64,000 bases of DNA from Thermoproteota archaeon (lineage in GTDB: Archaea > Thermoproteota > Thermoprotei_A > EX4484-217-1 > JAPDJV01). Within the stretch, counting starts at the first letter, position 1, and each line of letters opens with the position of its first letter. The notes beneath the pieces are model-generated. The model had not been told where the DNA came from and searched no databases. It saw nothing but the letters and a program-made list of their open reading frames with translations. The translations under genes were made by a program, and so were the position numbers. This document shows, one piece after another, positions 1 through 64,000 of this stretch. The DNA lies in assembly GCA_029258925.1 (NCBI GenBank), contig JAPDJV010000010.1, positions 32,126-96,125 on the forward strand, in the 5' to 3' direction.

Positions 1-9
1 AGGAGGAAA

Positions 10-294
10 ATGTATAGAGCTGTAGGCTCATTGCTAGATGTCCTCGAACACTTCATAGACAGAGTATTAAGACACCAGCTTATGCCAACAATAAAATTCA
101 TACAAGAAAACCTCCCGAAATTCAGCGAGAAAACCAGGGTAAACATAAGAAAACTGCTACAGGAATACCAGAAAGCAAGAATACTCCTAGACCTAAATAT
201 AAGGTTCTTAAGGAAGTGGAAAAAGCTTCCACTAAAAGATTTCGAGAAAGAACTAAGTAAAAGCAACTTCAATATTCAGCAGTCCATCACGTAG
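10..294 (+). CDS. hypothetical small protein (94 aa)
   Basis: Intact ORF with charged, helical-looking composition and no recognisable motif; it sits upstream of a degenerate HEPN-MNT pair. Confidence 0.35.
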   Translation: MYRAVGSLLDVLEHFIDRVLRHQLMPTIKFIQENLPKFSEKTRVNIRKLLQEYQKARILLDLNIRFLRKWKKLPLKDFEKELSKSNFNIQQSIT

Positions 295-423
295 AGAGCA
301 ATTTTCCAATACCTGACTCATAACTCAGTAAATATTGTAAGAATCGTTCTCCAATATGGGAGTAATCAAATATTTATTTCTTCACACACAATTGTATCAC
401 GGTAAAGTGCTGGTGGAATCCTG

Positions 424-833
424 ATGAATCATTTAGAGGAAGTAGACGTTTTGAAGAGGAGAGCTAACATAATGTTAGAGGAGGCACAACACCTTGTAGG
501 AAGAGAGGAATTTCGGATGTTGCAGTATTTCTTGCAGAGCAGGGAGTTCAACTTTTCATTAAATCCGTTCTACTAGAACTTGTTGGCGAACATCCCAGAA
601 CACGCTCCATATCGAAGCTTCTTGCCGCACTCAAAATCGCAACCGGGGAGAACATCATCGAAGATTTTGCTGGGAATAGGAGAAGGGATATAGGTAGACT
701 TGAAGACTCATATATTCTAGCGAGATATGTCCCACGAGAATACAGCATTGAGGAGGCAAGAGAGCTTGTAAACTTCTCTTTTGAAGTGGTGAAACTTGTT
801 GAACGAATCCTTCGTAAACATAAGGTTAGGTAG
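424..833 (+). pseudogene. HEPN-domain protein (partner of downstream MNT), disrupted by a frameshift near 527
   Basis: Frame 1 from ATG 424 reads MNHLEEVDVLKRRANIMLEEAQHLVGREEFRMLQY and stops at 574-576. Frame 0 continues from about 528 as FLAEQGVQLFIKSVLLELVGEHPRTRSISKLLAALKIATGEN...ILARYVPREYSIEEARELVNF...KHKVR and stops at 831-833. The two parts align colinearly with the intact HEPN proteins at 21482 and 41297, sharing A(E/Q)Q, THS-like and RY.PREY blocks. The 3' end overlaps the MNT start, as in the intact pairs. Confidence 0.55.
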
Positions 834-1152
834 AGATCTCGTAAAGCTATTAAGGGAGTGGAGAATTTGGGTTGAGAAAATAGCTATTGCAGTAAAAAAG
901 CGTTTACCCGATGCAGAAATATATGTTATTGGAAGTGTGGCGGAAGACGCGTTGACTGGTGGAAGCGATATAGATATCCTCATAGTCTCAGAAAATATTC
1001 CAAGAACAAACTTTGAGCGCTCCGATCCGAAGACGGAAGTGGTCGAAGAAGTGGGGCTACCTCTAGCCCACCCCTTTGAAATACACTTAGCGTCGTGGAG
1101 AGAATTCGAATTCTATAAGAAGTTTGCTAAGAAAATGATTAAAATACTTTAG
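796..1152 (+). CDS. minimal nucleotidyltransferase (MNT) of a HEPN-MNT module
   Basis: Carries the GSVAEDALTGGSDIDILIV Pol-beta NTase motif (GS...DxD). Its size (118 aa) and C-terminal helix match the MNTs at 21900 and 41668. Confidence 0.85.
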   Translation: MLNESFVNIRLGRDLVKLLREWRIWVEKIAIAVKKRLPDAEIYVIGSVAEDALTGGSDIDILIVSENIPRTNFERSDPKTEVVEEVGLPLAHPFEIHLASWREFEFYKKFAKKMIKIL

Positions 1153-1326
1153 AGACAACGTTTCATCGTCAACGCTCAATTAGTGTGATATCATGTGGAA
1201 ATAAGAGCGGCGACTTTTATCTCTTTTCATAAAAATAAGGAAGTATGGAATTATAGTGTTTTCACTGAAGTTGTTTAAAAATATTTTACTTTTCAATCCT
1301 TTAAGCATTGACGTTTTATATGTTTT

Positions 1327-2622
1327 CTAGTATGGGAGTTTGTATTGTTTTACTGCTATTTCTGCTAATCCTATTTTCTCTAGTATTCTTATGGGTGCTT
1401 GAAGTGTTACGTGAACTATTCCAGGAAGCCTCCCTATTTCAACAGCTCCAGTTATTGTAACCCTGTTCAACACTTCCTCAACACTCATTCCAAGCACTTT
1501 AGCAGCTCTCTCAAATCCGTTCTTCGCTGCATCGTTTATCGTTGGACCCGAGCCTATGAACTGTATTGGTGCCACTGGCTCAGGCTCAACACCGTATTTT
1601 TTAGCAAGAGACTGAACCATTTCCCACTCGTCTTTTCTCCAGGGCTTAGCTAGCGGCGGCAAGTCTTCTTCAGGTGGCAACAATATTGGTCCTTCGAGAC
1701 CCAAGTTTTTCAGTACTGAAACAGTTATTGTAGACTCCGCTGATACATCCGTTGTGTGGCCAGCGACTTCCCCGTCTCCCTGCATTGCATGCGCGTCTCC
1801 TGCGTAAACGCCTCCTCCTCTAACTTTAACCGGAGCTATTATTATTGCTCCTTCTCGAACAGAGTCTACATCTAGATGACCGTCTGTGAGATCTCTCTCA
1901 TATTGTTCCCTAGTTATAGAGTATGGGTGTGGTGCGTCTATTAGGAAGGATCCGAAGTCCCCAGCATTATGTGAGTCAGGTATGTCCACAGCTGGTGTTG
2001 TGCCTAGTTGGCCTAGGAAAGGCCTTATTCTAGCTGGTACCCCAACTAGGTCTGCTTTACCGAAAATAAGTACCGGAACTTGCCTAGAATTCCTTGGTAA
2101 AGCAGCCCATTCCCAGGCTTTTTCAGCTATTTTCTTAGCCATATCACTACCCACAGTAATGCCAACTCTATCCCCCAGAACAATAGTATATCCGTGGACC
2201 ATGCGGAACGGGGATGCAGGTGCACCACACTTCTTGCATTTAATGGCCTCCATACCTATACCTTCAACATTGAACTCCGGCCAGGGCTCCCTGCAGACAG
2301 GACACTTCTTGGCAACGTATGGATCACCAGTATATGCTCCATCAACAAATTTATCTACACCTGAAGAAGACGCGTTTGAGAGTACCCTAATTTTCTCGAC
2401 CTTAATGACGATAGCATCACCTATCTCAGCATTCTCCACAATAACAGGTAAAGCAACTTCATGCCCACCTCTAATAGTGGGGGTTATCATTGGACCCCAG
2501 CAACCTGGGGCAGTAACGAAAATTATCTTCCCCTCATCAGCTACGGGACCGAGCATTCTAGTATGAGGACCAATTATGCCGTTAGTATACTCTTCTACAC
2601 GAATTTCACTATCAGGACACAT
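1327..2622 (-). CDS. acetamidase/formamidase (FmdA/AmdA) family protein
   Basis: 431-aa ORF with GDAHAMQGDGEV and surrounding blocks that I recognise as the FmdA_AmdA family. The antisense ORFs 1886-2566 and 1399-1653 are rejected. Confidence 0.55.
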   Translation of the reverse strand: MCPDSEIRVEEYTNGIIGPHTRMLGPVADEGKIIFVTAPGCWGPMITPTIRGGHEVALPVIVENAEIGDAIVIKVEKIRVLSNASSSGVDKFVDGAYTGDPYVAKKCPVCREPWPEFNVEGIGMEAIKCKKCGAPASPFRMVHGYTIVLGDRVGITVGSDMAKKIAEKAWEWAALPRNSRQVPVLIFGKADLVGVPARIRPFLGQLGTTPAVDIPDSHNAGDFGSFLIDAPHPYSITREQYERDLTDGHLDVDSVREGAIIIAPVKVRGGGVYAGDAHAMQGDGEVAGHTTDVSAESTITVSVLKNLGLEGPILLPPEEDLPPLAKPWRKDEWEMVQSLAKKYGVEPEPVAPIQFIGSGPTINDAAKNGFERAAKVLGMSVEEVLNRVTITGAVEIGRLPGIVHVTLQAPIRILEKIGLAEIAVKQYKLPY

Positions 2623-3050
2623 AACTCTCCCTCACTTCAAATTATTCGCAAAGAATGATATAAATAATTTGATCAAAGAACAAGAATAAGGATAATATAT
2701 ATGCTGTTCTTAAACATTCATTGAATCTGAAAACTTGTCCAATAATTCTAAACGAATATTAGAGTTGATTAAAATATTTGAAGAATAATTCAACAACTGT
2801 TCTTTTAACGGTGCCGTGGAATTCCGAGATAGACCCAAGCTAACCAGCATCGCCCATAAAACAACACTCCTTACCTCATTTTACAATTATTAGTTGCTCT
2901 ATGGAACCAAGTTTAATACATGCACAATTTTCTTAGCACATATTTTATTGAACAGGTAGAATACTTATTGATGTTGACAACAATCTGCTTATTGGCGAGG
3001 TGCTTAAAATAACTTGTAGGTTGAATGGTATTGCCACTCTTTGATTACAT

Positions 3051-3662
3051 TTACAAGGAGATCCTCCTTGTGGCGAAGCGTATTGCTAGAAACATAGATA
3101 ACAATAGTCCAGTCAATATTATGAAACCTACCATTAGACCTATGTCAAGCACTTTCTCCCTTAACATTAATACCAGCTTCATTGCAAGAGGATATTCGTA
3201 GACATAGGCTACGTGTATGAGGAAAAAGTACCAGAACACTTTCCCAGCCGTTCTCTCATACCACTCTCTCGCCGCTCCCTGTTCTTTGAATATTGAGAAG
3301 TATGCTGATATCGAGAAGATAAATGGAACTATGAGTGCCATAGAGAACGTGGGATCCATTCCGCCGAGGAATATTGGGGGAAGGTTGAGTAGTATTGAGG
3401 AGACACAGTATCCTAGTAGTGAGGATATGAATACGAATAGTATGTGGGATCTCTCAATAGTCTTCCCAACGTAGTATCCGAACATGAATCCTAGAATTGA
3501 AAGCATTAGAAAGTTCTCACCGGGATGGAATGATGGCTCGAAACCGAAGAGTAACGGTAAGTTCTTGCCGAAGAATATGATAAACCATCCACCAGTAATA
3601 CCCGCAACTATGGCTCCAGCAATTCTCGTAGCTTTCCCCATACTAACCCCTCCCTTAAACAC
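3051..3662 (-). CDS. integral membrane protein (about 6 TM helices), unknown function
   Basis: Hydrophobic segments separated by short loops, with a Gly-rich N-terminal TM. Confidence 0.55.
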   Translation of the reverse strand: MFKGGVSMGKATRIAGAIVAGITGGWFIIFFGKNLPLLFGFEPSFHPGENFLMLSILGFMFGYYVGKTIERSHILFVFISSLLGYCVSSILLNLPPIFLGGMDPTFSMALIVPFIFSISAYFSIFKEQGAAREWYERTAGKVFWYFFLIHVAYVYEYPLAMKLVLMLREKVLDIGLMVGFIILTGLLLSMFLAIRFATRRISL

Positions 3663-3995
3663 GATAATCCATAATATAATATTTTTTATTCAATAAAATA
3701 TTTGCTAAATAATGATGCAACATGATTGCATGCGAATTTCAATAATCTTTGAGTAACTAGTTTCAAGGGCTTGGGAAACAACGGGCTTTCCGTATTAATG
3801 GGATTCTATGATTTTAGTAGAATAATGATATTTTAGGCTTGATTAATAACTTGTCCGCTTAACTAGTATCCTGTTTCCGACGAGAATTTGGAATTGTTTC
3901 GAATATTTTCTTCTATTAAAATAATCATAATAACATTCATTATTATAATACCATATTAATATTACGTGCCACAAATAAATATGGGGTAATTTTTC

Positions 3996-4727
3996 GTGAG
4001 TATAGAATCTAGAATACTTGGAATATGCTTGACCGACTGCAAGCATAAGAAAATCTACGGTTTCCACATAGTTAACAAGAACATTGTTAATGTTTTAGAT
4101 GTGCTTTCGAAAGTTTTGGAGAAATATAAACTAAACGTTGCCAACATAGCTACTTCTCCACTAGACGTTAAGGGTCCCAATGCATTATTTGTTGCAATAG
4201 ATTTCACCGGCTCCGACGCGTCTCCTAATAATGTTATTGAAGAACTGTCTAGTGCAGACGGAGTTGTAGATGTAAAACTCGTTGAACCCGTTTTTGGTGG
4301 CAGATACCTGTACGACTATTGTTGCAGGAGTGTTGTCGGCCTTTATGATGAAAGAATCATAATGCTTGGAAGAGCAAATATCTCAGGTCTTCTCGTTGGC
4401 TTAAGAAAAAGATTTGGAGGAGACGTTATTTCAGCACTTTACTACGATGTGTGGTTTGAAGTTGGGCGAAAAGCGTGTGAACTATATGTTTCACCAGTAG
4501 ATCATGCATCCGTGGATATGCTCATTGAACTGCTCAACGCCTTATTTGTTTCACATGGCTGGATTAGTAGGATGACTCTAACCAGTGTCGGAAAGGGGAA
4601 GATTGTTTTGAATGTAGAGGGTTCATTCGAATGCGAATACTTGAAAGATATTGTTAATGAGTCGGCTTCACATATTTTTAGAGGCGCATTGGGGGGATTT
4701 TCTCAATGTACTTCGAGTCTGCTGTGA
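3996..4727 (+). CDS. hypothetical protein, possibly ACT/V4R-like small-molecule-binding domains
   Basis: 243-aa soluble ORF with the weak pattern of an ACT-like N-terminus and a Cys-containing C-terminus. Confidence 0.4.
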   Translation: MSIESRILGICLTDCKHKKIYGFHIVNKNIVNVLDVLSKVLEKYKLNVANIATSPLDVKGPNALFVAIDFTGSDASPNNVIEELSSADGVVDVKLVEPVFGGRYLYDYCCRSVVGLYDERIIMLGRANISGLLVGLRKRFGGDVISALYYDVWFEVGRKACELYVSPVDHASVDMLIELLNALFVSHGWISRMTLTSVGKGKIVLNVEGSFECEYLKDIVNESASHIFRGALGGFSQCTSSLL

Positions 4728-4965
4728 GAGTATTGGAGACTAGGTGTGTAGCAATGGGAGACCCTTACTGCCAGTTCCATGTGATAAAAGTTGGGGGGGA
4801 ACACTAGTAATATTTAATTTAAGATGAAGTTGTTTTTGCCTGAGCTTAAATCTTTCACACCACTTTTATCCTTAAACATTTTTACGAGTATATTGTCTAA
4901 GCTAAGACTTATTTCAGGTAGCGCTCTCAATCAGCCTCTTGACAACGTTGTTCACACCGCTTAAT

Positions 4966-7900
4966 TCATGGATATGCCCTCTCTATTTCATCCGGTTCCG
5001 GCATTAAATTATTGTTTGAGTCAACCCAGTGGAATACCACTACACTGCTAGATAAGGTGTCCAGTAGATTCTCATCTATTAGGTAGTGCAAGTATATTGC
5101 CGACGCCCATGTCCCCCTCCACTCGAATCCGTAGAATATTATTATCGTATTGTTGTAGTTGTCACTGAACACTTCTATTACGAACATGTCTTCGTGTTCG
5201 AAGTCCACGGGCTTATTTAGAAACGCTATTATCTCCCCCGACGTAGTATTTATGAAAGCATACTTGTCCTCCATCTCGGCGAATTTAATTAGAGAAGCAT
5301 TGTTGTACTCATAGTATTTGACAAGCCAGTTCGGCAAGGGGCCTCCGAAAGCCATCAATATGTTATTTGAGACAGTAATATTCAGACTCCCTGGATCATG
5401 TTCTCCATCTCCCTCCACTATCATGTCGTCGAAAATGTTTCTCTGCGTGTTGCTGCATAAACCGTAAATTATTCCACCGGCAATAACATCGTATGCGGCG
5501 ACAGGCCTGGTCATCCTATATGGGTTCGCGTAAACGAACATAGCACGCTCCGGTAAAGCATTAAACACATTGTCTAGAACATCACATATGGTAGTTAGCT
5601 TCTCTCGTAATGAATATACTAGGCTCTCCTCCTGCCTGTAGGGGTTGTCCACTACTACTCCACAATACCATGCGATCTCCACGTATATCTCAGATGGATC
5701 ATAGTATGGTATGTCTAGAATCTGTGGATCCACGGTGAACTCCATGAACTCTGAGTCAACCCACGCGTTCTCGTAGGACTCGTTGTCCACGTAAAGCCAG
5801 GTATCATATACATAGTTGTAAACCCAGACCCCCTCAGGCTCATAGTATGCTACAATATCCGTAAGCCCGTCTTCATCCAGGTCGTAGTGTATTATTAGCT
5901 CGAAGTACACGTCGCACGTACTATTAGAGAACCTGGATGGATCAATGATTCCGGCTAGCTCCACTCCATGGTAAATCTTGTCTCCCCATAGAGAGTAGAA
6001 CGCTGTGGAATTAAATTCCTGGTATTGATCATCTCCTATAGCATCTTCCTCGTCGTAGAGTATGAGTGTGCTGGTGGGAGGCCAGTCGCTTGGATCTCCA
6101 TCCACACTCAGCGTGTACGGTGATTCCGTAAGCCAACCGTAATCCGTGGGCGGATAATCGTAGGAGGCTGATGCAACTTTGTCGAAGAATATTCCTACAG
6201 TGTTGGAACTTCTTACTCCTATCTCGTCTAGGGGGAGAATTATTTTAAGGTACTCCAGTATTCTGGAACCATTTATTGAGATCCCGTAGTCCACGTACTC
6301 GCTTTCCAAGTCACTCACGTAAATCCATGAATTCAAATAATTGTTGAACCTATATAGCTCGCCGTAAGAGTAGGAGCCAAATAATTCAACGTATACTTCC
6401 ACGTCTCTGCCTAAAGCATCCCCACTCTTAGGATCAGAGTCTACATCGATCTTAACATCCACTTCTCTGCCATAAACTATGCTCCCGCTGGAATCATAGG
6501 ATAATAGGTTTGGTCTTGGCTCATACCATTCGAACTTCAATGTTATATGGGATTCATTATTGTATACGTGGAGATAGTATAGGTCTCTCCACCCGCCGAA
6601 ATCGTATCCGTCGAAAACGTGCACCGCACCCTTACCAGCAACTATTGGCGCTCCCCTAACACTTATAGTACTACAGTATGGAATAATATCTACCCCGGAA
6701 ACAGTGATGTTCAACGTGTCGACTTCAATGGAGGAGGAAATATTTACTATGGCTACACCACTCTCAGAAGTATGTGCAACTGCGAATACTTCGCCATCAG
6801 CTGAGAAAACGGTTACATTAGCGTTTACAACGGGGCTTCCATCATCCATGTAGGTGACAGTCACTGTGAACGATGTTTGACTAGCATTTATGGTTGCTGG
6901 ATGAACCACGCTTATTTCCCTAGGATTCCTCCATATTGGTGTCAGAGGGTCTCCGAAGAAAATGTATTCAAGGAAGTCCTTTACGTCAGCGTAGTCGGAT
7001 ACATCCATGTACTGCATTGCAAAAGCTATTCTAGAAGCATAGAATGCTTCTCCAACACTTACAACATTATTATCGAACAACTTCTCTCCGAAAAGATACA
7101 TCAATCCCTGGTTTCCACCATACCCGCGTTGCCAGCCGATGACATAGTAGCTTATCCTTGAAGATGCAATGACAGCTATGGAACCCTCTCCTTCTTGAAT
7201 CAAATACTCGGCATATGCCTCATTATCGAGGTCGTCGAATTTCCCTAGAAGACATGCACTAACGTAAGTTATGGGAGTCTTATTCCCAGCACTTAAGCTT
7301 ATGTATATGTTAGCAAACTCCACCCAATCCATCTCATCGCTCTCAGGCACGTCATCGCCATCGTCTTCAGCCCAAATCTTCCTGTAGTGTCCTGTGGGAG
7401 AGCCGTGGCCAGCCTCGAAAACAGCATAGTAGCCATTGCTGAACTGGTACTCGAAGTTACCGTAGGTCAATGAGGCTTCATGTGGATACTCTGAGGGATC
7501 GAGACCCTCATCCTCGTACAATCTGAAATAATTATAGCCTATTGGATCCAAGAAGTCTTCTCTAATACATTCCAGAGGGTAGGCGTCATCTGTTTTAAGT
7601 AGTCCCCTATCATCCTCGTTCTCGTAGTTCGATATGGCTCCAGCAAGCAGTACTTTGTGAAGCCACTCGTCAACCTCAACGTTTCTCTCGTAGTCCACTA
7701 TTTTGTCAACAACGATGCTTGTGGAACCAGTGAGATACGTTGGTACCCTACCAACTAGAACCTCGGGCAGAGTGTCAGGTAATGTCTCAATGAACCCGTC
7801 TGGATATCCATCGCCATCAGTATCCGGGCATTCCAGGAGCTTCCCGTCTCCATCTGGATCCCAGTCCCCGTCTAGTAGTGCATAGTACATGTCAGTAGCC

Positions 7901-9018
7901 TTGTAATTCCTGTTTAATCCTCCCCCAGCCTCCATGTCGCTAGAGCTATCTTCCATGTAGAAGTATGCTGGGGGTACAACATCGTAGTCTCCCCCTAGAA
8001 CAACGTACTCGGTATTCCAGTTCTCGTAGGCATACTTTATGAAGTTCCTTATCCTATCCTGGATCGTTGCTCCACTGAAATAGCTGTTTATCCAGTCAAC
8101 AGTGATCACTCTAGACCTGTATCCTAGGGCAGTCCTCCAGGAAGCTAGTTCCCGAAATATTTCTTCTAAGTCCCCACTAGTTATGATGATGTATGGATAA
8201 CTGTTTCCACAACTTTCTTCAACCGCGTTGTGATACCTGTTCTCATTGTAGTATATTTTAGTGGCTCCCGTGTTTAACGCTATTGTCTTCAAGAACTTGT
8301 TGACAACGCTTGTTTCAGGCCTACGAGCTTCGCTTTCAACGACGTCTCCACTAATAATGTTCAACGTAATTCTCATGACGTGGACTATTTTAAGCGTCAA
8401 ATTGCCTTCGTAGTATTGGATTGGATAAACTGATAATGGGATTAGCTTGTATGGTCCAAGCCATTGCTCCGAGAATGATTCACATAAGTTTCCGGGCCAC
8501 ACAATGTTTTCATAGACATCCTGCAACATGTTAGCTCCTATATTTTTCTCTAAGTAGGCTGGTTGTAGTGGTAGGGCTTTCTCAAGAGGCTCCTCTATTT
8601 CTAAACGTTTCACGATAATAGGTTGCAGGCTAATGCTCACATTCACAGTATTAGCTGGTACGAGAACATAAAACCTCTTATATGGTACGATAGGGTTCCC
8701 AGGAACATAATAGTAGTCTAGGCCTGGAACATCTATGTAAGTATACTTTTTTCCCTCATCACATTTTAACTCGTATGAGAGTATGTTAATGTATATTCTA
8801 ATCTCATTTGAGTAGGATTCGACTCTAACATAGTTCTCAGGTGAATTCTCATCAAGTATTTTAACATCTACTACACAGCTCTTCAATCTCCGACCCAATT
8901 CTCCGGGCACTTCAATTGCTTGAGGCACTGGCAGTATTATTGTGGTAATAATCATTGTGAAGAGGAATATGGGCCAGAGTTTTTTAATATAATAGGGGAA
9001 GACTATATGATCTATCAT
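4966..9018 (-). CDS. secreted giant cysteine peptidase, C25 (gingipain/clostripain-like) family, with Ca-binding Asp-rich repeats and Ig-like C-terminal domains
   Basis: 1350 aa with an N-terminal hydrophobic signal/anchor (LWPIFLFTMIITTIILPVPQA). The catalytic His motif is AVFEAGHGSPTGHY, followed by the Cys motif ITYVSACLLGKFDD. Other blocks are YVVLGGDYDVVPPAYFY and thrombospondin-type-3-like DGDWDPDGDGK..DTDGDGYPDG. Confidence 0.6.
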   Translation of the reverse strand: MIDHIVFPYYIKKLWPIFLFTMIITTIILPVPQAIEVPGELGRRLKSCVVDVKILDENSPENYVRVESYSNEIRIYINILSYELKCDEGKKYTYIDVPGLDYYYVPGNPIVPYKRFYVLVPANTVNVSISLQPIIVKRLEIEEPLEKALPLQPAYLEKNIGANMLQDVYENIVWPGNLCESFSEQWLGPYKLIPLSVYPIQYYEGNLTLKIVHVMRITLNIISGDVVESEARRPETSVVNKFLKTIALNTGATKIYYNENRYHNAVEESCGNSYPYIIITSGDLEEIFRELASWRTALGYRSRVITVDWINSYFSGATIQDRIRNFIKYAYENWNTEYVVLGGDYDVVPPAYFYMEDSSSDMEAGGGLNRNYKATDMYYALLDGDWDPDGDGKLLECPDTDGDGYPDGFIETLPDTLPEVLVGRVPTYLTGSTSIVVDKIVDYERNVEVDEWLHKVLLAGAISNYENEDDRGLLKTDDAYPLECIREDFLDPIGYNYFRLYEDEGLDPSEYPHEASLTYGNFEYQFSNGYYAVFEAGHGSPTGHYRKIWAEDDGDDVPESDEMDWVEFANIYISLSAGNKTPITYVSACLLGKFDDLDNEAYAEYLIQEGEGSIAVIASSRISYYVIGWQRGYGGNQGLMYLFGEKLFDNNVVSVGEAFYASRIAFAMQYMDVSDYADVKDFLEYIFFGDPLTPIWRNPREISVVHPATINASQTSFTVTVTYMDDGSPVVNANVTVFSADGEVFAVAHTSESGVAIVNISSSIEVDTLNITVSGVDIIPYCSTISVRGAPIVAGKGAVHVFDGYDFGGWRDLYYLHVYNNESHITLKFEWYEPRPNLLSYDSSGSIVYGREVDVKIDVDSDPKSGDALGRDVEVYVELFGSYSYGELYRFNNYLNSWIYVSDLESEYVDYGISINGSRILEYLKIILPLDEIGVRSSNTVGIFFDKVASASYDYPPTDYGWLTESPYTLSVDGDPSDWPPTSTLILYDEEDAIGDDQYQEFNSTAFYSLWGDKIYHGVELAGIIDPSRFSNSTCDVYFELIIHYDLDEDGLTDIVAYYEPEGVWVYNYVYDTWLYVDNESYENAWVDSEFMEFTVDPQILDIPYYDPSEIYVEIAWYCGVVVDNPYRQEESLVYSLREKLTTICDVLDNVFNALPERAMFVYANPYRMTRPVAAYDVIAGGIIYGLCSNTQRNIFDDMIVEGDGEHDPGSLNITVSNNILMAFGGPLPNWLVKYYEYNNASLIKFAEMEDKYAFINTTSGEIIAFLNKPVDFEHEDMFVIEVFSDNYNNTIIIFYGFEWRGTWASAIYLHYLIDENLLDTLSSSVVVFHWVDSNNNLMPEPDEIERAYP

Positions 9019-9358
9019 ACTATCAGCTCTAACTAATAATTTTAGAAAAAATCTTAAAAAATTATTGAAAATAAAATTATTCTTAAAATCAGCCGCTAAG
9101 ATTGGAGTATGATAGTTTTAGATTATGAGAGAACTAGAATTCCATAATAAATATGGGCATATTTCTAAGTTAATGAGACATGAAAATCTTTCCTAAATAC
9201 AGGAAATATTTGTTTAGAAGAAAACTCTGTTCACCTTGATGCCGCTTGTAACCGCAAATAAATGTGAAAAACCTCATGACATATGAGTTGAGCTATTAAA
9301 ATAGTGGTCATTTATTCGAGTTATCCTTATTCAAACACTCTAAAATAATCTGCCCGGT

Positions 9359-9904
9359 TTAATTCCTGGAACATGACTTGTAGTACTTGGACTTGAAGAT
9401 TGCGAGCGAAATAAACGTTTTAGCATCGATTAAATCGCTCCTCTCGACTTCCCCCATAGCACTATCTAAATCCATTTCAATGCGCTCTATGGCCTCGTAT
9501 TCTTCAGGTTTAGAGCCAACATATTTTAGTTTTCTAGCAACATAAATGTGTATTATTTCGTCGCTGTAGCCTGGAGCTGGACACACTGATGCTATTCTCT
9601 CAATTTCTCCAGCCCTATAACCGGTTTCTTCAACTAACTCTCTTAGAGCTGCGTCGAATGGTTTCTCCCCGGGTTCAACTCTGCCAGCGGGCACCTCAAG
9701 TATCCACTTATTGAGAGCGGGCCTATACTGCTTTATGAGAACTATTCTCCCGTCTTCCAGGATGGGTAATATTGCTACTGCCTCGCCGAACTCAACAACC
9801 TCTCTCTCAATAATAGAAGAGTTCTTCCTAAACCTCACTATTTTAACAGAGATCCTCTCACCCTTATAACAGTATTCCTCTCCCAATAATTCGAGAGGAT
9901 CCAT
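9359..9904 (-). CDS. NUDIX hydrolase (ADP-ribose pyrophosphatase-like)
   Basis: Carries the Nudix box GRVEPGEKPFDAALRELVEETGY (Gx5Ex7REUxEExGU). Confidence 0.8.
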   Translation of the reverse strand: MDPLELLGEEYCYKGERISVKIVRFRKNSSIIEREVVEFGEAVAILPILEDGRIVLIKQYRPALNKWILEVPAGRVEPGEKPFDAALRELVEETGYRAGEIERIASVCPAPGYSDEIIHIYVARKLKYVGSKPEEYEAIERIEMDLDSAMGEVERSDLIDAKTFISLAIFKSKYYKSCSRN

Positions 9905-10012
9905 TAATCTATCACCTTCAAGAATATTCCATTACATAGCTTAAATATAATTAGTTAACTGAGGGTTCTAAGTGAAATAATTTAAAGTTACTAGTATTAT
10001 CTTTCTTAGATC

Positions 10013-12001
10013 TCAGTTTAAGAATACTTTGTGAACTACTTCAAGACTCGAATCGTTAACTACTTTAATCATATTGTTTGAAATTGTGTATATATAGTCT
10101 CCAATATAAAGTGTCCTAATAGCTCCTTGATGACTGATGAATCCTCTCAGCGCCAGAGCCTCTATAGAAACATTAACAACATAGACTCCATCAATTTCTC
10201 CATAAACTGGAATACACATGTAGTTTTTACCAATATTTATCGTGAAAGCCTTGTGGTCTGTTAGTATTGGAGTCCAAGACATTCGATCTCCTATAGTTAT
10301 ATTTGAGACCAGTATTGGATTTTCAATATCAGATATATTGAATAATGCTATTTTTAGGCCATGCATTAAACCTTTCTCATCAACTTCCACTCCGACACCT
10401 ATCAAATAATCTTCTAAATACGGGTGAAGGTATTCGGAGTAGCCTAGTATTTTGAGTTCTCCAAGCACTCTAGGATTCTCCGGGTCTGATAAGTCTATTG
10501 CAAATAATGGATCTATTCTCCTAAATGTTACCAGGAACATTTTATCGCCCATAAACCTTGCAGCATATATTCTCTCTCCTAAAGCGAGGTTTTCGATGCA
10601 TCCAACTATTTGCAAGTCCATGTTTAATACGTAAACGTTGTTAATGGATTCGGATCCTCCGCTTAGATTTTTACTAACCGTTGTAGCAACCCTCAAGTAT
10701 CCATTGTACTCATCTATTGAGAATTGATCTAATATGTGTCCTGGAATAGTCCCTATAGCACTTGCCTTAATGCTTGTCCCATTTAAAGCGAACCTGTATA
10801 TAGTGGTTTCATCCACATATAGTTCATAGAACTCATTGTACACTTTATTCAACACTCTATTCTTCTCCTCTGAACTAAGAGAATTAATGTAATCTTCAAC
10901 AGCCTTCTCTACTTCAACTAGTCCTTCCACATCATATTCCCGCGAATTCATTAAATCATTAACCTTGTTTCTCAAAGCATCTGGCGCATTTTCTAACAAT
11001 GCTTCGACAACTCTCTCCATTAACCTATATGGATCAACCCGTTTTCTGGAAAACAAGTACAAGTTTTCATGTGACATGTAAATGTTGGATGAACACCCTG
11101 TGAGGAAAACATCTTTCCCATAGCTACCGTTCTCCACGTTCAACGATATTATTGTCGTGAAGACGTATGTGAAATCTCTTGTAAAGTATTTCACATCAGA
11201 AGCCTCTACTTCAACCCCATTGATTTCAGGCAGGATAACTGTGCCATTCTCAGCTATAGATGGCTGAGTTATTATAGTGTAACAATACTTTCCGCTAAGC
11301 CTGGACGTAGCATAGCTTCCTGTGACAGTTATATTATTCATTAGTATCGGATTGAATATGTTGGTGATGTTGTATAATAGTATGCTCGTCTCCGGGAACT
11401 CTTTAATCACTTGATAAACATTTGTTTTCCCCTGGACATTCCTCAGCAAGCTCACTGCGAAAATGCTTGGAGAAGCAACTATCACAACAAGTCTATCCCC
11501 CTCAACAAATATTCCCTCAACCATGCCGGTGAAATTAAGCTTGTGGACGATGCTAACCTCGCTTGGGGGATAAGCCTTCACAATTACAACACTGCTCCCC
11601 CTAGCAACATATATGTATTCTCCATCAGTCTTAACAATGTCAGCTTCATCAACCCCCTCAACCTGGACATTTGTAACCGAGTGCTCAGGTTTTTCAGTGG
11701 ATAAAACAGCTGTACTCTCCTCTAGAACGGGTAGCATAGCACCATACTTAAGAGCATGAAATGTTTCCGGGATGAACCACGGCATTATCCTAGACAATAT
11801 CATCGAGGAGGTAACGTAATCCTCCACTTCCCTTCTAGAAGAAAAACTGTTCACTATAGGGGTCGCCACTGGAGTCCAATGTCCGGGAGGAGTTTGTTCA
11901 GCATTTGGTTCAACATAAAGTGTTTTCTCGAGCAGTAAACATGATGCCTCCATTAATAATAATATTAATAGTATTAAGCCCGCAGATTTCCATTTACCCA
12001 T
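10013..12001 (-). CDS. secreted beta-propeller domain protein
   Basis: Signal peptide MGKWKSAGLILLILLLMEASC; the ORF track starts 19 codons upstream at 12058. The block NVQVEGVDEADIVKTDGEYIYV resembles the archaeal/bacterial Beta_propel family, and the body is beta-rich and repetitive. Confidence 0.55.
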   Translation of the reverse strand: MGKWKSAGLILLILLLMEASCLLLEKTLYVEPNAEQTPPGHWTPVATPIVNSFSSRREVEDYVTSSMILSRIMPWFIPETFHALKYGAMLPVLEESTAVLSTEKPEHSVTNVQVEGVDEADIVKTDGEYIYVARGSSVVIVKAYPPSEVSIVHKLNFTGMVEGIFVEGDRLVVIVASPSIFAVSLLRNVQGKTNVYQVIKEFPETSILLYNITNIFNPILMNNITVTGSYATSRLSGKYCYTIITQPSIAENGTVILPEINGVEVEASDVKYFTRDFTYVFTTIISLNVENGSYGKDVFLTGCSSNIYMSHENLYLFSRKRVDPYRLMERVVEALLENAPDALRNKVNDLMNSREYDVEGLVEVEKAVEDYINSLSSEEKNRVLNKVYNEFYELYVDETTIYRFALNGTSIKASAIGTIPGHILDQFSIDEYNGYLRVATTVSKNLSGGSESINNVYVLNMDLQIVGCIENLALGERIYAARFMGDKMFLVTFRRIDPLFAIDLSDPENPRVLGELKILGYSEYLHPYLEDYLIGVGVEVDEKGLMHGLKIALFNISDIENPILVSNITIGDRMSWTPILTDHKAFTINIGKNYMCIPVYGEIDGVYVVNVSIEALALRGFISHQGAIRTLYIGDYIYTISNNMIKVVNDSSLEVVHKVFLN

Positions 12002-12278
12002 TTTTCCACCATCATGCAATATGCTGAATCTAACATAAAATACTAATGGATAGAACAATAGTTCTAAATATTAGAATCATAATCTTCGTAAAAACTATTT
12101 GACATGTTTAAATTATAGCATTAAATCTCCTACTTCCAACAAATGCCTATTATAATAGATGAGTTAAGCAGTGGATGATGATTTTACGTAGAATCTAGGA
12201 GAAACCTTGGGATAACTAGTGATCTACATTATGTAGAAACCACTTATTTTAATGGAACTAGCTATATGTATTTGACCA

Positions 12279-13121
12279 CTATCGCCTCCACGGCATTAAA
12301 GCAGTAAGCATGCCGGCAATAATCAATATGGCTCCAAATACTTCGATTACCCCCAACATCTCCCCTAATATTATGGTTGAGAAGAATGCTGCAAACACTG
12401 GTTCAAGTATGAATATTAATGCTGCCTCATAAGGCTTCAGCCATCTCTGCCCATAGACTTGAAGAGCGAATGCTGCATCCGTGCACATTAATCCTAGGTA
12501 GGCTAGGTATGGTAAGGCTATAGGCAACATGTTATCCGATAGATTACGGTTTGAACTCATTAATATGAAGCCTATTGCAGGTATTGACTCGAAGAATGAG
12601 AACAATATTGGATTCGAACCACCATATTTACTAACAAGAATAACCTGTGCCGCCCAGAAAACTGCACTGATCAATACCAACACTTCGCCTAAACCAAGCC
12701 CTCCTCCAGGCTCAGTTAACAAGTATAATCCAGCAATAGATAATAATAGCGATATGAGGGCTTTTAATGTATAATCTCTTTTAACAGCCGCTTCATAAAC
12801 ATGTACGAAAACAACATTAAGTCCTGTTATGAACGCTGAGTTGGATGCTGTAGTAAACTCTGTACCCCATCCCTGAAGCCACAGGCCAAGTGCATAAACT
12901 ATACCAGTAATAAGGCCTCCTGAAACTTCTTTGATCGAAATACCATATTTACGATAATAGTAGATGATGTAAGGGAGTAAACCAAGTACTGCAATAATAG
13001 ATCTGACCCACGTATATGTAGCCTCATCAACTTGTGAGACAACGATTTTAATAACTGGAAACGAGGTGCCCCAGAGCAGTGTAGTTAATAGTAGTGATGA
13101 AACCCCTTTAAACCTAGTAAT
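12279..13121 (-). CDS. EamA/DMT-family transporter (two EamA repeats) with no canonical start codon for the first repeat
   Basis: The reading frame is open from the stop at 13155-13157 down to 12279 and encodes about 10 TM helices: ITRFKGVSSLLLTTLLWGTSFPVIKIV...EFTTASNSAFITGLNVVF...LLTEPGGGLG.... The first ATG, GTG or TTG in frame is the TTG at 12720, where the ORF track starts its 147-aa ORF. The 145 codons upstream of it are clean EamA sequence. Confidence 0.55.
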   Translation of the reverse strand: MTRFKGVSSLLLTTLLWGTSFPVIKIVVSQVDEATYTWVRSIIAVLGLLPYIIYYYRKYGISIKEVSGGLITGIVYALGLWLQGWGTEFTTASNSAFITGLNVVFVHVYEAAVKRDYTLKALISLLLSIAGLYLLTEPGGGLGLGEVLVLISAVFWAAQVILVSKYGGSNPILFSFFESIPAIGFILMSSNRNLSDNMLPIALPYLAYLGLMCTDAAFALQVYGQRWLKPYEAALIFILEPVFAAFFSTIILGEMLGVIEVFGAILIIAGMLTALMPWRR

Positions 13122-13690
13122 CCCTGAACACCTCCGGAACTCAGGGAGAAGAATTTAAAATATTTAAGCTTACTTAATAAATATATTTAACAAATGTCAT
13201 TTCACATCCCCAGCATATACAATGATACATCTTTAAGCTTTCCCAGAGACTTCCGCACTAACAGTCAAGACATATTATAGAGTTTGAATATTATTGTCTT
13301 AAGTCTGGTCAAACTATGAATTCCACAATCTAGAAGTCTCGATCTTCCATAAGAATATTCACCGAAATCTCTATTACAATAACTCTTTAAACAATAATCA
13401 ACACTTACTCTAATAAAATATTTAATCGATGAAAGACCCATATTAAACTGTTCCCTTATGTTAAAGTATAGTCGATGACAATTATTAATCTTAGGATATA
13501 TGAGCATTATAAGCTACATGATGTTTGTAGGATGTTTAAGAGTGGATGTCCTAAATATTTATTAACCAATTTATTATAAAATGTTCATTATCGATTAATC
13601 TACAAGTAGTAAGTATTTTATAATATTGTTATAAATATATTTATAATGAATTACTGTATGGAAAGACATCAAATATAAGGAGGTTATAAT

Positions 13691-14785
13691 TTGGAATTGG
13701 AGAATTTTATAAGCGTTATGGGTAAGCTTAAACCGGAAATCTTTAATGAGGTAATATATCCTAATCTAGGAGCATTCGATTCAAGTATAATAGTTGGGCC
13801 TAGACACGGCGTTGACTTCAGAGTTGTAGAGGTAGGGGATGTAGTGCTGATCGTTAAAAGCGATCCAGTGTTCATAGTACCGGAATATGGGTGGAAGAGA
13901 TCTGCCTGGTTCGCTGTTCACATACTAGCTAGTGATGTATCTACAAGCGGTGTTCCCCCAAATATTTAGCCATAGACTTGAATCTCCCCCTAAAGATGAG
14001 TGATGAAGAGTTTACAGTGATGTGGGAGTTTATGGACAGAGAGCTGAAGAATCTTGGAGTTAGTATTGTAACTGGGCATACTGGTAGGTATGCTGGATGC
14101 GAATACCCTATGCTGGGAGGAGCCACAATGATTGGGTAACCAGCGGGAAACATTTTGTAACATCCCAGATGGCCATGGAGGGAGATAAAAATATTGTGAC
14201 TAAGGGTCCAGCTATTGAAACAGCTGGAATACTATCAGTCCTATTCCCTCAAGTACTCGAAGAAATGTATGGAGGAAAGTTTGCCAGAGAGGCTCAAGAA
14301 ATATTTTGGATGCAGAGTGTTGTAGAAGATGCTCCGACAGCAACTAGCGTTGGTTTAAGAAGCAACGGTGCAACTGCAATGCATGATGCAACAGAATACG
14401 GTTTATGGAGGGCACTCATAGAAGCCGCTGATGCAAGTAATGTTGGTATGAGAATATATAAGGAGAAAATCGTAGTCGACGAGAAAGTGTTGAAAGTATG
14501 TAAAGCATTCTCCGATTCACTGGAATAAATATAGACCCATTTAAGTCGATAAGTGAGGGAACACTTGTAGTAACTGTGAGACGTCATAAAGCGGATGAAG
14601 TATTGAGAAGATTGAGAGAGAAGAACATAGATGCGTCAATAATTGGAGAAGTAACTAATGTGAGAGAAGGCGTGAAAATAGTGTATTCGAATGGAGTAGA
14701 GGAGCAATTAAGATACCCGAAAATAGATCCGTTCTGGCCAGCATTCTTCAAGACCGTCGAGAAAATAAAAGAGAGTAAAAAGTAG
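13691..14785 (+). pseudogene. AIR-synthase-related (PurM-like, COG2144-type) protein, multiply frameshifted
   Basis: The N-terminal PurM fold ([51 protein letters not shown]) stops at 13969. It continues in other frames as [47 protein letters not shown] (stop about 14140), then the 14097-14528 frame, then 14576-14785 (HKADEVLRRLREKNIDASIIGEVTNVREGVKIVY). That makes at least four frame changes, and the pieces sum to about 365 aa. Confidence 0.6.
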
Positions 14786-14851
14786 AGGTAATCCACATTT
14801 TCATCTACAACATCATTTAATTCAGCATTATTGAAGACATTTATAAAAATC

Positions 14852-15391
14852 TCACCTACTATAAGTTCCCATGTAGACACCATAGGCTATAACATGGTTT
14901 CTAGCACTTCTCAAAACATCTCTGATCCCAGCTCCAGCTCTTAGATCTAGAAGTGTATCCAATGCAGCTATCATGAAGTAGTAGCGGTGGACTCCATGGC
15001 CTACTGGAGGACAAGGACCATTATAGCCCAGTAAACCGAAATCGTTCCTACCCTGAACACCATAATCTGTCCGAGGCTCCTTTGGAACGCCCTCGGGAAG
15101 AACACTTATGCTAACTGGAATATTATACATTGTCCAGTGATAGAATATTCCAATAGGAGCGTCTGGATCATACATCACAAGTAAGAGGCTTTTAGAATCC
15201 TCTGGAATGCCACTTATTTTAAGAGGGGGAGAGACATCTGCACCACTACAAGTATATTTATCTGGAATCCTAGAGCCATTCTGAAAAGCAGGGCTTTCAA
15301 CAATTATTGTCTCAGGTCTACCCTTAACTATATCCATTGGAGTTAGACGGCCAACCATTAATGCTACACCAATAAAAACTTGAGACACCAA
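14852..15391 (-). CDS. PEBP/YbhB/YbcL-family (Raf-kinase-inhibitor-like) protein
   Basis: Carries YDPDAP, HW, GYNGPCPPVGHGVHRYYF and ALD, the signature PEBP blocks. Confidence 0.8.
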   Translation of the reverse strand: MVSQVFIGVALMVGRLTPMDIVKGRPETIIVESPAFQNGSRIPDKYTCSGADVSPPLKISGIPEDSKSLLLVMYDPDAPIGIFYHWTMYNIPVSISVLPEGVPKEPRTDYGVQGRNDFGLLGYNGPCPPVGHGVHRYYFMIAALDTLLDLRAGAGIRDVLRSARNHVIAYGVYMGTYSR

Positions 15392-15471
15392 CTATAAATT
15401 CCTTACCGAATAAAGATTACAAGCTTCAAACCCTAAATAGATTGCAGTTCACATACGCTAACTGGGGATAG

Positions 15472-16464
15472 TTGATGATCGTTAAAGGCGTTTACGGAGA
15501 CTTCAAGAAGATTACTGGGAGGATACGTGTGGAAGAAGTCTATGGACCAGTGGACTTGGATAGAAAAAGGATTGTGGAGGAGGCTGGATTAAAATATGTA
15601 CCATTAATCTGGGTTCCAAGAGCTGGGGGAGCCGAGGAAGGCATAGTTGATGCTTGGGGTTCTAAAATGCTTTTTGCATTCAACAACTCTGGGTGCATAT
15701 CAAATCCTAGAATACGGGAATCAGCCAAAAATACTTTGGAAGATGCAGTAGTGAAGTGTGATGTAGACTCCATCATATTAGATGCTCTAAGATTTCCAAG
15801 TCCATTTGACGGCCGGGGCATGTTATCATGCTTCTGTAAGTATTGTAGGAGGAGAATTGTTGAATCTGGAATAAACCCGGAGAACCTGAGATCCAATTTA
15901 CTAAGATTGCTTGAAAAAATCCATCTATATCCACACTTAAGCTCTGATTTAATAGAAGCATTTATTCAATGGGTGAACATTAGACAGCTCATAGTAAAAG
16001 AACTCCTCGAAGAGTTGAAGGAGAAGGCGGAGGAGTACGATATAACAGTTAGGATAGCAGTATTCCCACCGAGCATCGCATGGCTTGTCGGCCAAAACTA
16101 TGCTTACATTAAAGATCTTGTCGGAGAAGCCCAAGTAATGTTGTATCATAAGTGCGGTGGCCCCGCGTGCTTAAACACAGAGTTAACATCACTAGTAGAA
16201 TTACTATTGAAGAGTACTGGAGAGGCTAGGGAAAAAGAGGTTCTCAGAGCAGCCTCTATGCTAACTGGTCTATGCTTAAAAAGCTGGAAAGAATTCAAGG
16301 AGAGAGGTGTAGATTGGGATATCTTAGTCGAGGAGACACGGAGAGCTGAAAGCCTCCTAGACTCCAAGTTCACCGCAGTATACTGGCTGGACAAGCTAGT
16401 TGAAGAAAGATTGAAGACTATGAGGTTAAATAAGGTGATATTATTTGTAGCAAAAAATTGCTGA
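15472..16464 (+). CDS. hypothetical protein (330 aa)
   Basis: Intact soluble ORF with Cys pairs (CFCKYC) and no firm family call. Confidence 0.45.
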   Translation: MMIVKGVYGDFKKITGRIRVEEVYGPVDLDRKRIVEEAGLKYVPLIWVPRAGGAEEGIVDAWGSKMLFAFNNSGCISNPRIRESAKNTLEDAVVKCDVDSIILDALRFPSPFDGRGMLSCFCKYCRRRIVESGINPENLRSNLLRLLEKIHLYPHLSSDLIEAFIQWVNIRQLIVKELLEELKEKAEEYDITVRIAVFPPSIAWLVGQNYAYIKDLVGEAQVMLYHKCGGPACLNTELTSLVELLLKSTGEAREKEVLRAASMLTGLCLKSWKEFKERGVDWDILVEETRRAESLLDSKFTAVYWLDKLVEERLKTMRLNKVILFVAKNC

Positions 16465-16480
16465 AACATTCTCGGAGAAT

Positions 16481-16918
16481 TTAGCTTTTCTTAACTATGG
16501 ATAAGCCCGCTACTAAAACATATGCTCCACCAGCAATGAAGCCCAAACCAATAAAGTACGGTATTAACCTCTCTAGAAGCCTAGGTGCAGCAAGCATTAT
16601 GCTGCCACCAATAATCATCAGTAGGCCTACGAGCATCATAATGATACCCCCTATCCTAACTGGCACTTCTACGCTCATCTTCCTCTCCTCAACAACAATA
16701 ATACTGTCGAATAGGAAGCCTAGACCCATACCAATGAACATTGCGGCGGGAAAACTTAGCCCTCCGAAGACAGGTATTAGGATGAATCCTACCCCCATAC
16801 CAGTGAACATGAAGAATAGGAAGAAGGGTTTACGTCTCTCACTCAATACTAGCACCAGGAATACTTCTATCTCCATAGAAATAAAGGTTATGAATATGAT
16901 GCTTGCTTTAAACTTCAT
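16481..16918 (-). CDS. small membrane protein (4 TM)
   Basis: Strongly hydrophobic with a Gly-rich TM pattern. The overlapping plus-strand ORF 16497-16985 is judged spurious. Confidence 0.45.
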   Translation of the reverse strand: MKFKASIIFITFISMEIEVFLVLVLSERRKPFFLFFMFTGMGVGFILIPVFGGLSFPAAMFIGMGLGFLFDSIIVVEERKMSVEVPVRIGGIIMMLVGLLMIIGGSIMLAAPRLLERLIPYFIGLGFIAGGAYVLVAGLSIVKKS

Positions 16919-17145
16919 AAAATCCTTAAATCATTACATACTTTCAATCCACTACGTCATTGATGAAACATGTATCTTGGTCTAAAACCTTTTAGCCTCC
17001 AAGAAATCATTACAGGATATTTAAGTAAGCTTAATGTGAATGTTTTAGCAAGGATTATGCACAGTTCCGACTTTCAAATTTCATGTTATGTGAGGTATGC
17101 TAGCCTTAATTCTTACATCGTTAAACTCGTCAATACTTAAGCCAG

Positions 17146-17328
17146 CTATCCTGGCAGCCCTATATATATGTCTCCAGTCTCTATATAAACCATTAATGCC
17201 AGCCTTACTCTGGGAGGCTGCTTCATAATATAGTCCCAGTCAGCCATACGCCTACGAATAACCCTAAACTCCTCATCCTCCCTAACCCACTTCTCCCTCA
17301 GCTTCAAATCATTAGACTTGTCGCACAT
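17146..17328 (-). CDS. hypothetical small protein (60 aa)
   Basis: Short charged ORF with the same orientation as its neighbours; support is weak. Confidence 0.25.
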   Translation of the reverse strand: MCDKSNDLKLREKWVREDEEFRVIRRRMADWDYIMKQPPRVRLALMVYIETGDIYIGLPG

Positions 17329-17434
17329 TGCCTAAAGCACCTGGTAAAATAATTGTTCCCCCAGTAAATAAGGGAAGCTATGAGTACTTGAGGAGATATG
17401 CTAACTTACCGACGACTTGAAAAGCGAAGAACGC

Positions 17435-18247
17435 TCACCCTCTTATTATGTTGCGGGATAACCTACTGTAGACGTTGGCGTAAACCCATAGTTTTAGCGC
17501 TCCGGCAGTAGCTTGATCATACTTCACAGCGTACTCTCCTAGAACCGACATTTCTCTAACATTCTCTATGTTTTCTGGGAGAGGTATTATGGGTCTAGCA
17601 GTAGTCGGTAAGATGTCTGCAACGGTTACTAGGGTAGCATAGTATACTATGGTTCCAATAATCCCGGCCTCAATAGATGATATTAGAAGCCAGAACCATT
17701 CTCTCCTAAACACTCTCACACCACACTTAAAAGCCTCCAGCACTCCTCCCTCAACATTGCAGCTGGCAATAGAAGCAATAAACGGCGGGTACAGGAATAA
17801 GAATACGAGCATTATTAAGTCAAACACTATCGACCATCCCACGACAAACACGAACATTTCTTCCGGAATCTCTCTTCCAAAGCCTAAAACAATCCCCGTG
17901 TAAACCATTGTGAAGGGAAGCATTAACGTGAGTATTGGAAGCAGGCTTACCTCAACCACCCTAACAATACTACTCCAATTAATAACAGGATTAAAATACA
18001 TGTAGACTATGACAGCAAGCAATAAGGAAACCCATAGAAAATATACTAAGAGATATAGTGGGGGGATCAGGAAAATATAGCACGCCATCCTCTCCTCGAA
18101 AAACAATATTATGAGAGGCCTGCATACAAGAACATCCATAACTACTTCAAGCAAAATTACTGTTAAACATAGGAGGAAGGCCCTAGAATCGGTGGAGGAA
18201 AATGTACTCCTCATAACATCCTTACCCGTGCAACCCGTAGATTGCAT
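17435..18247 (-). CDS. polytopic membrane protein, unknown function
   Basis: 270 aa with multiple TM helices. It overlaps the 3' end of the upstream secreted-protein gene by 26 nt, which suggests an operon. Confidence 0.5.
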   Translation of the reverse strand: MQSTGCTGKDVMRSTFSSTDSRAFLLCLTVILLEVVMDVLVCRPLIILFFEERMACYIFLIPPLYLLVYFLWVSLLLAVIVYMYFNPVINWSSIVRVVEVSLLPILTLMLPFTMVYTGIVLGFGREIPEEMFVFVVGWSIVFDLIMLVFLFLYPPFIASIASCNVEGGVLEAFKCGVRVFRREWFWLLISSIEAGIIGTIVYYATLVTVADILPTTARPIIPLPENIENVREMSVLGEYAVKYDQATAGALKLWVYANVYSRLSRNIIRG

Positions 18248-20561
18248 AGTGTTCAGGGAGCTTGTCAGGTGTTTTCACATATATGAGGGCATGGACCCCT
18301 GTATTGGCAGCACCATTATTAAAGTTCACCCAGGCATCAACAGGGATACTCAATGTGGTTCCAGCGGGACAATTACCGAAGCTATACTCTATCTTCACCC
18401 TAAACCTGCCATACTTAACTGGCTGCACACCTGCATCGTAGTGATAGTGTATTATAAGCGTACCGCCCTCAACACTCCACGAAATAGTTGCCTGACTAAG
18501 ACAAGTCTTCTTCGTGAGATCTATTAAGTGGCCAGCTATAGATAATCCTATGGAGACAGGGGGTGATGCAGAGTATCCAAGTATCCCCTCAGCTAGGAGG
18601 CCTATGCTTATATATTGATAAATTTCTTCAACAAGCATTACAGCCTGAGTTAGCCACTCATTAGCTTGATCTTCAACAGCCTCATTATGTGAGGGAGGAG
18701 GATCGAAATCGCTTCCCTGTGGAAGAGGAACCCTAATATCCATTGTAACATCCCATATTCTGGTCACATATCCTCCCTCAACCTCTCTACCGGAGGCAAC
18801 GGTTTCGAAGTAAGCATTTAGGTTGTTAATAGGCTGACCGGTTAACAACCTGCCGTAATCGGAGCCTCCTATGGTCAAGGTTGCCTCTCCTAGCAGAGTT
18901 GATTGGGCATAGTTTTCAGTGTAGACCATTTGCTGGCATCTGGCTAGAGTATGCTCTGCTATGAAGGACTCGCTTCCACTTCTCCAAACCTCTGGCATAT
19001 ATTCTCCAATGATCCTTAGGTCCCGTATTGTTAGTGTTGAGTAGGATTCGTTCACACCCGGAATCTCGATCGACACGGTAATGCTTCTATTGTATTTGAG
19101 TGATGATACTATTAGATACGCTGTGTCGCTGTCTATGGGTATGAGAGTGCTTAGGGAGTATGTTCTCCCACCTCCACTATGGGGTTTCCCCTGCACGCTA
19201 GCATAGTATACTCGAACACTGTTGAAGTATATGTCTATCCTCTTCTGGAATGGTGCACTGCTCCTGCTATCCCAGTGCGTCAAGTCTATTTTTAACCCTA
19301 CTGGAATGCTTGTTGAAGTGGAGTTTAGGAATGTTCCTGGAACAGCTGACACACCGTAGAAAGTTATGGTGTCGCTTTCGAACCAAGCGTTCCTGGGCTT
19401 GTACCAGAAGTTCACTAAGCTATCGTTAAACCATTTTAGCTCCGGCGGCCGGCTCCCGTATACGAGCTTCTTTAAGTATAGTATTGGATAAACTATTACC
19501 TCGTCCACGTAGCTCTTGAACTCTATTTTCAAGCTTATTGGACGATTACTGGTATAAGGTATTATGTCTGCAAGGCTCATTGAATAGTGTTTCGGCGTGG
19601 TGGAGACACTGTAGTATGAATCCTTTGAGGCATATAGTTGGCCCGTGTCATTATAGTATACTTCGACGTGGACGTGGAGGCACTCTGGTTCCTGGCTTGC
19701 AGTAGCCTTGAAAACTAGTTCGGCAAACGCCACCTCGTAGCCCAGATACCTGTTAGTAGATGTCCAAGTGTTTGGATAAGCTTTTTTAATCGGAGATGAA
19801 CCCATCGTTAAATCTATTGAGTAAACAAGTTGCCCTACCTCAGTGGGTCCTCCTCCCCCGCCGCCGTCAATAACTATTAATGGTTCTACTTCGAGCTGTC
19901 TTGAGGAAGGCTCTATGTCGTAGCCTAGTTCCATGCTTAAAGTACTGTCTAGTGCGAATGACGAGTGTTCCTCGCGGCTTACAACAGTGATGCTGGATGA
20001 TTGAATGAGGGTGAGCTTCCTTATTTTACTGATTTCTTCAAGAGTCCAGTATGGATCGTATGGTAGGTTTGAGGTTGTGGAGTTCTTATCGTAGTAAATG
20101 TAGAAGCCTACCTCCCCGCATGGTAGCCTTGCTTTAACGTATATTCTCTCATGAAGCCTGCACTTAACGAATTCTAAACCCCACTCGTCGGATTCTTCCC
20201 CAATAATCGTCGGAACTCTAATGTAGAGCAGGGTGTCCTCCCCTATACTACCGTCGACTAGAAGCGTTTTCATAGTCTGGTTCAGCGGTGCAATGAACGT
20301 TTTCACAATGCTTGGAACAACGTATATTGTTCCCTCAACCCACTCTCCATCATGGTAGACTGCTACTCTGAGACTTGAAGATCTTGCCCCAATTATTTGA
20401 GGAATGTCTCTTCCTCTGACCAAGAATTCGGCGAAGATTAGGCTTCCCGTATGGTTTGATGATGCAAGAACTGGCATCATTGTGCTTGGAATAGAGAGCA
20501 TTATTAGGAGTAGGCCTAGTGCTAGGACTTGCCTAGCTCCATCAACCAACCACCTCACCAT
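18222..20561 (-). CDS. large secreted/surface protein (779 aa), unknown function
   Basis: N-terminal signal peptide (LALGLLLIMLSIPSTMMPVLASS), a beta-rich body and a GGGGGP linker. Confidence 0.55.
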   Translation of the reverse strand: MVRWLVDGARQVLALGLLLIMLSIPSTMMPVLASSNHTGSLIFAEFLVRGRDIPQIIGARSSSLRVAVYHDGEWVEGTIYVVPSIVKTFIAPLNQTMKTLLVDGSIGEDTLLYIRVPTIIGEESDEWGLEFVKCRLHERIYVKARLPCGEVGFYIYYDKNSTTSNLPYDPYWTLEEISKIRKLTLIQSSSITVVSREEHSSFALDSTLSMELGYDIEPSSRQLEVEPLIVIDGGGGGGPTEVGQLVYSIDLTMGSSPIKKAYPNTWTSTNRYLGYEVAFAELVFKATASQEPECLHVHVEVYYNDTGQLYASKDSYYSVSTTPKHYSMSLADIIPYTSNRPISLKIEFKSYVDEVIVYPILYLKKLVYGSRPPELKWFNDSLVNFWYKPRNAWFESDTITFYGVSAVPGTFLNSTSTSIPVGLKIDLTHWDSRSSAPFQKRIDIYFNSVRVYYASVQGKPHSGGGRTYSLSTLIPIDSDTAYLIVSSLKYNRSITVSIEIPGVNESYSTLTIRDLRIIGEYMPEVWRSGSESFIAEHTLARCQQMVYTENYAQSTLLGEATLTIGGSDYGRLLTGQPINNLNAYFETVASGREVEGGYVTRIWDVTMDIRVPLPQGSDFDPPPSHNEAVEDQANEWLTQAVMLVEEIYQYISIGLLAEGILGYSASPPVSIGLSIAGHLIDLTKKTCLSQATISWSVEGGTLIIHYHYDAGVQPVKYGRFRVKIEYSFGNCPAGTTLSIPVDAWVNFNNGAANTGVHALIYVKTPDKLPEHYAIYGLHG

Positions 20562-20752
20562 TGAAACAGATTCAAGAAAACAGGTATATATGTATATTGG
20601 ATTGCGAGTGTTAAAGCATATTTAAGTAGCTTCTATTCAAAATAGAAGTATTAATTGTGTGCGATAGCATAATTTTATTTTGGCGTTTAAATTTTATTGA
20701 TGAATCGAGGTTTAGGGGATTTCTCAAGGGGCCCTTATGTGCTTTAGTTTAT

Positions 20753-20971
20753 TTATTGTAGTAGCTTGTTTTTAGCTAGGATTCTTATTATTTTCTTTGC
20801 AAGGCTCCTAGATTTAACTTTAATTATTACTGTTTCCCCGCCACTCCACAGTAAAATGGCTTCTCCCATTTCTTCTAAGAACTCTTTTGCCCCCTTCCTA
20901 GCTGGAATAACATAGTATCCGTCGGGAGTTTTAGATGATAATATTTCCTCGATAATTCTTGAAGAACACAT
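20753..20971 (-). CDS. hypothetical small protein (72 aa)
   Basis: Short ORF upstream of the secreted-protein gene and co-oriented with it; no motif. Confidence 0.3.
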   Translation of the reverse strand: MCSSRIIEEILSSKTPDGYYVIPARKGAKEFLEEMGEAILLWSGGETVIIKVKSRSLAKKIIRILAKNKLLQ

Positions 20972-21481
20972 TCAGCACACCATTATAGCTTCACATGTTT
21001 CCCGGAACTTTTAGGAGAAGCCTAAAATTAAAGGTTAACTATTCGTCTCGGAATTGCTAGTGTGGTGTTGATCCATGTAGAGCAGCGTACTCGAAAAACT
21101 TAGCCGTGTGGATACTTGTAATGCAGTATCATCTCCTCACCTAAGCATAATAATGCTTTCAAGAATCCCGGTGATTCAAGAATTAATATTGTGGAAAGCT
21201 CCATGTTCCAATACGCCTATACGGAGGGGAAGCGCGTAGCTTTTAATGTCGTATGATGTTTTAAACATGTCAGTGTTCACGGCACTTGCAGGTATTTAGC
21301 GATAGCGATACTGTAGCTTAGGTTAGAACAACTGTTTGACTGTGAAAAATTGTTCAGCCCTCAAACACTAGCCGTGGAGTTATGGTGTGGAGAACACTTT
21401 AATTCTTAAAGTTCAATTATAAGTTAGAAGCTAGTAGCAAATCCTTGATTCCGGCTTTAACGTGAGATGACATAGTAGTAA

Positions 21482-21928
21482 ATGTTTGGGATGGTGGATG
21501 TTTTGAGCGGTAAAGCTGTGGAGAAGTTGAAGAGGAGGTCACGGGTTTTCTTGAGGGAGGCTAGGAGGCTTCTTGAGGAGGGCGAGTACGATTTAGCTTG
21601 TTTCAATGCTGAACAGGCACTTCAGCTCTTCGTGAAATCTACTGTTCTCCGCTTACTAGGCGAGGAGATAAGGGGGCATGGTGTGAGGAGTATTTTAGGC
21701 TACCTGGCTGGGAGGCTTAGGGAGATGAACTACAGGGAATTAGCTGAGAGAATTGCTAAGACAGTTAGCGATTGTAGGTATGGTTTAGTGTTGCTTGAGG
21801 ACGCATATGTTGATGCTAGATATGGTTTGAGAAGTTTCAGCGAGGAGGAAGCTAGGGAGGCTATTAGGATTGTTGAGGAATTTATAAGATTGCTGGAGGA
21901 TGTTGAGGAAAATGTGTGGATGGGCTAG
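21482..21928 (+). CDS. HEPN-domain protein of a HEPN-MNT module
   Basis: Carries EYDLACFNAEQALQLFVKS..HGV..IL and DARYGLRSFSEEEAREAIRIVEEF. The 3' end overlaps the MNT start by 29 nt. Confidence 0.8.
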   Translation: MFGMVDVLSGKAVEKLKRRSRVFLREARRLLEEGEYDLACFNAEQALQLFVKSTVLRLLGEEIRGHGVRSILGYLAGRLREMNYRELAERIAKTVSDCRYGLVLLEDAYVDARYGLRSFSEEEAREAIRIVEEFIRLLEDVEENVWMG

Positions 21929-22256
21929 GTATAAAATTGAATACCTTAAAAATTGGAGGAGGTACGTGCAGACACTGGCTGAAGCAGTTAAAAGTGTTAT
22001 TCCCGGCTCGGAGACCTATGTTTTCGGTGGAGCAGCTGAAAACAGGTTGACTGTTTTAAGCGATATAGATGTACTGGTTATTATAGACAAGTACTTAACA
22101 GACCGGGAGAAGAGGAGGGTGAAGAAAAGTATATTAGATGAGGCGTCCCGCCGTGGACTCCCATGGGATTACCCTGTTGAAATCCACGTAGTCTCCAGAG
22201 AAGAGTCGAAGAAGTATTTCAAGTATTCAGGGAAGCTCATAAAAATAAGGGCTTAA
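21900..22256 (+). CDS. minimal nucleotidyltransferase (MNT)
   Basis: Carries the NTase motif GGAAENRLTVLSDIDVLVII. Confidence 0.85.
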   Translation: MLRKMCGWARYKIEYLKNWRRYVQTLAEAVKSVIPGSETYVFGGAAENRLTVLSDIDVLVIIDKYLTDREKRRVKKSILDEASRRGLPWDYPVEIHVVSREESKKYFKYSGKLIKIRA

Positions 22257-22348
22257 CTTAAGAATTATTATAGAATATCACGTACGAGTTTAGATAAAAT
22301 AACATATTACCTTGCTTTAAGAAGTATTATTCGGAGAGGCGACGTGTT

Positions 22349-22723
22349 TTGGGTGAGTGGAGTAAATATATTATTGAGATAGGTTTTGGGACAGAACACC
22401 TTGGCGAGGACCCTAATATAGCTGTTTTAAGAGCTGTGGAGTTCGCTATGAACGGAGTATGTATTCCCGGTCTCTACGAAATGTTCGATTATGATCCTGA
22501 GAAAATAAAGAAGAATACTAGGGTTGAAGTATTAGTTGGAACCCCATACCCCGAGAAAGTCGATGTGGAGAGAGTTAAGAAGGCTATACCTTTAGACTGC
22601 GAGAAAGTTGTTAAAATAGTTGAGGGAGGATTGCTGGGGGAAGGTGTTGTATCGGAGGAGCACAATATTAAGAGGAATATTATTGTTTCAAATGCCTTCA
22701 TAACAGTATATGTTAGAAAATAG
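22349..22723 (+). CDS. hypothetical soluble protein (124 aa)
   Basis: Intact ORF immediately upstream of, and co-oriented with, the DUF401 membrane protein. Confidence 0.45.
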   Translation: MGEWSKYIIEIGFGTEHLGEDPNIAVLRAVEFAMNGVCIPGLYEMFDYDPEKIKKNTRVEVLVGTPYPEKVDVERVKKAIPLDCEKVVKIVEGGLLGEGVVSEEHNIKRNIIVSNAFITVYVRK

Positions 22724-22878
22724 GAAAGATTAATCAAATATTTCATAACTCTTTTTAATTTTAACTTGAAGCCGCTGGTTTGATCGAATTGTTGACTAGA
22801 ATGATGGTAATGTTTAATGCCTGCAATAGCGTTTCATTAAAATACTTCTAGAGTACTCTGTTTAGCTGGTGCCATGTA

Positions 22879-24108
22879 TTGAGTCTGCTTGCCCCTATTG
22901 TGGGATTTACCGTCCTCGTAGTACTCCTAGTTCTACGCATTCCAATATGGATTGTAATATTTTTGTCTGCTCTAGTGATGGCTTTCATGGCCGGGGGCAT
23001 TGAGCTAGTTTCCAGGATTTTAATAGAGACTTCTCTTAACAAGTCAACAATAGATCTTGTTGTGATAACTTTTTTAATAGTATTCTTCGTGAACCTCTAC
23101 AAGGAGAGTGGTCTCTTAGAGGGTTTGGGAAACGAGCTTGTTAAACTTTTCAGGAAGCCTGTACTCGTGGTAACACTTACTCCTGCAATACTTGGATTCC
23201 TACCTATTCCAGGCGGGGCGCTTATGTCTGCTCCAATAGTGGACGTTGTTGGAGACTCCATGGGTCTCAGGAGGAATAGGAAGCTGTTCTTCAATGTGTG
23301 GTTCCGCCACATAATATTCCTAGTATATCCTCTAAGCACGACCATAATTATTGCATCCGGCCTTGCAGGCGTAGATCTTTGGAGTTTGATAGTTTGGCAA
23401 ACACCTGCAGTTTTCATAATGATCGTGGTGGGAATCCTCATGGGATTGCCTAAGGGTTCTAGAGGTGGAGAGAAAAGCTTAAAGACAGAGTCTTTAAATG
23501 CTGGACTGCTTATTAGAGGACTCATGCCCATAATTGTTTCAATAATTTTGGCAGTAATCTTATCTCCCCTAATAGATAACGTTTTCCCACTTCCCATAGA
23601 AAGATTATCTATGATTATAGGTGTTCTAATTGGCATAATTATTCTCATAGTGCTGTCGAATCCTAGTGCAGAGAACTTGTTGAAGGCACTTATTTCAGGA
23701 ATGCTTGTTGAAATAGTTTTAGCAGCATATGGGGCAATGTTTTTGAAAGATGCTTTTAACGCATGCGGAGCATCCGATGCTATAGGAGGGCTTGTAGGCG
23801 ACATGAATCCTACATTACTTTTAGCTATACTGCCATTCATACTCGCCTTCATAACGGGGTCTCCTCTAAGCAGCATAGTTTTATCAATCCCCCTCCTCCA
23901 GCCAATAATATCTATGGATGCCCGTGAAACGTCGATTACATATATATCGGCTCTCCTAGGCTACATACCGTCTCCACTACACTTATGCTACATTTACAGT
24001 GCATCCTATTTCGAGACTACATTAACTAAGGGTTACAGGTATATGCTTCCCGCAACAATATTAACCATGATCATAGTATTGGGAATATACACCATACCAA
24101 TATTCTAA
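22879..24108 (+). CDS. DUF401-family polytopic membrane protein (putative permease)
   Basis: 409 aa with 10 or more TM helices, with composition and blocks resembling DUF401. The antisense ORF 23097-23876 is rejected. Confidence 0.6.
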   Translation: MSLLAPIVGFTVLVVLLVLRIPIWIVIFLSALVMAFMAGGIELVSRILIETSLNKSTIDLVVITFLIVFFVNLYKESGLLEGLGNELVKLFRKPVLVVTLTPAILGFLPIPGGALMSAPIVDVVGDSMGLRRNRKLFFNVWFRHIIFLVYPLSTTIIIASGLAGVDLWSLIVWQTPAVFIMIVVGILMGLPKGSRGGEKSLKTESLNAGLLIRGLMPIIVSIILAVILSPLIDNVFPLPIERLSMIIGVLIGIIILIVLSNPSAENLLKALISGMLVEIVLAAYGAMFLKDAFNACGASDAIGGLVGDMNPTLLLAILPFILAFITGSPLSSIVLSIPLLQPIISMDARETSITYISALLGYIPSPLHLCYIYSASYFETTLTKGYRYMLPATILTMIIVLGIYTIPIF

Positions 24109-24184
24109 GCAAATTACATGGAATATTTTATTCGAAGACTTCATAGACGCATTATATGAGGAAAGTTCTACGTAGAATATTGGA

Positions 24185-25018
24185 CTAGCTGAATCTAATA
24201 GTCTCGTCAGAAAATTCTTTACAACTAGTTCTCCTAACTATTTTAGCACCCTTCTCAGCAAGTCTCTTCATAAGCTCTCTAACAGCATTTTCAACGCTTT
24301 CTTCAGCCATATTCCTGTCTTCACCATAAGATATTACATGGTATATTATCTTCGAGACTTCTTCCCATCCCCTCGGATGACTCTTAATGTATACTCTGGG
24401 ATCCCTCTTCATAATAGACTCTATTATCGGTGCTCCAGTAGACTCGGTTACTCCCTCAACGTAAACGAATGCTTCAGCATATCCTCTCATAGGAGCACTA
24501 GCCATTATTATTGGTTCGATTACTTTCTCGAAAATGCTCTTTACTTCACGTGGAACACCTGGCAACACGAATATTGTTGTTTCACCAAGTTTAATGTAAA
24601 ATCCTGGAGCTATGCCTGCTGGATTAAACAGTGGAATAGCTCTCTCCGGGATCATAGCCATTCTACTCCTGGATTCTGTGAATTCTAATCCCAACTCCAA
24701 ACATTTCTCCTTAACCATTTCAAGAGCCTCCCCATTCAACACAAGTCTTCTTCCAAGGGCTTCAGCCACCGCCTCCCTTGTTACATCGTCAAATGTTGGA
24801 CCCAGTCCACCTGTCACAACAATCAGCCTAGGGTTCCTAGCCAACGATTCTCTTAGAGCTGAAGCAATGTCATTAATATGGTCGCCGACAACGGTAATCC
24901 TCTTAACCTCAAATCCTAAGAGCGTAAGCTTCCTACAAATCCATGAAGCATTAGTGTTAACGACAATTCCAGATAAAAGCTCATTTCCCACATTCAATAC
25001 TTCAGCGAAAGGCTCCAT
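24185..25018 (-). CDS. MoaB/MogA/CinA-like molybdopterin-binding domain protein
   Basis: Carries EVLNVGNELLSG.VVNTN and LIVVTGGLGPTFDDVTREAVAEALG, the MoCF_biosynth fold. The likely start is MEPFAEV, 13 codons inside the tracked ORF. Confidence 0.7.
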   Translation of the reverse strand: MEPFAEVLNVGNELLSGIVVNTNASWICRKLTLLGFEVKRITVVGDHINDIASALRESLARNPRLIVVTGGLGPTFDDVTREAVAEALGRRLVLNGEALEMVKEKCLELGLEFTESRSRMAMIPERAIPLFNPAGIAPGFYIKLGETTIFVLPGVPREVKSIFEKVIEPIIMASAPMRGYAEAFVYVEGVTESTGAPIIESIMKRDPRVYIKSHPRGWEEVSKIIYHVISYGEDRNMAEESVENAVRELMKRLAEKGAKIVRRTSCKEFSDETIRFS

Positions 25019-25209
25019 TATACACCACCGAGAACATATAGTATTTAGACTGTACAAAATATTATCTCCTCTACAATCATTTGCCCGCCACGGAGATAAT
25101 AGCCGCTGTTAATGCACTGATAAAATATAAACATATTATGGTAGCTGGCCACGTTTGAACTTTAAAGGACTTATATGTGATCAGCATAATATATTATCGG
25201 TGAATAACT

Positions 25210-25548
25210 GTGTCGCATAAAGAGGAGAAACGTGGACTCAGCGATGTGGAGGAGCTTAGAGGAGTTTTAAATACTATTAGCGATTTCCTAAAGGGTCTAG
25301 GGCCTCTGCTCAGCGGACTAATAAGAGAGGTCATGGATAGTTTGAGCGGTGAGAAAATAGGGGAAAACGTGGCTACCTTCTACAGGAAGCTCAAGGAATC
25401 CGAGATGCCCGATGATGTAGTAACTGAGCTTACGAGGAAATATTATGAGGACCTTATGATACTTGACAAACTAGTTGAGCAGTTCACAAAGAGGATATCT
25501 GAGGGTAAAACCAAGGCCGTGTTCAAGCTTGGTGAGGAAGAAGAGTAA
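25210..25548 (+). CDS. hypothetical acidic helical protein (112 aa)
   Basis: Intact ORF with no motif. Confidence 0.4.
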   Translation: MSHKEEKRGLSDVEELRGVLNTISDFLKGLGPLLSGLIREVMDSLSGEKIGENVATFYRKLKESEMPDDVVTELTRKYYEDLMILDKLVEQFTKRISEGKTKAVFKLGEEEE

Positions 25549-25613
25549 AACCACACACCTTTTCATCTCTCAAACCACTATAAGCTTTAAGGCCTCATCA
25601 GAGGAATGCCATC

Positions 25614-26057
25614 TTGGAGGAGTTTGAGAACAGACTTAGGAGACTTGAAGAGTTACTGAGGGAGGTCGTGGCTAGACTTGAGAAACTAGAACGCCTTCTC
25701 TCCCCCAGCGAAGCCCGTGAAGAACTTAAAACTGTGATTAGTTTATTAGGGCTTGGACTGGCTCCTGCAAGCAAGGTGCTAGAGTCATCTAGGAGAGCGC
25801 TGACAGCCTTGAGAAGAATTAGAATTGTTGGACTATATGATGACATTACGAGGGCTATAGTTGAAGTGCTAGCAGCTCACCCTGAAGGCCTTAGTGTAGC
25901 AGAGCTTACAAGGAGGATTAGAGAGGTCAGAGGTAGAGCCTCCCGTAGGATTATAGCTGAAAGAGTGAGAAAGCTGCGGGAAAAGGGAGTCGTGGAGGCC
26001 GTTGGAGCTGGGCGTGATAGAAGGATTAGGCTTAGGTGTGTAGGCGGTGAAGACTAG
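25614..26057 (+). CDS. coiled-coil plus winged-helix (MarR/ArsR-like) DNA-binding protein
   Basis: N-terminal heptad-like LRRLEELLREVVARLEKLERLL and a C-terminal wHTH (ILAAHPEGLSVAELTRRI...LREKGVVEAVG). Confidence 0.5.
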   Translation: MEEFENRLRRLEELLREVVARLEKLERLLSPSEAREELKTVISLLGLGLAPASKVLESSRRALTALRRIRIVGLYDDITRAIVEVLAAHPEGLSVAELTRRIREVRGRASRRIIAERVRKLREKGVVEAVGAGRDRRIRLRCVGGED

Positions 26058-26325
26058 AAGACTACTAAGGCTTATCGCAACCCTCCTACACCTCGCCATA
26101 ATCTTTCTGATCGCAAGCATTAGAATATCTCTCTCAACCCTCACTTTAAGACTCAGATTGTGGAGGCATAAGAGGAGGCTTAGAGGAAAACTAGTCAAGG
26201 CAGGGCTGCCTAGAAAGCTAGCTGACGATATATCCTCAGACTATGCTGAGAGAATGATGAAAATGAGTAATCCTCTATCCATAAACTTCCTTAGAAGAGT
26301 CTTAAGGGAGGCTAGGGGGCACTAG
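26047..26325 (+). CDS. small basic membrane protein (92 aa)
   Basis: One TM segment (LIATLLHLAIIFLIASI) followed by an Arg/Lys-rich tail. Confidence 0.35.
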   Translation: MKTRRLLRLIATLLHLAIIFLIASIRISLSTLTLRLRLWRHKRRLRGKLVKAGLPRKLADDISSDYAERMMKMSNPLSINFLRRVLREARGH

Positions 26326-26905
26326 ATAACATTATCAAGTAAAGCCTATTCAGATAGTTGACTAGTAGTCGCCTTAACCCTCCTAGTCACCCTTGATTGC
26401 TAGATTAAAACCGTTAAGCTGAATCATTGGAAAATTGCTGTCGTCTCAATATGCAATACATGTCGTTAACGTAAATTTAATGTACGTATTTAAAAATTTA
26501 TGAAGGTCTTCACCGAGGTTTCCAGTAAACTCTTCAAGCATTGTGAGTGAAATGTGGATAATAGGTTTCAGCCAGCCTAAGCCAGCATACTTCCCACAAT
26601 AACCACATTTAACCCACTATACTTATGAGCTACTGGCTAACCTCTATGGCGACCTCCATTATATCTGGATGTACAATCCACTATATTAAGCTATTGTTTA
26701 AATGAAAGCATGTATTCTTTAAATATAGCTTAAACTAAGCAATTATCTAGTTTTAAATACAATTATTATTGAAGCAAAGCGCCTAGAGATCAAGTGTCGC
26801 CTAAACTACTTCACCAAAACATTAATTCTATTCTCTTCACATATAAGGATTTCAGAGCCACTAAATCCCTCCGACTCCCTTATATGTGGGTTTAATGATT
26901 AAGTT

Positions 26906-27139
26906 GTGGGAGAAGAGGTGCAACGTAAGCTTTCATACAGTGAGGTCAAGGAGTTTTCACGGAGGCTTCGCAGAGAGGTTTTCAAGAAAATTTTATCGCT
27001 GAGGAAGAAGCCTAGATCCACTAGGAGGAGTATTGAGGAGTCTTTAAGGCTGGGGGAGACAGCTATTTTTGCAACTAGACTATATGTCGAGGTGGTTTCT
27101 TGGAGGAGAGAGAGGAGAGAGCTAAGGTTGAGAGTATAG
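26906..27139 (+). CDS. small Arg-rich protein (77 aa, GTG start), putative partner/antitoxin-like protein of the downstream NTase
   Basis: Highly basic (RRLRREVFKKILSLRKKPRSTRRS). Its 3' end overlaps the next gene by 40 nt, and a perfect 11-bp inverted repeat lies just upstream. Confidence 0.4.
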   Translation: MGEEVQRKLSYSEVKEFSRRLRREVFKKILSLRKKPRSTRRSIEESLRLGETAIFATRLYVEVVSWRRERRELRLRV

Positions 27140-27723
27140 TTAAAAGATTGTATGAGGAGTTTGTAGGTAATATTCTGGGAAGACTTGGAAGCATTGCTGA
27201 TGAAACTAAGAGATATCTCGTATTCCTGTCATGGCTTAATAGTAGGCTTGAAGAGGAGGGGTTGGGGAGGATAATAGTTACTGGAGGCTTTGCTGTCGAA
27301 GTTTACACTGGTAGAACTCATAGGACTCTTGATGTGGATATTATCGTTGAGGGTGAAGATGCTTCGAGAATTGTCGAAGATTTTCTAAGATTGTTCTCTG
27401 AGAAAGTGGGTAGAGGTTATCTTCCATATTATGAGGCTCTAACAGTAAAGTCAATAGATGTTGTCTCAACAAAGTACTCTAGGATTATTCAGCCAACAAT
27501 ATTGGATGTTGACGGGAGACGAATTTACCTTGATCCACCCGAAGAACTCATAGTAACTTACCTAGCTGGATGGAAGTTCTGGGATTCAAGTGAAGACAGA
27601 GATAAAGCGTTATGGTTGTACATAGTGTGGAGCAATAAGCTAGATAAGAAAATTCTGGGGAAGCTTGCTGACTTGAGAGATGTTTACGATAAACTTGTTG
27701 AGCTAGAAGAATTAGTGAAGTAA
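27100..27723 (+). CDS. nucleotidyltransferase-fold protein (DUF6036/AbiEii-like NTase)
   Basis: Carries RIIVTGGFAVEVYTGRTHRTLDVDIIVEGED, matching the hG[GS]...DhDh NTase motif with a helical C-terminal domain. It starts at the TTG at 27100. Confidence 0.55.
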   Translation: MEEREERAKVESIVKRLYEEFVGNILGRLGSIADETKRYLVFLSWLNSRLEEEGLGRIIVTGGFAVEVYTGRTHRTLDVDIIVEGEDASRIVEDFLRLFSEKVGRGYLPYYEALTVKSIDVVSTKYSRIIQPTILDVDGRRIYLDPPEELIVTYLAGWKFWDSSEDRDKALWLYIVWSNKLDKKILGKLADLRDVYDKLVELEELVK

Positions 27724-28003
27724 CGGTTCTGAAACGATTCCGAGAAACGAATACAGTTGACTCCTCAAAATATTATAGAGAACGAGCTTTCACTTTAAGA
27801 AATATTGAATCCACGGAACATTTTAATTCAGTCCCGGAAAATATTCAATGATTGTTGAAGAATAGCTGGTCATGTATGTAAAAAATTTGCTTCAGATATG
27901 GGAGCAGGTTTGCAAGGGATAGACTGCGAATTCCTTATGCGGTATAAACGTAATATAGTTGAAACCTGTAAACTACATATTGATGTACTAGTTGGTGTAT
28001 TAA

Positions 28004-30826
28004 TTGATTGCGCTAGACGGCCTACACCCCCATGTTAGGAGGCTTTGGGTTGCTAGAGGATTTAAGGAGCCCACACCCCCGCAGGCTGAAGCTTTCCCCC
28101 GTATTCTTGCAGGAGAGAATGTTTTAATCGTTGCCCCGACTGGTACTGGGAAGACTGAAGCAGCTTTCCTCCCAATACTCTCAATGCTTTTAGGGGAGGG
28201 TAGCAATGGGATTAAAGCAGTATATGTAACACCTTTGAGAACACTTAACAGGGATATCTTGGATAGGCTTAAATGGTGGTCTCTGAAACTAGATTTACGG
28301 ATAGCTGTTAGACACGGTGACACGTCTACTTCTGAGAGGAGGATTCAAGCCCTCAAGCCGCCAGACATATTGATAACTACTCCTGAAACATTTCAGCTAC
28401 TCCTAGTTGGAGGAGTATTGAGGCAACACTTATCCGCATTGAAGTGGATTATCGTCGACGAAGTCCATGAGATTGCTGACAGTAAGAGAGGAGTCCAGCT
28501 TACAATATTGTTGGAGAAGGCTAGGAGGATTGCTGGCCGAGAATTCCAGCTAATTGGATTATCTGCTACGGTAGGTAATCCAGGTGAAGTAGCGGAGTTC
28601 ATTGTTGGATCTGGGAGGAAGTGCAGCGTAATCTATACTCCCGTGTCCAAAATGATTGAAGTAGACGTCATCTGGCCCGATGAAATATTTGAGGACAGTG
28701 CTTTAGCTGAGAAATTGATGGTTACTAGGGAAGTAGCCTCACGTCTCCGCTACATTAAGAGTGCATTGAGTAAATACAGGAGTATTCTGGTATTTTCGAA
28801 TACTAGACCCACGGCGGAGATGATTGGTAGCAGACTTAAGTTATGGGACATTGACTTGCCAGTTCACGTTCACCATGGAAGCCTGTCCCAGGTTGAGAGA
28901 ATTAGGATTGAGGAAATGCTTAGGGAGGGCAGTATTAAGGGTGTTATCTGCACTTCCTCGATGGAGCTGGGCATAGACATAGGCTACGTAGACTTCGTAA
29001 TCCAATACAATTCCCCCAGAGAGGTTAAGAGACTTATCCAGAGAGTTGGGCGGTCAGGCCATGGGATTGGGAGAGTGAGTAGGGGCGTTGTTCTAGTTGG
29101 AGACAGCGATAATGCTCTGGAAGCAATAGTTCTAGTAAACCTATTGAAGCGAGAACAAGTTGAACCATCTAAGTATCCCCCTAAACCCCTAGACGTATTG
29201 GCTCATGAAATAATAGGCTTCGCCGTCTCCGGAAAATACACTTTAGATGAAGTATACGAGTTGGTGAAGAAAGCAGTTCCATACAGGGATCTAGATAGGG
29301 ATGAATTCAATGTTCTCGTAGAATTCTTATCTAGTATAGGACTACTAAGCGTGATCGGAGGCTACGTGAGGCCTGCAGGTAAGAGGACGTACGATTACTT
29401 CTTCAAAACGCTGTCAATGATACCGGAAGTCAGACAGTATTATGTTGTCGACAGGGAGGAAAAAATTGTCGTAGGTCTCCTAGACGACTTCTTCGTTTCA
29501 GAATACTGTGAGCCCGGGGCAAGATTCATCATGGCTGGGAGACCCTGGGAAGTACTATCTCTAACAGAGAAAACAGTTTACGTTAAGCCCGTGGAAGACT
29601 ATAGGAGTGCCATACCTAGTTGGATAGGAGAGGAAATACCTGTATCATATGATGTGGCGCAGGAAGTGGGCAGGATTAGGGGTCTAGTAGAGGAGATGGC
29701 TAAGAGCGGTTTAAGCCTTAGTGAAGTAGTTGAAACATTGTCTGCGAAGTACGGTGCAAACGAGGATACTTTAAGGAAAGCTATTTTAAACGTATACTAT
29801 ATGGTCTCGAAGGGAACCCCTGTTCCAACAGATAGGCGAATAATAGTGGAAGATGCTGGAGACAACATCATAATTGTACACGCACACTTCGGTAACAAAG
29901 TCAATAGAGTTCTCGGAAAATATCTCTCCCACACTCTAGCAGGAATCCTCGGCATACCAGTATACGTAGCGGAGAAGCCGTATAGAATTATTTTGAGAGC
30001 CGAAGGCTTGTGCTCGGAGGATGTTGAATACGTTCTAAGAGACCTGACTGTCGAAGAGTTTAAGAAGAAAGTTTATAGAGCAGTTGAGGAGAGCAGGGGG
30101 TTCAGGTGGAGACTTCAACAAGTAGCTAGGAGAATGGGGGTCATTGAACCGGAGAAAACTCTTAGCAGGGCTGACCTTGAAAATCTCGTTCTATACCTTA
30201 AAGATACGCCCCCATATTTGGAAGCGTTAAAGGAAGTACTATACAAGGATATGGATATGGAGAGAGCTTTAAGTGTTGTAGAAATGCTGGAGAGAGAGGA
30301 GGTCGAAGTTAAGAGTATTAGAGGACCCACAAAGCTTACCTTAGAGTACTTCAAGTTCCTAGGAGGATACATGGAGCCAAGGCTTCCGGAGAAGAGGGAT
30401 ATAATCTCTCATATAATATTTAAAACAAGGATTCTATCCAACATAATTTCTCTCGGCTGCTTAGACTGCGGTAATGTGTGGAGTATCCAAGTATCCAAGT
30501 TGCTTGGGGGAATAGAGTGCCCCGTGTGCTTCTCTAAGAACATCGCGTTCGATGTTATTGGAGAAGAAGAGTTGAGTTCGCGGATTAGGAGGTGTAGAAG
30601 CCGTAAGAGGGGTAAGGGATGCAGAATTCTATGGGACAGCGTTAGGATGTTAAGGGAGCACGGGGTTGCCGCGGTATTGGCTAGAGCAGCTGGGTTCAGC
30701 TTCAGAGAAATACGTAGGATAGCACTACATTATTCAGGGGATGTCGACTCTTTTTTGAAGAAGCTTTGGGTTGAGAAGAAGAGGAAGATGCAGGAAGCCA
30801 TATTGTCCCGGTTGAGTGAAGCATAG
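28004..30826 (+). CDS. Lhr-type large superfamily-2 helicase (DEAD/DEAH box, COG1201) with C-terminal zinc ribbon
   Basis: Walker A APTGTGKTEAA, DEVH box IIVDEVHE, motif VI QRVGRSGH, and C-terminal CLDCGNVWS...CPVCF. Its length (940 aa) fits archaeal Lhr-like helicases. Confidence 0.8.
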   Translation: MIALDGLHPHVRRLWVARGFKEPTPPQAEAFPRILAGENVLIVAPTGTGKTEAAFLPILSMLLGEGSNGIKAVYVTPLRTLNRDILDRLKWWSLKLDLRIAVRHGDTSTSERRIQALKPPDILITTPETFQLLLVGGVLRQHLSALKWIIVDEVHEIADSKRGVQLTILLEKARRIAGREFQLIGLSATVGNPGEVAEFIVGSGRKCSVIYTPVSKMIEVDVIWPDEIFEDSALAEKLMVTREVASRLRYIKSALSKYRSILVFSNTRPTAEMIGSRLKLWDIDLPVHVHHGSLSQVERIRIEEMLREGSIKGVICTSSMELGIDIGYVDFVIQYNSPREVKRLIQRVGRSGHGIGRVSRGVVLVGDSDNALEAIVLVNLLKREQVEPSKYPPKPLDVLAHEIIGFAVSGKYTLDEVYELVKKAVPYRDLDRDEFNVLVEFLSSIGLLSVIGGYVRPAGKRTYDYFFKTLSMIPEVRQYYVVDREEKIVVGLLDDFFVSEYCEPGARFIMAGRPWEVLSLTEKTVYVKPVEDYRSAIPSWIGEEIPVSYDVAQEVGRIRGLVEEMAKSGLSLSEVVETLSAKYGANEDTLRKAILNVYYMVSKGTPVPTDRRIIVEDAGDNIIIVHAHFGNKVNRVLGKYLSHTLAGILGIPVYVAEKPYRIILRAEGLCSEDVEYVLRDLTVEEFKKKVYRAVEESRGFRWRLQQVARRMGVIEPEKTLSRADLENLVLYLKDTPPYLEALKEVLYKDMDMERALSVVEMLEREEVEVKSIRGPTKLTLEYFKFLGGYMEPRLPEKRDIISHIIFKTRILSNIISLGCLDCGNVWSIQVSKLLGGIECPVCFSKNIAFDVIGEEELSSRIRRCRSRKRGKGCRILWDSVRMLREHGVAAVLARAAGFSFREIRRIALHYSGDVDSFLKKLWVEKKRKMQEAILSRLSEA

Positions 30827-30830
30827 TATT

Positions 30831-31382
30831 CTAGGTTTTCAGTCCAACTAGTTTCTCGAAGTCCACTTCTATCTTAGACCTCCACCCAATAACGATATTC
30901 TCTCCCTCCTCCTCCAAGTACCCCATTCTCAACAATTTCTCTAAAACATAGGTAACTCTACGCTTATCGAATTTAGAGTGAAGAATATCTAGCAACTGCT
31001 TTCTATGGACTCTGCCGTTAGAGGAGGTCAGGTATAGTAGTGATGTTGCAAGTATTGCAACATCGTCTATGCGCCAACCCGAAGTCCTCAACTCCTGTAG
31101 TGTTGGAGGCTCCTTCAATACTGCTACGAAGACAGCTTTCTTAAGAGCTCTTTTCTCCCCGTCTAAACTTAAGGTTACACCCCCCTCTCCAACAGCCTTA
31201 ACAGTTAAGCCTAGTGGTTCGAGAACGTTGTTGAGTGCCTTAACTACTTCCAAGAAGTCTTCCCCCAATAGCCTGTAGAGCTCCCACCCCTTAACCCCCG
31301 GCTTACTTCTGCTCTTAAACAATATTGCCCTAGCAGCTCTCCTTATCTTAGATGAGGGTATTCTAGCTGGAATAATTATCAC
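30831..31382 (-). CDS. ScpB-like tandem winged-helix (KITE-like) protein
   Basis: Two wHTH-like halves (AARAILFKSRSKPGVKGWELYRLLGEDFLEVVKALNNVLEPLGLTVKAV and QELRTSGWRIDDVAILATSLLYL...LEKLLRMGYLEEEGE), as in ScpB. It overlaps the upstream ScpA-like gene by 20 nt. Confidence 0.55.
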   Translation of the reverse strand: MIIIPARIPSSKIRRAARAILFKSRSKPGVKGWELYRLLGEDFLEVVKALNNVLEPLGLTVKAVGEGGVTLSLDGEKRALKKAVFVAVLKEPPTLQELRTSGWRIDDVAILATSLLYLTSSNGRVHRKQLLDILHSKFDKRRVTYVLEKLLRMGYLEEEGENIVIGWRSKIEVDFEKLVGLKT

Positions 31383-32160
31383 CTCTCAAAGCTATTACTA
31401 TAGACTGGTATTCTCCTACTGCCGGTGCTTCAAGAATATAGTACTCCTCTTTTAGTGGATCATGTATTATACTTAGTTCGCCCATGGTTGCCAAGTAGGA
31501 GATAACGTATGCTCTAATGAATGTTTCAAGCATGCTCTCGCCCTTCACGAAGTCGAAGTATTCTAGTATTCCTCCACCACTAAGCCTCCTCTTAACCTCC
31601 TGCCTAATATTGTCTAGAATCTCCTGTAAGTCTAGTTCTGATAGGATACCTAGATTCTCCAAGTCTCCTACTCCAACAGTCTTCAATTCCCCTCGCTCAA
31701 GGAAATCTGGTTTGAAGCTTTTCCTGGTTGACAGATAGTTTAAAGCTCTCATGATCTCCGTGAAGGTTATTTGCTCGAGTTCAACTATGGGGTGCCAAGA
31801 TAGCGCCAAGTCTCTTGCAAGTTCTCGCTCGGACAGGGAGGATATTTTAAGCAGGGCTATGAAGGGTCCTAGGACGAGCATTGAAGACCTATTTTTAACC
31901 CATTCTTCTTGATCCCTGACCACCTCAACTATGTGGCTTAGGATTTCGGAGTCTAAAACTAGGTGTTCGTCTCTTAGTGCTGGTAAGAGTTTTGATAATT
32001 CGTCCAATATTTTCTTCACGTCTACTTTAAATGGATCAGTTGTACTCTTAACTGTTTCAACAAGTTCATCTAATAGGCTCCTCAATTTAGCTGTAATATT
32101 CTTACTCAACATTTTCCCCCAATATTGAAGGAGTTGAAGCAGCCTTAACTTTCTGAACAA
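31363..32160 (-). CDS. ScpA-like kleisin
   Basis: 265 aa with a helical N-terminus and a C-terminal winged-helix block (ETFIRAYVISYLATMGELSIIHDP) typical of the ScpA C-terminus. It overlaps the SMC-like gene by 59 nt. Confidence 0.55.
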   Translation of the reverse strand: MFRKLRLLQLLQYWGKMLSKNITAKLRSLLDELVETVKSTTDPFKVDVKKILDELSKLLPALRDEHLVLDSEILSHIVEVVRDQEEWVKNRSSMLVLGPFIALLKISSLSERELARDLALSWHPIVELEQITFTEIMRALNYLSTRKSFKPDFLERGELKTVGVGDLENLGILSELDLQEILDNIRQEVKRRLSGGGILEYFDFVKGESMLETFIRAYVISYLATMGELSIIHDPLKEEYYILEAPAVGEYQSIVIALRGDNYSS

Positions 32161-33832
32161 CTATGATATTAGCGTCATCCGGTATCCTGCTTAACGGCCC
32201 CGGAGTTATCATTATGTACTGGACGCCCCTGTTTTTTCGGGCCAACTCGATTATTATGTCTAGTATTGCAGTCCTATTTTGGGGATCCATGTGGACGTCG
32301 AACTCGTCTACGGCTCTCATAGGAGACTTTATGTAGTTTTGGAGTGCTAGTAGGAAGCACATTACGGCTGTAGCTCTCTCCCCACCGCTCTGAGTATACG
32401 GGTCGAGAAGGGAAGGCTCCATCCCCCTAAAGCCTACTGTGAGCTCTAATCCGGCTTTCTCGAAGTCGTCTAAATCAACCAATTTTACGTCTCCAACTGC
32501 GTTGAACCTGTCTAAGAATATTCTATAGGATTCTGCTACTCTAGATATTGTGGAAACAAGCTTGCTTCTCCAAACCTCAATCCTCTTCCCCAATTCGTCT
32601 AGAGCTCTCCTCCTATTCTCGGCGGCCTCCTCAGCCCTCTTCTTCAGTTCCTCGAAGACAGAACTATACTTACTATATGCTTCAACAACGTTTCCAGGTA
32701 TATCTCCTATAGATGCTATTGAAAGCTCTATTCTCCTAATTTCCTCCTCTACTTCAATAATACTCCTATCGCTCTCAACTCTCTCACCGTATTCTAAAGC
32801 CTTTCTCGTTAACTCTCTAAGTCTCCTCTTCAACTTCCTCTCTTCTAAAATAAGGCTCTTCAATTCCCTTTGTAATAGTGAAATTCTGAATTTAGCTAGT
32901 TTTTCCTCTGATAATGTTTCAGCGTAGTTAAGCCAGTTATTTCTTAGAAGCTTAATGTAAGTCGCTACATCGCTTACTCCGGAAACTATTTTCTCCTCCA
33001 CTCCAGCAATATCCTCTCTGAGCTTACTTAAGACGTTGTCGAATTCCTCAAGCTTCCTCTCCTCCCCTAAAATAGTTTCCCTAAGTTCTCGAACCTTCTC
33101 CTCCAACTCTACAAGCTCTTTCTCCCTATCCCTAACATTAATCCAAGCCTTCTCTCTTTCCAATTCCTGGAGTTTCGACGTCAAGCTCTTCTTCTTCAGA
33201 AATCTGCTGTACATTTCGCTCCAATACTGTAGTGATTCCTCGGCCTTCGACAGCATTTCCCTTATTTTAGCCTCTTCTCCCCTGGAATGCTCTAGTTTCC
33301 GGAGAGCTGCAATTATCCTCCTCCTATACTTCCCCAAACCTATAGCGTCTTCAACTACCTGGAGTTTTTCCTGAGGTGAAAGGAAAACGAACTCCTCCAC
33401 CATGTTCTGGTGCATTATTATGAGCATGTTGTCCGGGTTCAAACCTATTCTAGAAAGATACCTGTAAACCTCTAGTTTAGGAACTCTCCTACCATTAACC
33501 TCATGCCAGTACTGGCCATCACTTCTAATGTACCTGGTGAAGAACACTTCGTCGCTCCTAAACCATGGAAGAGGTCTCCCATCATCCTCCACCCTATTAT
33601 CTAGTACAACTGTCACCCTAGCAATACTCCTCCCCCTCCTTATCAAATCGCTGAGTCTTCTCCCCCTCTCAGTGTATGTTTGCCCTAGTGCAACTGATAT
33701 TCCTAGAAGTATACTTGACTTCCCCGAACCATTTGGACCGGTTATAATGTTTAGCCCTGGTTTAAAGGGGATTCTAGCATACCTGTACGACATGAAGTCC
33801 TCTAATATTACTTCTCTCAACATTGCAGGCAT
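32102..33832 (-). CDS. compact SMC-family ATPase (576 aa) with short coiled coil and no recognisable hinge/hook
   Basis: N-terminal head with Walker A (ITGPNGSGKSS) and a Q-loop region (IMHQNMVEEF...EDAIGLGKYRRR). About 300 aa of heptad-rich coiled coil, with no CxxC hook. C-terminal head with the signature TQSGGERA, Walker B/D-loop RAVDEFDVHMD and FIVIT-like QYIMIT. Confidence 0.7.
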   Translation of the reverse strand: MPAMLREVILEDFMSYRYARIPFKPGLNIITGPNGSGKSSILLGISVALGQTYTERGRRLSDLIRRGRSIARVTVVLDNRVEDDGRPLPWFRSDEVFFTRYIRSDGQYWHEVNGRRVPKLEVYRYLSRIGLNPDNMLIIMHQNMVEEFVFLSPQEKLQVVEDAIGLGKYRRRIIAALRKLEHSRGEEAKIREMLSKAEESLQYWSEMYSRFLKKKSLTSKLQELEREKAWINVRDREKELVELEEKVRELRETILGEERKLEEFDNVLSKLREDIAGVEEKIVSGVSDVATYIKLLRNNWLNYAETLSEEKLAKFRISLLQRELKSLILEERKLKRRLRELTRKALEYGERVESDRSIIEVEEEIRRIELSIASIGDIPGNVVEAYSKYSSVFEELKKRAEEAAENRRRALDELGKRIEVWRSKLVSTISRVAESYRIFLDRFNAVGDVKLVDLDDFEKAGLELTVGFRGMEPSLLDPYTQSGGERATAVMCFLLALQNYIKSPMRAVDEFDVHMDPQNRTAILDIIIELARKNRGVQYIMITPGPLSRIPDDANIIVVQKVKAASTPSILGENVE

Positions 33833-33862
33833 TTCAGTTAACCTACCTTAGTATACATAAAT

Positions 33863-34597
33863 ATGTTACCCGGTATTACTATAACAGTGTACCCGTCTGG
33901 GTGGACTAAAATGGTTTCGGCCTTTAAGGTCTTCGAAGTGGTTGAAGACGTTGATCTAGCTACGATAGCCTTTAAGCTGAAAGATTATAGGCTGATGAAA
34001 ATAGAGGATGTTAATGGAAGAGAGGTCGAGGTGGGAGTGGAGATACGCGATCTGAAGTTGAATAAGGGCTGTTTAACGGGTGTAGTGGAGGAAACTATGA
34101 TAGCCTCCCTAAACTATAAGGGCGAGATTCTTAGGACACCGATATCTCTTAGAACACTCTTCGAATTCCACCCGTATAGAGAAAGATTAATGCTGATAGT
34201 GGCAGCCAAGAAAAATAGGGCGAACAGGATAGCATCACTCTTCTCATCAATATTGTCAGCCCGGAAAACAGGGGTCTTAGAGGCCCTTATCCCCCATGAA
34301 AATCTTAAAGCATTCTACGAGGAGAAGAAGAACTCTGCGAAAGTAGTTTTCTTCGATAACATTAGGATTCCGGGAGTTAGAAAACTATCACTATACGGAG
34401 ACCAGTTGGCAAACACCGCACTGTACAACGAGTACCTTAAGCTGGGTAAAGTCTGGTACGTTGTATTCGAGGCGGAAGAGGGGATGGTTGTTGGAGTTAC
34501 AAGGAACTGCGTCATCACGTTCTTCTCGAAAATAGACTACGACGACGCCTTAAAGTTCATCGAGGAGAAGATACTGCCCTTAACCGTGAAACCTTAA
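33863..34597 (+). CDS. hypothetical protein (244 aa), divergent from the SMC-like operon
   Basis: Intact soluble ORF with no motif. Confidence 0.4.
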   Translation: MLPGITITVYPSGWTKMVSAFKVFEVVEDVDLATIAFKLKDYRLMKIEDVNGREVEVGVEIRDLKLNKGCLTGVVEETMIASLNYKGEILRTPISLRTLFEFHPYRERLMLIVAAKKNRANRIASLFSSILSARKTGVLEALIPHENLKAFYEEKKNSAKVVFFDNIRIPGVRKLSLYGDQLANTALYNEYLKLGKVWYVVFEAEEGMVVGVTRNCVITFFSKIDYDDALKFIEEKILPLTVKP

Positions 34598-34873
34598 TTT
34601 TAATGGTCACACAACCACGAATACCATAATCGTAGAGTCGTGTTGAAATTGATAAGGGTCCAGGTCAAATAGTAATGGAATAATGCTACATTGCTTGATG
34701 TATGCATGGTGATTAAATGTAATAAACTCGTCGGTTAGAGTATGCTTGGAGGAGTACTTTAATGAGTACAGATGAAGTCGTTGAGATGAGGAGGAGGGGA
34801 ATTAGAGTCATTAGGCCCTCTAGGCGTTTGGGTTATATGAAGAAGCGTGGTATTATAGCAGTCCTTAAACCTT

Positions 34874-35353
34874 TTGAAGGTGAAGAAAGTGGCGGCTAGA
34901 GTTAAGATAAGACTTCTGAGAGACGACAACACTATTACGACTTCAGCACTATTGAACAGCGGTTTCGAAACATATTCCCCCGATATCGTTGTGCCTCTAG
35001 AAGTTGCTAAAAGACTAGGTTTATGGCCTCTCATCCAGGGGAAGATAGTAAGCCTTGAGACAGGCGGTGGAGATATCGGTGTTCCATACGTGGAGGAAAG
35101 TGTTGTATTAGAGCTCTACTTAGGAGATAGAGAGCCTAAAAGGGTTCGAGTAAACGTAATAATAGATCCCCACGTTAGAGAGGTAACTATAAGTGATTAC
35201 GTTGCAAGCGCTCTAGGGATAATATTGTTGGATTTCAAGCTTGGAATGTGGAGGCTGGTTGACGATAAACCAGATGTTCGCAGAGAGCGTGGAACCCGAG
35301 GAGTGGTAAAATGTAGAATGAAATACTCTATGTATTTGCTGGAAACACTATAA
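34874..35353 (+). CDS. hypothetical protein, possibly retropepsin-like (clan AA) fold with degenerate active site
   Basis: The blocks ALLNSGFETYSPDIVVPLEVAKRLGL resemble archaeal aspartic-protease-like proteins, but carry NSG where DTG/DSG is expected. Confidence 0.3.
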   Translation: MKVKKVAARVKIRLLRDDNTITTSALLNSGFETYSPDIVVPLEVAKRLGLWPLIQGKIVSLETGGGDIGVPYVEESVVLELYLGDREPKRVRVNVIIDPHVREVTISDYVASALGIILLDFKLGMWRLVDDKPDVRRERGTRGVVKCRMKYSMYLLETL

Positions 35354-35681
35354 TCTATTATGGTTTAATTTAGTAGAGCGTAGAAAATGACTTAACTCAG
35401 CTATTATTACGGATTGTAGGCTTGCATTAGCCCCATGTATGGGAATCCCTATCGCATATCAAGTTCAAAACATTGTTTACGTTAAATGCTTTAGACAGCG
35501 TTAAGAAAGGTCTATCTAAACTTCTTCAAGAAAGACCATTATTAATAAATTTATAAATGATGTCTTTGTAACTTCAATGCTAATACTCGGGATCGAGAAT
35601 GTAGTGGAGACCATGGACTGCCAGCTTTAAGACGAGAATAGTTTTATAAAATGAGCCAAATTATGTTAGTTTGGTGTTAAC

Positions 35682-36878
35682 ATGGATATTGTTTTCAGTA
35701 AGGTTCTCGAATTGTCTAAGAGTATTGAAGACGAGATTATTGGTTGGCGCAGAGACTTCCACATGTATCCAGAGCTAGGTTATAGGGAGAAGAGGACTTC
35801 GAGAATAGTTGCGGGGAAACTGAGGGATTGGGGTTTTAAAGTTATTGAGGGTATTGCTGAAACCGGCGTTGTAGGGCTGATTAAGGGCGGGAAGCCTGGA
35901 GATAGGACTATTGCTTTGAGAGCTGACATGGACGCTCTACCTTTGGAGGAGGAGAACGATGTACCTTACAAGTCTAGAGTTAAAGGTGTCATGCATGCCT
36001 GTGGCCACGATGCACACGTTGCAATGTTGCTTGGAGCAGCAAAAATATTATCTCAAATAAGAGACAAGATCCCGGGTCAAGTTAAACTAATATTTCAACC
36101 CGCCGAGGAGGGCGGTAATGGAGCTAAGAGAATGGTGGAAGAGGGAGTATTAGAGGACCCCAAGGTAGACGTTATCTACGGGATCCACGTCTGGAGCCTT
36201 TTGAAGTCCAGTGTTTTCGGCATTAGAGAGGGACCGGTGCTTGCGGCTACTGGAGACATACATATTGAGGTCATTGGTAAGGGTGGGCATGGAGCATATC
36301 CCCACATAGCTGTTGATCCAATTGTCGCTGGTTCAAGTATAGTCTTGAACTTGCAGACTATTATAAGCAGGAATGTTGATCCCTTGGAGGCTGGCGTGGT
36401 CAGCATATGTGCATTCAATTCTGGGAGAGCATTTAACGTTATACCCGGGAAGGCGGTTTTGAAGGGTACCTATAGGGCTCTAACTTATGAAACATTAAAT
36501 GTGATAAGGAATAGGATTAGGGAAATAGTTGAGTCCACGTGTAAATCATATAATGTGAGATGTAATATTAGAGTAGAAGACGTGACCCCGCCAACCGTGA
36601 ACGAGCCTAAAGCAACAAAGCTGGCTTTAAGTGTTGCAAGGAGACTTGTTGGCGAGGAAGCCATCGTAGAATTAAAGCCTACTATGGGCGGGGAAGACTT
36701 CGCCTACTATCTTCAAAAAGTGCCAGGCGTATTCATAGCTTTGGGCACAGGTAACCCGGAGAAGAAAACTGACATACCGCATCATAATCCTAAATTCGAT
36801 GTAGACGAGGAAGTCCTGTACCTGGGCACAGCATTCCACGTTGCAGTAGCATACGAGTACTTGAGCAGGGGTCTCTAG
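35682..36878 (+). CDS. M20D-family amidohydrolase (N-acyl-L-amino acid amidohydrolase/hippuricase-like)
   Basis: Carries MHACGHDAHVAMLLGAAKIL, the M20D signature; the 398-aa length fits. Confidence 0.8.
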   Translation: MDIVFSKVLELSKSIEDEIIGWRRDFHMYPELGYREKRTSRIVAGKLRDWGFKVIEGIAETGVVGLIKGGKPGDRTIALRADMDALPLEEENDVPYKSRVKGVMHACGHDAHVAMLLGAAKILSQIRDKIPGQVKLIFQPAEEGGNGAKRMVEEGVLEDPKVDVIYGIHVWSLLKSSVFGIREGPVLAATGDIHIEVIGKGGHGAYPHIAVDPIVAGSSIVLNLQTIISRNVDPLEAGVVSICAFNSGRAFNVIPGKAVLKGTYRALTYETLNVIRNRIREIVESTCKSYNVRCNIRVEDVTPPTVNEPKATKLALSVARRLVGEEAIVELKPTMGGEDFAYYLQKVPGVFIALGTGNPEKKTDIPHHNPKFDVDEEVLYLGTAFHVAVAYEYLSRGL

Positions 36879-36984
36879 ATCCAGCGTGAAAGCGAGAATT
36901 ATATGCAGAGGTTTCGCTTAAATAAGATGTTGAGCGTAAAGTAGATGCTCGTCGCTTTAAGCATGTTATCGTGGGTCTCGGAAT

Positions 36985-37665
36985 TTGATGGAGATTAAAT
37001 CAATATATAAGTGTAAGATTTGCGGGAGATACGTTGAGAAACCATTTCACTGTGGGAGAGAAGCCGAGGAGCTTCTCGACTCGAAGAAGAGGCTTTGGTT
37101 AAGCAAGCTCCTATCACTTTTACTAAGACACGAACCTTGGAGAGCGGGGCTGAGAATAGATCGAAGTGGATGGGTTAACTTAGATGAACTAGTCAGTGGA
37201 ATAAGAAGCTTGAACAGTTCTCTAAGCTGGGTTACAAGGGAACACATAATAGCGCTGGCAACACTGGACCCTAAGGGAAGATTCGAGGTCTCCGATAACA
37301 AGATCAGGGCTAGATACGGACACAGCATCAAAGTAATCATAGAAAGAGACCTTCAAGAAGACGTTGAATCGAAAATCTTGTATCATGGAACGCTAGCGGA
37401 AAAAGTTGAGAAAATTATGAGGGAAGGCATTCTCCCCATGAAAAGACGATTCGTCCATTTAACAACAAGCTATAGGGAAGCTGTTGAGACAGCTAGTAGG
37501 AGGGGGAGGAAGATAGCAATCATAGTTGTTGACGCGGAGTGTCTTAGAGCTAGGGGAATGAAAATTATGGTAGCCGGGAGAAACGTTAGGGTAACACGCA
37601 GAGTGCCCCCGGAATGCATTAGGAGAGCAGAAATTCCTCAAAATACTCTACAACCCGCCAGCTAG
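36985..37665 (+). CDS. kptA: RNA 2'-phosphotransferase Tpt1/KptA with N-terminal Zn-ribbon
   Basis: The blocks YHGT, RRFVHLTTS and the surrounding sequence match the Tpt1/KptA family. The N-terminus carries CKICGRYVEKPFHCG. Confidence 0.75.
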   Translation: MMEIKSIYKCKICGRYVEKPFHCGREAEELLDSKKRLWLSKLLSLLLRHEPWRAGLRIDRSGWVNLDELVSGIRSLNSSLSWVTREHIIALATLDPKGRFEVSDNKIRARYGHSIKVIIERDLQEDVESKILYHGTLAEKVEKIMREGILPMKRRFVHLTTSYREAVETASRRGRKIAIIVVDAECLRARGMKIMVAGRNVRVTRRVPPECIRRAEIPQNTLQPAS

Positions 37666-38137
37666 GTTGACACTTAACTTTAAGCACTCATTTCACGTCT
37701 GCAACATTCAAACACATTTTAAATATTTAACATGCTCACATGCATTTATCTGGGACACGGAATTCAGCATTGATAATGAGGATTTTGACACTTATCTCTC
37801 CGACAAACCTACTTGCAGAGAGCTATGTGTCCTCTCTTCAAATATTGGAGATGCTAATGTCAAAATTAATAGAAATGTGGAGGTTAAATCCCAAGAAATC
37901 GTTTTGTGTGGAGCATCTAGCAAGTCTTTCAGCATATAACGCCATCACATTACCTTAAGGCTAAAGAGTATAAGGGAAACATTTGAGTTGCATTTATAGA
38001 ACCTCTTTTACAGTGGATATTATCATGAGGATTAATGAGGGGAAGCGGATCAATTATCTTTGACTGTAAGAGTAGCGGATTTTTGCAAAGCCAAAATAGA
38101 ATATCAGGTTAGCTGTAAGCAATATTGCTTCAACGTC

Positions 38138-38173
38138 TCTATACTAAATTTTATGTATAAAATTTAGTATAGA
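38138..38173. promoter_or_regulatory. 36-bp near-perfect palindrome (17-bp arms, 2-nt centre) in a long noncoding region upstream of vapBC
   Basis: TCTATACTAAATTTTAT gt ATAAAATTTAGTATAGA; I checked it base by base, and the only deviation is the central dinucleotide. Confidence 0.5.
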
Positions 38174-38405
38174 AGCTTTATAATACGCTAGAGATTGGTA
38201 GAGACACGATTATATGGCTCTAGTCCCCCAAGGACGTTATGGCTGACTTAGAACATGTTATTTTGGATTCCAGTTCTAGTGCAGTCATAAGGCTTCAACA
38301 ATCTCTAGATTTACAAGCTCGCGACAATTATTTCAATGATCCTCGGAGAGCACTTAGATTTTCAGTTTTACATAAGGTTTATATTAGTTTGCCTAATGGT
38401 TATAC

Positions 38406-38684
38406 TTGGTGATACTATTGGTTAAACTTAGAGTTAAGGTTGGACCTAAAGGACAGATAGTAATACCTAAGATTTTCAGGGAAGCCTACAAGATTAAGGA
38501 GGGGGGATATGCAATACTTGAACCAGCAGATGATAAACTAATATTGAGGGGGATGGAAGATCCGAGAGAAGTCTTAACGTGGATTAGGGAGAGAAGGAGG
38601 AGAATAGGTGGTAGGGAGGCTAGATTAGGAGATTTAACTAGAATATACTTAGAAGAGGAATTTGAGAATGAAGGTCTTCGTTGA
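38406..38684 (+). CDS. vapB: AbrB/SpoVT (swapped-hairpin) VapB-type antitoxin
   Basis: Carries VKVGPKGQIVIPKIFREAYKIKEGG (SpoVT_AbrB motif). Its 3' end overlaps vapC by 23 nt. Confidence 0.75.
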   Translation: MVILLVKLRVKVGPKGQIVIPKIFREAYKIKEGGYAILEPADDKLILRGMEDPREVLTWIRERRRRIGGREARLGDLTRIYLEEEFENEGLR

Positions 38685-39075
38685 CGCCAGCCTGCTAGTA
38701 TACTTGAACGTTAAAATGCCTGAAGACGAAGCTAGACTCGTAGAAGATTTTTGGCTAGAATTATTGTTAAATCATTTATTATACACTAATATATTGGTCC
38801 TGGATGAGACAATATACGTGTCCAAGAGGAAGTATGATGTGTCATTCAAAGACACGATAGATTTCATAGATAGAGCAGTACTACCCTACGTTGACGTATT
38901 ACCAGTAGGTTTAAGCGAGTACTTAAGGAGTAGAGAGCTAGTAGTCAAGTATGGGCTTAAACCATCGGATTCAATACATGTAGCAACAATAGAGAGCCAC
39001 GGTCTACAAGCGATAGCAACTGAAGACGAGGATTTTGACAAAGTAGGAGTTAAAAGATTATGGATTAGGAAGTGA
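38662..39075 (+). CDS. vapC: PIN-domain VapC-type toxin
   Basis: N-terminal VFVDASLLV (first acidic residue), LDET, and the D residues in ATEDEDFD at the C-terminus, which is the PIN acidic quartet. Confidence 0.75.
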   Translation: MRMKVFVDASLLVYLNVKMPEDEARLVEDFWLELLLNHLLYTNILVLDETIYVSKRKYDVSFKDTIDFIDRAVLPYVDVLPVGLSEYLRSRELVVKYGLKPSDSIHVATIESHGLQAIATEDEDFDKVGVKRLWIRK

Positions 39076-39934
39076 AGATGTACTCACGCCATGCATGTAC
39101 CACTTAGTGCACGCCAAGTAAAATTCAATATGCGAATTTGAAGAAGAACCATTTAGTATTAGATGGAGAATTGAGTTTAAAACTCTTAACAGAATTTACA
39201 GTAATGCATGCCTTTCAAATATGATAATACCCAATGGAGGAGACATGAAATATCGTGCTAAGTATTTAAGCCTTACATGGAAAGAAGGACTTATTGTGAT
39301 GTAGATGTGCATTGGAGGAATTCATTAGATACGAGTGGGTTCTTGAGTGTTGAATTCAATAACACTGAAATAGCTAAGATTAGTCGCTAGGTCATCAAAT
39401 AGTCCCCCTCTTCAGTATGTACACTTATAAACGTAATAAGTATATTGAGTCTAGCCATGAGGTAAACAACTACAGTACTACTTTAATATCGCTAAGACAA
39501 ATGAAGGATTCATAAAAGCTTCTGTTTTCCGATCTTTGCGGTTTCTTAATACTATTCATCCTTAATATTATGGGGCACACTGAAGCTCCACGTCTCCCCA
39601 CAGTATTTGAAGGCTTATAAAGCATGGAGGCCCATGGATCCATCGGCAACTCCTCTGGCTTCGAAACCCTTGGCAATCTGTAGAGGCCTAGAGAAGCCGT
39701 AGTGAACTATCCTCGAGACGTGTAGAAGCTGTAAGGCAGGAAATAGTTGGACAATGCATTTTATCGGTTTTAAAGAAGGCTTGTGGAGATCCTCTTGGTA
39801 GGATGGAGTATTGTTATATACTTATGTTTAAACTTGTCCCTGCCTTTTACCCGTAAATACGTAATCTTATTTGCATATTAATTAGTAACGTTGATTGCTA
39901 TGTCAATATACATCTTCATATCATCATGTTCAAA

Positions 39935-40558
39935 TCAGCTCTCGGATCTAGAAATTTCTCTAAGAATCTTTATAATTTCCTCGAGTTTCACTATTATGCT
40001 AGCCAAGGATGCCTCTCCGGCTTCAACAGCTACTGGAATAATTGACCTAGTTCTCCCCAAAATGTACTCTCTCATCTCCTCGTAATCCTCCAAGTATTCT
40101 AAAACGGCCTCTGCACTCTTAACTGCCCGAGCCCCGCTATACCCGGCTGTCTGTATTTTAAGTGTTGCAACATTGAATAATCTGGAGATAGGTCCTTGAA
40201 CTATGTCTATGTTCGTTATCCTATTATAAGGCACAATATTCTTAACCCTCCAAAAAACACCCCTGGAAACGATTAGCTCGCTATCAGTCAACTCGAAATT
40301 GATGGAATCATAGTATCTTGGAACCCAATACAATAAGAAGGCTACTATTACAATTAATGGAGTGTATAAGAGTGTTAAGAGAATGGTTCTAGCAGGCTCA
40401 CTCCAATACAATGCCATGATAGTGATGGGTATGCTCCAGGACAGGTAACCCAATGCTAGTCCTCCAGCTATGTAAATATAGTATATTGTCTTCATTTTAG
40501 GGCTTGGCTTAAAAGTCCTCTTCAAACTATAAATACACCCCACCACACGCTTCCGCAA
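39935..40558 (-). CDS. membrane-flanked bacterial-PH (bPH_2/DUF304, YdbT-like) domain protein
   Basis: Two TM helices followed by YNRITNIDIVQGPISRLFNVATLKIQTAG, the bPH_2 signature. Confidence 0.65.
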   Translation of the reverse strand: MRKRVVGCIYSLKRTFKPSPKMKTIYYIYIAGGLALGYLSWSIPITIMALYWSEPARTILLTLLYTPLIVIVAFLLYWVPRYYDSINFELTDSELIVSRGVFWRVKNIVPYNRITNIDIVQGPISRLFNVATLKIQTAGYSGARAVKSAEAVLEYLEDYEEMREYILGRTRSIIPVAVEAGEASLASIIVKLEEIIKILREISRSES

Positions 40559-40681
40559 ACAGTATTCGGCTTTCAGGAGTCTTAAGGGTGCATTAGAGTA
40601 TAAATAGTTCTGTAATAATAAGCGTTTTCAAGCGAAAACTTAAAGCAATGTTTAATCGCATTTTACTCTAGGACTCCAAGA

Positions 40682-41116
40682 ATGACTGAAATCTACACTA
40701 TTGGTCACTCGAATAGATCTATTGAAGAGTTCATAGACTTATTGAAGTATTTTAAGATAGATGTTGTCGTAGATGTTAGGAGATTTCCCTCCAGCAGGAA
40801 GTTCCCATGGTTCAATAAAGAGTTTCTGAGAGAAGAGTTAGAGAAGCATGGAATAAAATACTTCCACTTAGGCGAGTTAGGCGGTTACCGTAGGGAGAAA
40901 TACGTTAACTATGCTGAAACCAGGGAGTTCGAGGAGGCCGTTAGAAAACTACTCACACTAATATCGCCTTACAGGAGAGCCGCAATAATGTGTTCTGAAT
41001 CGAAGTGGTGGAAGTGCCATAGAAGATTTATAGCGGGTAAAATAGTTGAACTAGGACACCAGGTAACACATATTCTAAGCAAGAACAGAGTGCAAAAACA
41101 CTTACCCAAACAATAA
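40682..41116 (+). CDS. DUF488-family protein
   Basis: The N-terminal blocks IYTIGHSNRSIEEFIDLL and DVVVDVRRFPSSRKFPWF match DUF488. Confidence 0.65.
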   Translation: MTEIYTIGHSNRSIEEFIDLLKYFKIDVVVDVRRFPSSRKFPWFNKEFLREELEKHGIKYFHLGELGGYRREKYVNYAETREFEEAVRKLLTLISPYRRAAIMCSESKWWKCHRRFIAGKIVELGHQVTHILSKNRVQKHLPKQ

Positions 41117-41296
41117 AAGTAAGCCTCCATACTTTGCACATATAACATTACTTCTTAAACATCAATTTTTTAGAAAAATATCCGACTAAGGAGAATGGAG
41201 CTTAACAGTAAAACAGCTTGAGGAAGCTCGGTGAAACCTTTGTTTCGAAGTAATATTTTATAGGAGAACTAGAATTAATTAACAGAGGTTTTAACA

Positions 41297-41686
41297 TTGA
41301 GTAAAGACTATGGAGAACATCTGAAAAGGCGTGCAAGAGCATTTCTTAGAAATGCTGAATACAACTTTGAGAACGGGGAGTATGATCTAGTATTATTCCA
41401 TATAGAACAGTTCATTCAGCTATACCTTAAGTACTTACTATATAGGAAGATAGGTGATTACCCGAAAACCCACTCCTTAACAAGATTGTTTCATAATATT
41501 ATGAGAATCTACAATGATAGGCTTAGGAAGCTCTATGAAGACAACATGGTGATCCTCTACCTGCTAGAGGAATCCTATATAACCTCAAGGTACATTCCAA
41601 GAGAGTATGATAGAGATATTGCTGAGAGAGTGTTGAAATTTTCGAGGAAAGTATTGGAGGTGTTTGAATGCCTAGAGAGAGAATAG
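41297..41686 (+). CDS. HEPN-domain protein of a HEPN-MNT module
   Basis: Carries EYDLVLFHIEQFIQLYLKYLL..THSL and SRYIPREYDRDIAERV. It overlaps the downstream MNT by 19 nt. Confidence 0.8.
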   Translation: MSKDYGEHLKRRARAFLRNAEYNFENGEYDLVLFHIEQFIQLYLKYLLYRKIGDYPKTHSLTRLFHNIMRIYNDRLRKLYEDNMVILYLLEESYITSRYIPREYDRDIAERVLKFSRKVLEVFECLERE

Positions 41687-42030
41687 TGGATCTAGTGGAC
41701 TTGGAAATTGAGAGAATAGAGTGTTGGAGAAAGTACTATGAAAATCCAAAGCATTATGCCTCTAAGATCAAGAATATTGCAAAGAAGCTAGATCCTTATG
41801 CAAGAGTACTTCTCTTTGGGAGCGTTGTTAAAGGTGATATAAGGCCTGACAGCGATATAGATGTCCTAGTTGTAACAGGGCTTGCAAAGAGTGTTGATGA
41901 TAGAATAAGGTTGAGAATAATGATAGCCAAGGAAATAGGCGAATACACCCCCTTTGAAATACACATAGTTACACCAGAAGAATACGAGAAATGGTATAAG
42001 AAGTTCATAAACAAATTTATTGAAGTTTAA
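41668..42030 (+). CDS. minimal nucleotidyltransferase (MNT)
   Basis: Carries the NTase motif GSVVKGDIRPDSDIDVLVV. Confidence 0.85.
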   Translation: MPRERIVDLVDLEIERIECWRKYYENPKHYASKIKNIAKKLDPYARVLLFGSVVKGDIRPDSDIDVLVVTGLAKSVDDRIRLRIMIAKEIGEYTPFEIHIVTPEEYEKWYKKFINKFIEV

Positions 42031-42151
42031 TAGCGAATACTTTCAACATATCCTCTTTTAAACTGTTCTACCTGCTGAAATAACATCTTCATTCTCCAAT
42101 TATTGAAGTGACGTGGCGAATGCGTGGGCATTATTCTCCTATTGTAAAAGT

Positions 42152-43012
42152 TTAATGTTTACATTGTTCACTTTCTTTTAGAATACTTGGTTCCTTCAGG
42201 TCTCCCGGTAGGATTCTTCTTCTAGGCTCCCTGGCAACTATTAGGCTGGCTGTTCCCCTATCCAATGGGGTCAGGTCGACGTCCTCGAAGAATATCCATG
42301 TGAATGCAGCTAGCTCAGCTAAACCCCAGAGAAAAGTCTCCACCGTAACAGGCTTCTTTCCTCCAGTTAGATCAATGTAGGATCTCCTAACAGTCCCCTT
42401 CACAATATCGTAGCCTCCGTGAACGCTTATTATGGGCACTTCTCCCTTGGAAGGCTCAGGTAAGACGTGCTTGTATCCTTGAACCAGGAATATATTGTAC
42501 CTCCTATCGGATTCCTCCGCGACGAAAACCCCCTTATCCCCTAGAACACTGCTCACTGAAGCCAGTAGTCTAACTGTTTCCCAGGGATTGAAGTGGGGCG
42601 CGGAGTAACCGAACATTAAAACGATGTCAAATACTTCTCCCATAAGATGTACTTTACGTGCATCAATAACCCTTGTATCAACATCCACTCCGAGAACACT
42701 GCTACCCCACTCACTTGCAACTCTAAGAGCACTACTACGCAAATCAGTTATCAATAAGTGGACTTCAACACCTCTATCAATTAATGTTTTGGCTAAAGCC
42801 ACACCGCCAATACCAGTTCCACTACACACCTCCAAAACCCTTACTTCACGCTTCGATTCGACGAGCTCTTTAACCCAAGAGTGCTCAACAAACTTCTTCA
42901 AACACTCAAGTGCTTTCTCAAATCTCCTCCTACCTGCATCGCTATACGGGTCCTCGACCCAACCAATCACACCATAAAGATCCTCCAATAATCTCCCCGG
43001 CAATCCAACCAC
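42152..43012 (-). CDS. class I SAM-dependent methyltransferase
   Basis: Motif I VLEVCSGTGIGG and an acidic post-I LITDL. Confidence 0.7.
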   Translation of the reverse strand: MVGLPGRLLEDLYGVIGWVEDPYSDAGRRRFEKALECLKKFVEHSWVKELVESKREVRVLEVCSGTGIGGVALAKTLIDRGVEVHLLITDLRSSALRVASEWGSSVLGVDVDTRVIDARKVHLMGEVFDIVLMFGYSAPHFNPWETVRLLASVSSVLGDKGVFVAEESDRRYNIFLVQGYKHVLPEPSKGEVPIISVHGGYDIVKGTVRRSYIDLTGGKKPVTVETFLWGLAELAAFTWIFFEDVDLTPLDRGTASLIVAREPRRRILPGDLKEPSILKESEQCKH

Positions 43013-43348
43013 CCTAAGCCATGTATTGGAACTTTACACAAGCCGAGAATATTTATAGTTATCCCAGAAAATTCATACAATGAGCATAACATTAATATTC
43101 TTTAGACGTTTCGGATCCAGAGATGGAAAAATCACATTTATGTTCAGCTATTCTTAAACCATATTCTCTTCTCTATTTTCATGAGGAAGATATTTCTTGA
43201 GCCTAGAGCTCAGCTTTAACTATTAGTATAAATCTTGATAGGTTAACTAATTGTAATACCTAGCTATAATTTATGTTAAACTTCTCTAACTTGAAATTAC
43301 ATGCAATTTCTAAACTAAATAGTTAAAAAATACCGGACCTTATAGAGG

Positions 43349-43597
43349 ATGTCTAGGGGAATTGTGAGGGGAACGAGCATTTTATTGGTCTTATTAGTGA
43401 TCTTAATATGCCTAGTTTTGACATTAGAAACGGTTCATGGAACACCTGTCGTAGACATTAACAGCAACTCTGGGAACTACACATTAGTCATTACAACAGC
43501 AAAAGGTGACTGGAAATATGATCACCTAGAAGAGCCTTATGCCCGTGTATATGTGAGGTTCACACAGATCTACCGGAAACAGATTCAAGGGATTTAG
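43349..43597 (+). CDS. small exported protein (82 aa)
   Basis: N-terminal signal/anchor ILLVLLVILICLVL. Confidence 0.4.
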   Translation: MSRGIVRGTSILLVLLVILICLVLTLETVHGTPVVDINSNSGNYTLVITTAKGDWKYDHLEEPYARVYVRFTQIYRKQIQGI

Positions 43598-43843
43598 GAC
43601 TTGTAGTCTACTATAGATTTGAATACGATCTCATAGTTCACGATGAAGGCTTAGTGTATCTTCCTGGCGTTGATAATAAGGGTGAAGGAGTAGCTCTTAC
43701 CGCAACAGACTTACCTAGAATAATCCATGTGTATTTGGCTAGCTATGGGCGATCGGGATACGGTTATATGGAGAATTCTATACTTTACTACATGTGGGAC
43801 ACTCCACTAACATCTTCAAGTGTCCCAATGACTTAGACGCCTC

Positions 43844-44875
43844 ATGGTGGCCATAATGAGGCATAAATCCATGCGTAAATCCATAATAATATCTCTTTTC
43901 CTTCTCCTCATGTCACTTTTAAGTTATCCATTACTCAAAGCGGATTACGGTAGCTCATATTACTGGCTTAAACCAGGAGTGTATGCAACATATGTTCTGC
44001 TTGAAAGCGATTTCCCAAACATTCCAGGTCTTATGGGTTCTATTCATGTAACTAATAATGTTCTAGCTTTAACTAATGGAACTACACTGCTTTTTGACAA
44101 CCTTATATTAACTTGGAGAGTTTTGTCGATAAGGGGAGACATTGTTTCAGTTGAATATAGGCTTAAACTTATTAATGTGACTAGAAGCTTTCCTGAAACT
44201 TATGGCACTAAGCCTACTTATCTGGGTGACCTAGAGTTTTACGATGTGTTCCAAGTTAATGCTAGCAGTCTTGAAGCATTCGACGAGGAGGAAAGATATG
44301 TTGGCACGTGGCCTTTTTGGGTTCACCTATATTATTTAAATAATAATATAACAATTATCCATGGATTATGTAAATTGAAGGGTGAAAAAATATTTCATGA
44401 AGATGTCGTTGTTAGACTCGTTGACCTAGCTGAAATAGGAAGCGTATTCAATGTTAAGGGAAATCCTGGTATTAAGACTTATACAGGATTCTTTAGCTTT
44501 AAGAGGATACTTGCTTTCCAACCATGCTTTAGGCCCGGTGCCTCAGGGGATACTGGTGTTACTATTAATTACACTGCCCCATATTATGTGAGTACAGGGA
44601 TTTTTAATGCACTATACGATAAAGTATCCTTGATTATGATAGGATATGAGGGATGCTATGTTGACGACATAATCCTACACATTCTCGGAAACAACACGAT
44701 AATCTACAAGATCAATATTAAGGGACTCATATTAAACTCTACAAACATAGACTTCAAGTTCGGAAGAGTAGAAGAGGAGAGCACTAATATTAATTTAAAA
44801 CTTATCCTATGTATTGTACTAGGTGTAGCATTGGCTGGTGGCGTGGTTTATGTCTGGAGAAAACGTGTTGCTTAA
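43844..44875 (+). CDS. secreted, C-terminally membrane-anchored surface protein
   Basis: N-terminal signal peptide, N-glycosylation-type sequons, and a C-terminal TM followed by a basic tail (LILCIVLGVALAGGVVYVWRKRVA). Confidence 0.5.
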   Translation: MVAIMRHKSMRKSIIISLFLLLMSLLSYPLLKADYGSSYYWLKPGVYATYVLLESDFPNIPGLMGSIHVTNNVLALTNGTTLLFDNLILTWRVLSIRGDIVSVEYRLKLINVTRSFPETYGTKPTYLGDLEFYDVFQVNASSLEAFDEEERYVGTWPFWVHLYYLNNNITIIHGLCKLKGEKIFHEDVVVRLVDLAEIGSVFNVKGNPGIKTYTGFFSFKRILAFQPCFRPGASGDTGVTINYTAPYYVSTGIFNALYDKVSLIMIGYEGCYVDDIILHILGNNTIIYKINIKGLILNSTNIDFKFGRVEEESTNINLKLILCIVLGVALAGGVVYVWRKRVA

Positions 44876-45362
44876 AGCTGTCTTATTCACGGGATTACTG
44901 CTGCTGACAACTGGTGCATCATTAATACTCTGGACGCTTATGCCATGCAGGAAAATAATTATTGGAGGTCCAGGTTTCCACGACTATAAGCCTGGTGTAA
45001 CATATTTTAGAAGATATTACGGGTATTATTTGGAGGAAACGATTTTTTCTGTTACAGTTGAACTTCCCGGGATACAATATAATTTCACTGTCACCAGAGT
45101 TGGCGGGGACTGGAAGTATAGTAGGTGTGGAATTGGACATGATTACTTTGAGTTCAGGCTTCCTGGAAGAGGCGTATATGAGATAGATGCATGCATGCGT
45201 GTAGTCGAGAATTCTTCAAGTGCTAAAACTGGCTCTATTAACGTGACTGTTGATACTTGGAGAGGCAGTAGCATTTTCTCCACAGGCATGGGGCTCATCA
45301 TACCAGGCTGCTTATTGGTCTCCATAGCACTCTTAGCTGGGAGGCTCAGGAATGTTTTTTAA
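44838..45362 (+). CDS. membrane-anchored exported protein (174 aa)
   Basis: N- and C-terminal TM segments; it overlaps both neighbours, which suggests an operon. Confidence 0.4.
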   Translation: MAWFMSGENVLLKAVLFTGLLLLTTGASLILWTLMPCRKIIIGGPGFHDYKPGVTYFRRYYGYYLEETIFSVTVELPGIQYNFTVTRVGGDWKYSRCGIGHDYFEFRLPGRGVYEIDACMRVVENSSSAKTGSINVTVDTWRGSSIFSTGMGLIIPGCLLVSIALLAGRLRNVF

Positions 45363-46104
45363 AGTTTTTTCATGGGAGTTTCAGGGAGGTAGGAGGCCCT
45401 ACATGGTTCTCCTACTATACTTCCTCCTACTCTTAACAGTACACTTCACTATTGGAGAAGTAGAGGTTGAGGTTGCCTGTGAATCGTATTATTTAGAATA
45501 TGATTATCCTCCTGGAATAGTTATAGATGTGGATTGGCTCGCCGAAGATATTTGGTGGTTTGCTTTTCCAGTAGTATTAGCATATTCTATAAGCTTGTTC
45601 AGCTATGAGCTGGATACTGGTGTGCTGGAAACATATTTGCTGAGTAGTGTTAAGAGGTCAACGATTTTCACAGCAAAGCTTTCAGCAATATTCACTGCAA
45701 TCCTTCTACCATTACTCGGATGCCTCCTCTTATCCTATCCCCTGGCAGACCCATTATTGTTTCAACATGATCCCATGGGGGTATACATTAACTTACCTCC
45801 ACGCCTCCTCTTATACGCTTCAATGCTTTACATCATGATATGTATTTCAGTGTTTTCTGCAACCGTTTTCAGGAAACCCTTATACGCCTTCATATTGCCG
45901 ACCGTTACGCTTTACATTTTAAACATGACTGGGATTTTCAAAAGGTATATTCCTCCTTCATGCTTCTACTATCCTCCTGGCTTCCCATGCTCTCTCGGAG
46001 TAGATGTTATGACTGTCATCGAAAGATCTATGCCTGCAATTATCTTCTCTACGATAATGCTAATTTTATCATACTTCATATTCAACAGGAAAGATATAGT
46101 GTAG
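45352..46104 (+). CDS. ABC-2-type transporter permease
   Basis: 6 TM helices and a YELDTGVLETYLLSSVKRSTIFTAKL block typical of ABC-2 permeases. Confidence 0.55.
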   Translation: MFFKVFSWEFQGGRRPYMVLLLYFLLLLTVHFTIGEVEVEVACESYYLEYDYPPGIVIDVDWLAEDIWWFAFPVVLAYSISLFSYELDTGVLETYLLSSVKRSTIFTAKLSAIFTAILLPLLGCLLLSYPLADPLLFQHDPMGVYINLPPRLLLYASMLYIMICISVFSATVFRKPLYAFILPTVTLYILNMTGIFKRYIPPSCFYYPPGFPCSLGVDVMTVIERSMPAIIFSTIMLILSYFIFNRKDIV

Positions 46105-46112
46105 GTGGTTTT

Positions 46113-47006
46113 TTGGAGGAAGTGGTTAGACTGGAGGGTTTATGGAAGCTTTATGGTGGGAATCCTGCTCTAAGAAACATTAACTTAACAATCCCCGAGG
46201 GAAGCATGTTCCTCTTAATGGGGCCTAATGGTTCCGGTAAAACAACTCTTCTGAAAATAGTTCTGGGCCTCGTAAAGCCCACGCGTGGAGTGGCCAGGGT
46301 TTTAGGGTTAGATCCATGGAAGAAGAGACATGAGATGTTTAAAAGGGTTGGTGCAATGTTGGAGAGACATTCAATGCCTAAATGGACGACTGGGAGAAGA
46401 ATTCTAGAATACTTGGCTAAGCTTAAAGGTTTGAGAGAGCCAAGGAAGGAAGCTCTTAAAGTAGCTAAGATTTTCGAAGTTGACGAATATTGGGATCGAA
46501 ATATATCAACATATTCTGCTGGAATGCTTAGGAAGATTGCGGTAGCACACGCATTCCTAGGAGATCCAGAGCTTATTGTCTTAGATGAGCCAATGGTTAC
46601 ATTAGATAAGCAAACAAGGCTTATATTAAGGAATATTATTAGGGATAGGAAGGATAGGACATATATCGTTTCATCACACGTTGTTATGGAATTAGAGGAA
46701 ATTGCAACACACATAGCAGTATTAAATAGAGGCAGGATAGTTATTGCCGGGAGTATTAGAGATGTGGCTGAGAAGCTTGGTTTAAACCGGATAATGATCA
46801 AAACTAGCAACATGGAGAGAGCGCTAAGAATATTGGTGGAAAAAGAATATGATGTCAGAGCATCAAGTGGTAAAATAATAGTTGAAACAGCACAGAGCCC
46901 GAAAATACTTCTTGAATTACTTGAGAAGGAGAATATTGAGGCAAGCATTGAAATTGTTGAGCCAAGTGTTTGGAGCATATACGCTAAATCTCTTCTTAAA
47001 CAATAA
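46113..47006 (+). CDS. ABC transporter ATP-binding protein
   Basis: Walker A GPNGSGKTT, signature YSAGMLRK, Walker B IVLDEP and an H-loop. The start is taken as the TTG or GTG at 46113/46122 (VRLEGLWKLYGG). The tracked 45840 extension overlaps the permease in another frame and is rejected. Confidence 0.75.
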   Translation: MEEVVRLEGLWKLYGGNPALRNINLTIPEGSMFLLMGPNGSGKTTLLKIVLGLVKPTRGVARVLGLDPWKKRHEMFKRVGAMLERHSMPKWTTGRRILEYLAKLKGLREPRKEALKVAKIFEVDEYWDRNISTYSAGMLRKIAVAHAFLGDPELIVLDEPMVTLDKQTRLILRNIIRDRKDRTYIVSSHVVMELEEIATHIAVLNRGRIVIAGSIRDVAEKLGLNRIMIKTSNMERALRILVEKEYDVRASSGKIIVETAQSPKILLELLEKENIEASIEIVEPSVWSIYAKSLLKQ

Positions 47007-47125
47007 AGCATTGCTTGGAAGCATAAACGTAATTAGTATTACAAGGCTATGTCCCACTACACTCATCATGCGCCGAGTAATTTATTAATGCAATCACTTC
47101 TTTAAGTTTCCTACAGGATACAAAA

Positions 47126-47533
47126 TTGACTAAACACGTGTCACTCTTAAATGAAAAGAATATTGTTAGGCTCCTGAGAGTGCTTGAAAAATATGGTTAT
47201 GGATGCTATGCTTCTCTTAGCGAGCTCGAAGTATTCTTAACAGCTGAAACTATTTACTCTGATGCCTCAATCGAGGAAATATTCGGTAATGAAGCTCTCC
47301 TGCTCCACGAGCTAATAGAGCTGTGTGAGATCAAGAAGCTTGGAGTAAAAGTGAGTCGGAAAATGTTCATCAAACATCCTACTGAAGCATATATAGCACA
47401 CCTGTCTTCACTAAGAATAGAACTACCAATAGCTTTAGAGGAGAACTGGGTGGAATTCATAGAAATGTACGCTGAGTCTATAAAGACTTATCTAGAAGAC
47501 CCCTATCTCCCAAGAGAGCTGGAGGAGGAATGA
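47126..47533 (+). CDS. hypothetical acidic protein (135 aa)
   Basis: Intact ORF with no motif. Confidence 0.4.
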   Translation: MTKHVSLLNEKNIVRLLRVLEKYGYGCYASLSELEVFLTAETIYSDASIEEIFGNEALLLHELIELCEIKKLGVKVSRKMFIKHPTEAYIAHLSSLRIELPIALEENWVEFIEMYAESIKTYLEDPYLPRELEEE

Positions 47534-48185
47534 AGGAAAATATTAGGAGAATACAATAATGTCTTATCCAAATTATCTAAATACGAAAAGACCTAGAATA
47601 CTTAAAAATCCTTCTTGGTTTCTTATACTCGAGTGTTTGTTTTAAACGTGAAGTGGATTTATGGTTAATCTTCATGTCTATAAACCTTTAAGGATAATTT
47701 GTGAAACAATGATTAGCTATATGTGAATATTACATCAAGAGGTGCCGAAAGGGCGATCTGGTGACAAAGCTTTTTCGATGAACACTAACTTCCTCTAGTA
47801 TGCCTTGAATAATCTCTCCTGTAATTCTTGTCTTGAAGCTGTAGTTTAATCAATAAGTGTATATCCATAAGTTATTATAATATGTTGCAATCGTGCCTAG
47901 TAGGAGTATGTGACTTCGCGGAACTCCTTGGAGTCGAGATGGAAGCGTAGAAATGATAAACATGAAGATGTCGTAGACTACTACATGAAATTGTTTGAGA
48001 AAAACTTTGAGAACTGTTATTTTGGAACTGGTAGATGTGTTGTAAAAACTATTCCAACGAGTAGCTTAGGAGGAGCGCACTCCACTGTTATGTACAGTAC
48101 CTTTACTTGGAGGATTTCAGTGGCGATCCTTGAGCTTCTCCTACTCCTTGACACTATATTCTTCACTAGGTTGCGGTTAACCTAT

Positions 48186-48686
48186 CTAAGCTAAGGGCTT
48201 TAGCTCAAGTTCAACTAGCTTCAATAATTCTTCAAAGGTGTGAGGGTGATGATAGTCATGGTGGTGTTCTTTGAGATGCCTTTTCACCCATAGCGGTAGC
48301 TTTACTCTACCGCGTGGTTTATCGAAGACTGGTATGTAGGGTTTAATGTCTATGATTGGTGTGTTGTCTTCAGCATCGAGGCCGTCGACCAGAAGCTTGC
48401 GTCCCCGTCTCTCGATAAGCTTAACTGTTGTTACACCAATAGGGTTAGGTCTGGCTGGGAAGCGTGTAGCAAAGACTCCAAGTCTAGGAGTCTTGAAGTG
48501 CTTAGGCCTAATCCTTATAACTCTCCTCAACTCATCGGTAACCCTGTTCATCCAGTAAATGACTACTAGATGGGAGAAGTGGTTGACTTTGTCTAGGCAC
48601 TCCGCGTATTCTTTTAGCACTTCTATTATAGCTTTCTCGTGGTCAACTCTGTAAGCGAAGCCTATAGGCTTCACTTCAAACACCAA
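48186..48686 (-). CDS. trmO: TrmO/YaeB(TsaA)-family tRNA methyltransferase
   Basis: The blocks FEVKPIGF, PNPIGVTTVKL and IDIKPY match the YaeB-like fold. The start is TTG/GTG (LVFEVK) and overlaps the upstream gene by about 10 nt. Confidence 0.7.
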   Translation of the reverse strand: MVFEVKPIGFAYRVDHEKAIIEVLKEYAECLDKVNHFSHLVVIYWMNRVTDELRRVIRIRPKHFKTPRLGVFATRFPARPNPIGVTTVKLIERRGRKLLVDGLDAEDNTPIIDIKPYIPVFDKPRGRVKLPLWVKRHLKEHHHDYHHPHTFEELLKLVELELKPLA

Positions 48687-49242
48687 CCATAAGCACCTCC
48701 CTAGTAATAGGGATGAGCTTCTTGTAGGCGATGTAGGCACCTAGTATCGACACTACGGAGCCAGCTAGAGCTAGAGGCAGGAATAGAGACTTCAATAGGA
48801 TAACCCATATCTTTGCTGGCATGGATATCAAGAGATACAGTGTCTTACCAACCACTGTTTGAAGGAGGAAGGCGAGGAAAGCAGCTATGCAATATGGCTT
48901 GAAGCTTGTGTGCCTACTGAAAATCTTAAACACGACAATATCTAAGACAAAACCTCTTATAGGCCAAGACACGAGTGCAGGAGGTTTGGCTCCAGTAGCC
49001 ATAACCATGAGAATCCCAGTAACCACTCCTATAAAGCTTGCAACACCAAACCTGTCGGCAGCACAAGCCGCTGTCAACATTATCGCTGTACAGAGAATAG
49101 CGTCGATTACCATGTGAGCTGGGCTTATCCCACCCATCCCACTCAACGCTCCACCTAGAGGAATATACCTGTTAAGACTGGCAACTGCGAAGTTGAGGGC
49201 GGAGAAAACCGCTACGAAAACAATCAAGCGGGTCTCATCCAT
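48676..49242 (-). CDS. small-substrate membrane transporter-like protein (about 6 TM; ECF S-component/QueT-like?)
   Basis: 188-aa hydrophobic protein co-transcribed with trmO. Confidence 0.4.
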   Translation of the reverse strand: MDETRLIVFVAVFSALNFAVASLNRYIPLGGALSGMGGISPAHMVIDAILCTAIMLTAACAADRFGVASFIGVVTGILMVMATGAKPPALVSWPIRGFVLDIVVFKIFSRHTSFKPYCIAAFLAFLLQTVVGKTLYLLISMPAKIWVILLKSLFLPLALAGSVVSILGAYIAYKKLIPITREVLMVGV

Positions 49243-49609
49243 GTAAACTACCTCCTATACAACATTACAATAACTATACACCTACAAGTTGTTACCAATT
49301 TATCTTATAAGTGTTACTCGACCCTAGTAAAGTCGACGAGAAAAGAACCTTATTGGCTCAATAATTATACCAAGCATATCCTTAAGTATTCTAATACATT
49401 TACTCCAACTACCACGTTCCCTAGATTTCAACGGCCTCAAATACCCTATTCTCCCTTAACAATAAGTCTTACAAGGCTTCAAATCCTAACCTGGACGACT
49501 TTAACCACACGTTATACTCTGACCTTCACGAGAATTTCGGGCTTCTGGATTCCACTGTTAACGTCTTCCTTAATTTATGGTTGGCCGATATTTATGAAAA
49601 CTCCGGCCA

Positions 49610-50566
49610 CTATTTTTCAAGGGGTATTCTTCTCACTATAAATGTATGGTTTCTATATGATATTTTTACTATTCTCCCTTCTTTAACCAGGTTGCTTATA
49701 GTCTTCTCCGGGTCTACTCCATGCTCTAGGAGATAACTGTATGCGTAGTCTATTCTCATTGGATGCACGGCTATTATCGCTAATAACGACTCGATGGGGT
49801 CTCCTATGGAAGTAAACTCTGGGCCCTCGTAGCCTATTAGCAATTCAACCTTATCGGCTCCAAGCTTCTCGGAGAAGATACTGTATGCTTTGATCAATAT
49901 TTCCTCCGTCGGGGGCTTAACCCAATTCTCTGCTGGAGGCCTTGTGGGAATCGAGATATAGGTTTTATGGAATCTTGTTTTCGAGAGGAATTCTGCTATC
50001 TCCTTGAAGCTCTCCTCGCCATCGTTTAATCCCCTGACCAGCATTGTCTCGAATACGAGTTTCCCCCTATACTTCTTCGAGAACTCCATGATGCCTCCCA
50101 GTATTTCGTGGATGCAGAGTTTCGGATGTGGCCTATTGATTCCCCTCCACGTCTCCTCCATGACCGCGTCTATTTTAAGTGATACTAGGTTGAATATGGA
50201 TAGGTCTTGTCTCACATCTTCCATGTGGATTAGTGAGGCATTTGACAGTATTGCTATGGGGGTGCTTATGTTCAACTTTATTCGCTCAGCTATTTTACCC
50301 AAGTTCGCGTCTAGTGTTGGCTCTCCATCAGGCACAAAGGTAACGTAGTTGACTTTGCTCTCTCCAAGCTTGCCAATAGCTTCGACAACCTCGCTCACAA
50401 CATCGTTTATCGGGTAAAAGCTTCTCCTCTCCGCTTCCAGGAAAAATGTCCTCCCAAGCTGGCAGTAAACGCAAGAGTAAGAACAGTGTTTTAGTGGAAT
50501 ATTATTTACTCCTAGAGATCTTCCAAGCCTCCTCGAGGGAACAGGCCCGAAAACGTATTTACTCAT
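49610..50566 (-). CDS. radical SAM protein
   Basis: Carries CSYSCVYCQ (CxxxCxxC) and FVPDGEPTL. Confidence 0.7.
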   Translation of the reverse strand: MSKYVFGPVPSRRLGRSLGVNNIPLKHCSYSCVYCQLGRTFFLEAERRSFYPINDVVSEVVEAIGKLGESKVNYVTFVPDGEPTLDANLGKIAERIKLNISTPIAILSNASLIHMEDVRQDLSIFNLVSLKIDAVMEETWRGINRPHPKLCIHEILGGIMEFSKKYRGKLVFETMLVRGLNDGEESFKEIAEFLSKTRFHKTYISIPTRPPAENWVKPPTEEILIKAYSIFSEKLGADKVELLIGYEGPEFTSIGDPIESLLAIIAVHPMRIDYAYSYLLEHGVDPEKTISNLVKEGRIVKISYRNHTFIVRRIPLEK

Positions 50567-50712
50567 AGATGCAGCTCCTCAGTATCGTGTTCTCGAAATA
50601 TTATTTAACGTATTATCCTTTACCGGAATGGTGGAAAAACTTATATGTAGTGGATGAATGTGGTTTCGAGGGCTTGGCTGTAAAATATTGTTTGAAACGT
50701 TGCCGGCGTGGT

Positions 50713-51849
50713 TTGAGAGGACTCCTCCTTTTAGAGGACGGTCTTCTCGTTGAGGGCTGCGGCTTCGGCTCCCCCGGTATTAGAGTTGGTGAAATCGTTT
50801 TCACCACGGGTATGGTGGGGTATCCTGAGACCTTAACCGACCCCTCCTTCTGCGGTCAAATACTTGTAGCGACACATCCGCTTATAGGCAACTACGGTGT
50901 TCCAAGTAGGAGTATTCTCGAACATGGATTGCCATCCCACTATGAGTCCGATAGGATATGGGTTGAAGCATTTATTGTTTCCTTCGAGACTTCTCCAAGC
51001 CACTGGGCTAGTAGTAAGTCTCTTCACGAATGGCTAGCCGAAGAAGGGGTTCCCGGTATTTCAAATGTCGACACGAGAATGCTGGTAAAACATATTAGGG
51101 ATAAGGGGGTTATGATGGCGGTTGCGGCAGTTTACCCCGAGGAAAACTTCTTGGAATTAGAGTATTTGAGAAAGTTGTTAGAGGAGTCAGAGCACTATAA
51201 TGAAGCCTATTTAGTTAGCAGGGTTTCGCCGAGAAAAATAGTAATCCATGAACCCGGAGGGAATGCCAGGAGAACTGTGGTAGTTGTTGACTGCGGAGTT
51301 AAATATGGTATATTGAGGGAGCTTCTTAAGAGAGGGTTTAGAGTAGTCAGAATTCCGTACAACGAGGATCCAATAAAATATTTACACGAGTTCAATGCTT
51401 GTGGGGTAGTTTTCAGCAATGGCCCCGGCAACCCAGAGCTACTTTCAGACACTATTAGGAGTGCCAGGGCCGTGATAGAATACGGTGTTCCCTCGCTTGG
51501 AATATGCCTAGGACATCAAATTCTGGCGATCGCATCCGGCGCGGAAACCTACAAGTTGAAGTACGGTCATAGAGGCCAGAATAAGCCTTGTATGTGTGTT
51601 GAGAGGAGCAAGTGTTTTGTGACTAGCCAGAACCACGGTTTCGCAGTAGATGAGAATTCGCTTGATGAAACAGGGTTTAAGCTTTGGATGATAAACGTGG
51701 ATGATCGAACCATTGAGGGACTAAAACACTCGTCCAAGCCTATAATAACAGTTCAATTCCACCCAGAGGGATCCCCAGGTCCCCTAGATTCTTCCTGGAT
51801 ATTCGACATGTTTACCGGAATGGTGGAGAAGTATGGAGATGCCCTGTAG
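50713..51849 (+). CDS. carA: carbamoyl-phosphate synthase small subunit
   Basis: The N-terminal block LLLEDG..GEIVFTTGMVGYPETLTDPSF..QILV.T.P.IGNYGV and the GATase block GICLGHQ match CarA. The likely start is the TTG at 50713 (or 50692). The ATG at 50569 in the track gives a non-homologous extension. Confidence 0.8.
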   Translation: MRGLLLLEDGLLVEGCGFGSPGIRVGEIVFTTGMVGYPETLTDPSFCGQILVATHPLIGNYGVPSRSILEHGLPSHYESDRIWVEAFIVSFETSPSHWASSKSLHEWLAEEGVPGISNVDTRMLVKHIRDKGVMMAVAAVYPEENFLELEYLRKLLEESEHYNEAYLVSRVSPRKIVIHEPGGNARRTVVVVDCGVKYGILRELLKRGFRVVRIPYNEDPIKYLHEFNACGVVFSNGPGNPELLSDTIRSARAVIEYGVPSLGICLGHQILAIASGAETYKLKYGHRGQNKPCMCVERSKCFVTSQNHGFAVDENSLDETGFKLWMINVDDRTIEGLKHSSKPIITVQFHPEGSPGPLDSSWIFDMFTGMVEKYGDAL

Positions 51850-54800
51850 AGTGTTAATTGTAGGTTCAGGTGCGATAAAGATCGCTGAAGCAGCTGAATT
51901 CGACTATAGTGGAAGCCAGGCTCTGAAAGCTCTTAGAGAAGAGGGTATTGAAACAATACTCGTCAACCCCAATGTGGCAACCATTCAGACAAGCCATGAA
52001 CTCGCAGACAAAGTTTACTTGGCTCCCTTGAAACCGGAGTTCGTGGAGAAAATTATTGAAGAAGAGAGACCCGACAGCATAATGCTTGGATTCGGTGGTC
52101 AAACATCTCTCTCACTGGGCGTAGCACTCCACAGGAGGGATGTTTTGGAGAAGTACAGTGTTAGAGTTCTTGGAACGCCGATAGAGGGTGTAGAGAAGGC
52201 TTTGAACAGAGATCTCTTCAGGAAGACTATGATGGAAAGCGGCATCCCGGTTCCACCCAGCATGGTTGCTTCAAGTGTTGAGGAAGCTATTGAAGCAGCA
52301 GATAGAATCGGGTACCCCATCATAGTTAGGGTGAGTTTTAATTTAGGGGGAAGAGGATCTATAATTGCTTGGAGTAGGAGAGATCTTGAAAGGGATCTTC
52401 TCAGAGCGTTCGCCCACAGCGAAATAAGCTTGCTCCTCGTCGAAAAATACTTGCATCATTGGAAGGAAATAGAGTTCGAAGTTGTAAGAGATATGTGGGG
52501 GAACTCTGTCGCTGTTGCGTGCTTGGAAAACGTCGAGCCAATGGGGGTCCACACGGGGGAGTCCATAGTTGTAGCACCATGCCAGACGCTGACCAATAGA
52601 GAATACCAGGTTCTCAGATCGGCTAGTATAAGTGTTGCAGACGCAATCGACATTATAGGGGAATGCAACGTTCAGCTTGCACTAGACGGTTCCTCCGAAA
52701 AATTCTATGTTATAGAGACTAATCCGAGAATGTCTAGAAGTAGTGCTCTAGCAAGCAAGGCTACAGGTTATCCTCTAGCATACATAGCAGCTAAACTAGC
52801 TCTAGGATATCGCTTAGATGAATTACTCAACAAGGTTACCGGGTTGACGTGTGCGTGTTTTGAGCCCAGCCTAGACTACGTGGTTGTGAAAATGCCTAGA
52901 TGGGATTTAGATAAGTTCCATGGAGTTGAGAGGGAAATTAATTCTGAAATGAAGAGTATAGGCGAAGTAATGGCTATTGGCAGAAACTTGCATGAAGCTT
53001 TTCAGAAAGCCGTGAGAATGCTGGACATAGACGAGCCAGGTCTCGTAGCAGGCCAATACTATGAGAAACATGATGTTTTAGAGGATGTTCTCGAAAAGCT
53101 TAGAAGACTTGAACCATACTGGCCTCTACACGCTGCTAAAGCTATTAAGCTGGGTGCCAGCGTCGACGAGATTCACAGGCTTACTGGAGTAGACAAGTTT
53201 TTCATCAATATTATAAAAGACGTTGTGTCTCTTGCAGAGGAGTTGAGGAATACAACGCCAACGGATCCAGACCTCCCAAAAATCATTTCAGAAGCGAAGG
53301 AGAAGGGTTTCAGCGATGAACAACTTGCTTCCCTCCTAAAACTACCAGCAGAGAAGATTAGAGAGCTCAGGGTAAAACATCGCATAAAGCCCTACGTTAA
53401 GCAAATAGATACGTTGGCGGCTGAGTGGCCTGCCAAAACAAACTACTTATACGTGACGTATTCAGCCCAGGAACACGATGTTCCGGGGAAAATAGATCCT
53501 AGGCCGGGATTACTTGTTGTAGGCGCAGGTGTTTTCAGGATAGGTGTATCAGTAGAATTCGACTGGTGTGTAGTTAACTTCGCTAACGCTGCTAGGAAGA
53601 GGGGTTACGAGGTAATAGTGTTAAACTATAATCCTGAAACGGTTTCGACAGACTGGGATGCAAACGAAAAACTGTACTTCGATGAAATCACTATTGAAAG
53701 AGTTCTAGACATATTTAGCCACGAAAAGCCTGAAGGTGTTGTAGCCTTTGTCGGAGGACAGCTTGCAAACAATTTAGCTAAAAAACTGGAGGACTCCGGC
53801 ATCAGGCTTCTAGGGACATGTGGTAGAAGTATTGACGTAGCTGAGGATAGAGCCAAGTTCTCCGAGCTCCTAGAGAAACTCGGGATCAAGCAGCCTCCCT
53901 GGACTATTGCCGAGAGCATTAGAGAGGCTCTAAGGTTTTCAGAGGACGTCGGGTATCCTGTTATTGTGAGGCCTAGCTACGTGTTGAGCGGGACGGCTAT
54001 GAAAGTTGCCTACACTCCTCGAGAACTAACACACTACCTGACAATAGCTACGAAAGTATCTTCAGATCATCCTGTAGTTGTATCAAAGTTCATGGACGAT
54101 GCCTTAGAGGCGGAAATAGATGCAGTATCCGATTCTAGGAGAGTTGTTGGTGTAACAATTGAACATGTTGAAAGAGCTGGTGTTCACAGCGGAGACTCCA
54201 CTATGGTGACTCCTCCAAGAAAGCTTAATACGAGCACTATTAGGATGATGCATGAAGCAGCTCTTAGAATAGCTCTCGAACTAGGTGTTAAGGGACCCTT
54301 CAACATACAGTTCATCGTAAAGAATGGCGAAGCATACGTTATTGAACTCAATTTGAGAGCTAGCAGGTCCATGCCTTTCTCAAGTAAGTCGAGGGGGGTC
54401 AACTTAATGGAGTTAGCTGCTCAAGCAGTCCTAGACAATAGGTTAAGGCTTGGAGTAGACTGCGACTACTTCGAAATACCTCCAAGTGTTTGGGCTGTTA
54501 AGACCCCACAGTTCTCGTGGCCACAGCTGAAAGGCTCATACCCGCATCTCGGGCCGGAAATGAGGAGTACAGGTGAAGTAGCATGTATCAACGAAATATA
54601 CGAGATTGCACTTATCAATAGCTGGCTCTCAGCCACCCCCAATAGGATCCCAATGAAAAGCAAATCAATACTAGTCTACACGGGGAAACGAGAAGACAGA
54701 GAAATGATGAGTGATACCGCATATTATTTGGATGCAGGAGGATATGACGTAATAACACTAGCTGGAGCACAGGTTAATGGAGTAGAGGAGGTTAGCGGGA

Positions 54801-55078
54801 GTGAAATCATAGAAATGATGAGAATGGGACTCGTCGACCTCGTTATCACATCAGGGTTCACACCGGAACTAGACTACAATATTAGGAGAACAGCTGTCGA
54901 CCTTAACATACCCATAGTGTTAAGCCCGGAGCTCGCAAGAGAGCTTTCAAAAGCTATCATAAGCCTCGAAGACCATTCCGAAATATTGGAGATCCGAGAA
55001 CTCTCGGAATACTGGAGTAAGAAGATTCCTATATGCTCGCTGGCAACAATAGGTAATAGGGCGAATCTGAGTGATTAA
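51833..55078 (+). CDS. carB: carbamoyl-phosphate synthase large subunit
   Basis: 1081 aa with two ATP-grasp halves (IIVRVSFNLGGRG; VIVRPSYVLSG), an oligomerisation domain and an MGS-like C-terminus. Confidence 0.9.
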   Translation: MEMPCRVLIVGSGAIKIAEAAEFDYSGSQALKALREEGIETILVNPNVATIQTSHELADKVYLAPLKPEFVEKIIEEERPDSIMLGFGGQTSLSLGVALHRRDVLEKYSVRVLGTPIEGVEKALNRDLFRKTMMESGIPVPPSMVASSVEEAIEAADRIGYPIIVRVSFNLGGRGSIIAWSRRDLERDLLRAFAHSEISLLLVEKYLHHWKEIEFEVVRDMWGNSVAVACLENVEPMGVHTGESIVVAPCQTLTNREYQVLRSASISVADAIDIIGECNVQLALDGSSEKFYVIETNPRMSRSSALASKATGYPLAYIAAKLALGYRLDELLNKVTGLTCACFEPSLDYVVVKMPRWDLDKFHGVEREINSEMKSIGEVMAIGRNLHEAFQKAVRMLDIDEPGLVAGQYYEKHDVLEDVLEKLRRLEPYWPLHAAKAIKLGASVDEIHRLTGVDKFFINIIKDVVSLAEELRNTTPTDPDLPKIISEAKEKGFSDEQLASLLKLPAEKIRELRVKHRIKPYVKQIDTLAAEWPAKTNYLYVTYSAQEHDVPGKIDPRPGLLVVGAGVFRIGVSVEFDWCVVNFANAARKRGYEVIVLNYNPETVSTDWDANEKLYFDEITIERVLDIFSHEKPEGVVAFVGGQLANNLAKKLEDSGIRLLGTCGRSIDVAEDRAKFSELLEKLGIKQPPWTIAESIREALRFSEDVGYPVIVRPSYVLSGTAMKVAYTPRELTHYLTIATKVSSDHPVVVSKFMDDALEAEIDAVSDSRRVVGVTIEHVERAGVHSGDSTMVTPPRKLNTSTIRMMHEAALRIALELGVKGPFNIQFIVKNGEAYVIELNLRASRSMPFSSKSRGVNLMELAAQAVLDNRLRLGVDCDYFEIPPSVWAVKTPQFSWPQLKGSYPHLGPEMRSTGEVACINEIYEIALINSWLSATPNRIPMKSKSILVYTGKREDREMMSDTAYYLDAGGYDVITLAGAQVNGVEEVSGSEIIEMMRMGLVDLVITSGFTPELDYNIRRTAVDLNIPIVLSPELARELSKAIISLEDHSEILEIRELSEYWSKKIPICSLATIGNRANLSD

Positions 55079-55223
55079 ATTCGGGTTTAAGGGAATTTCA
55101 AGTAGCTATTTCGAGGAAAATATTAGGTTTCAATGCAACTCCATTAATTAAAGTATACTGGACTAAAGTTTATCACGTGCAAGACTAATCCCATGCTTAA
55201 TTCATAAAATCCAACTATTACAG

Positions 55224-55736
55224 TTGGGAACTCTGAAACAAAATTTATTTGAGTCAACAGGGATTTTTAACGTGGCTGAGTTGGGGAATGCTACTATGCC
55301 GGAAAGTAGTTCTCAGCATAAACCAGTGTCGCCAATAGTTGCTGTTGGAGCGGTCATATTGAAAGACAATAATGTTCTGCTTGTCAAGAGGGGTAACGAG
55401 CCTTATAGGGGGTACTGGAGTATTCCTGGAGGCAGGGTGCGTTTTGGCGAGAGAATTAGGGATGCTTTGAGGAGAGAAGTTAGGGAGGGGACGGGTTTAG
55501 ATGTTGAAATAGGCAGGCTTGTATGTGTTTTGAAAATGATTGTGAAGAGCAAGTCCGGTGAACCAGTATTCGACTACTTGATCCTCGACTATCTATCCAA
55601 TGTTATTGGAGGAGAACTTAGGCCATCGAGCGATGTAGATGAGGTTAAGTGGGTTCCGCTGGAAGATGTCGATTCCTATAAGCTTGTTCCAACAGTCAAG
55701 AAACTGCTCGTAAAGCTGAGAGACAGGTTAATGTAA
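55224..55736 (+). CDS. NUDIX hydrolase
   Basis: Nudix box GGRVRFGERIRDALRREVREGTGL. The true start is possibly the internal M (MPESSSQ) at about 55296. Confidence 0.75.
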   Translation: MGTLKQNLFESTGIFNVAELGNATMPESSSQHKPVSPIVAVGAVILKDNNVLLVKRGNEPYRGYWSIPGGRVRFGERIRDALRREVREGTGLDVEIGRLVCVLKMIVKSKSGEPVFDYLILDYLSNVIGGELRPSSDVDEVKWVPLEDVDSYKLVPTVKKLLVKLRDRLM

Positions 55737-55822
55737 GTACTTTAAATGTATTTAAGAGGGCATAGCTGAAATTTCGTAAAAATTCTGGTTAAAATAATGA
55801 TGCCTTAATATGGTGTTGGAGG

Positions 55823-56194
55823 TTATTGTATTGATGCAGATTTAACTTGTTTTCTCAGCTCACTATATAATTCTACTAACGATAACATCTCGTCTTTCAG
55901 GAAGTCATAGCCGTACTTAGCTCCTAGGTAGTCTATGTTTTCGGCTAGAGAGAATACCTGGAGTAATACGTTTAAGTGGTTTGCATATTGGGGATTCTTC
56001 ACCAATACATCGTAGTTCTTTTGAAATATTTCTTCGAATACTTTACTACATTCAGACACTACTGCTTTAACTTCGTCTACGCTGACTTTACGATATAGGA
56101 ATTTGTTTAATACTAATATGATTTTACCGCAGCATTCAACTATGCTTCTCTCTACACTTCTATCAATATTCCCGGATTGGAGTTGCGGACACAA
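55823..56194 (-). CDS. hypothetical protein (123 aa), possibly the C-terminal part of a frameshifted wHTH regulator
   Basis: It overlaps the upstream wHTH ORF (56152-56427) by 43 nt in a different frame. Confidence 0.35.
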   Translation of the reverse strand: MCPQLQSGNIDRSVERSIVECCGKIILVLNKFLYRKVSVDEVKAVVSECSKVFEEIFQKNYDVLVKNPQYANHLNVLLQVFSLAENIDYLGAKYGYDFLKDEMLSLVELYSELRKQVKSASIQ

Positions 56195-56427
56195 TACTTC
56201 ACAACACCTCTACTCTTATCTACTTCACGTACAATAATTCCCTTTCTTATACCTTCCTTCACTATATCCCAAATAACTCCCGTAGACACATCCAGTTCTC
56301 TCGCTAACGGTTTACAGTGTAGTTCGCCTGCTCTAATCCTGTAACATCCTCCACATATTAGCGGACCACGTTTCTTAATAATTTCCACAACTTTATCAAA
56401 TAATAACTCCTTCTCCTCGCTACCCAC
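56152..56427 (-). CDS. winged-helix DNA-binding protein (91 aa)
   Basis: Carries LLFDKVVEIIKKRGPLI and a CGGC..C pattern; it is HTH-like. Confidence 0.4.
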   Translation of the reverse strand: MGSEEKELLFDKVVEIIKKRGPLICGGCYRIRAGELHCKPLARELDVSTGVIWDIVKEGIRKGIIVREVDKSRGVVKYCVRNSNPGILIEV

Positions 56428-56438
56428 CTGATCCCCCT

Positions 56439-57344
56439 CTATTTACCTTGTTTAAGCATGTTTACGATGCTCTCTGCAATAGACATGAACTCCTTAGATA
56501 CTATGTCGTCCGGCTCAGATAAGACTATCGGCACTCCTTTATCAGAGTACTCGATAACTTTTACGTTAAACGGTATTCTACCAAGTAAAGGAGCTTCTAG
56601 GACCTCTGCCAAGATTTCCCCGCCTCTTATACCGAAATCCACTTTTTTCCCACAGTACGGGCAGATATACCAGCTCATATTTTCGACAACGCCGAGGATT
56701 CGTATTCCACTCATTTTCACCGCTTCCCCTGCCTTCCTAGTTATAGCTGTTGAAACCTCTTGAGGTGTTGTGACCAGTACTACGCCGTCAAGAGCAGGAA
56801 CATCTTTAATTATAGTGAGAACCTCGTCTCCGCAGCCAGGAGGCATGTCGAATAGGAGGAAGTCTAGTTTACCCCACACAACTGAGGCCAACATGTCTTT
56901 GACCAGCCTGGACTTAAATGGACCCCTCCACAAGACCGGTAGTTCACGGGGCCATATTAATCCAACAGACATTATCTTGATACCATACTTCGTCTCAACA
57001 GGCTTAAATCCTATGTGAGGTACATGCTTGTGAACTCCAGGAGTTGTTCGAACCATGTCGGTTAACTCGGGGTTCATATCCTCTGCATTCAACATTTTCG
57101 GAACACTTGGTCCATGCACGTCGACGTCGAGTATTCCAACATCGTATCCCAGCTTCTTGAGCGAGAGGGCAAGGTTAACTGTTACAGTAGTTTTTCCTAC
57201 ACCACCTTTAGTACTCATTACGGCAACTCTATATTTTACTGCCGACATCCTGTCCGCTATTGGGCCAACTTTTTTCAGGAATTTTTTCCTAGCAGTGTAG
57301 GAGCTAACTATTCTTTCAACTTGTCTTGATAGATCGTCTGACAA
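56439..57344 (-). CDS. Mrp/NBP35 (ApbC) family Fe-S cluster carrier ATPase
   Basis: Deviant Walker A VMSTKGGVGKTT, and CxxC (CPYCGKK) in the C-terminal half. Confidence 0.8.
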   Translation of the reverse strand: MSDDLSRQVERIVSSYTARKKFLKKVGPIADRMSAVKYRVAVMSTKGGVGKTTVTVNLALSLKKLGYDVGILDVDVHGPSVPKMLNAEDMNPELTDMVRTTPGVHKHVPHIGFKPVETKYGIKIMSVGLIWPRELPVLWRGPFKSRLVKDMLASVVWGKLDFLLFDMPPGCGDEVLTIIKDVPALDGVVLVTTPQEVSTAITRKAGEAVKMSGIRILGVVENMSWYICPYCGKKVDFGIRGGEILAEVLEAPLLGRIPFNVKVIEYSDKGVPIVLSEPDDIVSKEFMSIAESIVNMLKQGK

Positions 57345-57348
57345 AACC

Positions 57349-58401
57349 TTACACCTCTATGAGGTTATAGTTAGTTGTACCTAATTTGCTTTTTTCTGCA
57401 GCCAATATGATCTCCATGGGATCAACGTTATGAATAGACTTGAATTTCTCGAATCCTCCTATTCTCTGGGAAATAATATCCAATGATGCCTTATCCACTG
57501 CGACGGGATCCCTTGATGCAACTATCCCTATGTTCTCGGAAATATTCCTCGATACAAATGGGAGATAATCGGGGTAGGGTATTACATCAAGCAAGACGTT
57601 TATATAGAATAGACGTTCCCCATAAATATTCTTCAACGTCTTAGCTATGTCGATGAACTTACCAATAAGCCTTCTCCTAGAGGAATTCTTGAGCACTAAA
57701 GCTTTATTAGGACACAGCAGAGAACAGTAGCCACAGTGGATACACTTGCTGGTGTCAATTTTTACACCCGAATCTTCATTTATTGATATCGCATTAACAG
57801 GGCAGACTTCAACGCATAAACCACACTTATCGCAGCGACTACCATCTACTTCGAAGACTAAGTCTGCTAAAACCTTATTCTTAAATTCCTTTGCGATGCA
57901 TCTCAATGCCATATGGGTTATTGAACCGAAATACCCGTAAAAGGGGTCTCCAGTAAAGTGTGTTAAAAATACTAGTAGACCCATCTCTTCAAATTCAGTG
58001 CCCAAATGAACGTAGGGTAGGTAGTCTCCGTTAATAATGATCTCTTTATAATCAGTGCCAGTAATGTGGTCAGCTAGGAGGAAAGGTGCATCAAACGTTT
58101 GAAAGGAGTAGCCTACGTGATTCACTCTTTTCATAACTTCAAGACCTTCATCCATTATATCTAGAGTATCAACCAGCTCCACTAGAGCACCAAGACCTTT
58201 AATGAAATCCAAAATTTTCTTTACTATTAGAGGCCTTATATACGTGATGTTTCCCGGATTTGGAACAATAACTTTCAAACCCACTCTCGTTCCTTCAGCA
58301 ACTTGCTCAACCAGCTGGGGGAGCTCTGTCTTAAGTAGAAAACTTTCAATATCAAATAATCTAAATTTCCCTTTAAACGAATATAAGTAGACATCGCTCA
58401 T
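57349..58401 (-). CDS. DUF362-domain protein with 2x[4Fe-4S] ferredoxin insert
   Basis: Carries CDKCGLCVEVCP and CIHCGYCSLLCP. Confidence 0.65.
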   Translation of the reverse strand: MSDVYLYSFKGKFRLFDIESFLLKTELPQLVEQVAEGTRVGLKVIVPNPGNITYIRPLIVKKILDFIKGLGALVELVDTLDIMDEGLEVMKRVNHVGYSFQTFDAPFLLADHITGTDYKEIIINGDYLPYVHLGTEFEEMGLLVFLTHFTGDPFYGYFGSITHMALRCIAKEFKNKVLADLVFEVDGSRCDKCGLCVEVCPVNAISINEDSGVKIDTSKCIHCGYCSLLCPNKALVLKNSSRRRLIGKFIDIAKTLKNIYGERLFYINVLLDVIPYPDYLPFVSRNISENIGIVASRDPVAVDKASLDIISQRIGGFEKFKSIHNVDPMEIILAAEKSKLGTTNYNLIEV

Positions 58402-58504
58402 AATACGTACACCTATTGCACATTATTCATCGTTAGGTAATACTAGATATAAGCCTACGTGATACAAATAAGAGGTAAAAAATAAAATTTGTGGAAAAAC
58501 TTGT

Positions 58505-59899
58505 TTATGTTGGCATCTTCTTTAATAATACCTCTAAGAACTCCTTTGTGCTGACTCTCTTTGGTGGCTTCTCCGGCGTGTACTTCTCTCTGAGTGGATG
58601 CAGGGTCTTGTAGTACTCCGATAGCTTCACTGTGGGTATTACGCCGCTTACCTTGTTTATCTGCCACTTTCCGAAGGTCTCTGGAGTCTCCTTGGGCTCG
58701 TAGACTATTAGCTCGTAGTCCATTGTGCCCATTCCTATCATTTCTCCTGCCTTCAAGTGTATTCTAGGAGTCCACATGGTTCCAGATGTAACCTTGAATC
58801 TGTCGTCTCCTGGCTTTAGTCCTGCCTCCTCAGCCTTGGAGTTTGGCATTATTGGTGAGTTGTCAGCCATGTCAACACATGCAGTGTCGATTGCAACAAT
58901 GTCCTTCGAGGCGAACACCCCTAGGTCTGGACATGCCGGCATCTCTGCTACTGGGAAGCAGTCACAGAACGTTGCGTCGATATCAACAGCATATGATATG
59001 AATCCAACCTTACCCGGCTTCTTCGTCTTCAGGCATCCTAGTGCAGCGTCAGCCATAGCTATTTGTGCTGCTGGGAAGTACTCGGCTCTGAACCCGATTG
59101 CACCGACGCCTGCAGTGAACAGGCACAGTACCTGGCATGAGTAGCATAGGTTGCACTTGCTGAAGTCGAAGTGTAGCCCATCCTTGTCAACCTTTATTGC
59201 TCCCTCGGGACATGCCTTCTCACAGAACTCGTGGTATGGACAGTCTAGACCCTTACACCTGCTTGGGTCGACAAGTGGGTATCCGAGAGCCTCAGATGGG
59301 TCTCCCCATAGGGCTAAGTGTGTTACATACTTACCTCTCTTGGACTGGGCTCCTATACCAATGTTCTTTATTGCACCGCCAATAGATGTTAGTGGGTGTG
59401 CCTTGAAGTGTGTTACAGGTATTAGGACGTCTGCATCAGCTATGCATCTTGCAATATAGGTTTCCTTAAGAATTAGACCCTCGGGAATATCTACGCGGAC
59501 GTCGTCGTTTCCAACGAGTCCGTCGGCAATTATGAATGGACATCCTAGAGCGTCAGGCGTCCATCCATGCCTATAAGCATTAATGTACTCTATAAATGAA
59601 TAGCATCTGGAGTTGAATATGTGATATGGTAGTGTTGTAGTATCGCAGACAAATGGTTGTCCGCCCATTTCCTTAACTTCCTCAACAATGGCTGCAACAA
59701 ACTCTGGTCTTAGACACCTAGTTCTGTTCCATTCACCGATATGTATTTTTATTGCGACTACATCGCCTTTTGAAATGCAGTCGCTTATGCCAGCCTCGTA
59801 GAAGAGGTCTTTGGCCTTGTGGATTAGGCCTCCAGCGTAGAGGCCCTCTTTAGGACGAACATCTGCAAACCAGACTTTTGCTTTAGCCAACAGAAACAC
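58505..59899 (-). CDS. DUF362-domain protein with 4Fe-4S ferredoxin motifs (paralog of previous)
   Basis: Carries CPYHEFCEKACP and CNLCYSCQVLC; it starts at the GTG at 59899. Confidence 0.6.
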   Translation of the reverse strand: MFLLAKAKVWFADVRPKEGLYAGGLIHKAKDLFYEAGISDCISKGDVVAIKIHIGEWNRTRCLRPEFVAAIVEEVKEMGGQPFVCDTTTLPYHIFNSRCYSFIEYINAYRHGWTPDALGCPFIIADGLVGNDDVRVDIPEGLILKETYIARCIADADVLIPVTHFKAHPLTSIGGAIKNIGIGAQSKRGKYVTHLALWGDPSEALGYPLVDPSRCKGLDCPYHEFCEKACPEGAIKVDKDGLHFDFSKCNLCYSCQVLCLFTAGVGAIGFRAEYFPAAQIAMADAALGCLKTKKPGKVGFISYAVDIDATFCDCFPVAEMPACPDLGVFASKDIVAIDTACVDMADNSPIMPNSKAEEAGLKPGDDRFKVTSGTMWTPRIHLKAGEMIGMGTMDYELIVYEPKETPETFGKWQINKVSGVIPTVKLSEYYKTLHPLREKYTPEKPPKRVSTKEFLEVLLKKMPT

Positions 59900-60328
59900 A
59901 CCTCTATTATTATTCTTTCATGAGGATGTATATAAGTTTTATAGGTGTTACCATTTTATTATGGCGGTAACACCTTATATTAGAATATTGAACAGAATTA
60001 TTAAGGCTTTTAGTGAATCATATTATGCGGTTTATGTACAAAACATATCAGTAATTCGCTTAATTATTTTTAAACAAACAAATTAACAAAGAGGGCAATG
60101 TAAATTTATTTAGAGAAGCCTAGCTACATAAACTCCTATTTTAATTGCAAACTAGAGTTCTGTGTGAATTAACATACCTAAATGTTCAATTCAATTCCAG
60201 GTTTAACAAATAAAGTAATTAAATAGCCTAAAACTCTATTTCTAAACTAGTGCGACGCGGCTTAAAGATCTACGGTAAACTATTTCATCTAGCAGTCATC
60301 AACTTCACTTATAGAGAGATTCCTCCGG

Positions 60329-60934
60329 GTGTTACTAGTGGTCCACACCGTCTATGAAAGCAGGGTTTTCTGCAAGTTTGTGGAAAAGTTGCGTGAAGAG
60401 TCCAGTGTTTACGGGGCATATTCAATATCATTTGAAGATGCCTTCACCTTATACACGGTGGCTTACATGACTGCTTTAAGATTTAATGGGGAGAGAGTAG
60501 TCCTTGTTGATGCTGGTGCAGGCATAGGTTTCTCAACAATATGGATTGCTAAGGCATTAGTAGATAGTGGTGTTTTAGGAGAGGTAATAGCTATTGAGAG
60601 AGATTGGCGTAGGGGGAGGAGGCTTAAGGAGGTTTTAAATAGTCTGGGGATTCGCTACAGGGTGGAGATAGATGATGCTCTTAATGTTGCTAAAAATATA
60701 CCTAGGATACACCTAGTATTCATAGATATTGATAAGGAGCAATACTATGATTTTTACAAGCTAATTGAAGAGAGAGTTGTTATTGGGGGAGCCATAGTGG
60801 TTCACAACGTGTTCATGTATCATTCAAGCATAAGAAGTCTTGTTGAAGCGTTATCAAAGTATCCCTGGAAGTCTACGATTGTACCTACACGCATGCCTGG
60901 AGGAGGAATGTTAATCAGCATTAAAACGCAGTAA
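60329..60934 (+). CDS. class I SAM-dependent (O-)methyltransferase
   Basis: Motif I VVLVDAGAGIGFST and an acidic residue in IAIERD. Confidence 0.6.
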   Translation: MLLVVHTVYESRVFCKFVEKLREESSVYGAYSISFEDAFTLYTVAYMTALRFNGERVVLVDAGAGIGFSTIWIAKALVDSGVLGEVIAIERDWRRGRRLKEVLNSLGIRYRVEIDDALNVAKNIPRIHLVFIDIDKEQYYDFYKLIEERVVIGGAIVVHNVFMYHSSIRSLVEALSKYPWKSTIVPTRMPGGGMLISIKTQ

Positions 60935-61056
60935 TAGAGTAAAGTAGAGTTTCAAGCAAATTCCTAGGCAATCATGCTTCAAGTAATGTTATTTAAGGGT
61001 TTGAGAGAATAAGAAAAGTAAAACTACATTGAGGCAATATTATTCGAGCAATTAGG

Positions 61057-62250
61057 GTGACAAGTATGAGAGTACTGCTAGCATCTGAATGGCATCCACT
61101 ATCAGTTGGAGGAGTGCAAACACATGTGAGAGAACTAGCTGAAAGCTTGGTGAAAAGAGGTTTCGAGGTATTCGTTATTTCAAGGATTTGCGGAGGAAAA
61201 ATAAACTGCGAATCTCATAATTCCCTGTTTAAGACTTATACTGTAAGCTCGATATTCCCGTTCGACATCATCCTTGTACCACCCGACCCCTTCAAGATTA
61301 GGGAGATCGTGGAGAAGATAAGGCCGGACGTGGTCCATGCGCATCATGCTTTCACGTTTTTACCGTTGATTACGCTAAGGATAGCAGAGTCGTTGAGTAT
61401 TCCAAGGATTCTGACAAACCATAGTGCAGCAGCTGGCTACGACTACAATGTCTTCTGGAGGACGTCGTCTTACATTCTAATACCGTATAGGAAATACATT
61501 TCGAAAGCAAACACTATAATATCTGTAAGCAGGGCAGCGGACAAGTTCATATCTCATTTTGTAAACAATAGTGTGAAGAGAGTTATAATACCTAATGGCA
61601 TCAACACTAAGCGCTTCACTCCTCCGGTTAGAGAAGTAGGGGATTTGAGAGTTCTATTTGTGGGAAGACTGGTTTACCGTAAGGGAGTGCATGTGCTCTT
61701 AAAGTCATTTAGTAGAGTGTCTTTAGAGGTGCCTGAGGCAAGGCTCACGATTGTTGGAAAAGGCTACCTAGAACCATTGTTGAGGGGACTTGCTTCCATA
61801 ATGGACTTAAAGGAGAGAGTTGAGTTCAAGGGGTTTATAGATGAGGCCTTGAAGCCTGAAATATATAGGGAGTCCAGGATATTGGTTGTACCGAGCATTT
61901 ATGGAGAGAGCTTCGGAATAGTTGTCTTAGAGGGAATGGCTTCTGGTAGACCTGTTATAGCATCAAATACTGGTGGGCTGAGCGAGATCGTAGAGGACGG
62001 GGTTAACGGATTGCTTGTTGAACCCGGAAACCCCTATGAGTTAGCGGATAAAATAATATTGCTTCTTGAAGACAGAAAATTGTGGAAGAGGCTCTCTGTT
62101 AATGCTAGAATTGAGGCTGTACTAAAATATTCTTGGGACGTTGTTGTCGAGAAAATTATAGGCATGTACGAAGGCTTGTACAGCAATAATTCAACTCCCA
62201 AAATCGTATCCTCATCAAAGAGAATATTCAAAGCACCAGCTTTAAGATAG
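61057..62250 (+). CDS. GT4-family glycosyltransferase
   Basis: Carries the E-x7-E region GESFGIVVLEGMASGRPVIAS and the N-terminal GGVQTHV. Confidence 0.8.
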   Translation: MTSMRVLLASEWHPLSVGGVQTHVRELAESLVKRGFEVFVISRICGGKINCESHNSLFKTYTVSSIFPFDIILVPPDPFKIREIVEKIRPDVVHAHHAFTFLPLITLRIAESLSIPRILTNHSAAAGYDYNVFWRTSSYILIPYRKYISKANTIISVSRAADKFISHFVNNSVKRVIIPNGINTKRFTPPVREVGDLRVLFVGRLVYRKGVHVLLKSFSRVSLEVPEARLTIVGKGYLEPLLRGLASIMDLKERVEFKGFIDEALKPEIYRESRILVVPSIYGESFGIVVLEGMASGRPVIASNTGGLSEIVEDGVNGLLVEPGNPYELADKIILLLEDRKLWKRLSVNARIEAVLKYSWDVVVEKIIGMYEGLYSNNSTPKIVSSSKRIFKAPALR

Positions 62251-62432
62251 AGATCTTCAATAACATTCATGGTATGGAAAGCAGCCTCATAAAAACCATA
62301 AGCTACTTGAACTATTACGTGTATGACGTGTGTATCTGAGATGCGTAATGAATACTTTTGGGTTTTTACCTGAGAGATGGATGGAGAATCGTTCTCTACA
62401 TAGCATGATTTAAATAATACTAATTGGATGCC

Positions 62433-63365
62433 TTATGCAACTATCTTAGCTCCATGCGACTTGTAAATGAAGCATATTCCTATGGCTACGATCGAGAGTG
62501 AAAGTGCCTGAGTAATCGCGAGTTTTTCTCCCAGTATGACTAAAGCCCACACCACGCCGAACACCGTGTGTGTCGAAAATATAGCCGTGGTCTTACCGGC
62601 TCCAATATGGTATAGAGACGCGAAGAATAAGAGGAGTGAGTTACCTAAACTAATAACTCCCACCACTATGATCATAATTATCTGGCTCAAGTCCACTATA
62701 GCATTATAGTGTCCGAGTGCTATAGATGTAGATGTGAGAATTATTCCTCCTAGAATAGATTTCAAAGCTGAAACCTCTATTACATCCCCCCTAATACTGA
62801 TAATCCTACTTAAAGTGTTGTCAACAGCCCAGAGCATACAAGCTAAAACGATGATAATGTTACCAGTAAAACTGCCCGCATAGAATTCACCTAATCCTCC
62901 CCCAATAGATGTTAAAACAATGCCTACTGCTATCATCAATAGTGCTGCTACCTCGATTCCACGAAGCCTTTCCCCCAGTAGTATGTAGGCTAGTAGTATT
63001 GTGAAGAAGAGTTCTGAAACCAGTAGAAGTGAGGCGCTAGATGCTGTTGTAAACTGTAAGCCTACGAGGAAAATGTAGGGTGCCATTAGTGAGCCTACAA
63101 TAACTATGGAGAATAAAAGCATGAATTCTCTGAGAGAGATTGAGGGAAAATCTTTCCTCTCCAATCCGAGGAAATCGTAGAGAGGCTTAGTTATAAATCC
63201 AGGGAGCATTCTAAGCGAAAATAAATATGCTCCAGCAACCAGGTAGGATAAGCCTCCCAAAGTCATAGGATCTAGTTTAGTTAAAAGCATCTTACTTATT
63301 GAACTATTAATTCCGTAGAAAAGAGCACTCAAAACTGCTGCAACGTAACCCCAGTGATGGGTCAA
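62433..63365 (-). CDS. EamA/DMT-family transporter
   Basis: 310 aa with 10 TM helices arranged as two EamA repeats. Confidence 0.65.
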   Translation of the reverse strand: MTHHWGYVAAVLSALFYGINSSISKMLLTKLDPMTLGGLSYLVAGAYLFSLRMLPGFITKPLYDFLGLERKDFPSISLREFMLLFSIVIVGSLMAPYIFLVGLQFTTASSASLLLVSELFFTILLAYILLGERLRGIEVAALLMIAVGIVLTSIGGGLGEFYAGSFTGNIIIVLACMLWAVDNTLSRIISIRGDVIEVSALKSILGGIILTSTSIALGHYNAIVDLSQIIMIIVVGVISLGNSLLLFFASLYHIGAGKTTAIFSTHTVFGVVWALVILGEKLAITQALSLSIVAIGICFIYKSHGAKIVA

Positions 63366-63479
63366 AACATCGTCCCCTAACCTATTTAGTATCGTAAAAA
63401 CATTGGTTTAGATAAAAATGTTTCCGTTAAAAACAAAACCAATAATCCTCTGCTGTAAGATAAAAAGAGATGAATGATA

Positions 63480-64000
63480 CTATTTTCTTCTCCTAGATAA
63501 AATCACTACTGCGGCTATGGCGACAACAGCTAATATTCCCCCTACCATGTACCATTGAGTTTGAACAGGCTTTTCTTCAACAGGTGTCGCCGGAGTGGTG
63601 GGTGTTGTAGGCATGGTTGGGGTTGTTGGGGTAGTTGGTGGCGTTGCTTCTCCAACAGTAAACTGGTAAACATCGCTCTCAGCAGTGTTCCAAGCTAGAT
63701 CCCGTGCTTTCACATAGTACTCTACTGTTACTCCAGCCCCTGGCCTGGAATCGTCGCCTTCCACATTCCACCGATTAAACTCATCTCGGTTGAAACCCAT
63801 GCTCCTCCAGCAACCCTATAGTACAGGAGCACTTCGTCTATTCCCACACCCACATCACTTACATCAACGCTTACCTCTACATCACTATCCGCAACTGGTT
63901 GTAGAGGAGTGATTATGGGGACTCCGATGATGGGAGGCGTTTCATCCGCCAGTTCAACTATAATATTCTTTGTTGATAATTCCACTTCAAAGTGAATGTA
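63480..64000 (-). pseudogene. C-terminal part of a surface (Ig-like/Thr-Pro-linker/TM-anchored) protein, frameshifted near 63760; gene continues beyond window end
   Basis: Frame A reads ...VLLYYRVAGGAWVSTEMSLIGGMWKATIPGQG and stops at 63728. Frame B continues the same domain as AGVTVEYYVKARDLAWNTAESDVYQFTV, followed by a PTTPTTPTMPTTPTTPATP linker and a C-terminal TM with basic tail (ILAVVAIAAVVILSRRRK). Confidence 0.5.

Follow-up and report, generated by a model that had tools for sequence, protein, structure and literature searches.

The MenAT1 module of Mycobacterium tuberculosis (Rv0078B/Rv0078A) is a two-gene system in which MenA1, a 68-aa helical protein, is encoded upstream of the nucleotidyltransferase (NTase) MenT1 (PMC10435456, PMC11375011). 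The residues T39, D41, K137 and D152 of MenT1 are conserved, and the enzyme auto-phosphorylates at T39 or S78 when induced by its antitoxin (PMC10435456, PMC11375011). MenT-type toxins have electropositive surfaces (PMC7450476). The AbiE system is a bicistronic operon as well, with the regulator gene first. In its second protein, AbiEii, the spacer between hG[GS] and DhD counts 15 residues, the canonical value being 9–13, and motif II contains an arginine (PMC3985639). At the abiE operator, a perfect 11-bp inverted repeat with a spacer of 27 nt overlaps a core promoter element (PMC3985639). HEPN-MNT (HepT/MntA) systems of type VII also comprise two overlapping genes with a Pol-beta NTase. Furthermore, the DUF6036 (PF19502), DUF2204 (PF09970) and NTP_transf_5 families contain uncharacterised NTases; in our literature search, no paper dealt with DUF6036 or PF19502, and DUF2204 was mentioned only incidentally. 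To our knowledge, tests of toxin-antitoxin or enzyme-regulator pairs from hyperthermophilic archaea are few.

In this work, we analyse a gene pair located in a 64,000-nt stretch of an archaeal contig (the window). It encodes a small basic protein and a DUF6036-related NTase. Both ORFs are genuine genes, and together they make up a conserved and self-contained unit. The hosts are hyperthermophilic Crenarchaeota of the Desulfurococcaceae/Ignisphaera/Zestosphaera group. The pair was previously uncharacterised, and the small protein has no known domain or structural relatives.

The gene pair and its overlap

The small gene occupies positions 26906–27139 of the plus strand, from a GTG at 26906 to the stop at 27139, and encodes 77 amino acids. 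The NTase gene follows on the same strand at 27100–27723 (TTG at 27100, stop at 27723; 207 aa) and the complete module measures ~830 bp. A sequence-only reading of the window had described a 77-aa very basic ORF overlapping the start of the enzyme gene by 40 nt and had noted that no partner HEPN is present. Both observations hold: the predicted pI of the small protein is 11.4, the overlap spans 27100–27139 and the module has no HEPN gene next to it in the window. The frame of the small ORF is +1 relative to the enzyme ORF. An alternative start of the small gene, the GTG at 26918, would yield a protein of 73 aa and is annotated in a near-identical genome (P0121).

The overlap is dual-coding on the plus strand. 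One frame specifies the C-terminal hairpin of the small protein, which is conserved, and the other the N-terminus of the enzyme, which is variable. Its length lies between 34 and 46 nt in 31 of 42 loci and is exactly 40 nt in 19 of them. A Shine-Dalgarno-like GAGGTG (27089–27094, plus strand) is found 5 nt upstream of the TTG at 27100, inside the small ORF, where it provides the Glu-Val codons of the EVVEW motif of the small protein. In 30 of 36 loci, a GAGGT-type motif occurs no more than 16 nt ahead of the enzyme start, with GAGGTG ~5 nt away. The enzyme start codon is itself composed, in the frame of the small protein, of the third base of a Glu/Ser codon and the TG of a Trp codon. As both the Shine-Dalgarno site and the start are embedded in conserved C-terminal codons of the small gene, the enzyme has a translation start of its own and both products come from one mRNA, in a fixed relationship. 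We regard the 40-nt overlap as a neat case of a gene overlap frozen by constraints in two reading frames.

Conservation of the pair and of its overlap in other archaea had been set as a test in the earlier reading. A small ORF lies directly upstream of the enzyme gene in 44 of 48 testable homologous loci (42 from tblastn and two more contributed by a profile HMM), mostly with the overlap, and the pair is conserved across ~44 hot-spring archaeal species. In the 44 loci the small ORF is conserved as a protein up to its own stop codon. The search yielded 265 enzyme homologues and the analysis used the enzyme alignments A1 and A2 (55 aligned enzymes) and the small-protein alignments A3 and A4. All 55 aligned enzymes begin near the same position, without N-terminal extension. 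The two proteins co-evolve, with a Mantel r of 0.73 and none of 2000 permutations as high. At the divergent locus L047, an unrelated-looking 76-aa ORF occupies the place of the small gene and overlaps by 35 nt. Comparison with a 99.9%-identical contig (L052) gave no informative substitutions, the differences being grouped at the contig end.

The small protein carries a net charge of +12, and family members are 60–77 aa long. Its prediction comprises a helix (residues 11–32), an Arg-rich loop (PRSTRRS), a second helix (43–60) and a C-terminal β-hairpin (61–75). The model has a pLDDT of 80 and a pTM of 0.37, the latter suggesting that a partner is needed for folding. Residues R37, R41 and R71 are invariant and the loop between the two helices conserves a Ser/Thr-rich, Arg-rich R-x-R-T-T-R-R-S pattern; no single Ser, Thr or Tyr is invariant across the alignment. 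The median charges of the two families are opposite and similar in size (small protein +7, enzyme −7). All 51 database relatives of the small protein are labelled ‘hypothetical’ and none has a Pfam domain. No match was obtained in Pfam, PADLOC, NCBIfam or the PDB, and no homology to MenA1, AbiEi or HTH_17 was detectable. A winged helix of the HTH_17/excisionase type was considered and rejected (hhalign of A4 against A5, probability 0.2%; Foldseek against the PDB, nothing below E=2.8).

The nucleotidyltransferase and its relatives

The AlphaFold2 model of the enzyme (pLDDT 94.7, pTM 0.90) predicts an N-terminal helical hairpin, an NTase core and a four-helix C-terminal domain. Motifs and model together identify the protein as a Pol-beta-fold nucleotidyltransferase: hG[GS], DhD on the next strand and a third carboxylate are present, and the strands of the model follow the expected order. 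The Pol-beta motif recognised in the 207-aa protein by the sequence-only reading is indeed found at residues 61–83 (TGGFAVEVYTGRTHRTLDVDIIV; 27280–27348, plus strand), where G62-G63 and D78-V-D80 are separated by 14 residues. T76, two residues ahead of D78, is nearly invariant, as are D78, D80 and D120 (each at least 90%). D120 (27457–27459, plus strand) belongs to a KSIDxVS segment on strand 118–123 of the model; it is invariant in A1 and conserved to at least 90% in A2. From the topology of the NTase fold, it is probably the third metal-binding carboxylate. The C-terminal domain contains a further motif of invariant columns, K159...E165-D166-R167-D168-K169 (WKFWxSxEDRDKALW; 27574–27606, plus strand), a probable NTP- or substrate-binding site. 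In total, 35 columns of A2 are invariant, including G62, G63, R72, R75, K159 and D166–K169. With its metal-binding set intact, the enzyme is probably catalytically active.

Assigning this protein to a named family is less straightforward. Its best Pfam matches, Aminoglyc_resit (E=0.013) and DUF2204 (E=0.019), do not reach threshold. Of the label ‘DUF6036/AbiEii-like’ proposed in the earlier reading, the DUF6036 part stands at the level of the family, where 12 of 55 members match DUF6036 at E<0.01 (best 2.3e-6). It does not stand for the window protein itself, which gives no DUF6036 match even at E≤1 and for which the PADLOC AbiEii profile (E=0.002 and 0.012) covers residues 38–104 only, the match at 0.002 being assigned to the N-terminal 65 residues. 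The family profile also retrieves ~190-aa proteins scoring above the DUF6036 gathering threshold of 23.6 bits (P0218, 37.1 bits; P0229, 37.0 bits), and the T-x-D-h-D pattern recurs in distant DUF6036 relatives together with the C-terminal helical motifs and the same length. By these profile comparisons the enzyme appears to lie at the edge of DUF6036, a label to be read at family or superfamily level only. Its clade is a tight subfamily which differs from DUF6036, DUF2204 and NTP_transf_5 by its own partner and an extra N-terminal helix. The family counts 402 clusters at E<1e-3.

Structural comparisons were made with the predicted model. All significant Foldseek matches in the PDB are nucleotidyltransferases, among them ANT(2'')-Ia, MenT1, TM1012 and LnuA; the enzyme profile gave only insignificant matches against PDB sequences. 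The toxin MenT1 (8an5/8an4) is matched at E=1.8e-4 to 7e-4 with TM scores of 0.45–0.51, TglT/MenT3 with a TM score of 0.51, and the small-molecule enzymes ANT(2'')-Ia and LnuA at E=1e-5 to 3e-3 with TM scores of 0.43–0.49. ANT(2'')-Ia and MenT1 are the nearest solved structures (TM≈0.5), and the likeness to MenT1 is no better than that to ANT(2'')-Ia and LnuA. These two are single-gene resistance enzymes without partner protein, their identity with the present enzyme is ~15%, and nothing here suggests an antibiotic substrate in a hot-spring archaeon. The layout of motif I in ANT(2''), which we take to be GG[FW]xV[ED]...GR...R..D[VI]D, appears similar. Taken together, profiles and model relate the enzyme to DUF6036, DUF2204, ANT(2'') and, more distantly, AbiEii/MenT. 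It is unrelated to housekeeping nucleotidyltransferases, in agreement with the earlier reading.

Judged against AbiEii/DUF1814 as a whole, the enzyme does not qualify as a member. In keeping with motifs I and II of AbiEii, the spacer between G63 and D78 counts 14 residues, and R72 and R75 are invariant ahead of the aspartates. Motif III of AbiEii (K...R; PMC3985639) may have a counterpart in K159-x7-R167. For motif IV of AbiEii/DUF1814 (+DxxD), the family consensus W-R-D-R-x-D could be so read, but it is not invariant and the motif is absent from the window protein (W-S-N-K-L-D). Pfam AbiEii (PF08843) matches one of 55 members (E=0.002), and by sequence the enzyme falls below the AbiEii/DUF1814 HMM threshold. 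Finally, DNA-binding partners are a recurrent feature of the wider family: 5 of 10 extended relatives carry an HTH_17 domain fused to DUF6036, and PadR-like genes are neighbours at two loci (L057 and L050).

Promoter region and genomic setting

Upstream of the pair, the sequence-only reading had reported a 570-nt AT-rich gap. The AT-richness was recovered (35% GC, compared with 41.6% for the window) and the length is corrected to 580 nt (26326–26905). The gap contains the inverted repeat described earlier, which proved exact: the left arm CACATATAAGG (26838–26848) and the right arm CCTTATATGTG (26878–26888, plus strand) are perfect 11-bp reverse complements with a 29-nt spacer. The arms extend to 20 nt at 80% complementarity. 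The whole window contains three distinct perfect repeats whose arms reach 11 nt and whose spacer does not exceed 45 nt, where 1.0±1.2 are expected, and only 1.2% of simulated 580-nt gaps contain one. Against 200 shuffles of the 120 nt around the start, p≈0.005; locally, a chance origin is unlikely.

In crenarchaeal promoters, the TATA box lies ~26 nt upstream of a leaderless start. The right arm contains TTATAT ~24 nt upstream of the GTG at 26906, which is probably the TATA box of the operon. At the homologous locus L054, CTTTATATA is found 27 nt upstream of the start. Read on the minus strand, the left arm repeats the TATA-like 11-mer of the right arm and may consequently be a divergent promoter element. 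A one-mismatch copy, ACTTATATGTG, is located at promoter distance upstream of the ORF at 25210.

The autoregulatory operator proposed in the earlier reading finds no support in conservation. No significant inverted repeat was found in any of 36 homologous promoters, a conserved operator was rejected and the probable TATA box falls within the right arm. The repeat is a local feature of this genome rather than of the family. It does resemble the abiE operator (11 bp, a 29-nt spacer, placed over the probable TATA box); however, abiE loci share their inverted repeats whereas the homologous loci studied here do not. The gap also holds the most structured RNA candidate of the window, predicted on the minus strand with a length of ~325 nt (from ~26816 to ~26490). 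No known RNA family or tRNA gene was found in the gap, and an exact-match metagenome scan with the gap palindrome gave no match.

The same reading had interpreted the AT-rich gap as expected for an accessory or defence locus, a view which the genomic setting does not favour. Among 50 related loci, flanking genes are mostly ordinary metabolic or housekeeping genes, and only 2 of 84 are HEPN genes. The genomic context varies between loci, no flanking cluster being common to more than 7 of 51, and a search for conserved synteny with the downstream Lhr helicase or another neighbour found none. Searches of plasmids, phages and viral contigs gave no relatives, and flanking direct repeats as an integration signature were not found; the GC content of the module is typical of the window. 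The enzyme gene occurs once in the window, once in the sole complete genome among the fetched loci and at a single locus in each species genome. Where copies fall into bins labelled Methanomethylicia and Nezhaarchaeota, transfer or mis-binning may be the cause. None of the 120 matches listed of 265 is a named NCBI entry from cultured Desulfurococcus or Staphylothermus. A canonical HEPN-MNT pair is present 5 kb upstream in the window (21482–22256).

Possible modes of action

In our best, still tentative explanation, the locus is a leaderless-type bicistronic operon in which an obligate Arg-rich helical protein accompanies a catalytically competent DUF6036-related NTase which it would control, in a manner similar to MenAT1 or AbiE. 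As in MenAT1, a small helical protein is encoded directly upstream of a two-domain NTase of ~190–200 aa, and a toxin-antitoxin reading is plausible by analogy with this layout. MenT enzymes have an active-site [S/T]-x-D followed by a lysine and an aspartate in the helical domain (PMC10435456); the corresponding pattern here would be T76-x-D78, K159 and D166/D168, which is conserved in the family and in distant relatives. By motif order and a Foldseek TM score of ≈0.5, T76, D78, K159 and D166/D168 may correspond to MenT1 T39, D41, K137 and D152.

The differences are also substantial. The enzyme is ~17–19% identical to MenT1, its overall charge is acidic and it possesses an additional N-terminal helix; unlike MenA1, the small protein is strongly basic and ends in a β-hairpin. 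The charge polarity is the reverse of that of MenT-type toxins and, more generally, of a typical RNA-targeting toxin and its antitoxin. While MenAT1 belongs to a bacterium, the host of the present pair is archaeal and hyperthermophilic. Gene order is the same as in AbiE, but the winged-helix regulator AbiEi (COG5340, ~200 aa) contrasts with a partner of 60–77 aa lacking such a domain, and no link to mobile elements or phage defence is apparent here.

In the mechanism that we tentatively prefer, the small protein would bind the enzyme and control it. The most likely mode would be that of MenA1/MenT1 and AbiEi/AbiEii, in which a small or DNA-binding partner encoded upstream restrains a growth-inhibiting enzyme. 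Control would possibly be exerted via the conserved Thr76 beside the catalytic aspartates, a position that by motif matches the site of auto-phosphorylation in MenT toxins on antitoxin binding. As substrate, one would expect an RNA 3′ end or some other phosphate-rich target. The inverted repeat over the TATA box may, in this genome, also be a binding site of the small protein or of a different regulator. A bolder version, which we judge unlikely, proposes a new kind of archaeal module. An Arg-rich mini-protein would switch a DUF6036-type enzyme by modification of Thr76 (MenT-like auto-phosphorylation) or serve as its nucleic-acid-binding arm; the Shine-Dalgarno site and start embedded in EVVEW, and identical back-to-back TATA boxes shared with the ~325-nt minus-strand RNA, would complete the arrangement.

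Several properties count against a toxin-antitoxin reading: the single copy, the housekeeping neighbours, the lack of mobile-element relatives and the high conservation, the 52–60% identity of the enzyme across genera being unusually high for a toxin. The same properties favour a non-toxic two-subunit enzyme. There, an Arg-rich nucleic-acid-binding or targeting subunit would deliver RNA or DNA to the acidic catalytic subunit for a lineage-specific physiological role such as RNA 3′-end tailing, repair or marking. The complementary charges fit this scheme, strict co-inheritance and translation from one mRNA are expected of complex subunits, and the nucleic-acid-binding fusions of distant relatives suit a targeting domain better than an antitoxin. 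We nevertheless rate it as somewhat unlikely. The closest characterised two-gene relatives of the fold, MenAT and AbiE, are toxin-antitoxin systems and the family is small. The absence of cultured Desulfurococcus and Staphylothermus entries among the matches listed weighs slightly in the same direction, and the one in-frame fusion (P0180) is probably a frameshifted pseudogene. The polarity could also be reversed, as in type VII systems, with a harmful or regulated small protein and an enzyme which nucleotidylates a hydroxyl residue in the R-x-R-T-T-R-R-S loop, as MntA does with HepT. NTases acting as modifying antitoxins have a precedent (PMC7641770), the loop is conserved and a basic protein substrate would be drawn to the acidic enzyme. 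This seems very unlikely to us: the invariant residues of the small protein are arginines and not hydroxyl residues, nothing indicates its toxicity, and the enzyme has the larger two-domain MenT/AbiEii/ANT(2'') architecture, being twice the size of a minimal MNT and of another family, with a novel basic mini-protein as partner.

The remaining explanations uncouple the two proteins or merge them. If the small protein were an autorepressor acting on the TATA-box repeat with no protein–protein role, the enzyme could be an independent small-molecule NTase similar to ANT(2'') or LnuA. The position of the repeat over the probable TATA box, the Aminoglyc_resit match, the ANT(2'')-Ia and LnuA structures among the top hits and the helix-turn-helix partners and fusions among relatives are compatible with this. 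It is distinctly improbable given the homologous promoters without a significant repeat, a small protein with no recognisable helix-turn-helix, the low pTM which suggests a need for a partner, and the strong co-evolution with the enzyme. Finally, the small ORF could have arisen by chance or be a 5′ extension annotated in error, or both ORFs could be one gene read by programmed frameshifting. The frames are offset by −1, as is known from archaeal genes with −1 frameshifting such as the Sulfolobus fucosidase, and one database protein, P0180, runs through both parts in a single frame and aligns to the small-protein profile (hhalign E=1.6e-4). We consider all of this hardly credible. Conservation of the small ORF through its own stop and the common start of the aligned enzymes argue against a chance ORF or an extension. 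A programmed −1 frameshift or fused gene was rejected on the basis of that stop, the conserved Shine-Dalgarno site and start codon of the enzyme and the failure to find a slippery heptamer in 27100–27139. In the P0180 gene of L054, the junction contains a G-run and the frame is shifted a second time close to the 3′ end; as this gene looks degraded, it was treated as a pseudogene or assembly error and not as a natural fusion.

The two genes make up a clearly delimited and conserved subfamily in which the partner is obligate, within DUF6036/DUF2204-type enzymes of no known function. Should the pair act like MenAT1, the range of partner-controlled NTase toxins would come to include a new enzyme family and the Crenarchaeota; otherwise, the small protein would represent a new kind of small subunit through which a nucleotidyltransferase binds nucleic acid.

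A conserved and overlapping gene pair

The module comprises two genes on the plus strand. The small ORF (77 aa, pI 11.4, net charge +12) runs from a GTG at 26906 to 27139 and the enzyme ORF, coding for a nucleotidyltransferase (207 aa, pI 5.0, net charge −8), from a TTG at 27100 to 27723. They have 40 nt in common, read in different frames, so that the arrangement proposed in the sequence-only reading is confirmed in the sequence. The window holds a single copy of each gene. A homologue search retrieved 265 database homologues of the enzyme with 52–63% identity, hosted by Ignisphaera, Zestosphaera, Thermogladius, Thermosphaera, Pyrodictiaceae and unnamed Desulfurococcaceae. One genome per species was then scanned, which gave 50 loci. 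With the 77-aa query, tblastn located the small ORF directly 5′ of the enzyme and on the same strand in 42 of these 50; a profile HMM added two loci, for a total of 44/48 once the two loci without upstream DNA are removed from the denominator. The earlier claim that the two genes belong together passes this check, the small ORF being kept with the enzyme. The exceptions comprise a different-looking 76-aa ORF with a 35-nt enzyme overlap (L047), a divergent PadR-type regulator (L050), a locus where no partner ORF was found upstream of the enzyme (L043) and one incomplete at the N-terminus (L037). Over 37 loci, the pairwise identities of one protein correlate with those of the other (Mantel r=0.73, a value reached in none of 2000 permutations). 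None of the window's neighbouring genes recurs beside the pair in other loci and no flanking gene cluster is common to more than 7 of 51 loci. Since nothing else is syntenic, the pair is an autonomous unit. That this is a real and conserved pair, whose members co-evolve and are linked in translation, is in our view highly probable.

Of 42 loci, 31 have an overlap of 34–46 nt, and in 19 it is exactly 40 nt. One of its frames encodes the C-terminal hairpin of the small protein, which is conserved, and the other the first ~13 enzyme residues, which vary. The conserved E-V-V-E-W of the small protein is written GAG GTG GTT GA[A/G] TGG. Here GAGGTG, complementary to the crenarchaeal 16S 3′ end, is a Shine-Dalgarno-type site, present in 30 of 36 loci. 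The enzyme start, [A/G]TG, takes its first base from the end of the Glu codon and its TG from the Trp codon, 5 nt past GAGGTG; the window version reads GTC GAG GTG GTT TCT TGG with the TTG start at 27100. The DNA accounts in this way for the conserved overlap, ribosome-binding site and enzyme start both being written in these conserved codons. Such a dual-coded overlap is unusual. Frameshifting was considered and rejected, as a slippery heptamer is absent from the overlap and each of the 55 aligned enzymes begins near the point equivalent to 27100. The database protein P0180 reads through both parts. Its gene, locus L054, contains a second frameshift and is probably degraded.

Several observations concern individual copies. 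At L054 (MAG contig, GCA_049973945.1, 3001–3745) small ORF and enzyme share one reading frame through a G-run, and the C-terminal ~30 codons of the enzyme lie in another. Either the copy is decaying or the assembly is in error; its neighbours are PaREP1, AAA_14/DUF4143 and SMC-like ATPase genes. Copies with 52–60% identity occur in bins labelled Nezhaarchaeota and Methanomethylicia (L006, L036, L040), the two Methanomethylicia bins being from independent studies. They reflect either horizontal transfer or mis-binning.

The two proteins

The small proteins constitute a genuine family. Their shared core reads R-[ED]-x-F-K..Y..R-G-R-x-R-T-T-R-R-S-x-E-D-S-L-R-L-A-x-L-A-R-E-L and continues as ...Y-L-E-V-V-E-W-x-G-x-x-R-V-L-x-L-R. 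All 51 database members are annotated ‘hypothetical’ and have no Pfam domain. The structure model (pLDDT 80, pTM 0.37) shows helices 11–32 and 43–60, an Arg-rich loop between them and then a β-hairpin. The low pTM is consistent with a protein that needs its partner to fold. Structural, Pfam and PDB searches returned no significant match.

The enzyme is modelled by AlphaFold2 from 55 sequences with a pLDDT of 94.7 and a pTM of 0.90. N-terminal helices (2–30 and 35–52) precede a Pol-β nucleotidyltransferase core and four C-terminal helices. Among the invariant or near-invariant residues are T61-G62-G63, R72, R75, T76, D78, D80, R105, K117, D120, K159 and E165-D166-R167-D168-K169, and the catalytic set is intact. 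In a Foldseek comparison with the PDB all matches are nucleotidyltransferases: a fungal NTase-like protein (5uvd), ANT(2″)-Ia, TM1012, LnuA, TglT/MenT3, and the MenT1 toxin, both by itself and together with MenA1 (8an4, 8an5; E 2e-4 to 7e-4, TM 0.45–0.51). By sequence, the window enzyme reaches no curated threshold and NCBIfam returns nothing; the best scores are Aminoglyc_resit (E=0.013) and DUF2204 (E=0.019), with PADLOC AbiEii at E=0.002 over 65 residues. Across the 55 family members, DUF6036 is matched by 12, Aminoglyc_resit by 8, DUF2204 by 5 and AbiEii by 1. A profile search of 1.84 billion representatives gave 402 clusters at E<1e-3, of which 134 have E<1e-10 and 20 have E<1e-30, and distant ~190-aa matches exceed DUF6036 or NTP_transf_5 thresholds. 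We conclude that the enzyme belongs to a tight subfamily at the DUF6036 edge, in the fold neighbourhood of ANT(2″)/LnuA and MenT/AbiEii. As to DUF6036, the initial DUF6036/AbiEii-like label applies at family level; the enzyme is not a DUF1814 member.

The upstream gap

The gap at 26326–26905 is 580 nt long and has 35% GC, against 41.6% for the window. It contains CACATATAAGG (26838–48) and CCTTATATGTG (26878–88), which are exact reverse complements 29 nt apart, a perfect 11-bp inverted repeat as first described. The arms extend to 20 nt at 80% complementarity. For perfect repeats of this length the expectation is 1.0±1.2 per 64 kb, against three distinct ones in the window. Among simulated 580-nt gaps just 1.2% have such a repeat, and a test on the 120 nt surrounding the start finds the present one significant (p≈0.005). 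TTATAT in the right arm lies ~24 nt 5′ of the GTG at 26906, the place expected of a crenarchaeal TATA box for leaderless mRNA. A protein bound to the repeat would block the promoter, because the right arm covers this putative box. Locus L054 has CTTTATATA 27 nt before its start, and ORF 25210 is preceded, at promoter distance, by a copy of the 11-mer with one mismatch. In its geometry, with 11 bp, a 29-nt spacer and an extension that includes 4 mismatches, the repeat is very similar to the abiE operator, which has 11 bp and a 27-nt spacer (PMC3985639). However, a significant repeat was found in 0 of 36 homologous promoters (median p=0.57). The repeat is not a property of the pair's family, and the suggested autoregulatory operator is left without conservation. 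Alternatively, the repeat may represent a pair of back-to-back promoters, as its left arm is the TATA-like element of the right arm in reverse orientation.

The gap also harbors a candidate structured RNA on the minus strand (26490–26830). The minus strand of 26500–26830 folds at −110 kcal/mol (z=−7.1 vs shuffles) and the plus strand at −71 kcal/mol (z=−3.3); after composition correction, no other among the 1158 windows of 330 nt taken from the two strands of the 64 kb is as structured as these two. An imperfect palindrome of ~180 nt (~26495–26675) forms the core and is followed by a minus-strand U5 run (~26494–26490). The left repeat arm would be a putative TATA box ~27 nt upstream of the predicted RNA start near 26816. 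The candidate has no Rfam family, no second copy within the window, no homologue among the fetched loci and no exact match in a metagenome scan.

Elsewhere in the window, a perfect 11-nt inverted repeat, AT-rich and TATA-like, is located at 13572–13582 and 13615–13625 (TATTATAAAAT ... ATTTTATAATA, 32-nt spacer). A perfect palindrome far beyond chance (38138–38173, 17-nt arms, 2-nt centre, TCTATACTAAATTTTAT-GT-ATAAAATTTAGTATAGA) is intergenic between ORFs 37667–37939 and 38406–38684; possible roles are those of a bidirectional promoter or terminator, or of a site for a regulator.

Genomic setting and possible mode of action

Most of the genes that flank related loci are of ordinary kinds (2-hydroxyacid dehydrogenases, tRNA synthetases, radical SAM enzymes), with only two HEPN and two PIN genes among 84. 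The GC content of the module is typical of the window, direct repeats do not flank it, and searches of plasmids, phages and viral contigs found no relatives. None of this favours a mobile defence element or supports the accessory or defence locus first envisaged; all of it is compatible with a chromosomal toxin-antitoxin pair.

A HEPN gene (21482–21928, plus strand, PF05168, E=2e-26) lies 5 kb upstream and overlaps by 29 nt a minimal nucleotidyltransferase gene (21900–22256, plus strand, NTP_transf_2, E=8e-8). This is a canonical HEPN-MNT pair (21482–22256) and the genome therefore has a classical module besides the different pair studied here. Nearer to the gap, a 147-aa protein with a weak winged-helix match (25614–26057, plus strand, MCM4_WHD, E=1.5e-4) is overlapped by a 92-aa hydrophobic, basic ORF (26047–26325); the three-gene string 25210–26325 recurs as a pair in L010 and L045, away from the enzyme. 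An Lhr-type helicase of 940 aa (DEAD, Helicase_C, WH_Lhr, DEAD_assoc; 28004–30826, plus strand) begins 280 nt downstream of the module and is syntenic with the pair in no other locus.

By analogy with MenAT1 and AbiE, the small partner would bind and restrain the nucleotidyltransferase, and this is the mode that we tentatively favour. A non-toxic two-subunit enzyme comes second and is rather unlikely; in its favour are a charge polarity that is reversed, a high degree of conservation and neighbours of the housekeeping type. That the small protein is purely a transcription factor seems improbable, and a type-VII-like model with reversed roles slightly more so.

The T-x-D-h-D pattern is kept even in distant enzyme relatives. 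As an equivalence by motif, its order matches that of T39-x-D41 in MenT1 and S78-x-D80 in MenT3, two toxins in which the hydroxyl residue is auto-phosphorylated upon antitoxin binding (PMC10435456, PMC11375011). An HTH_17 DNA-binding domain is fused to DUF6036 in five of ten N-terminally extended relatives, and in one relative the gene upstream, which overlaps it by 4 nt, gives weak PadR/HTH_11 matches; the small protein itself shows no homology to HTH_17. Because of these fusions and PadR-type neighbours, a nucleic-acid-binding partner or domain is a recurring theme, which fits an AbiEi-like repressor-antitoxin and a targeting subunit equally well. The enzyme subfamily is thus far uncharacterised and the partner family is new, in an overall architecture that is familiar.

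Follow-up and report, generated by a model that had tools for sequence, protein, structure and literature searches.

Gene organization of the operon

Three genes of the minus strand follow one another in the 64-kb stretch of DNA analysed here, which we call the window. The first (32102..33832) encodes an SMC5/6-related archaeal SMC ATPase of 576 aa. The second (31363..32112) encodes an Nse4-like kleisin of 248-249 aa, and the third (30831..31382) encodes an Nse1/Nse3-like KITE subunit of 183 aa with two tandem winged-helix domains and no RING finger. The first-pass annotation had placed three overlapping minus-strand open reading frames at 33832-32102, 32160-31363 and 31382-30831, and all three were found at these positions. 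The longest kleisin frame, of 265 aa, reaches back to TTG 32160; a likelier start is ATG 32112 or TTG 32109, and the gene model in the database is 248 aa. As read from the sequence, the kleisin start then overlaps the SMC stop codon (32104-32102) by 8-11 nt, not by 59 nt. The KITE gene starts with GTG at 31382, and its overlap with the kleisin gene (stop codon 31365-31363) is 20 nt. Among relatives, the SMC/kleisin junction was overlapping or abutting in 44 of 64 cases and the kleisin/KITE junction in 67 of 78, both counts being based on longest-ORF starts, which tends to inflate overlaps. The SMC, kleisin and KITE families keep 35-70% identity across several archaeal classes, so we regard the three ORFs as real genes.

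Downstream, the KITE gene is met by a convergent gene of the plus strand (28004..30826), whose end is 4 nt from the KITE stop. It encodes a 940-aa Lhr helicase, identified by ORF and Pfam, with DEAD, Helicase_C, WH_Lhr and DEAD_assoc domains and a C-terminal CxxC...CxxC. The helicase is of the aLhr1 type, which is defined by an extra Cys-rich C-terminus (PMC8301817). Upstream of the SMC gene and divergent from it, a plus-strand gene (33863..34597) encodes an uncharacterised conserved protein, here called U. Its longest ORF is 244 aa, and the conserved start MVSAFK at 33911 gives a protein of about 228 aa. Between the SMC ATG and this start lie 78 nt (33833..33910) containing an A/T-rich TATA-like stretch, TATACATAAATA, and this region is presumed from its sequence to be a promoter region shared by the SMC gene and U.

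The genes surrounding the operon are housekeeping genes (CPSase, Tpt1, M20 peptidase, MoCF), and the GC content is uniform in the window. No tRNA or other landmark was found in the 64 kb, and a second SMC is absent from it, the present one being the single match among all ORFs of the window.

Architecture and relationships of the encoded proteins

The 576-aa protein carries the complete motif set of the SMC family that had been read in the first annotation. In the translation we found Walker A GPNGSGKS (residues 32-39), the Q-loop (Q142), the block EDAIGLGKYRRR (161-172), the signature SGGERA (482-487), AVDEFD with its DEFD (507-512) and QYIMITP (538-544). The catalytic residues were invariant among 50 homologues, and the C-terminal QYIMITP aligned to QYFFITP of SMC5.

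The protein is laid out as an N-head (1-166), a coiled coil (167-284), a hairpin turn (285-288), a return coiled coil (289-441) with joint-like breaks at 349-357 and 376-381, and a C-head (445-570). The AlphaFold2 model (pLDDT 88) contains the helices 167-284 and 289-441 with a 4-residue turn between them, and neither a hinge nor a CxxC was present in it. No CxxC was found in the middle of the sequence, and Pfam SMC_hinge gave no match to the protein. The arm is predicted from this model to be about 118 residues or about 17 nm long, while the arm of a canonical SMC is about 50 nm. The description of a half-length SMC without hinge or zinc hook therefore holds. Length variation within the family falls at the apex, which is its least conserved region, and a conserved L..W..Y patch lies just past the hairpin. 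More than 200 family sequences have the short architecture, which therefore cannot be put down to a local deletion; the protein is the norm of its family rather than an internally deleted ordinary smc. What it retains appears to be precisely the DNA-clamping module of Smc5/6 and Smc-ScpAB, made up of head, neck and joint.

Pfam SMC_N scored the protein at 105 bits. In a single-sequence phmmer search against PDB, the best matches were human and yeast SMC5/SMC6; the N-terminal head half by itself had a slightly higher score with Pyrococcus Smc than with SMC5. When the family profile was used, the top ten PDB sequences were all SMC6 or SMC5 (194-216 bits), followed at lower ranks by the best archaeal Smc (168 bits), SMC2 (145) and Rad50 (53). 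An exhaustive phmmer search of 1.84e9 representatives returned the archaeal family first and then, at about 125-137 bits, proteins of about 900-1200 aa; twenty clusters were looked up, and all those of this tier to which a source gives an SMC type were eukaryotic SMC5 or SMC6, several others being unnamed. The best Foldseek match of the model was 5xei, a crystal construct of Pyrococcus Smc comprising head, coiled coil and joint. True SMCs thus rank first in both profile and fold searches, and the protein is a true SMC-family ATPase and neither Rad50 nor RecN, as first annotated. By this score ranking and the published trees, its head has eukaryotic SMC5/SMC6 as nearer relatives than canonical SMC1-4 or prokaryotic Smc.

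Single-sequence searches of Pfam, NCBIfam and PDB gave no match for the kleisin or the KITE protein, and both were resolved only by family profiles and a structure model. The kleisin has an N-terminal helical domain and a C-terminal winged helix. A profile of 18 homologues matched yeast Nse4 as the sole PDB entry (E 0.002), and Pfam Nse4_C was matched by 8 of the 18 homologues (best 3.3e-6). A profile of 79 homologues gave Nse4 at 1.5e-5, EID3 at 4e-4, the ScpA N-domain at 0.04 and the ScpA C-WHD at 0.2; the E-values of the ScpA domains with this profile span 0.04-0.25, which is weak. The structure model of the KITE protein (pLDDT 85) is a tandem winged helix without RING, and it superposes on Nse1/Nse3 along its full length and on ScpB across 107 residues only. 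The kleisin is thus Nse4-like as judged from its sequence profile, and the KITE protein is Nse1/3-like as judged from its modelled fold. The SMC does have its own kleisin and tandem-winged-helix KITE in an overlapping operon, as proposed, and the specifically ScpA/ScpB-like character given to them did not stand.

Conservation of the locus and repair neighbourhood

The KITE gene was recovered from at least 560 GTDB species genomes. The 80 loci fetched are the best of these; they come from Thermofilaceae, Bathyarchaeia, Nitrososphaeria, Methanomethylicia and others, mostly classes of Thermoproteota, and Asgard members are not among them. The gene order SMC, kleisin, KITE is kept in about 65 of the 80 loci, and across the 80 the local gene order is stable and the flanks are conserved. 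The best relatives of the window proteins are Thermofilaceae MAGs. The taxon range of the family matches that of the published "SMC5/6-related aSMC". One of the loci (L018, isolate B15_G2) can be linked, through the isolate name only, to GTDB B15-G2, for which van Hooff Suppl. Table 3 scores Nse4_related=1, Nse1_Nse3_related=1 and neighbours=1; contig accessions did not overlap between our fetched loci and the example gene clusters of that table.

The convergent Lhr helicase reported in the first annotation was present and proved to be a conserved associate. Among the 63 loci having at least 1.5 kb downstream, 24 have Lhr tail to tail with the KITE gene, and in 35 it is found no farther than 5.5 kb away. 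The linkage is absent from most Bathyarchaeia loci, and inherited synteny could be behind part of it. In the window the triad stands in a housekeeping context and not in a variable defence island, and its synteny is stable across classes. In one survey, no conserved neighbour had been reported for this helicase (PMC8301817). Other repair genes were also found beside the triad: rad50-mre11-herA-nurA adjoins it in one locus (L012), and mre11-rad50 lies near it in four Bathyarchaeia loci.

Homologues of U were found in 26 loci, and in 18 of 49 loci the gene and the SMC gene are immediate divergent neighbours. In two loci (L001 and L003) it adjoins the start of the Lhr gene and is divergent from it. 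The alignment of U has 20 invariant positions, and no Pfam or PDB match was obtained with the single sequence, the family profile or scans of its members.

Identity and possible role of the complex

The operon belongs to an already published kind, an archaeal relative of eukaryotic SMC5/6, so the statement that it had no described archaeal counterpart was wrong. SMC5/6-related archaeal SMCs were defined by Yoshinaga & Inagaki in 2021 (PMC8665677), and operons of SMC5/6-related SMC, Nse4-related kleisin and Nse1/3-related kite were reported for TACK and Asgard archaea in the preprint of van Hooff, Raas, Tromer & Eme (2024/25, bioRxiv 10.1101/2024.01.07.573240). With this published complex the window operon shares the three subunit families, the gene order, a TACK-centred distribution and the SMC5/6-Nse4-Nse1/3 affinity. 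Its SMC head, adjoining Nse4-related kleisin and Nse1/3-related KITE, together with operon conservation mainly in TACK and Asgard archaea, are the features of a member, and no feature of the operon contradicts membership. The searchable text and supplements of the two sources do not mention how long the arm is, that a hinge is lacking, that Lhr is linked to the triad or that a 228-aa gene lies divergent from it.

The closest solved relatives of all three proteins are those of eukaryotic SMC5/6. Both complexes are of KITE type and not of HAWK type, both have a repair-associated context, and the head/kleisin/KITE module, which is the DNA-clamping module of eukaryotic SMC5/6, would be likewise in the window complex. 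However, the operon has one SMC gene, for which a homodimer is expected, in place of the hinge-joined heterodimer of Smc5 and Smc6, and a single KITE without RING finger in place of Nse1 and Nse3. Its SMC, of about 576 aa against about 1100 aa in eukaryotes, has no hinge, and its arms reach roughly one third of the eukaryotic length. Nse2 and Nse5/6 were not recognised among the neighbour genes in the window. With one SMC gene, no hinge, a single KITE lacking RING and no further subunits recognised among its neighbours, the complex is not a eukaryotic SMC5/6 holo-complex.

We consider it very probable that the three genes form an archaeal SMC5/6-related complex, likely an ATP-gated DNA clamp or sensor that serves fork or break repair with Lhr. 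By analogy with eukaryotic and bacterial paradigms, the SMC ATPase of the SMC5/6 lineage would form a homodimer. The kleisin would contact one SMC at the neck through its N-terminal helices and the other at the cap through its C-terminal winged helix, and a KITE dimer would sit on the middle of the kleisin. A DNA segment or junction would be gripped by the ATP-engaged heads together with kleisin and KITE, and the complex would act in replication-fork or break repair with Lhr and not in long-range loop extrusion. The role of ATP-gated clamp or sensor seems most likely because the head-neck-joint part is kept, while the distal arm and hinge, which serve lumen closure, are absent. As an archaeal sister of eukaryotic SMC5/6, the complex is of interest for the question of where eukaryotes got their SMC complexes from, and tail-to-tail pairing with aLhr1 offers a testable functional link from an SMC5/6-type complex to a repair helicase.

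A complex of the same SMC5/6-related identity might instead serve general chromosome organisation, as a small ring zipped at the apex that still translocates or extrudes and is maybe the sole SMC complex in some lineages, Thermofilales among them; we find this rather unlikely. Eukaryotic Smc5/6 extrudes loops, as cited in PMC11840125, which speaks for such a role, and so do the fully conserved ATPase motifs and the L..W..Y patch after the hairpin. The hairpin of the monomer model is compatible with apex-apex dimerisation or arm zipping, and a closed ring or even loop extrusion would be possible on that model. Moreover, for the Thermofilales genomes that it lists, van Hooff Suppl. Table 3 records no ScpB-like kite and no canonical SMC, its SMC and kleisin sets being down-sampled. 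However, there is no hinge, the arm is about one third of the canonical length, and conservation is lowest and length variation greatest at the apex, which would not be expected of a conserved dimerisation domain. It is repair factors (Lhr, Mre11-Rad50-HerA-NurA), and not segregation genes, that make up the conserved neighbours. Returning to the clamp, we would also suggest, tentatively and with more doubt than confidence, that the hinge-less form of about 17 nm may be the common state of TACK SMC5/6, a clamp that never closes a ring and partners aLhr1 and the protein of about 228 aa at stalled forks or breaks, and perhaps the sole SMC complex in, for example, Thermofilales. If this is true, the SMC5/6 branch can carry out its ancestral, conserved activity without a hinge and without long arms, and the uncharacterised aLhr1 gains a partner.

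It is improbable that the operon is a truncated derivative or paralogue of canonical Smc-ScpAB, with an internally deleted smc and divergent ScpA and ScpB. Smc-ScpAB also has SMC, kleisin and KITE encoded together, its head-neck-joint fold is superposable (5xei), and the best NCBIfam model for the window SMC is SMC_prok_A with 173 bits; the good score of the N-head against Pyrococcus Smc, the Pyrococcus fragment at the top in Foldseek and the weak touch of the kleisin profile to ScpA point in the same direction. But 173 bits is far under the cut-off of 729 (the protein scores 173 bits with TIGR02169, whose cut-off is 729, and 139 bits with TIGR02168, whose cut-off is 567), the family profile scores SMC5/6 about 45 bits higher than the best archaeal Smc, and eukaryotic SMC5/6 rank above all canonical SMCs in the exhaustive search. 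The kleisin matches Nse4/EID3 at 1e-5 to 4e-4, better than ScpA, the KITE superposes at full length on Nse1/Nse3 but across only 107 residues on ScpB, and neither partner matches the ScpA or ScpB family significantly. Canonical Smc is about 1150-1200 aa with a hinge, while the window SMC, of 576 aa, is hinge-less with SMC5/6-type heads. Membership in canonical Smc-ScpAB was thus rejected on size, sub-cut-off scores, lack of a hinge and lack of ScpA/ScpB partners, and the condensin paralogue considered earlier was not borne out.

Highly improbable is the other function once proposed, a Wadjet/Lamassu-type sensor of phage or plasmid DNA whose effector is encoded elsewhere or is the Lhr-like helicase. 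Wadjet combines MukBEF-like JetABC with the nuclease JetD, and Lamassu combines LmuB with an LmuA effector, both in variable defence islands. Lamassu LmuB is also short-armed, and PADLOC did match the SMC to mad3 (109 bits) and LmuB (88 bits) and the neighbouring helicase to BrxHI (344 bits). These matches reflect generic homology of SMC heads and of the Lhr core, and JetC reached 27 bits. PADLOC gave no match for the kleisin and only an insignificant one for the KITE (BrxHI, E 0.007), and it found no JetA/B/D, LmuA, nuclease or other BREX gene in the window. The housekeeping surroundings with uniform GC, and the occurrence of the KITE family in at least 560 species genomes with fixed order and conserved flanks of the triad in the 80 loci, are the reverse of what a defence system scattered on islands would show, and heads, kleisin and KITE all point to SMC5/6. 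A defence system was therefore rejected.

An ASRP (ClsN/coalescin, Sph) or Rad50/RecN-type ATPase beside unrelated small genes is scarcely credible: the length of about 576 aa resembles that of the ASRP model (593), but the NCBIfam scores for ASRP (63 bits, cut-off 300), Rad50 (about 59, cut-offs 700-1000) and RecN (28, cut-off 408) are far below threshold, Rad50 falls far behind true SMCs in profile and fold searches, the zinc hook which ASRPs and Rad50 carry (PMC9389158) is missing, and the downstream genes, which encode kleisin and KITE homologues where Rad50 has Mre11 as partner, are inherited together with the SMC in about 65 of 80 loci, so that this membership is refuted.

For the SMC5/6-related complex, a natural SMC ending just past the joint provides a minimal system for asking which activities, such as DNA clamping and regulation of the ATPase by kleisin and KITE, do not depend on closing a ring or on the length of the arm. 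The apex differs within the family, being a hinge in Asgard, a mid-point CxxC hook in Bathyarchaeota and a bare hairpin in the window protein, and a hinge, a zinc-hook-like CxxC and a hairpin in one family make a comparative series. The hook-bearing forms of Bathyarchaeota are about 1016-1047 aa, an 835-aa form of the Asgard "Ca. Freyarchaeum" matches Pfam SMC_hinge, and a 982-aa form has a Gly/Pro-rich central region. The hook- and hinge-bearing relatives show 28-42% identity to the window SMC, the 835-aa Asgard form being the lowest and more distant (160 bits); they have long arms and a device for apex dimerisation, whereas most TACK members, the window protein included, lack both.

Gene layout and identity of the three subunits

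Three adjacent genes on the minus strand of the window, here called the triad, encode an SMC ATPase (33832-32102, 576 aa), a kleisin (longest ORF 32160-31363, 265 aa from TTG) and a KITE protein (31382-30831, 183 aa from GTG). The six-frame ORF list contains all three ORFs as the first-pass annotation had placed them, and both junctions overlap as it had described, but the first overlap is much shorter than it assumed. In the junction sequence the SMC gene ends with TAA at 32104-32102. The most probable start of the kleisin is ATG 32112 or TTG 32109, and its database gene model has 248 aa, so the SMC/kleisin overlap is 8-11 nt, and 59 nt only with the longest ORF. The KITE gene, from its GTG, overlaps the kleisin stop over 20 nt. 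This operon structure, with overlapping or abutting junctions, is usual in relatives (SMC/kleisin 44/64, kleisin/KITE 67/78), in counts based on longest-ORF starts that tend to overstate overlaps.

The SMC translation carries every motif named in the first-pass annotation: GPNGSGKS, Q142, EDAIGLGKYRRR, SGGERA, AVDEFD and QYIMITP. The ATPase machinery is conserved, with catalytic positions that do not vary among 50 aligned homologues. The protein matched Pfam SMC_N with 105 bits, and the Foldseek matches of its confident AlphaFold2 model (pLDDT 88) were nearly all heads of SMC, cohesin, condensin or Smc5/6, on top 5xei, a Pyrococcus yayanosii crystal construct described as 'Smc head + coiled coil + joint'. 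It means that the window ATPase is a true SMC. It reached none of the curated prokaryotic family cut-offs: 173 against 729 bits for SMC_prok_A, 63 against 300 for ASRP, about 59 against 700-1000 for Rad50 and 28 against 408 for RecN. Membership in ASRP and Rad50 was rejected on the failed cut-offs and the absence of a zinc hook.

Human and yeast SMC5 and SMC6 ranked first when the single sequence was searched against PDB sequences. A profile built from 50 family members gave only SMC6 or SMC5 as its ten top PDB sequences (194-216 bits), compared with 168 bits for the best archaeal Smc, 145 for SMC2, 129 for SMC3 and 53 for Rad50. An exhaustive phmmer search of 1.84 billion representative proteins returned the archaeal family at >300 bits and then proteins of about 900-1200 aa at about 125-137 bits. 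Twenty clusters were looked up; of those in this second tier several were unnamed, and the SMC types named by a source were all eukaryotic SMC5 or SMC6 (Synchytrium, Saitoella, Schizosaccharomyces japonicus, lamprey, bird, fish, fly). The SMC5 sequence 'QYFFITP' aligns with the C-terminal 'QYIMITP' of the window protein. This ranking of search scores points to SMC5/6 as the affinity of the window SMC.

As single sequences, kleisin and KITE had no match in Pfam, NCBIfam or PDB sequences. A kleisin profile of 18 homologues had yeast Nse4 as its sole PDB match (E 0.002, over the C-terminal winged helix), and eight of the 18 matched Pfam Nse4_C (best 3.3e-6). When the profile was built from 79 homologues of the fetched loci, Nse4 (1.5e-5) and human EID3 (4e-4), a paralogue of Nse4, came ahead of the ScpA N-domain (0.04) and the ScpA C-terminal winged helix (about 0.2). 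By this profile ranking the second protein is a kleisin, with Nse4 nearest. The third protein, modelled as two tandem winged helices (pLDDT 85) and lacking a RING finger, is a KITE with Nse1/Nse3 nearest.

Such a complex is already known. In the work of Yoshinaga & Inagaki (PMC8665677), 'SMC5/6-related aSMC' is defined with 80 sequences, 66 of them from TACK archaea, in Crenarchaeota, Verstraetearchaeota, Thaumarchaeota, Bathyarchaeota and Korarchaeota, a taxon range equal to that found for the window family. Van Hooff et al. describe one archaeal type, related to SMC5/6, that has a kleisin related to Nse4 and a kite related to Nse1/3, the latter two adjacent in 31/31 cases examined. In their Supplementary Table 3 the Thermofilales genome B15-G2 has the entries Nse4_related=1, Nse1_Nse3_related=1 and neighbours=1. 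This genome appears, from the isolate name, to be the source of our fetched locus L018, which carries the kleisin-KITE pair as scored. For Caldivirga maquilingensis the table of van Hooff et al. has two SMC5/6-related SMCs but records no partner related to Nse4 or Nse1/3. The window locus thus belongs to this described kind. The first-pass annotation held that no archaeal counterpart is described, which is incorrect because the SMC and its kleisin/kite pair are published. Its overall interpretation was partly right on architecture: a kleisin and a tandem-winged-helix KITE are indeed present, but 'ScpA/ScpB-like' is imprecise for proteins closest to Nse4 and Nse1/Nse3, and novelty, family names and a defence role did not stand.

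The SMC arm and its apex

In the AlphaFold2 monomer model the N-head (SMC residues 1-166) is followed by an outgoing single helix (167-284), a 4-residue turn (285-288), a return helix (289-441, with joint-like breaks at 349-357 and 376-381) and the C-head (445-570). The predicted arm is thus short: its antiparallel coiled coil spans about 118 residues (some 17 nm) and ends in a hairpin, and neither a hinge nor a CxxC was seen in model or sequence. About 230 of the 267 family sequences have 550-700 aa without a central CxxC, and length extends up to about 690 aa through apex insertions at positions 276-292. Conservation is lowest at the apex, where column identity is 0.31-0.45, against 0.8-0.9 in the heads.

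Longer relatives were found by the phmmer search. Those from Bathyarchaeota (P0213, P0219, P0231 and cluster members) have about 1016-1047 aa, are 38-42% identical to the window SMC and carry a CxxC (CDKC or CERC) exactly at the midpoint. The midpoint CxxC was seen in 23/23 collected motif-bearing sequences (795-1047 aa, partial ones included). It resembles a zinc hook of the Rad50 type, here at the apex of a protein from the SMC5/6 lineage. In P0241 (982 aa, 33% identity) the central region, at about 400-560, is rich in Gly/Pro and looks non-helical, and the more distant P0278 (160 bits, 28% identity; 835 aa, from the Asgard archaeon 'Ca. Freyarchaeum deiterrae') has a Pfam SMC_hinge match at 341-452. 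Because of these hinge or hinge-like regions, the bare-hairpin apex of TACK proteins looks like a derived loss. In the searchable text and supplements of the two evolutionary papers and the ASRP paper we found no comment on hinge or length of the SMC5/6-related clade.

Conservation and neighbouring genes

When one genome for each GTDB species was scanned, at least 560 of them were found to carry the KITE family. The best 80 loci, which we fetched, come from Thermofilaceae/Thermofilales, other Thermoproteota, Bathyarchaeia, Nitrososphaeria, Methanomethylicia and Culexmicrobium, with a few more from Methanosarcinales, Hadarchaeota and Halobacteria. HMM searches of all ORFs showed the SMC (about 550-700 aa), kleisin and KITE genes with order and orientation kept in about 65 of these 80. 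About a dozen had kleisin-KITE without a neighbouring SMC; some lie on too-short contigs, and L020, L030, L048 and L064 have other genes upstream.

Loci without an adjacent short SMC were L018, L020, L030, L039, L047, L048, L062, L064 and L066-L069, among them Methanosarcinales and Halobacteria MAGs. L079 does have the SMC gene, but inverted and 1.4 kb upstream. In L068, labelled as a Desulfobacteria bacterium MAG, it lies 4 kb upstream of kleisin-KITE, and the label could reflect binning error or horizontal transfer. A 796-aa ORF near kleisin-KITE in L064 (4488-6878, minus strand) contains, by eye in translation, a suspected intein/homing-endonuclease-like segment.

Convergent with the KITE gene is an Lhr helicase gene (28004-30826, plus strand, 940 aa). 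Its DEAD, Helicase_C, WH_Lhr and DEAD_assoc domains and C-terminal CxxC...CxxC make it an aLhr1-type protein as defined in PMC8301817, an Lhr survey in which no conserved neighbours were reported for aLhr1. Among the 63 loci with at least 1.5 kb downstream, 24 have an Lhr homologue arranged tail-to-tail with the KITE gene (-100 to +200 nt) and 35 have one within 5.5 kb, across several archaeal classes (raw counts, shared ancestry ignored). Lhr is mostly missing from Bathyarchaeia loci.

Divergent from the SMC gene is a gene here called U (33863-34597, plus strand, conserved start 33911) for a conserved protein of about 228 aa. Its family has 20 invariant positions and no Pfam or PDB match. U has this arrangement in 18/49 loci (raw counts, shared ancestry ignored); in L001 and L003 it is instead beside the Lhr gene start, divergent from Lhr. 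Homologues include L010:6747-7514 (-), L006:2490-3170 (-) and L001:6888-7628 (+). U is a candidate fourth component.

Double-strand break repair genes also lie near the triad. In L012:11375-17879 it is followed by rad50 (786 aa), an Mre11-like phosphoesterase gene, herA and nurA, and mre11 with a short rad50 (about 700 aa) lies 2-4 kb upstream in four Bathyarchaeia loci. Besides L012, such regions are L026:1042-4367, L029:1-2916, L055:3246-6550, L058:1800-5209 and L020:6419-9096; in L020 a HerA-like ATPase is directly upstream of kleisin-KITE, at the usual SMC position. Four leads deserve a specialist's attention: the arm without a hinge, the variety of apex forms, the linkage to aLhr1, and U.

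Possible mode of action

The SMC keeps the head-neck-joint part alone and the lumen-closing parts are missing, so our best reading is an ATP-gated DNA clamp or sensor that may act with Lhr at forks or breaks. By analogy with the Smc-ScpAB and Smc5/6 paradigms, the SMC would form a homodimer bridged asymmetrically by the kleisin, with the N-terminus on one neck and the winged helix on the other cap, and a KITE dimer would be seated on the kleisin. ATP would then drive the heads to engage, and DNA would be clamped between them and the module of kleisin and KITE.

A small ring that extrudes loops is possible, provided that the arms pair at their apex. A truncated canonical Smc-ScpAB is disfavoured, as the affinities are to SMC5/6, Nse4 and Nse1/3 and the short form is family-wide. 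A Wadjet/Lamassu-type defence module, proposed in the first-pass annotation, is very unlikely and we consider it wrong: PADLOC gave only generic head matches and no significant partner or nuclease matches, the family is widespread and its local gene order is stable among the fetched loci, and the window context is housekeeping (carbamoyl-phosphate synthase, Tpt1, M20 peptidase, MoCF).

No tRNA genes were found in the whole 64-kb window, which belongs to a contig of 104.6 kb. Two further minus-strand genes of the window encode a 1350-aa peptidase C25 (gingipain-like) protein (4966-9018) and a 681-aa beta-propeller protein (10013-12058).
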